NCBI GenBank assembly: GCA_951406725.2
Contig: OX597831.1
Coordinates: 3,410,001 to 3,474,000 of the forward strand
Length of the DNA: 64,000 bases
Direction of reading: 5' to 3'
From: Octopus vulgaris
Lineage: Eukaryota
Made by a program: the position numbers and the translations under genes. This document shows positions 1-64,000 of the stretch, one piece after another. The first letter of the stretch is position 1. Every line of letters starts with the position of its first letter. The notes under the pieces were generated by a model. The model was given only the letters and a program-made list of their open reading frames with translations, was not told the origin of the DNA and ran no database searches.

Positions 1-241
1 GACATGTGGAAGGTTGTGGCATTTATCTGTTTAAGAATCACTGCCAAAGGTAGCAGCAGTGCTTTTCATCTTGCAGCCTTACTTTCTCTTGTGTAGGGTG
101 TGTATATATTCCATCATGTTTCATTCCATTTAATTTATTTTCAATGTAAACTGTACCACACTTTTAATCACAGCATAACCATGAAATGTCATTTTTGTCA
201 TCCAAATAAAGGAAAATGTAAAAAAATTATTATTGTTATTG

Positions 242-293
<52 letters not shown>

Positions 294-1214
294 TACATAC
301 ATATAAGATGGATGACCACTAAGTGGACATCCATTATGCTAGAAGTAGACTCCCTATGGTCTTACCACTAAGAAAAGCTGTCCAACCCATGCCAGCATGG
401 AAAACAGACATTGAATAATGAATACGATGTCAACAGGCTCATTCAAGGTGCCACACAGTGGGACTGAACCCAGAACCATGCAGGTGGGGTGCAAGCTGCT
501 TACCACACAGCCATGCCTGCACCTGCACACAGCCATGCCTGCACCTGCACTTATTATAAGGAGTTGTATAAAAGAATTTTTAAATGTTTTGTGTATTGTG
601 GATGTATAAGCAATTTATTGCAGATAAACGTTAACAACAAAATCTTATATGAACTCCCAAGGACTCTAAGGACCCCTGTTGAGAAGCATTGCTGTAGAAC
701 AATGCAAGAATAAATTGTGCCTCACAAATCTAACATATAGAACATTTAGTTAAGAGCAAAAGAGCACACACATATAGTATATGAGCTAAACATAACCTGT
801 TGTTGAATAAATGGATATGTCATTAACAACTGATAAAACAGAACAGTGTTTATGTATTACATTCGCCACAAAGCAATAGTTTGAATACACATCAGTAACA
901 GCAGAACAAAACAAGCTTTCTCAAGGACATGAAGCCATAAATGTGCAAATGACACAACAGACTTCAAAAGTTGAATTTAATACACAATACAAAATTTCAT
1001 TGTAAACCTGAAAAGTCATAGAGTTCACGATTTAAACTTTTCTAATGGTTGGGGTATAGACATGGCTGTGTTTGTTAAGAAGCTCCCAGCTTTGGACCCA
1101 TGTGGCTTTTGGGTTCAGTCTCATTGGGCAGCACCTTGGACAAGTGTCTTCTATGATAGCTGACCAAAGCCTTGTGAGTGGATTTGGTTGGTCGAAATTC
1201 CTCGATTAGTAAAT

Positions 1215-1372
1215 AGCAGGAATGGCTGTGTGGTAAGTAGCTTGCTTACCAACCACACGGTTCCAGGTTCAGTCCCACTGCATGGTACCTTGGGCAAGTG
1301 TCTTCTGCTATAACCTCGGGTCGACCAAAGCCTTGTGAGTGGATTTGGTAGATGGAAACTGAAAAAAGCCCG

Positions 1373-1446
<74 letters not shown>

Positions 1447-1665
1447 ATATGTTTGTGTGTCTGTGTTTGTCCCCCCCAACATCACTTGATAACTGATGCT
1501 GGTGTGTTTACATCCCCGTAACTTTGTGGTTCGGCAAAAGAGATCAATAGAATAAGTACTAGGCTTACAAAGAATAAGTCCTGGGGTCGATTTGCTCGAT
1601 TAAAGGTGGTGCTCCAGCATGGCCACAGTCAAATGACTAAAACAAGTAAAAGAGTAAAAGAGTAA
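1215..1665 (+). mobile_element. tRNA-derived SINE, family A (octopus OR2/CORE-like), full length
   Basis: A-box-like tggctgtgtggt, B-box-like ggttcagtcc, CORE-like accttgggcaagtg, internal (TA)n/(TG)n tract, (gtaaaaga)n tail. About 20 full or partial copies occur in the window. Confidence 0.85.
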
Positions 1666-1838
1666 GAATATGCGCAGGCATGGCTGTGTGGTAAGCAGCT
1701 GGCTTCTCAGCCACATGGTTCTGGGTTCAGTCCCACTGTGTGGCACCTCAGGCAAGTGTCTTCTACTTTAGCCTCAGACTGACCAAAGCCTTGTGAGTGG
1801 ATTTGGTACATGGAAATGGGAAGAAGCCCATCGTATAT

Positions 1839-2060
1839 CATCGTCATCATCATCATCATCGTTTAAACGTCCATTTTCCATGCTAGCATGGGTTGGACGG
1901 TTCGACCGGGGTCTGGGAAGCCAGGGTCTGCACCAGGCTCCAGTCTGATCTGGCAGTGTTTCTACAGCTGGATGCCCTTCCTAATGCCAACCACTCCGCG
2001 AGTGTAGTGGGTGCTTTTTACGTGCCACCTGCATGGGTGCCAGGGGGGTCTGGCATCAGC
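1839..2060 (-). mobile_element. RTE LINE 3' end or RTE-tailed short element
   Basis: Matches the 3' UTR of the RTE at 47031-47220: ccatgctagcatgg hairpin, cggacgttaaac, (GAT)n tail. Confidence 0.8.
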
Positions 2061-2230
2061 CGTAGTAAAAAAAAAAAAAAGAAGTAGAATAAACCATCAC
2101 ACAAAATAGAATAATGTATCATTAATTAAATATAGTCTGTTAGAATACACTGAATTTATAGTGAGTGCTTGTTGTATAAAATGTCAAAAATATTAATACT
2201 ATGAAGTATTTAGACATTAATACGAGCGAT

Positions 2231-2802
2231 TATATATACTGTATTTTGAAATAATACCATGAAATTTAATATCAAAAAAATTTCTCACAAAGATATATAT
2301 GTCTAAAATAGTATTGTATTAAAAATATATGTAAATATATGAAACATGACAGTTTAAAAATTTGTTAATTAATGCATCTTCACGAAAGTATTGTCATTAT
2401 AACTTGAAACACATTGATAGACAATACTTTCGCTCGTCAGAGATGGAGAAGATAAAGTTTTTATGATATGTCGAATGTTGTTTTAAAATTAGAAAAATAT
2501 ACGAGAAAATATTTTTGAAAATAGATTAAAATTTACTGGTTTAGATTTATGCAGGTCGGCTTTGGTAATAAAATTTAAAGTTTGTATTTATATCCTTGGT
2601 AAAGTTCATCTCTGTAATAATGGTTTCCATTATAATGACAATACTTTCGTGAAACGATTGTAAGATGCATTAATTAACAAATTTTTAAACTATCATGTTT
2701 CATATATTTATATATATTTTAAATACCTTACTATTTTAGGCATATATATCTTTGTGAAGAAGTTTTTTGATATTGAATTTCATGCTATTATGTCAAAATA
2801 CA

Positions 2803-2810
<8 letters not shown>
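2231..2810. repeat. Inverted repeat with about 170-bp arms (2231-2400 vs 2631-2810), derived from a PLE pseudo-LTR
   Basis: The arms are reverse complements at high identity. Each carries part of a hammerhead motif, and the right arm ends in (TA)n. Confidence 0.8.
2375..2445 (-). ncRNA. Hammerhead ribozyme motif with long stem II and stem III deleted
   Basis: Minus strand: CAUCU-CUGACGA-[GCGAAAGUAUUGUC/GACAAUACUUUCGU]-GA(A)-AGAUG. The missing GAAACGAUUGUA part is present in the inverted copy at 2651-2667. Confidence 0.65.
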
Positions 2811-2849
<39 letters not shown>

Positions 2850-2852
<3 letters not shown>

Positions 2853-3042
2853 AGGGTTTACGAAAAAAACAAAAGACGAAGGTAGGTGGTGTACAAAACA
2901 AACAGATGTATTAGTATAACGCTCAGGAATAGAATAAGTCTTTTATGTTTCGAGCCTACGCTCTTCTACAGAAAGGGACACAGAAAAAACAAGGAGTTAA
3001 AAAAATGTGTGTAGTGGCTAACGATCTATCATGGTGACTGAC
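2850..3042 (-). mobile_element. Short PLE-derived pseudo-LTR fragment with degenerate hammerhead (2940-2975)
   Basis: CUUU-CUGUAGA-A-GAGC(GUAG)GCUC-GAAA-CAUA-AAAG. The downstream part (ttcctgagc...taatac...tttgt) resembles 62947-63036. Inserted in (TA)n. Confidence 0.6.
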
Positions 3043-3069
3043 CAGTTTTAGGCCTAGGCCACTGGACTC

Positions 3070-3117
<48 letters not shown>

Positions 3118-3119
<2 letters not shown>

Positions 3120-4226
3120 GTGTGAGTGTGATGCTATCCTTGATGAGTCCAGTGGCCTAGGCCTAAAACTGCCAGTGCACATGAAGTGCGCAGCCCATAC
3201 CTTCAACTTAATAACCAGTGTGGATACTGACAAAGCTCTTGATAGTGGTTTGTTCAAGTTGGCCTACAGGAAGGCCATATCCAAGGCACAGCAGCTGTGG
3301 AATCTGCAGAGCCACAGCACGGTGGTGGTAGACAGCATTCTGAACACATTGAAGAGGAGGCAGTACAAGATGGAATTCTACCTATGACTCTGTTGTTGTC
3401 CTCAACAACATTCTGGAGAAGAATAGGGAAGCTGTCCACAGGGTGATGACACAGCTGAAGCTGCAGACCTTCACTGATTCTGATGTCAGCTTCCTGACGG
3501 AGTACGCTCAGGTGATGTCTAATGTTGCCAAGGCCTTGGATAAAATCCAGTGGGAAGACCAGGCTTATCTCGGGTGTCTTCTGCCGACTGTAGTGGCTAC
3601 CAGCATGAAGTTGAAGGAGGCCAAGTTCAAACATTTCCTGTGCTGCAGTCCTCTTGTAAAAGCAATACTGGCTGGCATCATGAAAAGGTTTGGGCTCCTC
3701 GTAGAAAACCTGGAGTGCCAGTTGGCTGCTACCTTCTATGCTGAGTTTCACCTGTTCTGGCTGGAGCAGTATAATAACAGCCAGGTTAACAGAGTAACGA
3801 ACACCATGGAGACTGTCGTAGAGACAGCCCTTATAGAGACCAATAAGGGGTAGGGGGCAGCAGCAGCACCAGCAATGAGGATGAGGAAGATGGTTTCTTC
3901 AGCAATATCACTTGTTCTGGGAGAGCAGGAGCCACAGGTCACTGAAATCCAAGGTACAGAACTTGGTGAAGACCTGGCTGGAGGCTGTCTTGAAGGAGGT
4001 CCTGACTGAAGTCACCTTTTTTGGTGAGCAGGTCTTGATCTACCTGTTCACCAAGTATAACACCACCATCCCATCCAATGCAGCAACTGAGCACCTATTC
4101 TCTATAGGCAAAGATATTTTGAGGGTCAAGAGAGCCAGCCTGTCAGATGGTAACTTTGAGAGGTTGATGTTTATGAAGGACAACCAGCATCATGTTGAGG
4201 TGATGGAGAAGGCCCAGCCAGAGTAG
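3118..4226 (+). pseudogene. hAT transposase remnant (frameshifted, 5'-truncated)
   Basis: CAAHTFNL (CxxH) motif and C-terminal hAT dimerization motif IPSNAATEHLFS...RASLSDGNFERLMF, spread across three ORFs. Confidence 0.85.
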
Positions 4227-4274
4227 TATATCTTGATCATCATCTGATCTTGGCATGATACTTATGCTATGCCA

Positions 4275-4892
4275 CAGTGATCCCTTGCTACTTCGTGGTT
4301 CAACTATCGCAGATTCACGACTTTGTGGACTTTTAGAATATATATATGAACATCTAAAATTTTTCATTGAATCCATTAAAATATTAATAATAACGAAGTC
4401 ATGTCGATGAAGTCATGAATCCCTACAAGATGTTCTTTGAACGGAAAAAGACGCAGTGGCAGCAACTTCCTATCACAATGTTTTTGCAGCCTCGCAAAAA
4501 AGAGCCAGTTCCTGCTGCTACTACTATGGCTGCACCTTTGGAAGAAGTGGAAGAGGTGTCCCGGGAAAGGACACCACCATCAGCTTCATCATCATCATTT
4601 CTACTGCGCAGCAAATTCATTACCATCATCATTCAAATTTTACTTCAACTTCTTTCGTGTTGAGTACAGTAACAATCTTTATGTTTTAAAATCTAAAGTG
4701 TTATTGCTTAACAGTTGTCCTTGTTATTAATAGACTACTTTAAATGGGTGGGTTGTTAACAGTACAGGGAGGTGTTTTAAAAGTCCAAATACACGTTAAA
4801 TAAATACTGTAAATATGGTGTCCCTACTTCGCGGAAATTCAGTTATTGCAGCTGGTCTTAAAACCAATCTACCACGATAAACGAGGGATACT
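4275..4892 (+). mobile_element. Non-autonomous pogo/Tigger-like element nested in the hAT 3' region
   Basis: Ends cagtgatccct...agggatact. Encodes the Tigger-type C-terminus YKMFFERKKTQWQQLPITMF. Confidence 0.55.
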
Positions 4893-5268
4893 CTTTTACT
4901 TGTTTCAATCATTTGACTGCGGCCATGCTGGAGCACCACCATTAGTCGAGCAACTCGACCTCGGGACTTATTCTTTATAAGCCCTGTACTTGTTCTATCG
5001 GTCTCTTTTGCTGAACCACTAAGTGACGGGGACATAAACACACCCGTATCGGTTATCAAGCAATGCTAGGGGGGACAAACACATATATATATATACATAT
5101 ACACGACGGGCTTCTTTCAGTTTCCGTCTACCAAATCCACTCACAAGGCTTTGGTCGGCCCGAGGCTATAGTAGAAGACACTTGCCCAAGGTGCCACGCA
5201 GTGGGACTGAACCCTGAACTATGTGGTTGGTAAGCAAGCTACTTACCACACAGCCACTGCTGCGCCTA
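4893..5268 (-). mobile_element. SINE family A
   Basis: Reverse complement of the 1215-1665 consensus. Confidence 0.85.
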
Positions 5269-5424
5269 TATGGATATCTTTTTGATTCATACCAGCATGG
5301 AAAATGGACATTAAACGATGATGAGGAATGATGATTAATACTTTTTGTACAACGAATAAATTGTATGTTACCTGAAAAACTAATATTTAATTTCATTTCT
5401 TCATTTAATTATTTATGTACACCT

Positions 5425-5712
5425 TAATCATCATCTGATCTTGGCATGCTGCACAATTTTGGAAAGCTCTATGTCTAAACTACAACATGAACATTTGATC
5501 TTCTTAGGTCTGTTTTTAGGGATTTTAGAGCCCCCCCCCCAAAAAAAAACCAAACCGAAACTAAATTCATATAATAAAAGTTAGTGGTTATCATCGTTAG
5601 CTTCCACTAATTTTTTTACTTGTTTAGCAATTTAGTGTTTGCGAAGCTAACATTTTTAGTTTGTGGATTAGTGGTTAGTGAAGCTAACTTTTTGATTAGC
5701 CATGCCCACCAC

Positions 5713-5714
<2 letters not shown>
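5425..5714 (+). mobile_element. 3' terminus of the hAT element (subterminal repeats and TIR)
   Basis: Resumes with atcatcatctgatcttggcatg (also present at about 4236). Has gctaac/gttagc subterminal repeats and ends gcccaccactg (TIR CAGTGGTGGGC). Confidence 0.6.
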
Positions 5715-5756
<42 letters not shown>

Positions 5757-5785
5757 CACATATTTACATATACATACATATACAT

Positions 5786-5858
<73 letters not shown>

Positions 5859-6349
5859 CACACATATATATATGTATGTATATATATATGTGTCTGTTTA
5901 TACATACATATGCATATACCCACATATATATATTTATGTATGTGTGTGTGTGTGCATGCATGTGTATTGGTATATTCTGTTGTATTGAAGTGTTTCAATG
6001 AAAATATCCAGGTTTATCCCACAGTGCCGTATCCAGCATCTCCTCCTATTGCTGTCCATATTTGTTATCTTGCAATAAATATTATATTTTCTCTCTGACT
6101 TTTATAGTTTTCAGCTTTTGCTAAATTACCGATAACATGGCGATAACAAGATTTTCTCCAATCTCTGTACAGGAGACTTGTTGTTATTGTTGTTGTTGCT
6201 GCTGCTGCTGTTGTTGTTGTTGTCAATGTAGTTTAGTAGTTGTGTTGTTGATGTTGATGTTGATGTTGATGCTGTTGTTTTTGCTTGTTTGTGTATTTCT
6301 GTGTTGCAAAGAACAGTGTGAGGAAAGCTAGAACTGTTGGCAATGTGTG

Positions 6350-6386
<37 letters not shown>

Positions 6387-6514
6387 ATATTTATGTCTGT
6401 ATGCGATTATCTTCATGTTTGCAGTTTTAAGTTTGTAACTTTGTATGAGTGTATGACTACTTGTGTCTGCATAGCTATGTCAGTGAGAAAGGTAATACGT
6501 CTGCGAATATACGC

Positions 6515-6576
<62 letters not shown>

Positions 6577-6860
6577 ATATATATATACATACATACATAC
6601 ACATAGATAGAAGATGCACACACACATATATATGTATGTACATACATATGTGCATATGTGTATGGATTAGTCTCTACTTGAGTATGCGTAAGTATATGTA
6701 CACATGCAGACTTTTGAGTGTATATGTTTGCATATGTGTGTATGTGTGTGTGTGTGTAAATGCTTGCATGCATGTTCCTTTGTGTGTGTTTGTGTGATAG
6801 GTACATGCTTGTTTCACATCTGTGTATACATGTATATACATACATACATGCATACATACA

Positions 6861-6908
<48 letters not shown>

Positions 6909-6989
6909 TATATATACACACATATATATATATATACACACATACATATATATATATATACACATACATATATATATATTACACACATA

Positions 6990-7025
<36 letters not shown>

Positions 7026-7085
7026 TTTTGTGTATTTGTATGTGTATATGTGTGTGTGTATGTGTGTATGTTTATTACATATGTT
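5715..7085. repeat. Compound (TA)n/(TG)n/(CATA)n/(TTG)n microsatellite field
   Basis: Directly visible in the sequence. Confidence 0.95.
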
Positions 7086-7500
7086 TGTAAAACAAGGAAA
7101 GAAAAAGAGAAACTCAATAGAATTTATGTTCAACAATAATAGTTATCCAAAGCCATTTTTACCAAAATTGCTTTGAGACGATAACGTAATAGGCACACAA
7201 CCTCCTCACCACACTTCCTCCAACATACACAAGCACACACACAGAGATACACTTGCACACACACACACACATACACACGTGCACATACATACATGTAGAA
7301 CTTTGGAAAAAAGATTTCAAAAAAAGTAGCCCGTAAATTCCCCCCCCTCCAACATCAACAACAATTGTGGCAGAAGTAAAAACAATAAAAATTAAAAGAA
7401 TTTCAATCAATATTGATAAAAATTTTGGTTGAGATTTTGCAGTTCTTTGGCAAAAATAGCCTCATACCTTTCTATGATTCATCCTCTCTTTCCCTTACAA

Positions 7501-7536
<36 letters not shown>

Positions 7537-7852
7537 ACCTTCTGCTCTCATCTATCTCTTTTCTCTTTGTTTTTTTTTACTCTCTTTCTTTCTACCTATC
7601 TTTTTTTCTTTCTAATTTTCTCATTCTTTCTCTCACTTTCATTCACTCTCTCTACATATCTTTTATCTTTTATTTTTTACTCGTTTCAGTCATTAGACTG
7701 TGGCCAAGATGGAGCACCACCTTGAGGAATTTATTCTAAACTTGGTGCTTATTCTCCCAAACTCTTTTGCCAAACTGCCCAAAACACACCAGTTCTAGTG
7801 GTGGAGGGATAAACATAGATACAAAGACATGTACATATATATATATATATAT

Positions 7853-8157
7853 GTTGTTGTTGTTCCTTCCTGAGACATGCCTGGCTCATAAGGGCTGGTT
7901 TCCTGGTTTCATTGGTGTATAGGTTCCCCACCTGAGTGGGATGCCAGTCCGTCGCAGGTGAGCTGCAAGATGCAGGAGGAAAGAGTGAGAGAAAGTTGTG
8001 GTGAAAGAGTCAGCAGAAGTTTGCCTTCACTTTCTGCCGGAGCTGTGTGGAGCTTAGGTGTTTCACTCATAAATGCACACATCGCCCGGTCTGAGATTTG
8101 AACTGCGATCCCTCGACCGCGAGTCTGCTGCTCTAACCACTTGGCCATGTGCCTTCA
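7853..8157 (-). mobile_element. tRNA-derived SINE, family C, with V-domain-like core
   Basis: Head ggcacatggccaagtggttagagca...gttcaaatc, internal cctgcgacggactggcatccc, (AAC)n tail. A second, internally deleted copy lies at 44248-44450. Confidence 0.75.
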
Positions 8158-9063
8158 CACACACACACAACTTTGATTGCTCCTATGTCCCCTCCTTTAT
8201 AGAAAGACACCTGTTTCTGCCTCCCTGTCTCTCTAACCTTTCATCATCTGACACAAGATCCCCTCCTCCAGTGTCTTCACCCATCTCAAATTTCCTTGTC
8301 TTGTGAGTTACTTGTGGACCCTGCCAGTGCTGGTGCCACATAAAACCATCCAGTCCACATTTAGCTATAAAAACCATGCCAAAACTGACCTCACCTTTGC
8401 TTGTGCCATGTAAAAAGCACTCAGTTCACTCTGGAGGGTGGTTGGTGTTAGGAAGGGCATCCAGCCATAAAATCCCAGCCAAAACAGACACAGTAACCTG
8501 AGGTAGCCTTCTACTTGGTTGGCTCCTGTCAACTGTCCTACCCATGCATGGAAGACAAATGTTAAATGATGATGATGATGATGATTATCTCCAGCACCAC
8601 ACAGAGAGACTGAACCAGAAACCATATGGTTGGTTGGGAGGCAAACTTCCTAACCACCCAGCCATGCCAGCACCTATTCATTTTTGTATAGGTCTAAGTC
8701 CTTTGGCTACAGGAAATAAAATTGGACAATTGCTGTGCTAATGACAGCTATTGAGCTAGAAACATGTGTCTCTGACTATCCACTTTGCTCCAGGCAATAA
8801 ACCTGTCCTTTTCCTCAATGGCATGTCAGTTTTGGAGAATTTTTCATTCTTAAGATTATTTCCTCTTCTCGAGTGGATCTGGTCTTAATTGTTATTTAGT
8901 AATTATGCCACATCCTTTACAGGCAGAAGTGGATTTTAATAATTGAGATTTTATGGTATTAGATATACCTGTATTTGTCTATGTTATTAAAATATATGCT
9001 ACTGGCCACTTAGTTCTTTCACTTATCTCATTGTGTGTGCATGTGTGTGTGTGTGTGTGTGTG

Positions 9064-9468
9064 TGTAAGAAGCTTGCTTCCCAGCCACATGGTTCCAGGT
9101 TCAGTCCCACTGCGTGGCACCTTGGGCAAGCATCTTCTGCAATAGTCCTGGGCTGACCAAAGCCTTGTAAGTGGATTTGGTAGATGGAAACTGAAAGAAG
9201 TCCATCATATATATGTATATATATATGCATATATATTTATGTGTGTGTGCCTTTGTGTCTGTGTTTGCCTCCCCCACCATCACTTGACAACCGATGTTGG
9301 TATGTTTACATCCCCATGACTTAGCAGTTCAACAAAAGATAACTTTAGAGTAAGCTCTAGGCTTACAAAGAATAAGTCCTGGGATGATTTCCTTGACTAA
9401 AACCGTTTAAGGTGGTACACCAGTATGGCCACAGTCATATGACTGAAACATGTAAAAGAATAAAAGAA
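9064..9468 (+). mobile_element. SINE family A (5'-clipped)
   Basis: Matches the family consensus. Confidence 0.8.
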
Positions 9469-9544
9469 TATATGTGTGTGTGCATGTGTGTATGTATATG
9501 TATGTATACATATATAAATATACACACATATATATATATCTTTT

Positions 9545-10003
<459 letters not shown>

Positions 10004-10033
10004 CATACATACATAAATATATATATATACATC

Positions 10034-11990
10034 AGCGTTTCCCAAACTTTTCATGCCAAATTGCAATATTGCTCACCTATCAGCCAAAAAATGCTCCATT
10101 GCCCATTTATTTAACAAAAACCCTGACTCCCAACATAAAATCCCTTAGGAACCTCCCACTGTATCATTTGACATACACTCACAATATTGTAGACTCATTG
10201 CCTTGTTAGTCCCGTTTGGACTAAATATGCAGTTGTCTACAAATCCCTTATTGTGGGTTTAGTTTTGCCATTAGTGTCAATAAAATTCTAACATTAACTC
10301 TATTTTTTTCAGACAGATTTATTTCTGGGAAATTTCTTTTGCACTGATTTTCATTTTCCCCAAATGAACCATTGCTCAGAACTACTGATGCAAAAATAAT
10401 TAATGATTGTATTATAAAGGAAAAGAATAAAACCGTTTAATGAGAACCATGTGTCTGGTGCGATTCAGCTAGTGCAGATACATTCAGTTTCAAACTTGTC
10501 AACTTTAGCTGCAAATCTCCTAATTGTGTCACATCCAGTCCAATTCTTTTATGGGAAAGTAAAGTTCCAACATGGTTAAAACCCGATTCAACCAGGTATA
10601 AGGTAAGGAAGGCAAGCAAAAGTAATTTCAGATGTTTCCACTGATTGGGGTAGGAATTCAATATACTTTGATGGTACCACAAACCTTCTTTGCCATTATG
10701 GTGATATCACATTGTGGCATCATTGTCGTTTTGTAATTCTATCAATTCCTTCTGAACATCATCTTTGCAATCGACTGCATTGACCTCAAATGGATTGCTA
10801 TATCAATTTGAAATATTCAGCGCAGTAACATCTTGAAATCGCTCCACCATGTTATTGTGCAATGATTGTTAATAGTTACTATATGTACTTAAATCCTCAT
10901 CAACCAATTCATCTTTCAAAGAATCAAGTTGTGGAAATCAATGGAATTTATGTTCTGAAATGTTAGTCTTAAACATCACCAGTTTTGAAATGAAGGTAGT
11001 GATAAATGATTTACAGTCAGTGAGAGTTTTTCTGTTTCCTTGCAATAACTTATTCATATCATTTAATTTTGTGAATATATCACAAAGAAAAGATATATTG
11101 CACATTGCAGCCATCAATGAAGCGGATAGTGGAGTATCTTTAAAAAAAGATATGATTATATGAAACAGTTCAACAAAGCATAAAATATAGTTTCCTTTTG
11201 ACAGCCACCGCACTTCGGTATGGTATAAGAATTTAGTATGGTCCTCTTCATTTCTCAGACAAAGTTGATGGAAAATTTGATCAGACAAGGGACTGAAATT
11301 CAATTTGTTCTCAGTCTTGATAACTAACTGTAGCGCATCATTCAATCTACTGTTCATATTTTTTGAAACTAAATGCTGATTGTCTACAACAGTTGACTCA
11401 TCCACTTGTGTAGAAAGTTCATAAAGCTAGATTAATGAGTTGATGTTTGACATCGTTGGCCATTTAATTGATGCGTCGAGAAATCTTGTTATTACCAAGT
11501 GGGATCTTCTTCATAATGCAATCAGGTTTTTTGTGCATAATGGTTGACAAAACTTCTTTGATAAATGGGCAAAGTAATATTTCTCCAATTGTGTGAGAAT
11601 TCCCAGACTTAGCAACAAGCAATGCAATGTTGTATGATACAATCAACCTGTCATTCTCCTGTTTACTAGTTTCCTGGAGTAGAGTTTTGAATGTTTGTAT
11701 TTTCTTTTTGTAAGAGGAGCTCAGTTGCAAACAGTATGATAATGGCATGTCCTTCTTGTCAGAATGCTTTACATCAAAGTGATTCTTCAAGCGTGAAGGT
11801 TTCATTATCTCATTGGTCAATGTTTGATGGCAAAGAAGGCACATTAGTAGTTGACAGTTCTGAGGAGAGAGAATAAATCCAAACGATAAATAATCATTAC
11901 TGCACTGTTAACAAATTTTCTCAACTGGAGGCATCAGTAAGGTGAAAATGTGAAAACGAATTTCTACAGAAAGGCAGTACGGTATTCCCA
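10034..11990 (-). pseudogene. hAT Charlie/Buster (ZBED5/SCAND3-like) transposon remnant
   Basis: BED finger CLLC...MKPSRLKNHFDVKH, DEST, YHTEVRWLSKG, YLVESGF and C-terminal HQTHGSH. Charlie-type TIR cagcgtttcccaaac at 10034. Confidence 0.85.
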
Positions 11991-12819
11991 AAGAGAAGAA
12001 GAAGTCAACTGAGCAGAATCAGATGAGACATCTTTACAGGAGCAAATACGGATCTAATCTGTTTGGTTGCCAGCATTTCAAAAATTAAAGTTTATTTTAA
12101 AATTTGGCACACTAATGTACCTTTCCAAGCTAAATTGCTGGAGTTATTCAACTCTTTCCAGAAAATGTTTTAAAAAAGTTATAGAGGTTTAAAGTTTGAT
12201 CATTTTCACCCAGTCAAGAAACATGATTCCAAAGCTGTCATTTTGTGTGTGACTGCACATTTTGTTAACACCCTGAAAATAGCACTTGTGTTTTGATATG
12301 AAACCACAGAATTACGCACAACATATAACCTCTTATAACTTTTTTATTTTTCGGAGTTTTCAGAAAATTTTTGTGAATTTGAATTCTATATGCAGCACTT
12401 CATACGATTATGCAAAAAATTGTTGTGGAGTGTGATTTAAGGCTTAAGCCTATTTAACTACTATTTTTAGCACGCATGCAACCATCTTAATGACTGTGAC
12501 AAAAATATTTGATCAATAAACAAGTCCACTTTTGTAATACAAAAGGATGTCTCATGTGAGTAGCCATATTGATAAAAGTGCATCCTTATTTTAGGCATAT
12601 CAAGATATCAGTAAATGCAGACTTCATCATCATCATTGTTTAACGTCCGTTTTCCGCACTAGCACAGGTTGGACGATTTGACCGGGGTCTGGGAAGCCAG
12701 GGGCTGCACCAGGCTCCAGTCTGATTTGGCAGTATTTCTACAGCTGGATGCCCTATTTTTAAAAATTCATTGGCACCCACAAAATGTTCATATCACCCAC
12801 TAAAATCTCAAATCTCTTT

Positions 12820-13188
12820 AGTCTTTTACTTGTTTCAGTCATGTGACTGTGGCCATGCTGGAGCACTGCCTTTACTCAAGCAAATCAACCCCAGGACTTA
12901 TTCTTTGTAAGCCTAGTACTTATTCTATTGGGCTCTTTTGCCGAACCACTAAGTTGTCAAGTGATGTTGGGGGGACAAACACAGACACACAAACACATAC
13001 ACATACATACATGTATATATATACATAAATACAACGGGCTTCTTTCAGTTTCCGTCTACCAAATCCACTCACAAGGCTTTGGTTCAGCCTGGAGGCTATA
13101 GTAGAAGACACTTGCCCAAGGTACCATGCAGTGGGACTGAACCTGGAGCCATGTGGTTCATAAGCAAGCTACTTACCACACAGCCACT
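12820..13188 (-). mobile_element. SINE family A
   Basis: Reverse-complement match to the consensus. Confidence 0.8.
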
Positions 13189-13310
13189 CACCCATTAAAA
13201 TCTCAAATCGCCCACCATTTTCTAGAAATTCGCCCGTCGCCCACCCGTAAGTTGAAGTCAACCACTGGTGGGTAATATCACCCATTTTGGGAAGCTATAA
13301 CATACATATG

Positions 13311-13359
<49 letters not shown>

Positions 13360-13764
13360 ATTCAATTGACTCTCTTATCCTTCTCTCTCTCTCTCTCTCT
13401 CTTTCTTCCCCCCAGTTTCAATTCAATGAAATATTCCACTCAACAGCTTCCATTTCTTCCTGTTTAGTTTCATTTAACCGAATCACCTTTTTTATTGAAA
13501 ATTAATTCAAATAATTACATTTACTTGAGTTGATTTTTTTTTTCTCATAGAAGCAAAGAATTTCGTTTCACCAGGCAAATAATATTGTTAATTTTATTTA
13601 ACATAGACGCAGGCATGGCAGTGTGGTAAGAAGCTTGCTTCCCAACCACGTGGTTCTGGGTTCACTCTCACTGTGTGGTGCCTTGGGCAAATATCTTCTA
13701 CCATAGCCTCAGGCTGATAAAAGCCTTGTGAGTGGATTTGGTGGATAAATACTGAAAGAAGCCA

Positions 13765-13892
13765 GTCATCATCATCATCGTCATTGTCATCGTCATCATC
13801 ATCATCATCATCATCATCGTCATTGTCATCGTCATCATCATCATCACCATCATCATCACCACCACCACCACCACCACCACCACCACCATCAC

Positions 13893-13931
<39 letters not shown>

Positions 13932-14625
13932 TTAACGTCTGTTGTCCATGCTGGCATGGGTTGGACGGTTTGACCAGGGCTGGTAAGCTTCAAGGCTGTA
14001 CCAGACTCCAGTCTGATTCAGCATGGTTTTTCTATGGCCGGATGCCCTTCCTAATGCCAGTCACTCCACGAGTGTAATGGGTGCTTTTATGTGCCACTGG
14101 CACAGGTGCCACTTTCATAGCACCAGTATCTGCCATGACTGTGACTTTACTTGGCTTGATGAGTCTTCTTCTCAAGCATGACATTATGCCAAAGGTCTCG
14201 GTCATTGTCTCTGTGAGGCCCAAAACTCGAAAGGAATTCAGCCACTTAGCCTTCATGAGGCCCAAAGCTTGAAAGGTGTTCCTTATGTGCCATTTACATA
14301 ACACCAGCATTGGCCATGATTACAATTTCATTTGGCTCGACAGGTCTTCTCAAGCACAGCATTTCGGCAAAGGTCTTGGTCACTAGTCATTACCTTTGTG
14401 AGGCTCAAAGTTCGAAGATAATTCTCCACCCCTTTGTCCCTGGGTCTACCTCTACCACAGGTTCCCTCCACAGTTAGAGACTGGCACTTCTTTACACAGC
14501 TGTCCTTGTCCATATGCATCACATGACCATACCAGCACAATCGTCTCTCTTGCACACCACATCTGATGCCTCTGATGCCCAACCTTTCTCTCAAGATGCT
14601 TACACTCTGTTGAACATGCACCCTG
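13765..14625 (-). mobile_element. 5'-truncated RTE LINE (RT C-terminus plus 3' UTR) with expanded (GAT/GGT)n tail
   Basis: Peptide LRERLGIRGIRCGVQERRLCWYGHVMHMDKDSCVKKC...GRGRPR is homologous to the 47372-47710 ORF. Confidence 0.85.
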
Positions 14626-14679
14626 ACATTGCACAGACATACAGACACACACACATAGACATACATACATACATATATA

Positions 14680-14729
<50 letters not shown>

Positions 14730-14889
14730 GGACGAAGTTTTATCAGTGAACAGGTTGCAGTCTTAAAGCAACGAAAATATTTTGACAAATTAAATTTAAA
14801 TGTTGAAGTGAATCTAACGGTTTTTGTGTTTCTTAAATGGCTTATAAACACCTTCCACGCTGCAATTATATATATATATACATATATAT

Positions 14890-15048
14890 GTAGGTCCTGG
14901 GTTGAGTCGGGGTTAACCACAGTAAATAAGGTACTCAATACATTGCAGAGTAAATTAATTTATTTTATAGAAGGAGCTTCTACAGGACCAGTACTGTTTC
15001 ATTCAAATGAATGAAACAGTACTAGTCCTGTAGAAGCTCCTTCTATAA

Positions 15049-15053
<5 letters not shown>
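14890..15053 (-). mobile_element. PLE-like 3' fragment with a fold-back hairpin of about 45-bp arms (14960-15053)
   Basis: ttattttatagaaggagcttctacaggaccagtactgtttcattc-aaat-gaatgaaacagtactagtcctgtagaagctccttctataaaataa, with one mismatch. Flanked by (TA)n. Confidence 0.6.
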
Positions 15054-15088
<35 letters not shown>

Positions 15089-15665
15089 GTCTGGGGTGAG
15101 TCATTCTCTTTTAGTGCCTTATTATTTAACATAATCTTCCCAGACACAACAAATGATGATGATATTGTTGTCATGACGACAATGACGGTGATGATGACAA
15201 CAACAATGATGATGATAATGATGATGATCACCATATCTCATGTACCACTCAGTCACATACACCTCAACCAGGATGGTTATCTCTCTTCTGCATCAGTCAT
15301 CTTGGATCTTGAGTCAGTTTCCCAACCATTTAGTATTTGATCTTGTAAATTAACATTGCATAATGAACAGACCTTTAATTAAATACATGTAAATTCCTCT
15401 GGCAATAGCCATTAATGCAAGAGAGATAACCATCCCCCTCACAGCACGAGGCAGTATTAGAAATTTAAATTTGAAATTAAGAAATATGAAGAAGGTATAC
15501 AGGGTGGGCCAAAAGTCATGCACAAAATAAGTTCAACATACATTGGAATTGACAAAGGCATACTTCAATATTTCTAAAATAAAATAAAATAAATAAAATG
15601 ATGATGAATACATACGTATTTGTACATGATGAACAAGATGAATAATAATAATAATAATGATGATA

Positions 15666-15716
<51 letters not shown>

Positions 15717-15731
15717 TAATAATAATAATAA

Positions 15732-16472
<741 letters not shown>

Positions 16473-16939
16473 TCCTTTCTACTATAGGCACAAGGCCTGA
16501 AATTTGTAGGGAGGGGACTAGTTGATTACATCGGCCCCAGTGTTTCCCAGCTTACCAGTTTTCAGTCAAACTGTCCAACCCATGCCAACATGGAAAACGG
16601 ACATTAAATGATGATGATGATGATGATGATGGGCTGGCTGATTAAATTGACCCCATTGCTTAACTAATATTTATTTTATTGACCCCACTCCACCCCAAAG
16701 AATGAAAAGCAAATTTGAACTCAGAATGTAAAGCCAGCAGAAATGTCACCAAGTATTTGGTTCACCATGTTACCATTTCTGCCAATTTGCTGCTTTAAAT
16801 TCCAGTTTAGTCATAACGAAATTTGTTTATTAAATCCTTTTGAATTTCTTGATAGGGGTAATGAGTTTTATAACTAATATGGCTGGCAACAAAAGGGTTA
16901 AAGATTCTCGTAATGTTGGCTTCAAATTTTTGCACAAGG

Positions 16940-18646
16940 TCACCACCACCATCACCACCACCATCACCATCACCATCACCATCACCACCATCAACAGCAT
17001 TATCATCATCATCACTACCATGATGACAATAACGACGATGTCGATGTCGCTGCCACCACCGCCACTGCTGCCTCCACCGCCGATGCTGCTACTTCCATCG
17101 CTGCTTCCGCCGCTACCGCTGCCGTCGTTAACGTCGCTGTTGCTGCCGCCGCTGCTGCCACCGTTGCTGCCGTCGTCGCTACCGCCGTTGCTACCAATGT
17201 TGCCGTTGTTTTCGCTGCTGCCGCTGCCGTCGCTGCTGCTGCCGCCGAAGATGCTGTGAGTCCAAGAACTCCATCAAGAACTGCTCCAAGGTCTTCTTTA
17301 ACACGGCTTTTCCATTGGATGCCCTTCCTGATGCCAACCACTTTGCAGTGTGGGCTGCAGTCATAGTCTTAGATGTACAGTGAAATGGGGACTGTCATGG
17401 CTGGAACCACCTTTGATCATAGATGTACTCAGTCAGGGTTGACATGGGGCTAACCACCACCACCACCACCACCACCACCACCACCAATAACAACAACAAC
17501 AACAACAACCACAGCAAGAACAACAGCAACAAGCAACTAATTCTCTTGTTTTCACAACTTGATCCACCATGTTGTGACTAGGAAAGCAAACGTTGATTCA
17601 ATTTAGCCAAAAACAACAGCAACAACAACAACAACAACAACAAAACCAAATGATAAAAGCAGTAAACTTTTATTATCATCCCCCCACCACCCCCACCACC
17701 TTTTACCTCTTCATCCCATCCCTGCCCCCCACCCCACCCCTTCCCCCTTATTTACGAACGTTTCTTTACAGCGTGTGATGATGGATGCAGGATGATGCGA
17801 TGCGATGCGATGCACCGAAAGCGACAGCGGTGGTGGCACCGGTGGCAGTGGTGGCAGCCAATGGTGACGGCAGTGGCGGTGGTGATGGTGGCGGCGGTGG
17901 CGGCGGTGGCGATGGTGGCGGCGGTGGCGATGGTGGCGGCGGTGGCGATGGTGGCGGCGGTGGCGATGGTGGCGGCGGTGGTGATGGTGGCGGCGGTGGT
18001 GATGGTGGCGGCGGTGGCGGCGGTGGCGATGGTGGCGGCAGTGGCGATGTTGGCGGCGGTGGTGATGGTGGCGGCGGTGGTGATGGTGGCGGCGGTGGTG
18101 ATGGTGGCGGCGGTGGTGATGGCGGTGGTGGCGGTGGCGATGGTGGTGGTGGCAGCCAATGGTGGTGGCGGTGGCGATGGTGGTGGCGACAGTGCTGGCT
18201 CTGTTTCCAATCATATTTTTTCTTTTTTTCTTTTTTCTTTATTTTCTTTCTTTCCCTGGCTTCCTATTAAAACTTCTTTCCCAAACATTCATTCATACAC
18301 AATTCCACAATATTTGATATCTATTTGTTTTATTCACTTATTTCATTCATGCATTCATTCATTCATGTATATATTTATTTTATTTATTTTATTTATTTAT
18401 TTATTTATTTCTGTGTTTCAGTTTATTTGTTGTTGTTGTTGTTATTGTTTATTTTTTATTTATTTATTTATTTATTTTTTTTGTTTTGTGTGTTTGTTAT
18501 TCTTGAGACTGCAATCAGAATCTGAAATTGAAATTCTGAAGATGACTTTGGGAATCAACAAGCAAAAGCTGAGTGATAATAGGATAAGATAGAGAAGGAA
18601 AGTGAAATAATATAAACAACAACAACAACAACAACAACAATAAACA

Positions 18647-18692
<46 letters not shown>

Positions 18693-18710
18693 TAATAATA
18701 ATAATAATAA

Positions 18711-18741
<31 letters not shown>

Positions 18742-18746
18742 GTAAC

Positions 18747-18803
<57 letters not shown>

Positions 18804-18817
18804 AATGATAATAATGA

Positions 18818-18849
<32 letters not shown>

Positions 18850-19180
18850 GTAACAATAATAATAATAATAATAATAACAATAATAATAATAATAAAATAA
18901 TAATAATAATAAAAAAAATAAAAAATAATAATAATAATGGTAACAATAATAATAATAATGATAGTAATAAAGTTTATTTTTTATATTTGTTTTATAGCTG
19001 ACAGTTAATGAGAAATGTGATAAGGATAGAGTTTAGTAAAGATAGTGATGGTGATGGTGATGGTGATGGTGGAAGATGGTGGTGATCAGTAAGCCTGGTA
19101 GTTAAAAATCATCACCAAATACTCAATCATTGCTGCTGTTGCTGCTGCTATAATGATGATGATGATGGTGATGATGATAG

Positions 19181-19218
<38 letters not shown>

Positions 19219-20600
19219 GTGATGTTCCATAACTTCTATCTTCTTGCTCGTCTTATTTTGACATCATTTATGTTGATATCCGTAACCGTTCCCCTTCCCT
19301 CTTCATTATCTTTCTTGTTTTCTTCCTCCTCACGATGACAATGACAACGAAGATAATGATGACAACGACAACAATGAGAAAGACGACGACGACGACCACC
19401 ACCACCACCACCACCACCACCACTATCAGCACCACCACCATCATTGCCATCATCATCACCACCATCATCATCACTCAAGGGAAGATAACCACCACCACCA
19501 CCATCACCACACAACCACCACACCACCCACCACCACCACCACCACCATCACAACCACTACAACCACCACACCACCACCACCACCACCACCACCATCACAA
19601 CCATCACCACACCACCACCACCACCACCACAACCATCACACCACCACCACCACCACCACCACACCACCACCTCTACACCACCACCACCACCACCACCACC
19701 ATAACTATCATTGTCATCAGGATTGATATCCAAGAGCCGTGGGTCGACAGAGGAGCAGAGCCATTGTTCACTTCCATTCCTTCACACTTTGAGAGTTCAA
19801 ATCCCTCCAGAATTTACTTTGCATTTCATACTCCAAGGGTCAATAAAGCAAGACCCAGTCACCTCCTATCAAGCACTGGATCAGTTTACATTCCTATAGT
19901 ACTGTTCCTGTTGTAAGGTAACCTTAAATCCAGGATGGAATACCTTGAAGTATTTGATATGGATGCTTATGATCAGCACCATTCCACAACTTATAAAATC
20001 ACTTACGGAGCGGAGAATGCTAAGCAGTGATAAGTGCTGAATTAAGAGATTATCTCTCTTATGCTTTTCCAGTCACTGTATAATGACTGGTAGCACTATA
20101 TGGTGGCTCACTGTAAACATATTTGGACTGATAACAACATTGCAGTTTTACTTATCGCTGCTTAGTGCTCCCCCTCTGTAATTTACCATGTAGTGCTGCT
20201 AGTGCCACCGCTGCTGTCGCTGCCAGTGCTGCCGGTGCCGCTGCCAGTGCTGCCGGTGCCGCTGCCAGTGCTGCCGGTGCCGCTGCCGGTGTCACTGCTG
20301 CTGCTTCCGCCGCCGCCAGTGCCGTTGCTGCCGCCGGTGCCGTCACTGCCGCCGGTGCCATCGCTGCCGCCGTCGCTGCCGCCACTGGTGCCACCATTGC
20401 TGCCACCAGTGTCGTTGGTGCCGCCGGTGCCGTCGTCGGTGCCGCCAGTGTCGCCGCTGCCGCTGCCGCCGCCCCTGCTGATGCTACCGCTGCTGCTACC
20501 ACTGCTGCTACCGCTGCTGCTGCTGCCGCTACCACCTCTGCTGCTGCTGCTACCGCTACCACCTCTGCTGCTGCTGCCACTGCCGCTGCCACCATATAGT
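16940..20600. repeat. Cluster of degenerate trinucleotide repeats (CAC, GCC/GCT, GGC/GGT 18-bp minisatellite at 17860-18190, TAA, GAT)
   Basis: Directly visible. These repeats generate the poly-G/A/T/H/P pseudo-ORFs. Confidence 0.9.
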
Positions 20601-21251
20601 GCTGCCAGTCATCGTACAGTGACTAGAAAAGCATAAGGGAGGTAATCTCTTAATTCAGCTTGCAGTGCCATCTGCTTAGTGTCTGTCACCAATGAGGAGA
20701 TAACTGCTCCGAAATGTTAACATCTCACAGTCTCGGTAGATTGTACTGTGAGCTGATCTAGGCATATACACATCATTTATCTACAAGCAAGTTGTATTCT
20801 CTGTGACAAAACACAGTGAGTAGTTTGTTCCCCAGTTTGAATGTTAATCAAGCATGTTTGGACTGATAATAACATTGCAATATCGCTTATCACTGCTTTG
20901 TGCTTCCCCTCTGTAATTTATTTATTGTGAGCTGCTGTGTAGCACTACAAGTTATCATATGGTGACTGGTAAAGGATTCACCAGAAAGCTAGGGTTCTGC
21001 AAAAGGTTCCTAGAGTGAGATAAGCTAAAGCTAATTTCATGATCGTTATATTAATATACCTGCACAACATATTATTGGTTATTGTAATATAGACATCATC
21101 CTATCTAACCTATTATGTTTAAAAAAAAAAAACAACCATTGGGGATATATTTAGTGATATCTGTAATTTATGGACACCCTATATATATATATATGTGAAC
21201 TACAATGAAAATTATTTGAGAAAGATATGGTATATAAGTCACTTGCCATAT

Positions 21252-21481
21252 CTATTTCTTTACTACCCACAAGGGGCTAAACACAGAGAGGACAAACAAG
21301 GACAGACAAACGGATTAAGTTGATTATATCGACCCCAGTGCGTAACTGGTACTTATTTAATCGACCCCGAAAGGATGAAAGGCAAAGTCGACCTTGGCAG
21401 AATTTGAACTCAGAATGTAACGGCAGACGAAATACGGCTACGCATTTCGCCCGGTGTGCTAACGTTTCTGCCAGCTTGCCA
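21252..21481 (-). mobile_element. tRNA-derived SINE, family B, with Meta-domain-like core
   Basis: tggcagaaacgttag A-box, gagttcaaattc B-box, core ccaaggtcgactttgcctttcatcctttcggggtcgattaaataagtaccag. A second copy lies at 29896-30127. Confidence 0.75.
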
Positions 21482-21764
21482 TATCTTGAATGTCTTCTTT
21501 CTCTGAGCATTAACGGCCTAAAGCTTTGACCATCTAGCTGTTGACTTGGTCCAAGACCACAAGATTATTCATCATGTTTTCAGCAACAACTGCTCCCCAC
21601 AGACAGATTTACTTTACATAAGAAACAGAAGTTGGGTGGTCACCACACCATTGAAATGTTTTCTCTTAGGGCAGCGCAGTGGGGGTCAACAACACAGCAA
21701 TTGATGTATGAGGGTAATTTTGTCAAGAGCAATGGACAAGAGGACACTTGTGGAATGCCCTCTC

Positions 21765-23480
21765 TCCATTCCTCCTCCTCCTCCTCATCATCATCATCTC
21801 CCCTCCTCCTCCTCCTCCTCCTCCTCCTCACCATCATCATCTTCATCTCCCCTCCTCCTCCTCCTCCTCATCATCATCATTATCTTCTTCTCCCCTCCTC
21901 CTTCCCTTCCTCCTCATCTCCCCACCTACCTCTCTCCATTTCTCTCCCTTCCTCTTTCTCATGCTTGCTTCTCCAATCTACCCCTCTCTCTCTCTCTCTC
22001 TCTCTGCTTCTCTTTCTCTCTGAGCACTCTCTGCTTTTCATGCCATGAGGTTCCTCTCTCTACACCTCTCGGCTATCTCACAGCTCTTCTTTCTCCCTTT
22101 TAATCGCACTCTCTCTTTTTCTAGCCATCCTTCCTCTGAGCATCTTCTTTTCTGTATTTTGCCTCCTCTCCCATCATCATCATCATCATCATCATCATCG
22201 TCAACATTGTTATTATCATTGTTGGAATGGTGTCAGTGATGAAGATAGTGGTAGTGGCAGGGTGGCGTCACAGGCTGCATCAGCATCAATATTGTGACAT
22301 CTGCCACACCTTCTCCCACCACCGCCACTACGACCCCCCCCCACTTCTGCTAACACCATCACCTCCCCCACAATCACCCACCCCATAATCACCTCCCCCA
22401 CAACCACCTTCCCCAGAACCACCTTCCCCACCATCACTTCACCCACCATCGTCACCACTACTACCACCACAACCACAACCATCACCACCACCATCACCAG
22501 CAGCAGTACCACCACCACCACCACCACCAACCACAACCACAACATCACCATCACCAGCAGCAGTACTACCACCACCACCACCACCACCACCACTGCCATC
22601 CTATCACCATTATCCCTCTCGTCCCTCCACCCCATCCCACCCCCACACACCCATCAGACTGTCTTGCCAATGTTATTTGGTACAAATGTCTGAATTTATT
22701 GATTGGTTCATCAAGTTCAGCCAAACAATTGACAGATTTTTTCGGGGAGGAAACTCTACTTAACAACAACAACATCGTTGACCAACATCAATGACAACAT
22801 CAACATCAATATTTTCACCACAACAAAATCACCACCACCACCACCACCACCACCACCACCACCACCACCACCACCACTACGACAACAGCCAAATCTACTT
22901 TCATCACCACCACCATGACCACCACCACAATGATGGCAATGACAATGACCATCGCAATGAGAATGATGATAAACAGCAATGATGACAATGACAACACACC
23001 GACTACGATGGGTACCACGCAGCATCAGCAGCAGCACCACCAGCAGCAGCACCACCACAACTATGATCACCATGGCAATGATGACAGCAATGTTGACCAT
23101 AACAGTGCAGATGACAAGTAACCACCACCACCACCATCATTACTGCTACCATCATCATCGCCACCATCACATTACTACCACCATCACCATCATTACCACC
23201 ACCACCACCATCATCACTGCCATCACCATCATCACCACCACCACCACCACCACCACCACCATCATCATCACCGCCACCATCACCACCACCATCACTACTG
23301 CTACCATCATCATCATTACCACCACCACCACCATCACAACCATCACTACTGCTACCATCATCACTACCATCACAACCACCGCCACCATCATCAACTCCAC
23401 CATCACCACCACCACCGCTGCCACCACCATCATCAGCACTACCACCACCACCACCACCAGTGCCACTGCTACCATATCCC
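21765..23480. repeat. (CCT)n, (CT)n, (CAC)n and (CAT)n low-complexity field
   Basis: Directly visible in the sequence. Confidence 0.9.
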
Positions 23481-24055
23481 TTCCCCTCTGCCAAGATCCA
23501 CTTTGTCTTTTGTTCTTCCAATAATTACTGGAGTCGGTGCAATAAACTACACAGTGGAATTTTTTGCCCTCCCCCCTCCCGCATGGCCACAGCCCATTGA
23601 TTAAGCCTGGAGACCAGTATGAGGAAAGCTACAGTCATCCATGATGCTCTTCAGATAATGGAATGATCTTTGATCAAAGGGCTGTAAAGTTAGAGTTGGC
23701 CTAACTCATGTAATTTGGTTTTGTAATAACTTTCTTTGAATTGAGGGTTGTGTGGACAGCCTAACATTGCAAGAGACCACGTGGAAAGGTTTCAATAATT
23801 ATTTTAGATTCCTATGAGGATTATGGGCAGACATAGACACCGTCTTCTCTTGGCCTTTTCACTCTGAGCCCAGTGGGACATCGAAGATATAACAATTGAA
23901 GGAAAGAGGTCTTCACCAGGACTCAGCTGGTGCTCATTTTCAGCTGACGAGATAATAGCAACATGAAATGAAGTGTCTTACTCAAGGATACAACATGCCG
24001 CTCGGTCATGGAATGGAACCTACCATCTCCTACATCTGGTCCTTCTGATTGCTTT

Positions 24056-24107
<52 letters not shown>

Positions 24108-24189
24108 CCTATTTCCCCTCATCCAGTCACCTGAGCAAATATACACATCTTATGTTATACCATATGCCATACATTTACACCTCTATCCT

Positions 24190-24560
24190 CCTCCCCTCTC
24201 ACCAATTCATTTCTGCTGTTCTCCTCTTTAGAGTGGAAGGTCTGTCCATTCAATTAATTTTGAAGAGACCGAAACAGGTGGAAATTTAAAGATGTGAGTG
24301 AGCTCAGGCAAATATGGAGAGTGTGGCAAGACTTCCCAGCCAGACCCTTGTAACTTCTGCTATGTCGGCAAAAAGTGTGCGGTCTGACATTGTCATGATG
24401 CCCTAATGAATAACAAGTCCTGGATATTTCTGGGGGACTACTGCTTTTAATTTATTAGGCTGACCACAGTACACATCCGAAATGACAGTCCTGTCCATAG
24501 GAAGAAGCTCATAAATGACATCTTTCCAATTCCACTAAATTGAAAGTATAACCTTCTTTC
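24190..24560 (-). pseudogene. mariner transposase remnant, C-terminal catalytic part
   Basis: Manual translation gives HHDNVRPHT...GWEVL...PYLPEL...FHLFRSLQN, a decayed form of HDNARPH/PYSPDLAPSDYHLFRSLQN. Confidence 0.7.
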
Positions 24561-24971
24561 AGTGATGTCCTTTGGAGGTTGTTTTTGGTGGTTTGCTTTG
24601 CTTCTCCCACAATTGTTTGTGCTTTATGTTATTATAGATCCATTTTTTTCTTTGTCCCCTGTCATCATTCTCATACAAAAAGGATCTACAATAGTTGGAT
24701 TCGCCCCCACATCTAGCCATATGGAAATTATGAGTTGACCATGAGTGCAAACCCCATTTCAGGCCAATCAATGGCTGTTGTTCATATGATAGTCTGGGGA
24801 CATGACTAGGACTTTCTATCAACAGAGCCTACAAATACAGCTCATTTTAGAGCAAAAGAGCAGAGTGAATTTGGTCTTTGGTGAATTTTGCTCTTGATTC
24901 ATAGCTGTTCTCACAGCTTCATATTTAACTCAGCACCATAGATGAAGAAACATACTGTGGCAACATGGCAA

Positions 24972-25011
<40 letters not shown>

Positions 25012-25510
25012 GTTTAGCGTCTGCTTTCCATGCTATCATGGGTTGGACAGTTCGACTGGGGTCTGGGAAGCCAGGAGGCTGCACCAGGCCCAGTCTGATC
25101 TGGCAGTGTTTCTACAGCTGGATGCCCTTCCTAATGCCAACCACTCTGAGAGTGTAGTAGGTGATTTTTACGTGCCACCTGCACAGGTACCAGACGAGGC
25201 TGGCAAATGGCCACGATTGGATGGTGCTTTTTACGTGCCACCGGCACGGAGGCCGGTCAGGGCGGTGCTGGCAATGGCCACGTTCGGATGGTTCCCTTAC
25301 GTGCCACCGGCACTGGTATCACAGCTACAATTTCCATTGATGTTCATCGATTTCGATTTTGATTTTCACTTGCCTCAACAGGTCTTCACAAGTAGGGTTT
25401 GTGTCTCAAGAAGGAAAGGTATGCATATGTGGGCTGGCTACGTCCCAGGTAGAGGCCACGGGTTATGGTCTCACTTGTCCTGCTGGGTCTTCCCACGCAC
25501 AGCATACTTG
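24972..25510 (-). mobile_element. RTE 3' UTR fragment interrupting the mariner
   Basis: (GAT)n tail and repeated ggcacgtaaaaagcacc modules. Confidence 0.8.
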
Positions 25511-25519
25511 AATTTCTGA

Positions 25520-26020
25520 TGAAGATTTCCTGCACCTGTAATATGTGTTGCTTCATATAAAATTCACTCTTGTATTGCATAAACACTTTCTGTATTAATG
25601 TAGCAATAAAAAATGTCTATATTCTTACAACAAACCTTTCTTCATGTCCACACTACAGATAATTTTCTTCATGCTTCTGCAAGGAATTATAGATGGGAAT
25701 GTTTTGGGTGAGTCTAACCTCCTTCAATTAATGTGACACTCAGACACTGAGCCTGCTGATGTAACCAAGTTGATGTAGATTGTTTTCAACATTTAATTTG
25801 GATATCTGGAAAAGATTTGTGATCATCGTAGTGCATCTTGAACAGAAAATTTTCCCTATCAAGATCCTGAAAACCACTTCTAGCACACATGTTCTGTAAC
25901 AACAGCCTCTCCCTACACAATGCATATCTTTCTGCAGGTTTCTCCTGCTTTTCTACCTTTTTTAAAATGATAAGCATGCGGTGTCGATAATATTTCTTTT
26001 AATTCTCCATTTTCTGGGAG
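25520..26020 (-). pseudogene. mariner transposase remnant, N-terminal HTH part
   Basis: Manual translation gives HFKKGRKAGETCRKIC..GEAVVTEHVC*KWF and LHQLGYISRLSV, typical of mariner N-termini. Confidence 0.65.
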
Positions 26021-26487
26021 ATCCCAAGCATACTTGAAGTGTCAAGTATTGAATGACTACACAGGTGCTAGGAAGAGAGTGAAGTTAAATAATTATTAGA
26101 GTACTTGGCAAAGCCAATTTATAGATATAAATATAAATCCATTCACTCAGCACTCCATCCATCCATTTATCTGTCCATCTGTCCATCCATCCGTCCGTCC
26201 GTCTGTCCATCCATCTGTCTATCTATCTATCTACACACATACTCACACACACGTTTATGGTTCAAATCATGCCAGCATAGAAAAGGAACATTAAAGGATG
26301 AAATTGATATATATGCATGTATATATATATATATATATATCATCATCATCATCGTTTAGCGTCTGCTTTCCATGCTGGCATGGGTTGGACGGTGCAACTG
26401 GGGTCTGGGAAGCCAGAAGGCTGCACCAGGCCCAGACTGATCTGGCAATGTTTCTATGGCTGGATGCCCTTCCTAACGCCAACCACT

Positions 26488-26640
<153 letters not shown>

Positions 26641-26739
26641 CACACATATATATACATACATACATTTATATGAAAATGAAAACTAAATTACTGAATCGCT
26701 TTTTACATTGGGAACACCTCATATAATTATTTACTTACT

Positions 26740-26968
26740 TTAACCCTTTAGTGTTCGCATTATTCTGCTAAAATTAATCCTTTTTTATCCACATTGTTTT
26801 GAACTAATCAGGCATTATCTTGTAGCTATGAGATTTTGATGAGGTAGCTGTTAATTTTTAAAACGATATTGTAGGGTTGGTGTGAGAGACCAGATCTGGC
26901 CAGTTTGAACATAAAACAGGTAGAATATTTTTGGCCGGATATGGCCGGTTTAAATGCTAAAGGGTTAA
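26740..26968. mobile_element. piggyBac-like MITE (family P2)
   Basis: TTAA-ccctttag...ctaaaggg-TTAA. Confidence 0.8.
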
Positions 26969-26984
26969 TGAAGAAAGTTATATA

Positions 26985-27285
26985 TTACAGGAAGCAGCAG
27001 ATGTCGTAGTTATTGCCAGAATCAAACGTTGTAATTTTGTTGCTCCCACCAGAGCTTCATTTAGTTCACGCTTCCGTATTATGTCGGCAACTTCTTGAAT
27101 GTTTGACACTTGCTTTGCAAAATCCGCAGCATAAATTGGTTTTAGCTTGCATTTAAATCCATCTAAATTTTATATATTTACAGACATTCAAAGCTGAAAA
27201 TGCTTCCCTCAAAAGGTTTTATTGTAAACATGAAAAAGCTCCAGATTCAACAATTCAACTAATCTGAACTAGAAAAATGTTAAAC
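26985..27285 (-). pseudogene. Decayed hAT transposase C-terminal fragment
   Basis: Manual translation ...ELNEALVGATKLQRLILAITTTSAAS resembles the start of the hAT dimerization domain. Confidence 0.45.
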
Positions 27286-27288
27286 AAT

Positions 27289-27460
27289 AGGCATAGGAGT
27301 GGCTGTGTGGTAAGTAGCTTGCTTACGAACCACAAGGTTCCGGGTTCAGTCCCAGTGCCTGGCACCTTGGGCAAGTGTATTCTACTATAGCCTTGGGCCG
27401 ACCAAAGCCTTGTGAGTGGATTTGGTAGACGGAAACTGAAAGAAGCCCATCGTATATATG

Positions 27461-27499
<39 letters not shown>

Positions 27500-27712
27500 T
27501 TGTGTGTCAGTGTTTGTTCCCCTCAACATCACTTGACAACTGATGCTGGTGTGTTTACGTCCCCATAACTTAGCGATTTGGCATAAGAGACTGATAGAAT
27601 AAGTACTAGGCTTACAAAGATTAAGTCCTGGGGTTGATTTGCTCGACAAAAGGTGGTGCTCCAGCATGGCCACAGTCAAATGACTGAAACAAGTAAAAGA
27701 GTAAGAGAGTAA
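27289..27712 (+). mobile_element. SINE family A, full length
   Basis: Matches the family consensus. Confidence 0.88.
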
Positions 27713-27827
27713 ATGGTGTTTTAAATTATTCTGTCTTTGACATATCCCAGAAACCTTTCCTGAGGCTTTTCCTTCTCATCAACAATTCCCAAAATGTTTG
27801 ACAACTCAGAGTTCATTTGAAGCTCTG

Positions 27828-28007
27828 TTGACTGTGGCCATACTGGAGCACCGCCTTTAGTCGAGCAAATTGCCCCCAGGACTTATTGTTTGTAAGCCTA
27901 GTACTTATTCTATCAGTCTCTATTATCGAACTGCTAAGTTACAGGGCCGTAAACACACCAGCATTGGTTATCAAGTGATGTTGGGGGTGACAAACACAGA
28001 CACACAA

Positions 28008-28068
<61 letters not shown>

Positions 28069-28238
28069 TATATACGACGGGCTTCTTTCAGTTTTCTGTC
28101 TACCAAACACACTCACAAGGCTTTGGTTGGCCTGAGGCTATAGCAGAAGACACTTGCTCAAGGTGCCATGCAGTGGGACTGAACCCGGAAGCATGCAGTT
28201 TGTAAGCAAGCTACTTACCACACAGCCACTCCTACACC
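27828..28238 (-). mobile_element. SINE family A, inverted partner of the previous copy
   Basis: Reverse-complement match to the consensus. Confidence 0.85.
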
Positions 28239-28879
28239 TACGCATTGGTCAAATCTTTTTAGAAAGCTAGCATGAGTGTGTGGTTAAAATTTTGCTTCCC
28301 AACCACAGGGTTCCATGTCCAATCTTCTACTAGTGTCTTCTACCATAGCTTTGGCCTGACTAAAACCTTCTAAGTGAAATTGATAGAGGGAAACTGAAAA
28401 AACCCATTGTATATATGTATGTGTGTGTGTGTGTCTTTGCGTCTGTGTTTTTGTACTTCACCAACACTTGACAATTGTTGTTGGTGTGTTTATGTTCCCG
28501 TAACTTAGCAGTTTGGCATGAGAGACCAAAAGAATAAGCACCAGGCTTTAAAAAAAGTACTGGGGTAGATTCATTCGACTAAAAATTATTTAAGGTGGTG
28601 CCCCAGCATGACCACAATCTACTGATTGAAACAAGCAGCAGATAAAAGATAACATGTGTATTCTTTGGTACCGAATAACCATACGAAATATATCAGAAAG
28701 CAATAAAACAAACTTGTAAATTGACTAAACATGCATTTCTTGTCTAAATCCATCTGACTATGAGGAAAGCCTCAGGAAAGTCCTCTGAATAAGCAAGTTT
28801 TTGATCTCTGCTGCACAGAACATTAAAAACATCAGCACTTCAAGAGAGAAAAAAAAGTTGAGAATGAGTCTACTGGCTT

Positions 28880-29280
28880 AACACAGCTGGAAGGTAAGCA
28901 GTAAAATATCTGCTTTCTCTGTATTTCTCTTTCTTGACCACTCACTCATTTTTTTTTTGTTTTGTCCCTCTTTTTGATGTTCCTTCTCAAAAATAATAGA
29001 ATACAAAGAAAATAACACCATTGCTCTTATTCTTATGACTGAAAGCAAGCAGGAAAAAAATTTGCTTTCCTTTGTATTTCTTTCTGTTGACCACTCACCC
29101 ATTTATTTTCTCTCTTTTTGATGCTCCATTCTGGAAGAGAATAACAGAAGAGACTAATACCATTTCTCTTACTGACTTTGATTGAAAGCAAGCAGAAGCA
29201 TTCACCTTTTTCTCTGTTGACCACTCACTCATTTGTTTTGCCTTCCTTGACGCTCCCTCCTCAAAAGAACAGGAAAGCAA
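28880..29280 (-). repeat. Degenerate tandem repeat of about 3 units (130-153 bp)
   Basis: The motif aatg(a/g)gtgagtggtcaa recurs at about 29225, 29095 and 28942 with similar flanks. Confidence 0.7.
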
Positions 29281-29536
29281 TTAATTCACATCTTTTCTTT
29301 CTTTTCTCGCAAAACAAACAGGAGCTTTCACTTCTTATGTTCGTTAAATAATATCGATTGTTTACAATTTATACTAAGAACAGAAGGAATAAAAGTGAAT
29401 ATGACCACAATGAATCTAGCGAAAATTATCAATAAGCAATTATATATTATCCCCGAATTATTTATCTTGGAAAAATACCCTTTGCCCCATACATACATAC
29501 ATACATACATACATACATACATACATACATACACAC

Positions 29537-29588
<52 letters not shown>

Positions 29589-29600
29589 TTATATATACAC

Positions 29601-29699
<99 letters not shown>

Positions 29700-29713
29700 T
29701 GCATACATATATA

Positions 29714-30864
29714 CAGGGTGTGGTGGGTAAATTGTTGCCATTTTATATTTTAATTTTGCATGTGTGCATTGTTTGTTTTTTATTTTGTAAACTACACAGT
29801 ATAGTAGGGTCAGCTGGGCACCATCTGTGAGAAAAACAGCATCATGATGCAATTCATTCTGGCAGAAATTTGGAAACGACAGCAATTTGGAAAAAGGCGT
29901 GAGCTGGCAAAATTGTTAGCACACCTGGCGAAATGTTTAGCGGTATTTCATCTGCCATTACATTCTGAGTTCAAATTCCACCAAGGTCGACTTTGCTTTT
30001 CATCCTTTCAGGGTCGATTAAATAAGTACCAGTTACACACTGGGGTTGATGTAATTGACTTAATCCATTTGTCTGTCCTTTTTTGTCCCCTCTGTGTGTA
30101 GCCCCTTGTGGGCAGTAAAGAAATAAGAAATTTGGAAACGACATGCTGTACTGCTTGGCATTTGTGCCAGAAGCTCTAATATGAACATTTCAGAGTGTTT
30201 GGGTGGCAATCTGTGGACAGTGCAATCTGAGGACATGTACCGAGAATGATAAAAATCAAACATCCAGTCAGCATCATGGTGTTTGGAGTGATCACTAGTG
30301 ATGGTGACGTCATGCCTCCATTCATCTTCCTACATGACTTCAGACTCAACATGAAGGGCCTACATCAAGTGCCTGTTGGAGGTGGTACTGCCCTGGATCA
30401 AGAGGGTGGCTGCTGGAAGAGCCTATGTCTGGCAACAGGACTCTGCACCATGTCACACAAGCAGGAAAAACCCAGTCATGGCTGTCTGACAATTTTTCCG
30501 ACCACACCACCCCTAACATCTGGCCACCTGACTCCCCAAACTGCAACCCCCTTGATTATCATGTGTGGGGCACATTTGAGTGAGAGACCAACAAAACCCC
30601 TTGTAACACCGAAGATGAACTGAAGTCAAGAATTATGGCAGCATTCACCAACTTAAACAAGGAGACTGTCCAGAATAATTGCAAGATATCTGAAGTCATG
30701 TGGAGGCCGTGGTTGAAGCCAATGAAAATTTTATTGAATAAATTTACTCTTTAGTATTTCAAGATATTTTTATGTAATTTTGGTAAATATATCTGTTAAA
30801 ATGAGGTGTCAGAGTTATTTTCATTTTTGCATAATTTAGATGACAGTCTATTCATCACACCCTG
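29714..30864 (+). mobile_element. Tc1/mariner maT (DD37D-like) element, internally deleted
   Basis: TA-flanked TIRs cagggtgtg...cacaccctg. Motifs KHPVSIMVFGVITSDG, WQQDSAPCHTS and WPPDSPNCNPLDYHVWG lie across frameshifts. Confidence 0.8.
29896..30127 (+). mobile_element. SINE family B inserted in the maT element
   Basis: Homologous to 21252-21481. The flank agaaatttggaaacgaca is duplicated at 29864 and 30126. Confidence 0.8.
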
Positions 30865-31909
30865 TATATATGTATATATATATAGTGGGTGCTTTTTTTT
30901 CTTTTTGGTGGCACATAAAAAGCACCCACTACATTCACAGAGTGGTTGGCATTAGGAAGGGCATCCAGCTGTAGAAACACTGCCAGATCTGACTGGCCTG
31001 GTGCAGCCTTCGGGCTTCCCAGACCCCAGTTGAACCGTCCAACCCATGCTAGCATGGAAAGCAGACGTTAAACGATGATGATGATGATGATGATGATATA
31101 TATATATATATATGCATGTGTGTGTATGTATGTATGTATGTATGTATGTATGTATGTATGTATGTATGTATGTGTTTATCTATGTATGTTTGTATGTTTG
31201 CATGTATTTATGTATATTTTCCACTGGCAGATATGTCTAACAGTAACTACAATCAATGTTAACAACCAAACCCTAGAAAACTTACCTTTCAGAAGAAACA
31301 TCTAATTGGATGCCAGCATATTTAAAACACAGGAGGCCTTTCAAACAAAAGAACCGAAATAAAATATTCAATGAAAAAAGAACCAAACTAAAAAAACAAA
31401 AACAAAAATATCAATATCACAAACTACCATTTTGCCATTTTTTTCTCCATTTTCTTTTTTGGCAAGTAAGAAAGATAACTCTAGACATGATTCTGCTTCA
31501 TTGAACATCATCAGCAATGTAGCATCACTGTAATTTGTTAAAATAGAAGTGAACGAATCTGTAAGTGAATTTACATATTTGTGTATTTCTTTGCTGATAA
31601 AACTCAATGAAGCAGAAACATGCCCAGAATTGTCACTCTTACTTTGCCTGAGAATGAAAAATATCATTAGACACCGAGTAATAAATTTTTTGCTTTCTTT
31701 TTTGTATTTTTTTTTCCCCCCTCATTGCTTATTTTATTTTTGTTTTAGCTTTGCAATGCACTTGGCATTAGATGTATTGCTGCGATCTATCCATTTACTG
31801 TTTATTATTATGTGGAATGGTAATTCCGAAGCAAATATATATACACGGCTGCGTGGGTAAAAAATAGTTTGCTCTGCTCCTACATCATTTCAAGTTTTTT
31901 TTTTCCTAT

Positions 31910-32590
31910 CACCACCACTAATGCTAGTAGCAGCAGCAGCACTACCACCACCACCACTATGCCACCACCACCACCACCTCTACCATCACCACTATGCCAC
32001 CCCACCATCACCACCACCACCACCACCACCACCACCACCACCACCACCACCACCACCACCACCACCACCACCACCACCACCACCACCACCATCACCACCA
32101 CTATGCCACCACCATCACCACCACCACCACCACCACCACCACCACCACAAACCACCACCACCACCACCACAAACCATCACCACCACCACCACCACCACCA
32201 CCACCACCACCACCACCACCACCACCACCACCACCATCACCACCACTATGCCACCACCACCACCACCACCACCACCATCACCACCACTATGCCACCACCA
32301 TCACCACCACTGCAACCATCACCATTGCTGCTGCTGTTGCTGCTGCCACCAGTATTACCAGCACCATTGCTGCTGCAACCGCAACCACCACTGCCACCAC
32401 CAGTGTCCCCTCCCAACCACTGCTACCACCACCACCACCACCACCACCACCACCACCACCACCACCACCACCACCACCACCACCACCACCACCACCACCA
32501 CCACCACCACCACCACCACCACCACCACCACTGCCACCACCACCACCACCACCACCACCACCACCACCACTACAACCATCACTGCCACCA
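31910..32590. repeat. (CCA)n microsatellite block of about 680 bp
   Basis: Directly visible in the sequence. Confidence 0.97.
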
Positions 32591-32689
32591 CTGACTGAAA
32601 CAAGTAAAGGAAGACATATACATAGGCATATGTATATATACGTGAGTGTGTTTGTGCATGTGTACACACACACACACGCGCAAACTTCC

Positions 32690-33078
32690 TCTTACTTGTT
32701 TCAGTCACTAGATTGTGGCCATGCTGGGGCACTGCCTTGAAAAATTTTCATAGTCAAACGAATCAACCCCTGTACTTATTTTTAAAGTCTGACACTTATT
32801 CTATTGATCCTTTTGCTGTGCTTCTAAGCTACAGGGATATAAACACACCAACACCAGTTGTCCAGCAGTAGTGGTGTGGGGGACAAACACAGATACAAAC
32901 ACACACACACACACACACACATACACACACATGATAGACTTCTTTCAGTTTCTGTCTATCAAACTCACTCACCTGAGGCTGTAGTTGAAGATACTTGTCC
33001 AAGGTGCTACACAGTGGGACTGAACCTAGAACCACATGGTTGGGAAGCAAGCTTCTTATCACCCAGCCATGCCTGCAC
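32690..33078 (-). mobile_element. SINE family A (diverged)
   Basis: Reverse-complement match to the consensus. Confidence 0.75.
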
Positions 33079-33117
<39 letters not shown>

Positions 33118-33120
33118 GGT

Positions 33121-33315
33121 GGCACGTAAAAAGAACCCACTACACTCACGGAGTGGTTGGCGTTAGGAAGGGCATCCAGCTGTAGAAACACTGCCAGATA
33201 AGACTGGAGCCTGGTGCAGCCTTCTGGCTTTCCAGATCCCCGGTCGAACCGTCCAACCCATGCTAGCATGGAGAACGGACGTTAAACGATGATGATGATG
33301 ATGATGATGATGATG
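33121..33315 (+). mobile_element. RTE 3' end insertion with 12-bp TSD
   Basis: atatattagggt occurs at 33109-33120 and 33316-33327. Ends in a (GAT)n tail. Confidence 0.85.
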
Positions 33316-33321
33316 ATATAT

Positions 33322-33963
33322 TAGGGTAATGACTTTTCAATTTTTTGGAATATAAACAGTTTCCTGTATTAAAAGTTGATGAACAATTTTATATGAGTAG
33401 GAAAAATAACCTTTATTTCAAGGTTTTTATAAAAACATCACCCCCAACTGAAAAAGAATTTAACTCCACCTTTGACCCAAATTATGCAGATTTCCAGAGG
33501 GTCTCATAATGCCTCCTCAAGTTTTTACCAAAATTTGTGTGCTGACTTAATGCAGTGCAGAGGCAGTATATCTCAGATTTCAGATTTCAACTTTAAGTAG
33601 CTTAAAAGTTATAAAGTTTTGTATTAGGCTCTACTTTAGGAAATATCCTCTTCCTCTCCTTTTTATTTCTGTGATGCTAAAAACTGTTTTCCAGAATAGT
33701 GGGCTTACCCAACTAGAGTATCTAAAATAATGTCTCATAAGAAAAGTGCTTGTGTCACTCAAAGAAACAAAAAAATCTGGACAAAGATTTTGTCCAGGTG
33801 TAGGAGTGGCTGTGTGGTAAATAGCTTGCTTACGAACCCCATGGTTCTGGGTTCAGTCCAGTCCCACTGTGTGGCACCTTGGGCAAGTGTCTTCTGCTAT
33901 AGCCTCGGGCCAACCAAAGCCTTGTGAGTAGATTTGGTAGACAGAAACTGAAAGAAGCCCGTC

Positions 33964-34029
<66 letters not shown>

Positions 34030-35100
34030 GTGTGTGTGTGTGTATATGTTTGTGTGTCTGTGTTTGTCCTGCCTACATTGCTTGACAACCGATGCTGGTG
34101 TGTTTATGTCCCCGTAACTTAGCAGTTCGGCAAAAGAGACTGATAGTATAAGTACTAGGCTTATAAAGAATAAGTCCTGGGGTCGATTTGCTTGACTAAA
34201 GGCGGTGCTCCAGCATGGCCGCAGTCAAATGACTGAAACAAGTAAAAGGGTAAAAGAGTAAAGAATCTCATGCAATTTCAAGACCGCCATAGGAAAAGAA
34301 GACCTGTTCCTCTAGAAGAGCATTCTTTGGAAAACAAGTGCAGGATACCAATGAAACATCAAATTGTTGGTTGCTACCTGTTCCTTGGAGGTACCATCAA
34401 AGGAAGGAAAGAAAGAACAAAGGAGATTTCGAAAGAAGTAACTTTTTTATGGCCAAGAATACCAAGTTCTAGTTTTAAAGAATGACCAGGGAGAAGTTAA
34501 GTTAGAAGCACTCCAATTACCAAAGGGAAAATCCGATACTGTTGTGAAAGGAATAGCAGCTGTTTTAGATGAATACAATTCATGGAACTGTGTAAAGAGG
34601 ATTGTCACTGATACAACGAGAGTGAACACTGGGAAAAGAAATGGCGTTGTCATTCAGTTGCAAAGACTATTTGCTCAAAACTGTTTGAAAGAACCGCAAT
34701 TTATTGGTCGTCAGCATCATATCCTTGATAGAGTTCTTTGTAATGGATAACAAGCTTGGAGGAAAAGTCATCTCCCAATATTGAATATACATTCATCCCA
34801 GAGTTTCTAAGTAATTATGATAAACTCCAGGCTAATTTCAATAATGGTGAAGAAAAGATTACTGAATCAGCAGGATGGCAAGATGACATGAAATTTCTAT
34901 TTCATTTGACCAAAGTTTTTCATTTCTTTGAAGAAACTGACAAATTTCCTACTGTAAAGTTTCAAGAAATACCCAATTTAAGTAATGCAAGATAGAATTC
35001 TCAATAAATACTCGCTTTTTTGGCATCTATTCTTCTATCAGAGAAAAGAATTTTGTTTCTCAATGTTTGTCAGTTCATCTCTTACAGATTGGCAGAGTTT
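33322..35100 (+). pseudogene. hATm-like transposon remnant (interrupted by SINE A at 33796-34263)
   Basis: TAGGGT terminus and peptides IVTDTTRVNTGKRNGV and FIGRQHHILDRVL (DTTxxNTG and CxHH motifs). Confidence 0.7.
33796..34263 (+). mobile_element. SINE family A, full length
   Basis: Matches the family consensus. Confidence 0.88.
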
Positions 35101-35103
35101 TGC

Positions 35104-35143
<40 letters not shown>

Positions 35144-35632
35144 CCATAAGATGTACCTGGTGTAAGCTATGGACACATAAGAGGTGCAGCAATATCAGAG
35201 GAGTTTTAACAGGGAAAATAGATTTTGTGTGTGGAAGGTGTACAGGTACAATTAAGACTAAAAATGTACAGAAAATAGATTTCATCATATGCCGGGGGTC
35301 GTGGTCGTGAATTAGAAGTAGTCAAAAGCTACCATTTCCTAGGTGACTAAGTCGGTAGTGGGGGTGGTGGGTGGTGGATGCTCCGAGAGCATAGCTGTTA
35401 AATAAGAATAGGCTGGGCAAAGTTCAGAGAGCTCCTACCTCTGCTTGTAACAAAGGGCCTCTCACTCAAAGTAAAAAGCAGACTGTATGATGCCTGTGTG
35501 TGAACAGCCATGTTACATGGCAGTGAAACAAGGGCCGTGACTGCTGAGGACATGTGTAGGCTTGTAAGAAATGAAGCTAGTATGCTTTGCTGGATATTCA
35601 ATGTCCATGTGCATGCACGACAGAGTGCAAGC

Positions 35633-35895
35633 TTATTGACATTATTTACATTATTTAACGGATATATTTGTCCTCATCTTGTTTGTTAACACAACGTTTC
35701 AGCTGATATACTCTCCAGCCTTCTTCAGGTGTTTGGAGGAATTTCGAACCTGGGTTCTCATTCCTAAGATATTCTTCGATATTATTTTTATTATTATTGT
35801 TCAAGTTACTGATTGGAATTGAACTCGGAATCTTGGGGTTAGTAGCCCACGCTGTTAACCACTATGCCATATGCCCGTGGCCATATGGCATAGTG
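35633..35895 (-). mobile_element. tRNA-headed, hammerhead-containing SINE-like element
   Basis: Head gggcatatggcatagtggtt...gagttcaattcc (A and B boxes), hammerhead at 35688-35733, (aaataatgt)n tail. Inserted cleanly into RTE coding sequence. Confidence 0.75.
35688..35733 (-). ncRNA. Minimal type-I hammerhead ribozyme
   Basis: AACAC-CUGAAGA-A-GGCUG(10-nt loop)CAGCU-GAAA-CG-UU-GUGUU. Stems I and II pair and stem III is the palindrome AACGUU. Confidence 0.8.
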
Positions 35896-37055
35896 TAAGT
35901 TTCCTGAGAGAAAAGTTGGATATAAGAGACATCAGATGTGGTGTGTAAGAGAGACAACTGTGCTGGCATGGTCATGTGATGTGTATGGACGAGGACAGCT
36001 GTGTGAGGAAGTGTCGCACTCTAACAGTGGAGGGAACCTGTGGAAGAGGTAGAGCCAGAAAGATGTGGGATGAGGTGGTGAAGCATGATCTTCACATATT
36101 GGGCCTCATGGAGGCAACGGCAAGTGGCAGAGACCTTCGGCGATATGCTGTGCTTGAGAAGACCCGTCAAGCCAAAGTAGGTTGTAGTTGTGGCTGAAGC
36201 CAGTGTCGCATGACTGGCCTGTTAAAAGCACCCTTCAAATGTTGGGTGATATGCTGTGCTTGTGAAGACCTGTCGAGTCAAGTGAAATCGTAGTCATAGC
36301 TGATGTCTGACTGGCATCCGTGCCGGTGGCATGTAAAAAGCAGTATTTAAATATCAGGCCTCACAGAGGCAGTGACAGGTGACTGAGACCTTTGGCAATA
36401 TATAGTGCTTCTGTAGACCTGTCAAGCCAAATGAGACCATAGTCAGGACCGATGCTGGTGTCAAGTCAATGGCACGTAAAAAACACCCACTATACTCTCA
36501 GAGTGGTTGGCATTACGAAGGGCATCCAGCTGTAGAAACCTTGCAAAATCAGATGGGAACCTTGTACAGCTCCCTGGCTTGCCAGTTTTCAGTCAAACCA
36601 TCCAACCCATGCCAGTATGGAAAATGGACGTTAAATGATGATGAGGATGATGATGACATGTAGTAAAAAAAATATATCATAAAAGAAGAAAAATGCACAC
36701 AATTTATATATTTTTTATTTAATATATTTTAAAGGATAGAATATTATGATAGTCAATTGGTTTTGTGTTTCACTAATCATTGAAATTGGTGAAAATATTG
36801 TAATTTCATGTGTTCTTATGAATTTTTTAATCCATGTTGCTTGTGTGAGAGTTTGTTTGTAAATGAAAGAGCATTAAGAAAAAATCTAAGGCGAGATAAT
36901 TAGTGTTTGTTATTATTTGAGACGTATATGTGATGATGATGATGATGATGTGTGTGTGTATTTATATATATGTATGTGTGTGTTGGCCATGCCAGTATGA
37001 GTGATTAGTTTGCTTGGCTCCAAATGAATTCTTATAGGAGTTGCACAAGTTTATT

Positions 37056-37120
<65 letters not shown>

Positions 37121-37346
37121 GAGAGTGGCAGGTGGGAACTGGAGAGGAGCAGCATTAGGGGAGAGAGTGAAAGTGAAAAACTAATTTTAGGGATTAGTGA
37201 GAGAAAGTTAGAGAGTGATAGGACTGTAGGGAGAGATGAAAAGAAGAAGATGCAAGGCTACCCCATATTATATATGGCTGGGTAGACCAGTGAATGGGGA
37301 AGAGACAAGATGCTAAGAGTATGGACTGACTGCATCTTCAAGGTAA

Positions 37347-37570
37347 TACAAGGGGTCGGTGAAATTAGTTCCTGGCTTTGGGTAAAAGAAAATACAAGAG
37401 GATCTGTTAATTGTGATTTTATTCAATATATATTCCCCTCTCAAATTCATACACTTATTGCAGTGGCCTTTCAATTTTTCTAACCCTGTAAAAGAACTTG
37501 GAAGATTGGGCCTCCAACCAGGCCTTTTGTGATACCTTTAAATCCAGGAGCTTTTCAGCAGCCCCTCATA
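37347..37570. mobile_element. mariner-type MITE
   Basis: Imperfect TIRs tacaaggggtcggtgaaattagttcctgg / ccaggagcttttcagcagcccctcata with TA ends. Confidence 0.6.
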
Positions 37571-38029
37571 TATCTAAGAGAGCTTCATGGCAGGAGAACC
37601 AAAAGATGGATTAAAGTTTGCCACTGAAGCATCATATTTCAGGAGGAGAGAGGAAGGAGGGGTAGTAGTATATGGTGGTGGAAGGATAGGGATAGGATGT
37701 GCCCAAATTGAGTATCTTCCTCTCCATTAAGGGTGACAGAGTATGAGAAGCAGAAAAGATGAGAGGGTACAGAATAGGTACCATGGGTAGGAGAAAAGAT
37801 GGTGAGGTTATGTAATATAGAATGAGCAATAGATAGGGGAGGTGGTGCTTACACAAAACAACAGACAAGGGAGCAGTGCTTGCACTAACCCACTTTTTCA
37901 ATCAGTATTTCACCAAGTTTGTGGGGGAGGCCACGGGTTTTTTCTTTCTTTCCAGTACTGAATATTGCCAGTTTACATGACTCCCTCCTATTTTCTTCAT
38001 CAGATGTAACATCTCAAGATCATTTTTCA

Positions 38030-38885
38030 CCGCTTCAATCTAAATGTTTCTCAGCCTCCCTCTTCCACAAGCATCATTCACTTGGTGTGTTTGGCATTTG
38101 CTCGTGCAGCTGTCATCCTGCATCTGTTTCACATGTCCATACCATTGCAGTCTCCTCTCTTTTGTATGCTATATCGAATTCTTCTTACATGCCAGTGTGT
38201 CTCTCAGTTCATTTATATATGCTAACATAATACACCCAGCAAAGCATACTCACCTCATTTCTTTCTACTCTTGGCAGGTCTCTCACATTTAAGTGTCATA
38301 TCTCATTTCCATATCTCATTGCCATGCAGCAGCGAACTTGAAAGACAAGCATCTCACAATCGGTAAACATAGACCGTAAGATGCTTCTCAAGAAAGAAAT
38401 CCTTTGTTGCCAGCAGAGTTAATAGCTCTCAGAACTTTGTCCATCTTGTTCTTATTCAAGCTATCAAACATCACATTTGGAACATCTATTCTCACACAAC
38501 TAATTTGGTCACTAAGGTAGCAAAAGTTATCAACTATTCCTAGGGAGTTGACTGGGCCTTTGAGAGTATCTATTTACCAAGTGTGCTTAGTACTTACTGT
38601 CCTGATGTACCTGTTCCATGTAACATCTATCTTCTCTGTTAGTCTGCTTGTGATCCCACTACACCCTTTGTTTACGATGGACATATGTTACAGAATTTTT
38701 AGCAATTCCTTTTCTGCAGATGAAGCACAACCATTTCTCTGATGCTATAAGAGTTCTGTCTTCCCTCCTACTTATTAAAATTTTCGTTTTTGGTAAATTT
38801 ATTTTAAGGTCCTTCAATTCTAGATTTTGCTTCCATGTCTGGAATTTCAATTTCAATTCTTCCACAGATCCTGCAATCAGCAATA
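38030..38885 (-). pseudogene. Older, diverged RTE RT fragment
   Basis: LIAGSVEELKLKFQTWKQNLELKDLKINLPKTKIL...WLCFICRKG is homologous to the 52016 ORF. Confidence 0.75.
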
Positions 38886-39392
38886 AGTTACAAACATGAA
38901 AGTTCCCAAGAACAGCGAATCTGGCTGATAGTAAAGCCAAACAATAATAGATTGCAACTGATGCAGGTGCATGCTATTTGCTCCTAAGATGTGTATAGGT
39001 GTCCAGCAGCATTTTACCAAACTGTTTGCGAGGAGTGTCAAACTAGAGATAGTAGAATTTGATGCCCATCTTGATGATGATGTGCTTAATAATGGTCTGA
39101 TGCAGAGTGCTGTGAAAAACTGATTTCAGTAGATGATGAAGTAGCAGACACGTTAGGTGAACTGTGTGAGGAATAAATCTCTTGGGTGGAACGGTCGGTC
39201 CAATGGACTTCATTGTTACATGATGTCATTTGTTACAATCTTTGAAATTGATTATTGCAATTGACAGCAGATTGGAAGCATTCCAAGCTGTGTGAGCCGA
39301 GCATGAGTAAAGCAGCCAAACGATGCAGTCATAAAAAACTACTTTAGGTGTGTAACTCTAAAGATGCTCACTAGGAGGCTGGTGCTTGTCAT

Positions 39393-39869
39393 AGGCATAG
39401 GAGTGGCTGTGTGGTAAGTAGCTTGCTTATGAATCACATGGTTCCAGGTTCAGTCCCACTGCGTAGCACCTTGGGCAAGTTTCTTCTTCTATAGCCTCAG
39501 GCCGACCAAAGCCTTGTGAGTGGATTTAGTAGACAGAAACTGAAAAAAGCCCATCGTATATATGTATATATACATATATCCACACACATACACACACACA
39601 CACACACACACAAACACATACACACACATATATATATGTATGTGTGTGTGTATATGTTTGTGTGTCTGTGTTTGTCCTCCCAACATCATTCGACAACCGA
39701 TGCTGGTGTGTTTACATCCCCGTAACTTACCAGTTCGGCAAAAGAGACCGATAGAATAAGTACTAGGCTTACAAAGAATAAGTCCTGGGGTTGATTTGCT
39801 CCACTAAAAAGGCAGTGCCCCAGCATGGCCACAGTCAAATAACTGAAACAAGCAAAAGAGTAAAAGAGT
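39393..39869 (+). mobile_element. SINE family A, full length
   Basis: Matches the family consensus. Confidence 0.88.
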
Positions 39870-40314
39870 CATGTTTGTCTGTCTCAGAGCAATGGAAAAA
39901 TGAAGACCATCTAAGCAACCTTAAGGAAGATTGTTGACTGGCTCAGTGACTTTGTTTAAAGTAAAGAAGAGTTGTATGCCATCAACTGCGCTCTCTTGTC
40001 TGTGACCATTTTCAACCCAGTGGCAAAACCAAGTCAAGGCGAATGGAGATAGAGATTGATTCAGTGGACGATCAAGGTGTCTTACTTGCCTCATCTCACT
40101 CTCTTCCTTCTACAATGAGTTGCTGCAGCTGGCTTCCTTTCCAGTGAACCATGAAGGTTTATTCTGCAGAGTCTGCCAGATCCAGTCTTCATATGTTCAG
40201 GTAGGCAAGCCCTAATATCCTAATTAACCCATAACTGGGACCCTAACAGATGTTACTTCTCACAATCAGAGTAGACCTTGAAACAGTAGCTGCCAAGAGG
40301 TGGTTCCACTCTCC

Positions 40315-40543
40315 TTAACCCTTTCAATACCAGCCAGGATGAAACCGCCTCTGGCTCTGAGTACAAATGTCTTGTTTTCATAAGTTTTGAATTAAAATCT
40401 TCCACTAAACCTTAGTCACAATTTTTGTTCCTTAAACCAGCTTAAATGATAACTAAGTTATTTTACTAAATTCTTTTATAATTTAAAATTAATTGAAAGA
40501 AACACAGAGCATCTCAAAATAAATACAGTAACGAAAGGGTTAA
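40315..40543. mobile_element. piggyBac-like MITE (family P1)
   Basis: TTAA-ccctttc...gaaaggg-TTAA. Same family as 56949-57676. Confidence 0.8.
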
Positions 40544-42427
40544 TCAGTAAAATAGTTGGAAATGTCTAATCTTGTACAATCTCTGGCTAGCCATGACAGC
40601 CACTATATCACGGGATACACTGTTAAGTGTGATGGCTCTAGATTTGACTGCAGTGTGACTTTAACTAGTATAGGTCAATCAAAGATGTACAATGATGGTT
40701 GATTGCCAGAATTGTCAGAGTGTAGTACAAATGTCTTCAGGTAACTGTCTGGTTCTTTATGCTTTGAGTTCAAAATCCAGCCAAGGTTAACATTATAATT
40801 CCTTTTCCCACAGTTGGTGAATTATGTACCAGTCAACTATTGAGGTTAATCTCAAATTTAGTTTTGTGTCTAAGTCACTATCACCATCACGACCATCATC
40901 ATCATCATCATCACCAACAACGTTATTAACGTTTTCTTTTTCTCCTTTTTTTTCTTTCTTTCTTTTTGGTAAAGGCTAAAAGTTATTACTAAAATGCATT
41001 TCAGTGTTTGCTCAGTCTCCCAACATCCACACGTGTCATCATCACAGGCACTTAAGAATATTCTAGCCTATTTCAAGATTTCTATATTTATTTATCTTCT
41101 GCACAGAGAACTTTCTGCAAGACAGTCATTGATTTTTTTTCCACTCTCACCCAACCTCAACTCTCTACCTCCTCCCCCCTCCCTTCTATTTCTCCTGCTC
41201 TTCTCTTTCTTTTTTTCCTCCTCCTCCCTCCTTCGCATCACCGTTGCTGTACCATCTCCATCTTCATCATCACCGCTTCCTCTGCCCTGCCAGCTGCCAA
41301 TTTGGATTGCTTTCCTTTTTAGAATTAGTTGTTTTGTAAAGAAAACTAATTATTTTACTTTGGAATTTGAAAAATTTCCCCAAGAGAATCGGTTAAAGGA
41401 ATTAAAGTTGGCCTGCAAATTTCCTTGACATGAGAAATAATTCAGCTGTAAAGAAGGGCAGTGTGTGTGTGTGTGTGTGTGTAACAGGGGGAAACTAGAG
41501 ACATAAGGATTGACAAAGAGTGAGGTAGAATGAGAAGAGAAGTGAGAGAGAGAGAGCAAGAGAGGGAGAGAGAGAACAGGACAGAGAGACAGAGACAGAG
41601 ACAGAGAGAGACAGAGAAATGGTGAGAGTTTGATAAAGATGACACCTATGGAAAACTCAAAAATGGATAGCTATGTGAGTGTATTGTTGCATGTATATAT
41701 ATATTATGCATACATATGTGTGTATGTGTGTCTCTGTCTCTCTGTCTCACTCTCACTCTTTCTCTTCATATATATATATATATATATATATAAACATATA
41801 TATATAGATATATGTACAAGGTGTTTGATTAAATTTAACAATTTGCATAAAAAGAAAGAAACCACAATGTTCCATTCAAAAACAAAAATATTTTGAACAA
41901 TCAAAAAATACCAACTAGATTATGGCTTAGAGATTGTGGTTTACTCAAAATAGCTGCCCTCAGTTTCCACCACGACCTCAGCATGACTCCAGAACCTGGT
42001 GCCTGCATTCTTCACTGTGTCCCTGGGAAGATATTTGAATACCTTCTTGATCTAGACCACCTGCTCAGTCTTGGTGTTGTGTTAGAGCAGTTGGTGTGTT
42101 TCTTAACCATGGGAACTGGTGAAGTTGTTAAAATTCTCTGACAATCACTTTTGACTCTTTCTGGTGGTAAGGCAAGGATCAGAGTCCTCTGCCAAACATA
42201 TGGCCTTTGGAGCATGCTGGGGTACTGCCTTGAAGTGTTCAGCCAAACAAATCGACCAGTTCTTGTTCTATTGGTCTTTTTTGCTGAACTGCTAACTTAT
42301 GGGAATGTAAACAAACCAACACCAATTGTCAAATGGTGATATAGGACAAACACAAACACAAAGACATACACACATAAATAGAAGGACACAGATGGGTTGA
42401 AGTTCACTACAGCTGTTTCAAACATGT

Positions 42428-42572
42428 TGAGTGACTGTGTGGTAAGTAGCTTGCTTACCAACTACATGGTTCCAGGTTCAGTCCCACTGCGTGGCACCTT
42501 GGGTAAGTATCTTCTACTATAGCCTTGGGCCGACCAAAGCCTAGTGAGTGGATTTGGTAGAAGCCTGTTGTA

Positions 42573-42615
<43 letters not shown>

Positions 42616-42825
42616 ATATGTTTGTGCGTCTGTGTTTGTCCCCCCAACATCACTTGACAACTGATGCTGGTGTGTTTACATCCCCGAAACTTAGCGGTTC
42701 GGGAAAAGAGACTGATAGAATAAGTACTGGGCTTCCAAAGAATAAGTCCTGGGGTCGATTTCCTTGACTAAAGGTGGTGCTCCAGCATGGCCGCAGTCAA
42801 ATGACTGAAACAAGTAAAAGAAAGG
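42428..42825 (+). mobile_element. SINE family A
   Basis: Matches the family consensus. Confidence 0.85.
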
Positions 42826-43884
42826 AAAAGAAAGAATAAAACCATTACATGACGTAAAAAACCCCCCCCTATTTTCTCAGAAAAAACAAATAACATTTTC
42901 TCAGGTGAATTATGAGTCAAACTTGACATTTAGTATTTTTCACACAAATAGTACATAACGCGTGACCATCCCATGTTGGTTAGAGCTGAGAGAGTATATA
43001 TAATGACTAATAAGGAATGGTGCAAGCAAATTATTTTACTACTGTAATTTATTGTCCTTTCAATTTACACTCGTTAGAATAAATGATCTGTTTACACTTT
43101 CATCTGATAGCCTCTGTCTGTGGATGAACTTAATTTACTAAAACAGGCACTTAATCATTTTGAAAACAAACCTGCTCTCTCAAGAGCTCTTGGTCCTGTG
43201 ATACAAGTATCTGGTTTTAAAAGTGGTCTAAATTAAAACTTTCCATCAAATTTTCATGTTAATTTATGGTCTAAACACCAGTTTAGCAATTACAGTAATT
43301 TTCATAAATTCTTTAATTGTTTTAAAAATTAACTGAAATTTATTCACCAAAAATATGGTAACAAAATAAAAAAAAAAAAAAAAAAAAAATTCAACAAAAA
43401 TTGAGAAATACACAAAATTATAAAAATATTAATTAGCTATTAGTGACAAAAACAGCTTTTGAAACGAATATTAATTAACACACTCAAACTAATTTGGATG
43501 TGTTGTTTATAATGCTGTCAACGACCCTGAAAATCATTTTGTGTAGTCGACAAATACTGTAAAGAATCTAAATTCTATTATTGGTCGGCGAAATTCTGTC
43601 AGTGCACCGGAATATGGCACTATGGTATCGTGTTGCAAATGCTTCTGGCACTAATAGCTAATTTGCATACAGCCTGCCATCTTTCTGAAACACCTCTAGC
43701 TATTTGACCAGTATCATTCCATTTTGGTTTGGCTGATTTTCTGTCTGGCATTCAGCTTGGCAGGCTTCCACTGATGATTCGTGGTATGGTGAAATCATGT
43801 GATATGGTAATATGGTAGAAGCATCCCCCAGTCTACTGATGGAATTTTGTCAACCAATAAGCTGATGGAAACTATATGGAAGCC

Positions 43885-43929
<45 letters not shown>

Positions 43930-43980
43930 TACATACATACTACATACATATATATATATATACATATACACACATACAAA

Positions 43981-44209
43981 CATGGCATGTAAACTGCACC
44001 ATCCGTCCGTGGCTGTTTGCCAGCTCCGTCTGGCACCTGTGCGGGTGGCACGTAAAAAGCACCCACTACACTCACAGAGTGGTTGGCATTAGGAAGGGCA
44101 TCCAGCCGCAGAAACATTGCCAGATCAGACTGGGCCTGGTGCAGCCTCCTGGCTTCACCTACCCCAGTTGAACCGTCCAACCCATGCCAGCATGAAAAGC
44201 GGACGCTAA

Positions 44210-44241
<32 letters not shown>
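43981..44241 (+). mobile_element. RTE 3' end
   Basis: gcacgtaaaaagcaccc...cggacgctaaat followed by (GAT)n. Confidence 0.8.
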
Positions 44242-44247
44242 ATATGT

Positions 44248-44450
44248 GGAGGCACATGGCCTAGTGGTTAGAGCAGTGGACTCGTGGTCGAGGGATCACA
44301 GGTTCAAATCTCCGACTGGGTGATGTGAGTGTTTATGAGCGAAATACTTAAGCTCCACGCTGTTCTGGCAGAAGGTAATGGCGAACTTCTGGGAAAGTGG
44401 CCCTTATGAGCCAAGCGTGGCTCGAGAAGGAACAAATAAACAACAGCAAC
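44248..44450 (+). mobile_element. SINE family C, internally deleted
   Basis: The tRNA-like head and the tail match 7853-8157. Confidence 0.75.
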
Positions 44451-44482
44451 ATATATATATACATACATACATATATATATAT

Positions 44483-44533
<51 letters not shown>

Positions 44534-44537
44534 TATA

Positions 44538-46351
44538 AGGATTTGGTTGAAGACCAACTGAAGGATACAACCTTCTATTGTGAAATACCCGCAAATATAG
44601 ACCACCACATCATGAAAAAGATCAACAACCTGATTTCAACACACCACAACTCACTTACGGATAATGAAAAAGACTACATCACCAATTTTGAACCAAAACC
44701 CAGCAACTTCTACGGCTTACCAAAAATACACAAATCAAAAAACATTCAACAGGCAGTAAAAGAACAAGAAAGTGAGTACATAAAATTATTACATCCAAAA
44801 GACCTAAAACTTAGACCTATTATAGCTGGTCCAGCATGCCCTACACACCGTCTAAGCAATTTTATTGACATTGTTTTGAAACCACTATGTACTTACATAC
44901 CAAGTTTCATCAGGGATGACATCGACTTCCTGTCCCATCTTCCCAAAACAACAGAAACAAATTCAGTTTTACTAAGTTTTGATGTGGTAAGCCTCTACAC
45001 CAATATTCCACACGATTTAGGAATAAAGGCGATTAAATACTGGTTAGAAAAACATAGAGAAGTGATTCCCAGCAGATTCACAGTGCCATTTATATTAGAC
45101 ACAGTCAAACTTATTCTAGAAAATAACACATTCTTCTTCAATGGAAAGAATTACATCCAAATTAGAGGCACGGCGATGGGAACGAGGTTTGCTCCCGTTT
45201 ACGCCAACTCTGTAATGGGATACTTAGAAGAACAACTCTACCAAGAGGTGGAGGTAAACTATGGCACTGGATTTAGAAAGTATATTGAAAAGGCATGGAA
45301 GAGATACCTAGACGACTGTTTCATAATCTGGACAGAATCTCTAAATACTCTGGAAGAGTTCAATATCCTCTTGAACAACCTACACCCATCTCTCAAATTT
45401 ACAAAGGAGATGAGTAGTACCAAATTACCATTCCTGGATATAATGGTAATTAAAAAAGACACCACCATCACCACAGATATATACTATAAACACACAGACA
45501 CACATCAATACCTAAATTTTAAGTCGTGCCATCCACCACATACAAAACGTAACATCCCATACTGCCTAGCAAGAAGAATTTGTACTATTGTAGAAGATGC
45601 AAATATCAGGAACAAACGCCTAATAGAACTAAGAGAATTTTTGCTCAAACAAAAATACCCATCTCTACTTATAGAAAATGGCATACAGCGGGCTATAAAA
45701 ATACCTATACAACAACTTAGGACAACCCAAGGAAGAGGAAAACAAGAACAAGTAATACCATTCATAGTGACACACAACCCATGTCACCAGAATATCTTCA
45801 ACATTGCCAAAGCAAACCTACCAATCATTGCCCAAAGTAATGAATTAAAAGACATAATCAAGGATCGAGCTATGGTGCTTAGTAAAAGACAGCCTAAAAA
45901 CTTGAAAACATTACTAACAAAGGCAAAATTTGACCTCAGCAACAAAGACCAAACATTCACGGTATCTAAATGCAATGATAGCCGATGTGGCACATGCCAA
46001 TTCATACATACCGGTCAATATATAAACACAAAAACCGGGAAAATATTCACAAACGCGAATATGAACTGCAAAAGCAGAAATTTAATTTACTGCATCAAAT
46101 GCCCAAATTGTGAAGAAATATATGTAGGTCAGACGGGAAACGCACTATTAGAACGCTCACATGTACACCGGCAACAGATTAGAGACCCAGAGGTCCGTCA
46201 GATACCTTTGAGTAACCACCTAGCAACATGTGGTCGGAAAATATATATAATATTTCCATTCTACAAATTACACAGCCCAAGTGAAATCGAGAGGAAAATC
46301 AGAGAAAAGAATTTTATTGATAAATTCGAACCCAAGCTAAATAAGCAATAA
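44538..46351 (+). CDS. Penelope-like retroelement polyprotein (RT plus GIY-YIG endonuclease), 5'-truncated, no internal stops
   Basis: FYGLPKIHK, LRPII, SFDVVSLYTNIP, GTAMG, RYLDD, FLD, linker CNDSRCGTC, and the GIY-YIG variant NLIYCIKCPNCEEIYVGQT...ER..HR. Confidence 0.93.
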
Positions 46352-46668
46352 TAATAATACTTAGAGGTATTACTTCCACTGCTACGACCATGACCACTAA
46401 CAACAACAACAATACTAAAGGTGATCAAGACGAAGATAGCAGGAAAATTATCTTATTTAGGGTTAAAAGTTCTATTGCCACCACCATCACCACTAGCAAC
46501 AATAATTAAGGTGCTGACAATGATGATGATGACAATTGAAATATAAAAATATAAAAATCTCTGACAAAGGATATTTACAACATTTCTAAAAATAACCCAA
46601 CAATTGCTGCTTCGGCCAGGGTCAAGATACAGGACTCTTGACCTGTCCAACAAAGCGTGATGCCTAAA

Positions 46669-46782
46669 CCAATCAGCTCAACCAACCAATCAGCTTAAGT
46701 AATTGAGTGATACTACACACTGATTGGTCAGAATACAGTTTGCAAAACCTAGCACTCTGGAGCCTACCCAGCTGTATTTATA
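46669..46782 (+). promoter_or_regulatory. Putative Pol II promoter in the PLE pseudo-LTR
   Basis: CCAAT at 46669 and 46686, ATTGG at 46723, TATTTATA at 46775. CCAAT, ATTGG and TATTTAA are retained in the 61.6-61.75 kb copy. Confidence 0.5.
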
Positions 46783-46845
46783 GCACAGAATCACTCATCT
46801 TGCTACAGTCAAAAATTGTGAAGCATGACTGTCAACACTACTACA

Positions 46846-46890
46846 TGAACCCGAAGATTGCAGAATTCAATGCATGAAAGTACTAGTTCA
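46846..46890 (+). ncRNA. Minimal type-I hammerhead motif (U4C core variant)
   Basis: UGAAC-CCGAAGA-UUGCA(loop)UGCAU-GAAA-GUAC-UA-GUUCA, with palindromic stem III AGUACU. Confidence 0.75.
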
Positions 46891-47030
46891 ATCAGAATGA
46901 ATATTTAACATTCTACTATTTCATTTTATTTTATTAAATTATAATATATTATCTTATAATATATCATTATAAGATTGTAAATAAAATGTGAAAATCAGAC
47001 AAGGTTGGAATTCTTTTTATTAATATATAT

Positions 47031-47738
47031 ATCATCATCATCGTTTAACGTCCGCTTTCCGCGCTAGCACGGGTTGGACGGTTTGACCGGGTCTGGGAAG
47101 CCAGGGGCCGCTCCAGGCTCCAGTCTGAATCTGGCAGAGTTTCTACGGCTGGATGCCCTTCCTAACGCCAACCACTCCGTGAGTGGATTGGGTGCTTTTT
47201 ACGTGCCACCTGCACAGGGGCCGGAGGGTCCGGCATCGTCACGATCGGATTCGAGCATTTTAACGTGTCAGCGGCACGGGGGCAACGAGGTCCGGGGTAC
47301 TTTGGGGATTGGGGTATTTTGGGGATCCAGGGTACTTTGGGGATCCGGGGTACTTTGGGGATCCGGGGTACTTAGAATGGGTAGGGGGTACTTAGAATGG
47401 GTAGGGGGGTACTTAGAATGGGTAGGGGGTATGTGGAATTGCTGCAGAAAGCAGCCCGGGTCTTTGTAGTCACAGCATATCTCCAGAGATCTCGGTCCTT
47501 CGCCATTGCCTCAGTGAGGCCCAATGCTCTGAGGTCATGCTTGACCACCTCATCCCATGTCTTCCTGGGTCTACCTCTCCCCCTGATACCTTCAACTGTT
47601 TGGGAGTGGCACTTCTTCACACATCTCTCTTCATCCATCCGCAGCACATGACCATACCATCGCAAGCGTCGCTCTTGCACACCACATCTGATGCTTCTTA
47701 TATCCAGCATTTCTCTCAGGATACTTACACTCTGTTTT
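47031..47738 (-). mobile_element. 3' segment of the full-length RTE (RT C-terminus, 3' UTR minisatellite, (GAT)n tail)
   Basis: Begins aaaacagagtgtaag, exactly where the plus-strand ORF breaks off at 53056-53065. Encodes RRLRWYGHVLRM...GRGRPRKTW. Confidence 0.9.
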
Positions 47739-49469
47739 AAATTCCCAGTTCAACTACTTTCTTCTTCAATTTCAACTCCCGCTCGATGACCGCAGCAAGT
47801 TCTTAAAAAATTTATCTTACTATATTTTTTTATTCGTTGTTAATACGTTTATTCATACACTGTTACGAAAATTTAACCTTTTTTAGGCTACTTTCAAGCC
47901 TTCGCCATAACTTGATTTATCTTCCTATCTCTCTCTCTACAATATTTAACCGCAGGCTGCCTCAAGCCGTAATCCCATCTTTTTCCCATCTGTCTTCTTT
48001 TTCCTCCTCTTCTTCTTCATATGCTAAAACTTGAAAACCGCCATTACTATTACTATTACGATTCTGCAATTTAAATTCCCAGTTCAACTACTTTCTTCTT
48101 CAATTTCAACTCCCGCTCGATGACCGCAGCAAGTTCTTAAAAATTTATCTTACTATATTTTTTTATTCGTTGTTAATACGTTTATTCATACACTGTTACG
48201 AAAATTTAACCTTTTTTAGGCTACTTTCAAGCCTTCGCCATAACTTGATTTATCTTCCTATCTCTCTCTCTACAATATTTAACCGCAGGCTGCCTCAAGC
48301 CGTAATCCCATCTTTTTCCCATCTGTCTTCCTTTTCCTCCTCTTCTTCTTCATATGCTAAAACTTGAAAACCGCCATTACTATTACTATTACGATTCTGC
48401 AATTTAAATTCCCAGTTCAACTACTTTCTTCTTCAATTTCAACTCCCGCTCGATGACCGCAGCAAGTTCTTAAAAAATTTATCTTACTATATTTTTTTAT
48501 TCGTTGTTAATACGTTTATTCATACACTGTTACGAAAATTTAACCTTTTTTAGGCTACTTTCAAGCCTTCGCCATAACTTGATTTATCTTCCTATCTCTC
48601 TCTCTACAATATTTAACCGCAGGCTGCCTCAAGCCGTAATCCCATCTTTGTTAATACGTTTATTCATACACTGTTACGAAAATTTAACCTTTTTAGGCTA
48701 CTTTCAAGCCTTCGCCATAACTTGATTTATCTTCCTATCTCTCTCTCTACAATATTTAACCGCAGGCTGCCTCAAGCCGTAATCCCATCTTTTTCCCATC
48801 TGTCTTCTTTTTCCTCCTCTTCTTCTTCATATGCTAAAACTTGAAAACCGCCATTACTATTACTATTACGATTCTGCAATTTAAATTCCCAGTTCAACTA
48901 CTTTCTTCTTCAATTTCAACTCCCGCTCGATGACCGCAGCAAGTTCTTAAAAAATTTATCTTACTATATTTTTTTATTCGTTGTTAATACGTTTATTCAT
49001 ACACTGTTACGAAAATTTAACCTTTTTTAGGCTACTTTCAAGCCTTCGCCATAACTTGATTTATCTTCCTATCTCTCTCTCTACAATATTTAACCGCAGG
49101 CTGCCTCAAGCCGTAATCCCATCTTTTTCCCATCTGTCTTCTTTTTCCTCCTCTTCTTCTTCATATGCTAAAACTTGAAAACCGCCATTACTATTACTAT
49201 TACGATTCTGCAATTTAAATTCCCAGTTCAACTACTTTCTTCTTCAATTTCAACTCCCGCTCGATGACCGCAGCAAGTTCTTAAAAAATTTATCTTACTA
49301 TATTTTTTTATTCGTTGTTAATACGTTTATTCATACACTGTTACGAAAATTTAACCTTTTTTAGGCTACTTTCAAGCCTTCGCCATAACTTGATTTATCT
49401 TCCTATCTCTCTCTCTACAATATTTAACCGCAGGCTGCCTCAAGCCGTAATCCCATCTTTTTCCCATCT
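47739..49469 (+). repeat. Tandem array of 333/334-bp monomers (about 5.2 units) at the RTE 5' end
   Basis: Identical 65-aa pseudo-ORF starts at 47837, 48170, 48504, 48981 and 49315. One 144-bp partial unit spans 48504-48647. Confidence 0.95.
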
Positions 49470-50167
49470 TTCAGCCATTGCGGTGCGCCCGCCCCCCACC
49501 CCCACCCCCACCACCAATACCGTTGAACACTGTTCTCACCCCCACCACCAATACCGTTGAACACTGTTCTCACCCCCACCACCAATACCGTTGAACACTG
49601 TTCTCACCCCCCCACCACCAATACCAGTATACCCCGTTCTCTCCATCTACACCGGATACACCTTACTCATCTACACTGGGTACGCCCTACTCCCTCCTCC
49701 TCCCCCCACTACCACTTCTCCTCATATGCTTAAGACAAGCTGCTAGCGCCATAGCTCATCAACTGCCCACCGATCTTACGCTTCCTCCTGACACTGCCTC
49801 AATCCGACCATACCATCCCCTTTTAGTACCCTTCTCCTCATATGCTTAAGACAAGCTGCTAGCGCCATAGCTCATCAACTGCCCACCGATCTTACGCTTA
49901 CTGCCTCAATCCGACCATCCCCTTTTAGTACCCTCCCGCCTCGTCAATCCGACCATCCCCTTTAGTACCCTCCCGCCTCGTAATATCCTACGTTTTTATT
50001 TCTTAGGAACCTACACCAACCCTTCCTGCCATCGTTCCTCCTTACCCCAACCTTCCCCACTGGTTGCTCCCCTATATTACCCGCCTCAACTGGACCTCCC
50101 CAACTCAACTCTAGAATATCTGTATTTCTTTCCTCTACCTAATTACGTTACTCAGAGACGATAACAA
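49470..50167 (+). repeat. C-rich RTE 5' UTR with nested short duplications
   Basis: A unit of about 33 bp (ccccaccaccaataccgttgaacactgttctca) occurs three times. A duplication of about 115 bp lies at 49716 and 49832. Confidence 0.8.
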
Positions 50168-53064
50168 ATGTCCACTGCTAACACCAGCTCCTGCCCACGG
50201 CGTGGTCAGGTTGGAAGAGAGATCAAAAGAAAAATACCACGAAAACTATCACCACCACTACAACCCTCCTCTTCTCAGGCGCCGAATCCCCCTGTCCCCC
50301 CCACATCTCCTTCCCAGTTTTCAGAGTTGGCACTATCAATGTTGGTACATTGACAGGCAAGTCTAGTGAGATTGTAGAGATGCTAGAGAGAAGACAGGTT
50401 GATGTATGCTGCATACAAGAGGTAAGATGGAGAGATGCTTCGGCTAGGGTCCTCACGGGCAAGGCACTTAGATACAAACTCTACTGGCAAGGTAACGCGG
50501 AAGGTGTAGGGGGTGTAGGCATTCTCCTTGCGGAGGAATGGGTGGATAAGGTCATAGAGGTTGTCAGGGTTTGTGATAGAGTGCTTAAGCTCAGGTTGGT
50601 CCTACAGAGTGGCACAGCTATGATTATCTCAGCCTATGCCCCACAAGCGGGACTACCAAATGATCAGAAGGACAACTTTTATGATACCCTTCTGCAGGCT
50701 ACTTCAAAGACTAGTAACAAGGACCTCATCTTTGTAGGTGGAGATTTTAACGGGCATGTTGGGCGGGAATCGGGTATCTTCACTGGGGTACATGGTGGAT
50801 ATGGTATTGGCACCAGAAACGATGAGGGAACTAGACTACTGGAATTCTGTGATGCATGTAACCTTTCAATCTGCAACACTAACTTCAAGAAGCCAGTCTG
50901 CCACCTTATAACTTATCAGTCAGGAGACTCCGCTAGCCAAATAGACTTCATCCTCACCAGACAACGGGATGCAGGGTTGCTCTTGAATACAAAGACCCTC
51001 CCGGGTGAAGAATGTATCCCTCAGCATAGACTAATCATCAGTGACTTTAAGCTTGAGGCCAGAAGGACTCCAAGAAACAAACCAATCCAGAAAAGAAGGA
51101 TTTGGAGGCTAAAGAACCCTTCGCATGGTCAGAAATTTAGGGACATACTCATCAAGAAATTTGATGAGAGGGAAGAGGAGCTTCAGACGTCAGACATAGA
51201 AGGTAGCTGGGAATTCCTACGGGACAGCTTGTTGAGTGCCACAGACCAAGTTTGTGGATGGTGCAAAGTCCCTTCCAGACCTAGAATTACGTGGTGGTGG
51301 AATAGTGCAGTAGATAAAGCCATCTGTGAAAAGAGACGGGCCTGGAAAGCCTGGAAGGAGGGGGCAGCAGGGAACTGTACCAGATAGCCAAAAGGGAGGC
51401 TGGGCGGCAGGTATACATTGCCAAAGATGTAGCAGAAAAGAAGAAGTTTGCCAATGTCCAGCGTCGCGAGGATCAAAGAGCTGAAGTATTTCGGATTGCC
51501 AGACAGTGTGTCAGAGAAAATAGCGATGTTATAGGAGAGAAATGTGTCCGCATGGATGATGGGGCACTTGCTTTTACTACTAGTGAAAAGAAAGAGGCCT
51601 GGAGAAGCCATTATGAAAGACTGCTAAATGAGGAGAATGAATGGGAGGAGGAGAGCCTGCCAAATGTTGACCCAGTAGAGGGACCAGCTACCCGAATAGA
51701 CAGCTCCCTTGTAGATAAGGCAATTAAGGATATGAAACCAGGCAAAGCCCCTGGCCTATCAGGAATCACTGCTGAGATGCTTAAAACAGCTGGCTATGTG
51801 GGCCATGCCATAGTCACCCGCATTGTAAACCAGGTAGTTCACAATGGAGCCATACCCAATGACTGGTGCAGCAGTACCATAGTCAACTGCTACAAGGGTA
51901 AGGGTGATGCTCTAGATAGAAATAACTACAGAGGTATCAAACTGTTGGACCAGGTGATGAAGGTCTCAGAGAAGGTCATAACCAATCTCATTAGGAGAGA
52001 ATTTGTTTAGATGAAATGCAGTTCGGTTTTGTACCAGGTAGAAGCACCACTGATGCTATATTCCTGGTCCGACAACTGCAGGAGAAGTACCTAGCTAAAG
52101 ATAAACCCCTCTACATAGCTTTTGTAGACTTGGAGAAAGCCTTTGACAGGGTTCCCCGTTCCCTTATCTGGTGGTCGATGCGGAAACTGGAGATTGAAGA
52201 ATGGCTAATAAGGGCTGTACAGGCTCTATACAGAGAGGCTGTTAGCAAGGTTAGGATTGGCAACGAATATAGTGAAGAATTCCGAGTAGAAGTAGGTGTG
52301 CACCAGGGCTCAGCCCTCAGTCCCCTTTTGTTCATCATAGTACTTCAAGCAATAACAGAGGAATTCAAAACGGGATGCCCCTGGGAGCTCCTCTATGCCG
52401 ATGACCTAGCTCTCATAGCAGAATCACTACCGGAACTAGAAGAGAAATTTCGGGTATGGAAGCAAGGGTTGGAATCAAAGGGCCTTAGAATAAATGTAGC
52501 AAAGACCAAAGTATTAGTAAGCAGCAAGAGGTACTCAACACACATCCCTTCGGGTAGGTGGCCCTGCTCAACCTGTAGGAAAGGTACAGGTAGAAACTCC
52601 ATAAGATGCACCCAATGTAAGTTATGGACACATAAGAGGTGCAGCAACATTAAAGGGAAATTAACAGATAAGATAGCTTTCATGTGCGGCAGATGCACAG
52701 GGACAATAGACACAACAGACACTCAGAAAACAGATTCCATCACACTCCAGGGAGAGAAACTAGAAGTAGTTGATAGTTTCCGCTACCTGGGAGACCAAGT
52801 TAGTAGCGGAGGTGGATGCACAGAGAGTATCACCACTAGAATACGAATAGCCTGGGCAAAGTTCAGAAAGCTCCTACCCCTACTGGCAACAAAAGGCCTC
52901 TCCCTCAGAGCAAAAGGTAGATTATATGATGCATGTGTGCGAACTGCCATGCTTCACGGTAATGAAACATGGGCTGTGACTGCAGAAGACATGCGTAGAC
53001 TTGAAAGAAATGAAGCTAGCATGATCCGCTGGATGTGTAGTGTCAGTGTGCACGCAAAACAGAG

Positions 53065-53065
<1 letters not shown>
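50168..53065 (+). pseudogene. RTE-clade LINE ORF (APE endonuclease, RT, PHD finger) with 2-3 frameshifts
   Basis: APE motifs NVGTL, CIQEVRW, SAYAPQ, GDFNGHVG, SQIDFIL. RT motifs KAPG, NYRGIKLL, QFGF, FVDLEKAFD, GVHQGSALSP, YADD, FRYLG. Frameshifts near 51360 and 52000. Confidence 0.93.
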
Positions 53066-53121
<56 letters not shown>

Positions 53122-53680
53122 AAATTTAATTCATCCCCTCCTAAACATGGATGTTCTGTTAGAACAAACTATACTGTGGTAGTTACCACGAGAGAAACTC
53201 TCATATTGGCTTTTGGTGCAAAATGTGCTCTTATTTATATCATTAGTGGGGAGATAAATCCCTGCCATCTCCTGCCCTGAGACCACCAGATCATGTAATT
53301 TTGATCTTCCTTGGCCCTGTCAATAATGGACGCTTGACTGCTAGAGCTAACAGCAGTTCATCTCCACCTGTGATATATAGAACAACAGTGCCAAAAGACA
53401 GGCAGTGGTGTTATGATTAGCCAGTGAACTAGTTTAAAAAGTAATTCTTAGCCACAGACGTAATACTGAGAGGTAATATTTATCCTCACTTAAACGTGGA
53501 TGTCTGTGGAAGTGGCACTGGCTAAGATTGAGTGATTTGAAGCCAGAGAGAGAAGTGATTCTTCTGTGCTGTGCAGGAAGAAGCTCTTTGGACAAATTAT
53601 ATAAAATGCAGGTTTGACAATACAGATGAGAGTGATGAATGAAAGGTATGTGGTGAGAAAAAAACAGAGAGGCTGTATGG

Positions 53681-53681
<1 letters not shown>

Positions 53682-53713
<32 letters not shown>

Positions 53714-54030
53714 TTAGCGTCCGTTCTCCATGCTAGCATGGGTTGGACGGTTCAACTGGGGTCTGTGAAGCTGGAAGGCTTCATCAGGCCCAGTCAGATC
53801 TGGCAGTGTTTCTACGGCTGGATGCCCTTCCTAATGCCAACCACTCTGTGAGTGTAGTGGGTGCTTTTTACGTGCCACCCGCACAGGTGCCAGACAGAGC
53901 TGGCAAACGGCCACGAACGGATGGTGCTTTTTACGTGTCACCAGCACGGGGCCAGGCAAGGCTGGCAACGGACACGAACGGATGGTGCTTTTACGTGCCA
54001 CCAACACGGGGGCCAGACAGAGCTGGCAAA
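53682..54030 (-). mobile_element. RTE 3' end
   Basis: (GAT)n tail and three gcacgtaaaaagcacc modules. Confidence 0.8.
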
Positions 54031-54129
54031 GTGGATAAATGCATGATGACATGATGCAGGCCATAAAAGAATACAAATGAAGACATGATTATGTCACAAG
54101 AATGATTTGTTAAGAGGTCTCTCTCTCTC

Positions 54130-54540
54130 TCTTTTACTCTTTTACTTGTTTCAGTCATTTGACTGTGGCCATGCTGGAGCACCGCCTTTAGTCGAGCAAA
54201 TCGACCCCAGGACTTATTCTTTGGATGCCTAGTACTTATTCTATCGGTCTCTTTTGCCGAACCGCTAAGTTACGGGGATGTAAACACACCAGCATTGGTT
54301 GTCAAGTGATGTTGAGGGGACAAACACACACACACAAACAAACATATACTCACACACACATATATATATATACATATATACGATGGGCTTCTTTCAGTTT
54401 CTGTCTACCAAATCCACTCACAATGCTTTGGTCGGCCCGAGGTTCTAGAAGAAGACACTTGCTCAAGGTGCCACACAGTGGGACTGAACCCGGAACCATG
54501 TGGTTGGTAAGCAAGCTACTTACCACACAGCCACTCCTAC
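54130..54540 (-). mobile_element. SINE family A, full length
   Basis: Reverse-complement match to the consensus. Confidence 0.88.
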
Positions 54541-55129
54541 TCCTGATGGTAATGATAATTTCTGATTTATGAGGTATGAGGCCAGTGATTTGGAAGGGAG
54601 GGGCAAGTGGATTACATGAATTTCAGTGCTTGACTGCTACTTTATTTTATGGGCCCCAAGTGGGATAAAAGGCAAAAATTGACCTCAGCAGGACTTGAAC
54701 TCAATTGCTTCTCATATAGGTACAAGGCTAGAAACTTGGGGAGAGAGTTATTTAATAAAACCAGCCCCTGTACTTTGATGGTACTTTATTGTATTGACCC
54801 TCCCAAAGGGTCTGAAAGCTAATGTTGACCTTGGAAGGATTCCAACTCCAAAACATAAAGGACCATAACAACTGCTGTAAAAATATTGTCCAGCATTCTA
54901 ATGATTCTGTCAAATCGGCTGTTTCAATGGTGATGATGATGAAGAGGATGATGGCAGTGGTGTCGTTGGTGGTGGTAGTGATGGTGGTGCCTCAATCTAC
55001 AGGAATATGAACACATTCCGACAACCGATAAAGTATTAATATAAACAGTTCTGTTCGATGTGTTTTTATTGCTGGCATTTATACGATATGGTTTCTGATA
55101 CATATCGGTGATTGTGGTATGTGTGGAGG

Positions 55130-55132
55130 GAG

Positions 55133-55218
<86 letters not shown>

Positions 55219-55759
55219 AAGGAAAGAGAAAAAGATAGGGGAGGGAGGGAGAGATAAAAGAAAGAGAGAAAGAGAGGAGGGAGGGAAAATTGGAGGAAAC
55301 GAAGGGGAGATAGTCAAAGAAAGAGTTCCACAGAGTGCACCAACTGGCTAGGAATCTTTTAAATCAATGTTATACTGAATAAATATAAATGTATGCACAA
55401 CTAAACATGATTGAGAAGCTGTTCCATGCACTGAGTTTTTGGGTTTTTCTCTCTTTTTTTGTGTACCCTGTTCTCATTTTGTCTCTTTTCTTTATGTTTT
55501 CTTATTTCCTTTTTTTTTCCCACAAGTTATCGCAACATTATTATAGAATGGCCGCCTTTGTTAAGAATGGTTTAAGATACAGTCGTTGGTTCTGCTGTGC
55601 ACATTTGGGGGGGGATGACGGATTGGAAATATTCCTCCTAAACAAATGAAGAGTGGAACATTTAAGTGGCACTCATGTACAACCGATTGCATTCTATTAC
55701 AGGGTAGCAGCAAATGAGGAATATAAAGAGTGCTTTGAATGCTGGGAAGTATGTGTGTG

Positions 55760-55794
<35 letters not shown>

Positions 55795-56026
55795 AAAGAG
55801 AGAGAGAAGGAGAAAAAGAGAGAGTGCGAGACGGAAGGAGAAGGAGAGTGAGAGAGAGATAGAAAGAGAGAGAGATGGAAAGCGAGGGAGAAAGAGCGAA
55901 AGAAAGAGAGAGTGAAAGAGAGAGAGAGAGAAAGATTGAGAGAGAGAGAGAGGAAGAGAGATGGAGAGAAAGAATGAGAGAAAGAGAGAGAGAGAATTCT
56001 ATGTAAGAATATAACTAAATATAATA

Positions 56027-56075
<49 letters not shown>

Positions 56076-56187
56076 TTGCAGCTGCTGATGGGGGCGATGA
56101 TGGTAACAACTACAACAACAACAACAGCAACAACAACGACAATGTTGACGACAATAATAATAATAATAATAATATTAGTAATAACAA

Positions 56188-56237
<50 letters not shown>

Positions 56238-56372
56238 AATAATAACAATAATAATAATAACAATAATAATAATGATAATAGTAATAATAATAATAATAAT
56301 AATAGTAATAATAATAATAATAATAATAGTAATAATAATAATAAGCACAACAACAACAACAACAATAATAAC

Positions 56373-56406
<34 letters not shown>

Positions 56407-56435
56407 GTAATAATAATAATAATAGTAATAATAGC
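55130..56435. repeat. (GA)n, (TAA)n, (GAT)n and (CAA)n microsatellites
   Basis: Directly visible in the sequence. Confidence 0.9.
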
Positions 56436-56948
56436 TCTCAAGTACTGATTGCATTTTGTTGGTGCAAAAAGAAATGGAAGAAGGATTATTTTGTTGGTAA
56501 AAAGCATTAAGAAAGATTGATGAAGTGAGTGACAAGAATGGCAGAGGATCTGTGGAAGCAGGAAGTTTTACAGGGAAATAAAATATCTTTAAGTTGACCA
56601 AATTGACTGAGTGGCTTCAACGTCGGAATGGAGAGAGAAGGAGAGAAGTGGAAGGGAAGACGTGAAGAATGAGAAAGCCGTGTGACAGCTGGGAATATAA
56701 GGGATATATTTGTAATGGGAGGTTAAGGAAGAAACAAACTGAAAATTATTCTGAGAATAAAATATCAAATAGATTTTGCAACCGTAAAACTTAGAAGAAT
56801 TCTGAGAGTTGTGTTTTCATTGGAAGACAAAATCATAAAAGTTGGAATTTTAGTACTGGGCTACGGTTAAAATGGAAAAGCTTGCAGTTGCGTTGTGGTG
56901 AGACGAATCTGATCTTAACTGATCTTGTGTTTTTGTTTCTGATGTTCT

Positions 56949-57880
56949 TTAACCCTTTCGTTACCAACCCGGCTGAAACCGGCTCTGGTTCTGAGTGCAA
57001 ATGCCTTCTTTTCATAAGTTTTGAGTTAAAATCTTCCACCAAACCTTAGTCACAATTTATGTTCCTAACAATAGCTGAATGATAACTAATTTATTTTACT
57101 GAATTCTTTGTTATATTTAAAATTAATTGAAAGAAACACAGAGCATCTCAACAGAAATACGGTAATGAAAGGGTTAAGATATATAAGAGAAACAATTCTT
57201 AACCATTTCGATACCAACCCGGCTGAAACTGCCTCTGGCTCTGTAGTACAAATGTCTTCTTTTCATAAGTTTTGAATCAAAATCTTCCACCAAACCTTAG
57301 TCACAATTTATGTTCCTAACAATAGCTGAATGATAACTAATTTATTTTACTGAATTCTTTGTTATATTTAAAATTAATTGAAAGAAACACAGAGCATCTC
57401 AACAGAAATACGGTAATGAAAGGGTTAAGATATATAAGAGAAACAATTCTTAACCATTTCGATACCAACCCGCTGAAACTGCCTCTGGCTCTGAGTACAA
57501 ATGTCTTCTTTTCATAAGTTTTGAATTAAAATCTTCCACCAAACCTTAGTCACAATTTATGTTCCTAACAAAAGCTGAATGATAACTGAGTTATTTTACT
57601 AAATTCTTTGTTACATTTAAAGTAATTCAAAGAAACACAGAGCATCTCAACAGAAATACGGTAACGAAAGGGTTAACCCTTTGGCATTCGAACCAGCTAT
57701 ATCTGGCCAAAAATATTCTTCAATATGTTTTTATGTTCAAAGTGGCCAGGTCGTAGTTTCTCACACCTGCCCTACAATGTCATTCTAAAAAACAATTAAC
57801 AGTTGCTGCATCAACATCTCAAAGACATGAAATAATGCATGATTAATTCAAAACAATGTGAATAAACAAGCATTACATTA
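56949..57880. mobile_element. Array of three P1 piggyBac-like MITEs (about 251-bp period) plus an abutting P2 MITE
   Basis: Copies at 56953-57173, 57203-57424 and 57454-57672, each bounded by TTAA. P2 starts at the shared TTAA at 57673. Confidence 0.88.
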
Positions 57881-57932
57881 GACAGAGAAATCATCACCAC
57901 CATCCTCCTCCTCCTCCTCCTCCTCCTCCTCC

Positions 57933-57968
<36 letters not shown>

Positions 57969-57972
57969 GCAT

Positions 57973-58027
<55 letters not shown>

Positions 58028-58797
58028 TTGTAGCTTGTTAGGATATGAAACTAAGTGCAATGGTGTACGTAATGGTTTAACTATCTCTGAATGTCGCTGA
58101 TGCCACACTCATGCACACACACGCACACACACACATACACACACATGCACAGACACATAGACACACACACATACACACACATGCACAGACACATACACAC
58201 ACACACACACACACACATGCACAGACACATACACACACACACACGTGGCTGTATGTATTCAGCAAGTGACTTGATCTTTGACCAAAGACTAAAGCAATTA
58301 CATTTGTGCAAGAACTAATTCAACAATTTAAGAAAACACAAGTCTTATTCTATTCAAAATTTCTTTCTTTCTTGACATGTCAAGAAAAGTAGTAAAAAGT
58401 TTTGACACCACAAGAAATTAATGAAAAGGAAATATACATACATAAGTACATACATTCAGTGTCACCATCTTAGGTACATCTCATTGACAAGAGCCAAGAA
58501 GCTTGAAACATCCATGTGTGAGACTCCTAATAGATGGCAACACTGAACAAACCAGGTGTTTTCATACCTTTTTACCAAAAAGGAGATCTATTCTCTACAG
58601 GAACTGCAGTGTATTTGTCTTTTGGCAGTTGAAATATGTCACAAATATACTTCAGCTTGCCCAATTCTGCTCATGCCTAAACAAAACTTAGTGCTAACAC
58701 TTCGTTTTATATATATATATATGCATGTATATATGTATAGATATTATAATGTATATATGTACGTACATACATATTTGTATATATATATACGTACATT

Positions 58798-58859
<62 letters not shown>

Positions 58860-59056
58860 CACACACATATATGTATATGTATATATATTGTAATGTATAC
58901 ATGTAAGTATATATATTTATGTATATATATGTTTATATACATGTATATATGTACACATATATATATACATATATACATACATATATATATATATATACAT
59001 GCATACATACATGCATACACACACACATATATATACATACACATACATATATACAT

Positions 59057-59109
<53 letters not shown>

Positions 59110-60020
59110 CATACCTCAATCATACCTCACTCTAAGTCATTAATTGATTCCAAAGGACACGACTTAAGTGGAAATAACCATTATTTAAATGTATATACGT
59201 GCAATAATTAAAACCTGGGCTAGCCTAGGTTGTTTTTATTATGTTAGCCTACGAATTCAGTAAATTGCTAGGCAAGCCCAGGCTGCTTTTATATTAGAAA
59301 GAAATAATTTCAAATACTGTACTGTTGCCTATCTGATGACTGACATGGGAGTTACTTGTTGAGGCTGGTTTAGGAGGAGGATGAGGATGAGGAGGAGGAG
59401 AAGGAGATTACACACTAGATATCGATGGCTGGGGATCGTTAGCTAACCCCTGTTGTGATGGTGTAGATCGTTGTACGAACTTGTCTAAAGTTCCTTGATT
59501 TGTTTTTCTTTCTTTTCCCCTTAAAGGATTAGGCAATAAGGGGCAATAGTATCTTGATAACCCCACCAATATTTTTACAAAACTCCACTTGTGAAGACCT
59601 GTTGTGGCAAGTGAAGATCAAAATGAAAATCGTAATCTATCAACATCAATGGAATTTGTAGCTGTGATACCAGTGCCGGTGGCATGTAAGAGAACCATCT
59701 GAGCATGGCCGTAGCCAGCGCCGCCCGATTGGCCTCCGTGCTGGTGGCACGTAAAAAGCACCATCCGACCGTGGCCGTTGCCAGCTTCGTCTGGTCCCCG
59801 TGCCGGTGGCACGTAAAAAGCACCATCCGATCGTGGCCGTCTGCCACCTGTGCCGGTGGCACATAAAAAGCACCCACTACACTCACGGAGTGGTTGGCGT
59901 TAGGAAGGGCATCCAGCTGTAGAAACACTGCCAGATCAGACTGGGCCTAGCGCAGCCTTCTGACTTCCCAGACTCCAGTTGAACCGCCCAACCCATGCCA
60001 GCATGGAAAGCGGACGTTAA

Positions 60021-60098
<78 letters not shown>

Positions 60099-60470
60099 TT
60101 GTGCATTGGGATCCATTTCCTCAAACAAAGCAAGACATTTATCTAAATGAGAAAAATCCTCCTGCATTTTTAAAAAATGTAAAACTCTGAGGCCCAGGAT
60201 CAATGATGCATACTGTACTTTAACTTTAATTCTAATATGCTATACAGATTATATGTTTCTTTTGCTTTTTTTTTTTTATTTCCCAGAGACGAATACGAAC
60301 GTAACTAATTGATACAACCCGTAACTAACAGTAAAGCATAGTATGAATGTTATTGATCTTTTGCCGGGTGATGTAAATTAATGTTGTATTTAATATTTAT
60401 TTAATATTTTAGAAAGACCAACGCATCTTCGGAAATTATGTAAGTTGAAATGACTTAACCTGAGGTATAT
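59110..60470 (-). mobile_element. Tigger/pogo-like element interrupted by an RTE 3' end
   Basis: Ends atacctca...taagtc / gacttaacctgaggtat. Peptide DKCLALFEEMDPNAQ lies before the RTE insertion and a frameshifted EKKEK...GTLDKFV after it. Confidence 0.6.
59585..60098 (+). mobile_element. RTE 3' UTR fragment with long (GAT)n tail
   Basis: Homologous to 24972-25400. Confidence 0.85.
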
Positions 60471-60685
60471 GTGTATACCAGAAGGTCTGCAAATCTAATG
60501 CAGGCCTCAAAAGACATTTTAAGATCTACAATCAGAACTTAACTACAGATCTTGGTGGTCCAATTCAGATATGCAATCTATGTGGGTGTCTTTTCAAAAC
60601 ATTGTCTGGTTTAAAAAGCCATATCAGATACTATGATGGTTCTAAGGTGCAAGTACAGGAGATGGTTAAACTCTGCATATATATA

Positions 60686-60716
<31 letters not shown>

Positions 60717-61102
60717 GTGTGTGTGTGTGTGTATGTGTGTGTGTGTGTATATGTATGCTACATGGCAGCGAAACATGGGCCGGCTGTGACTGCTGAGGAC
60801 ATGTGTAAGCTTGCAAGAAATGAAGCTAATATGCTCTGCTGGATGTGTAATGTCAGTGTGCCTACATGACAGAATGTAAGCTACCTGAGAGAAAAGTTGG
60901 ATGTAAGAAGCGTCAGATGTGTTGTGTATGAATAAAGGACTTATCAGAATGTTCACTTTGGTAAGTATATACTAAGCCTTGGGTAAGAAGCCGATCAAAG
61001 CCTTGTGAGTGGATTTGGTAGATGGAAATTGAAAGAAGCCCATCGTATATGTTTGTGTGTCTGTGTTTGTCCCTCCAACATCGCTTGACAACTGATGCCA
61101 AC

Positions 61103-61971
61103 AGCAAATTGGAGACTCAGATGTCTGTGAGATACCTTTGAGTAACCATCTAGCAACATTCGGTTGGAACATATTTATATTTCCATTCTACAAACTACAC
61201 AGTCCAAGAGAAATTGCAAGAAAAATCAGAGAAAAAACTTTATTAATAAATTCCAACCGAAGCTAAATAAACAATAATACTAATACTTAGGGGTACTATT
61301 TCTACTGCTACAACCACTAACACTAACAAAAACAACAATACTAAAGGTGAATACTGATGAAGATAGCAGGAAAATACTAGTTAAGTCAAGAGAAAAGTCA
61401 GTAAAAAATAATCTTATACTTGGGTTTGAAGTTCTATTACCACAGCTACTCCTACCACCACCAACGACAACAACAATGACAACAATAACAAAGGAGATGA
61501 TAATGGGGATGATGATAATTGAAATGTAAAAATCTCTGGGAAATGTTGTTTACAACATTTCTAAGAATAGCCCAACAATTACCGCTTTGGCCAGGGTCAA
61601 AATACAGGTCTCTTGTCATGTTCAACAAACTGTGATGCCTAAACCAAACACCAATCAACTTAAGTAATTCAGTAAAATCCCACACTGATTGGTCAGAATA
61701 CAGTTTGCAAAAATTAACATTCTTCAGTCTATACAAATGTATTTAAGGAACACAGTTTAGCCATTTTACTACAGTCGTAGATTGTAAAACATAACTGTCA
61801 CCACTACTACATGAACCTGAAGATTGCATAGTTTAATGCAGGAAAGTACTAGTTCAATCAGAATAGATATTTAATATTCTATCATTTCATATTATCATTT
61901 CATCTTATATTATGTTGTTACAAAATTGTAAATAAAACGTGAAATTCAAACAAAGTTGGAATTTCTTTCAG

Positions 61972-61973
<2 letters not shown>
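61103..61973 (+). mobile_element. Second, diverged PLE copy (GIY-YIG C-terminus plus pseudo-LTR)
   Basis: Aligns by eye with 46172-47022 (IPLSNHLAT...FPFYKLHSP). Confidence 0.88.
61812..61856 (+). ncRNA. Minimal type-I hammerhead ribozyme with consensus core
   Basis: UGAAC-CUGAAGA-UUGCAU(AGUUUA)AUGCAG-GAAA-GUAC-UA-GUUCA. Confidence 0.82.
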
Positions 61974-62012
<39 letters not shown>

Positions 62013-62199
62013 TATGCAGTGGGTTTCTTTCTGTTTCCATCTACCAAATCGACACACAAGGCTTTGGTCAATCCGAGGCTATAGTAAAAGACACCTGCCC
62101 CAGGTGCCATGCAGTGGGACTGAACCCAGAACCATGTGGTTGGTAAACAAGCTACTTACCACACAGCCACTCCTGCACCTATATATATATATATATATA

Positions 62200-62730
62200 T
62201 ATGGTCAAAATTTTCTCATCTGAGAAGAACCAAATCATGGCATGTTCTGCATTTTAAACTTTGTTTCATAGCATTTTAGATCTGGACGAACATTTTTCTT
62301 TTGTTTCCTTTTTTATTTTGTAGACATAAGTTGACCTCTCCTCATCACATAAGACTTGTGCAGGATATCTTCGTGGATAACATTTCTGTTTATCCTTTCT
62401 GACACATAAAAATCTTCTGTAATTGGTCTCATAGATTTTGGCGGATTTCTATCAACGATCTGCAGAACTTGTCAAATAATTTCAGGTGTTCTGAGGGTAT
62501 CAGAGCATTGGGAATGCATTTTGTGGTTTGAAACAGATGCCTTTCCATCTGAGGCTTCTAACTTCTTGCAAACTTTGTAGATGAAAGATCTGGCAACTTT
62601 TAAAAAACTGAACTATCTCTAAGTCTCTGTGCTTGGCCTTTAGGGCCACAGTTACGGCTTACCCTCCTTCATTTCTTGAGTAAGCTGAGTGTCTGTTATT
62701 ATTATTTTATGAAGCATAGATGACAGAAAG
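62200..62730 (-). pseudogene. maT/Tc1-like transposase N-terminal remnant
   Basis: Manual translation gives RTPEII*QVLQIVDRNPPKSMR...IHEDILHKSYVMRRGQLMS. Confidence 0.6.
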
Positions 62731-62834
62731 TTAATTTAAAAACAGTAATAACTAAAAAATGTCATGCCTTCAAACAACGCGCGTGTGTGTGTATACATAT
62801 ATATATACACACATACACATATATACATACACAT

Positions 62835-63032
62835 CAAAAATGTAACCTCGTGCGTACTGTTGGCGATTTTTTTCCTCTGTCTTCCCTTCTCTGGATCTTT
62901 CCTTCTCCTATGTTTCCGACGAAGAGCTCCACTCGAAACGTTAAACCCTCCTTCTTTCCTGAGCATCCAATAATACTATATTTGTTCTACGTCCTCACGT
63001 TGTTGTGTTTTTTTGTGCTTTCTTGTTTGGAT

Positions 63033-63037
<5 letters not shown>
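62835..63037 (+). mobile_element. Short PLE-derived fragment with hammerhead motif (62912-62946)
   Basis: GUUU-CCGACGA-A-GAG(CUCCA)CUC-GAAA-CG-UU-AAAC, ending in (TA)n. Confidence 0.65.
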
Positions 63038-63072
<35 letters not shown>

Positions 63073-63439
63073 CATATAAATACATACATATATATACATA
63101 TATATATATATTTATATATGTAAGTGTATGTATGTATGTATGTCATTCAGTTTTATTTAAAGATTTCTTGCTAATAGATAAAGAGCTGGTTTCTAACCTA
63201 GATCCAAGGCTCCTTCATTGGAATTTCATGTATGTATGTATTTATGTATGTAGGCAAGCATACATGCATGTATGTATGTATGTATGCATATAAAATGCAA
63301 AAATAAGCCATGCTGCATGCTTGAAAACTCCCTATTTACTGATGCATCCAGCTGAATAGCAGATATCAGTCAAACACTTTGGTTCTCCAAATCACTGAAG
63401 CCACAACAACAACAACAAAAACAATGGCAATATTAAATG

Positions 63440-63955
63440 GTTTCCTTCCATTCTTCCTTTGTTTCTTTCTAGCTTCCTTCCTCCCCCTCCCTCTCTCCTT
63501 TCCTTCCTTCCTTCCTTCCTTCCTTCCCTCCCTCCTTCCCTCCTTTCCTTCTTCCCTTCCTTCCTTCCTTCTTTTCTTCCTCCCTTCCTTCCTTCCATCC
63601 ATCCATCCATCCATCCTTCTTCCCTTCCTTCCTTCCATTCTTCCTTCCATCCTTCCTTCTTTCCTTCCTTCTTTCCATTCTTTCTTTCTTTCTTTCTTTT
63701 TTCTTTTTAAATTTTTCTTCTGTTCCCTTTGTTTCTTTATTTTTCTATAATCTTTTCCTTCCTTCCTTCCTCCCACCCTTCCTCCCTTCCTTCCTTCCTC
63801 CCTTTCTTCCTTCCTTCCTTCCTTCCTACAATTCTTCCTTCCTTCCTTCCTCCCTTCCTTCCTTCCTTCCTTCCTTCCTTCCATCCTCCCTCCCTTCCTT
63901 CCTTCCTTCCTTCCTTCCTTCCCTCCTTCCCTCCCTCCCTCCCTTCCTTCCTTGC
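63440..63955. repeat. (CCTT)n polypyrimidine tract
   Basis: Directly visible in the sequence. Confidence 0.95.
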
Positions 63956-64000
63956 CCTACATTGCATTCAGCTGCTCCATTAACTGACACTATATAAAAC

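Follow-up and report, generated by a model that had tools for sequence, protein, structure and literature searches.

A tRNA-derived module, likely a Pol III promoter, in the terminal repeats of a coding Penelope-like element of Octopus vulgaris

Results

A solo terminal repeat nested in an RTE-type LINE

The window analyzed here, a 64,000-nt stretch of the Octopus vulgaris genome (contig OX597831.1, forward-strand positions 3,410,001 to 3,474,000), contains a decayed RTE-type LINE fragment on the plus strand at about 35,150-36,600, which hosts a short element on the minus strand. Further decayed RTE-type fragments were seen on the plus strand near 14,313-14,631, 47,457-47,731, 52,616-53,065, and 60,730-60,931. 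Sequence inspection and comparison with the family identified the nested element as a frameshifted solo terminal repeat (pLTR) of a Penelope-like element (PLE), with about 86% identity to the family majority sequence. The element is bordered by two 11-bp copies of the target site, at 35624-35634 on its 3' side and at 35892-35902 on its 5' side, which are identical at 9/11 positions. Since the site occurs only once in three other RTE copies, these flanks (agtgcaagctt/agtgtaagttt), described in a first-pass annotation as imperfect repeats, represent a genuine target-site duplication.

At its 5' side the element begins with an inverted, plus-strand copy of the first 14 nt of its head (35882-35895, duplicating 35860-35873). 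This duplication had been noticed before and was confirmed in the sequence; 4 nt at its outer end are shared with the target-site duplication as microhomology. All following parts are on the minus strand. A short leader (35877-35883) reaches to the putative transcription start, since the 5' ends of family copies peak 6-7 nt ahead of the head. The tRNA-derived head (35801-35876) contains an A box (35859-35869) and a B box (35815-35826) and is followed by an (AAT)n linker (35781-35800), the length of which differs greatly among copies; both boxes and the linker are present as first described. The conserved middle segment (35734-35780) contains the first in-frame ATG (35759-35761), the presumed start codon, of an 835-aa reverse transcriptase (RT)-endonuclease ORF, and a B-box-like motif (35738-35750). 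The earlier proposal that this motif is a second promoter box did not hold up: it is coding sequence inside the Penelope ORF, and the canonical CC after GGTTCGANN is missing from the window copy as well as from the family. A minimal type I hammerhead with a predicted cleavage site (35688-35733) is followed by the 3' part of the pLTR (35635-35687), which contains 9-nt repeats. The repeats had been taken for an (aaataatgt)n SINE tail. Because the ORF opens before the hammerhead, these in-frame repeats, together with an extension of about 35 nt by which the family runs further, are N-terminal coding sequence of the Penelope protein. In the window copy the frame breaks shortly after the ATG, and the copy stops at the earlier of the two end points seen in the family, so that the extension is absent.

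A second Penelope-like family is also represented in the window. A 5'-truncated copy of this very young family was observed at about 44,530-47,032 (+), and an older fragment at 61,522-62,002 (+) matches the 3' part of locus L400 of this family at about 80% identity. The search returned 1,409 candidates for the young family, and all 40 scored copies were essentially identical over 801 nt, a degree of sequence identity that points to a family that was probably active recently. Locus L400 has an open frame of at least 983 aa with a Cys-rich linker, which is Neptune-like. The young family served as the same-genome control for the T-run counts given below.

Linkage of the unit to a protein-coding Penelope element

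Two of the first 30 copies inspected lay directly 3' of Penelope-like coding sequence. A search with this coding part placed the unit after the endonuclease: at loci selected by the endonuclease, the head was found about 45 nt past the probe in 29/30 cases, one of which was the query's own locus. When loci were chosen by the 5' part of the ORF, a sense-oriented hammerhead was located just upstream in 11/30, and three of these extended to the head. One locus (L202) is a partial tandem composed of endonuclease, repeat, full ORF, and repeat. Moreover, pLTRs at both ends, partial tandems, and an inverted 5'-truncated arm were all found (L192, L200, L202, and the insertion survey). It is therefore very probable that the unit of head, linker, and hammerhead is the pLTR of an autonomous Penelope-like element. 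The element in the window is a dead stand-alone terminal repeat of this abundant protein-coding element.

The family majority sequence has a monomer of 2,661 nt with a single ORF of 835 aa. The first in-frame ATG is 124 nt past the head start, ahead of the hammerhead, and the stop codon is 29 nt ahead of the next head. The family protein gave an RVT_1 match above the Pfam cut-off and had 76 homologues, many of 790-885 aa, while the search of solved structures returned only weak, generic matches to RTs and telomerase. For the endonuclease, Pfam gave no match on the piece that was scanned; from the pattern VYSIPC..C..Y.GET.R with histidine, judged by eye, we take the C-terminal domain to be a GIY-YIG endonuclease. 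A Penelope-type RT and a C-terminal endonuclease are thus joined in one ORF. According to PMC8557442, a Cys-rich, zinc-finger-like linker between RT and endonuclease is present in Neptune and Nematis and not in Penelope/Poseidon. This linker is absent from the family translation, which places the family in the Penelope/Poseidon clade by the linker criterion.

Contigs of four organisms span the endonuclease end, head, and hammerhead, and in two of them single contigs bridge the stop codon and the head. In the relative P0005 from ENA, the hammerhead-encoded peptide is also in frame. Several relatives start at a Met located 3' of the hammerhead, where the octopus family has Leu. In both the octopus family and P0005 the frame opens at an ATG ahead of the hammerhead and includes it; a ribozyme cut would part this ATG from the remaining ORF.

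Copy number and mode of insertion

The unit is a high-copy repeat, as a copy-number check confirmed: 5,374 first-look candidates were obtained, and the family has two 3' end points. Three motifs had 1,149, 3,240, and 5,407 exact matches, and their reversed controls had 0. As 6/66 unselected arms match exactly, the count of 5,407 scales to a family size of very roughly 60,000 arms; about 4 arms were found in 200 kb of arbitrary genome.

Both orientations occurred inside 54/86 insertions. In 44/52 two-tailed insertions the extension was present at one end only, which corresponds to the 30-40-nt one-sided tail of Penelope insertions. The 3' ends were bimodal, with 84/170 and 72/170 arms at the two end points. 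In addition, duplications of at least 10 bp flanked 34/80 insertions and only 1/80 control positions. The family is mobilized by Penelope machinery, as the first-pass annotation had proposed in place of LINE machinery; the linkage to coding loci and the insertion signatures both bear this out.

The suggestion that head and hammerhead move as one unit was evaluated in 98 head-bearing arms. The downstream part was located at most 700 nt from the head in 81/98, and head and hammerhead variants were linked in haplotypes common to 29 coding and 71 solo arms, in agreement with that suggestion. In the other 17/98 arms the hammerhead part was not found within 700 nt; most of these end in (AAT)n and continue as other sequence, and our guess is that they result from later insertions into the (AAT)n microsatellite. 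At three loci (L145, L113, and L226) other repeat-like coding sequence was observed after the (AAT)n linker, perhaps from a microsatellite-targeting LINE that inserted there. These 17 arms, and the 22/94 tail-selected arms that end in the linker, are what could be cited for a coincidental nesting of two unrelated repeats, one tRNA-like and one with a hammerhead. Against thousands of colinear copies, variants linked across the linker, and one target-site duplication round the whole unit, this explanation can practically be dismissed.

A further explanation is that the unit is an independent non-autonomous SINE, as first annotated, which combines a tRNA head with a Penelope end, spreads from solo copies through Pol III transcription, and borrows the Penelope protein, the coding copies having obtained the head later or by recombination. 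Short copies do far outnumber coding ones: coding copies make up about 7-10% of arms, more than 100 nt of ORF was found upstream in 7/94 tail-selected arms, and a second count gave 0/30. Solo copies also retain the whole promoter and binding region, so that some could serve as templates, and the upstream context of many heads is inverted rather than coding (27+6 vs. 19). However, the head is on practically all coding copies (29/30 loci) and is also present at the 5' repeat. Both haplotypes are shared by solo and coding copies, and the two groups are alike in variant frequencies and divergence. No solo-specific variant was detected between 29 ORF-linked and 71 solo arms, with no position at p < 0.07. 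Furthermore, the loss of terminators along the ORF, described below, would stay unexplained. Therefore, we consider an independent SINE quite improbable; the unit is better described as the terminal repeat of a coding element.

A tRNA-derived head between stop codon and hammerhead

The head was compared with 30 tRNA loci of six isotypes, with 63 candidates scored. Its nearest match was tRNA-Arg(TCT) of the same genome (z 8.9; 50/70 aligned bases identical), and among the isotypes sampled this tRNA is tentatively named as the parent. The A and B boxes have been kept, and the cloverleaf has been lost, as the head does not fold into one. ARAGORN reported no tRNA in the window element. Rfam searches at E values up to 5-10 returned neither a tRNA nor a hammerhead in the window or in a better copy (L002), so that the check for the hammerhead proposed in the first-pass annotation came back negative. 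Processing of the head by an RNase P-type activity was considered and ruled out, since there is no cloverleaf and the 5' ends of copies peak at -7/-6 rather than at +1.

The coding strands of relatives from metagenomes (80 loci) contained no pair of A and B boxes. Where detected, the hammerheads of these relatives were mostly 46-132 nt past the stop codon, with one at 410. The distance between stop codon and hammerhead in the octopus family, minus the head and (AAT)n, is approximately that of the relatives, which suggests that head and (AAT)n are a captured tRNA-derived insert.

The hammerhead and its predicted cut

In the window copy, stem I is formed by 35733-35729 and 35692-35688, and stem II by 35720-35716 and 35705-35701. 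The core consists of CUGAAGA (35728-35722), an extra A (35721), and GAAA (35700-35697); stem III is a 2-bp palindrome, and the cut is predicted after GUU at 35693. The minimum free energy fold of the window copy yields stems I and II. The earlier call of an intact minimal hammerhead was thus right with regard to the core, the palindromic stem III, and the GUU cut site, but the copy is not pristine, with a G-U pair at 10.1-11.1. Across 170 arms this pair was G-C in 116 and G-U in 33, and position 7 was the sole non-CpG core position that varied widely (120 U, 46 A). The arms showed the features of the minimal type I class, namely the CUGANGA and GAAA core, an extra base before 10.1, G10.1-C11.1, a palindromic stem III, and an NUH cleavage triplet. 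We also considered whether the G-U pair at 10.1-11.1 marks a subfamily tied to a loop variant; no linkage was found (p 0.6), and CpG decay is likelier. In a related Penelope family of another organism (L313, L319, L358, and L370), G-U is fixed at 10.1-11.1, so the wobble may be tolerated.

The hammerhead motifs of relatives were near-identical. Moreover, PMC4209133 describes the traits of the minimal hammerheads of PLE pLTRs. The octopus family shares with them the extra nucleotide between 9 and 10.1, G10.1-C11.1, the palindromic 15.2-16.2, and the free position 7, and apart from the G-U pair of the window copy no essential difference was apparent from that text.

Only 3/94 tail-selected arms began at most 3 nt from the predicted cut. 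The ribozyme cut was therefore ruled out as the 5' end of the copies, and the cut RNA is not the usual template. Raw RNA-seq reads of three runs showed no pile-up of RNA ends at the predicted cut site.

5' ends of copies cluster just ahead of the head

Of the tail-selected arms, 44 extended to the head; 23 of these ended between -8 and +8 of the head start, including 12 at -7/-6, of which two resemble one duplicated locus. The truncation rate was 0.055 per nt at the head start, compared with 0.006 within the head and 0.005 in the sequence directly upstream, about 10-fold over background. The same cluster of 5' ends was obtained from an independent sample of 71 B-box-selected arms. The cluster is located 13-14 nt ahead of the A box, which is the distance expected for Pol III starts.

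The clustering can also be accommodated by an ordinary Pol II-driven Penelope, in which the tRNA-derived SINE or pseudogene is a passenger in the terminal repeat and the end cluster reflects a Pol II start or fold-back at a palindrome. Penelope pLTRs are reported to contain promoters (PMC6765202). The start-site cluster itself fits Pol II as well as Pol III, and the palindromic start region could favor fold-back junctions; when junctions were judged by eye, symmetrical inversions were seen at the palindrome in approximately one-third of the B-box-selected arms. On the other hand, ends at -7/-6 were also found in asymmetric junctions and against unrelated flank, and since there are many such junctions, the local palindrome cannot explain all of these ends. 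In addition, the A and B boxes were retained though the cloverleaf was lost, a further point against this explanation.

In raw RNA-seq reads from three runs of one study on the same or a related species, with library strandedness unchecked, the depths of the two strands were near-equal and no site of molecule starts or ends was detected. The equal depth fits passive read-through of old copies. A search across sequencing runs listed no RNA run that carries the element.

T-run terminators are depleted from the sense strand

The sense strand of the family majority monomer, which was built from copies about 8-12% diverged and on which all terminator statistics rest, contains no TTTT, as opposed to 2.9 expected by codon permutation (P 0.03; P 0.08 under a Markov null). 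No TTTT site reaches 12% of copies, and 65 decayed family copies still have just 0.31 TTTT per kb. The transcribed strand is accordingly free of T-run terminators, as a Pol III unit should be. The TTTT test had been set down beforehand, and by itself its support is modest. A post hoc count of windows with 4 T in 5 nt gave 3 on the 2.66-kb sense strand vs. 12.9 expected (P 0.0005, z -2.9).

The same-genome control, the young Penelope-like family, is equal in T content and had 12 TTTT and 39 T-dense windows, as expected for its composition. In the relatives, 51 of the 80 loci had an open frame of at least 350 aa and were compared (29 were dropped); TTTT was present in 50/51 frames, the lowest z was -2.0, and the lowest density of T-dense windows was 3.2 per kb vs. 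1.2 in the octopus family. The one frame without TTTT (L294) has no tRNA head, a case that speaks for an ordinary Pol II element.

A-rich windows were under-represented too (127 vs. 147 expected, z -2.6), which indicates some general homopolymer avoidance. Together with the P value of 0.03 for TTTT alone, this speaks for a Pol II element whose lack of T-runs arose from homopolymer avoidance, RNA processing, or chance. However, T-dense windows were reduced by about 77% and A-dense windows by 14%, C- and G-dense windows were not reduced, and neither the same-genome control nor the 51 relatives matched the loss of T-dense windows. Taking these counts with the promoter evidence above, we regard the Pol II explanation as unlikely, with roughly one chance in four. 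Counts of poly(A) signals were also tried as a discriminator between Pol II and Pol III and were uninformative.

Discussion

The reading that we favor, at a probability of roughly 60%, is that the family is a Pol III-driven autonomous Penelope with SINE-like solo repeats, and that the tRNA-derived module is the likely promoter of the 2.7-kb element. Transcription by Pol III is likely because the T-runs that stop Pol III have been lost across the element, and the 5'-end cluster and the terminator loss are two independent signs that suggest use of the promoter. A fuller version of this proposal, that the element switched to Pol III by capturing a tRNA promoter, had its 2.5-kb ORF recoded, is translated from uncapped RNA, and spread tens of thousands of solo repeats, seems to us evenly balanced between right and wrong.

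In most respects the element resembles the Penelope/Poseidon PLEs, as represented by Anolis Poseidon PAc (PMC11167929), D. virilis Penelope, and structural work (PMC8557442). Shared traits are an ORF with RT and C-terminal endonuclease, pLTRs, partial tandems, inverted 5'-truncated arms, and a 30-40-nt tail at one end. A hammerhead that overlaps the ORF start, two 3' end points, and an uncut RNA template are likewise shared (PMC11167929). In contrast, the octopus pLTR begins with a tRNA-derived head with A and B boxes and (AAT)n, absent from the 80 loci of relatives, and its sense strand lacks T-runs, unlike the relatives and the same-genome control. The hammerhead traits, the ORF overlap, and the two 3' end points are thus nothing new, and Penelope elements are already known to have a hammerhead, inversions, and a one-sided tail; what is unusual is the tRNA-derived putative promoter, probably captured, in combination with a terminator-free coding strand.

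Other retroelements share single aspects of this organization. The Sm-alpha and Sj-alpha repeats of Schistosoma (PMC6765202) are short and have a Pol III-type promoter upstream of a hammerhead, but are non-coding tandem repeats reportedly cut to monomers, whereas the octopus unit is the repeat of a coding element and its inserts do not derive from cut RNA. Cassandra, Helenus, and Ajax carry small-RNA-derived sequence within a retroelement terminal repeat, but are described in PMC10886601 as non-autonomous LTR elements without an ORF, whereas the octopus element is an autonomous member of the Penelope class. A full-text literature search, evaluated by titles and abstract openings, returned no paper describing a tRNA-derived promoter or a Pol III promoter in a Penelope element. 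The text and one supplement of the 2026 octopus repeat annotation, parts that do not extend to its sequence library, make no mention of ribozymes (PMC13282606). Repbase, Dfam, or SINEBase may already contain the family as a named entry.

Three octopus SINEs with tRNA-derived heads, OK, OR1, and OR2, were reportedly described by Ohshima and Okada in 1994, and OR1 and OR2 are said to be of Arg origin. The tRNA-derived head is common to these SINEs and the present family, but OR2 is listed as a CORE SINE (PMC4758252), whereas here the body is a Penelope ORF. Overlap with OK or OR1 may exist, as the family is set apart from the known SINEs by description and not by sequence.

We propose the following mechanism. 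A tRNA-Arg-like head followed by an (AAT)n tail would have entered an ancestral Penelope between its stop codon and its hammerhead. Pol III would start just ahead of the head and, once selection had removed the T-run terminators, could continue across the ORF as far as the following repeat. The protein of Anolis Poseidon initiates reverse transcription in vitro at two internal positions of the RNA that lie beyond the uncut hammerhead (PMC11167929), and the octopus protein may begin in the same manner. Priming in the first repeat of the transcript would give a SINE-like solo copy of about 250 nt, the type seen in the window, and priming in the second repeat would give coding copies. The inversion could arise from two cDNAs joined head to head or from fold-back where the start is palindromic. 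As the RNA would be uncapped, the 835-aa ORF would have to be translated in a cap-independent manner.

Pol III promoters in retroelements have been described in non-coding SINEs and in non-autonomous terminal-repeat elements. Transcription of coding retrotransposons is generally attributed to Pol II or, in the case of R2, to Pol I read-through. For annotation, very roughly 60,000 octopus arms would be classed as SINEs by their head, yet they are the terminal repeat of a Penelope element. If the proposal is true, it would show how an autonomous element can give rise directly to a SINE, and it would blur the boundary between the two. A 2.7-kb coding element without Pol III terminators would be an example from nature of an mRNA synthesized by Pol III. 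Furthermore, it would become possible to test whether Penelope elements are translated independently of a cap and what function their hammerhead, so far unexplained, has.
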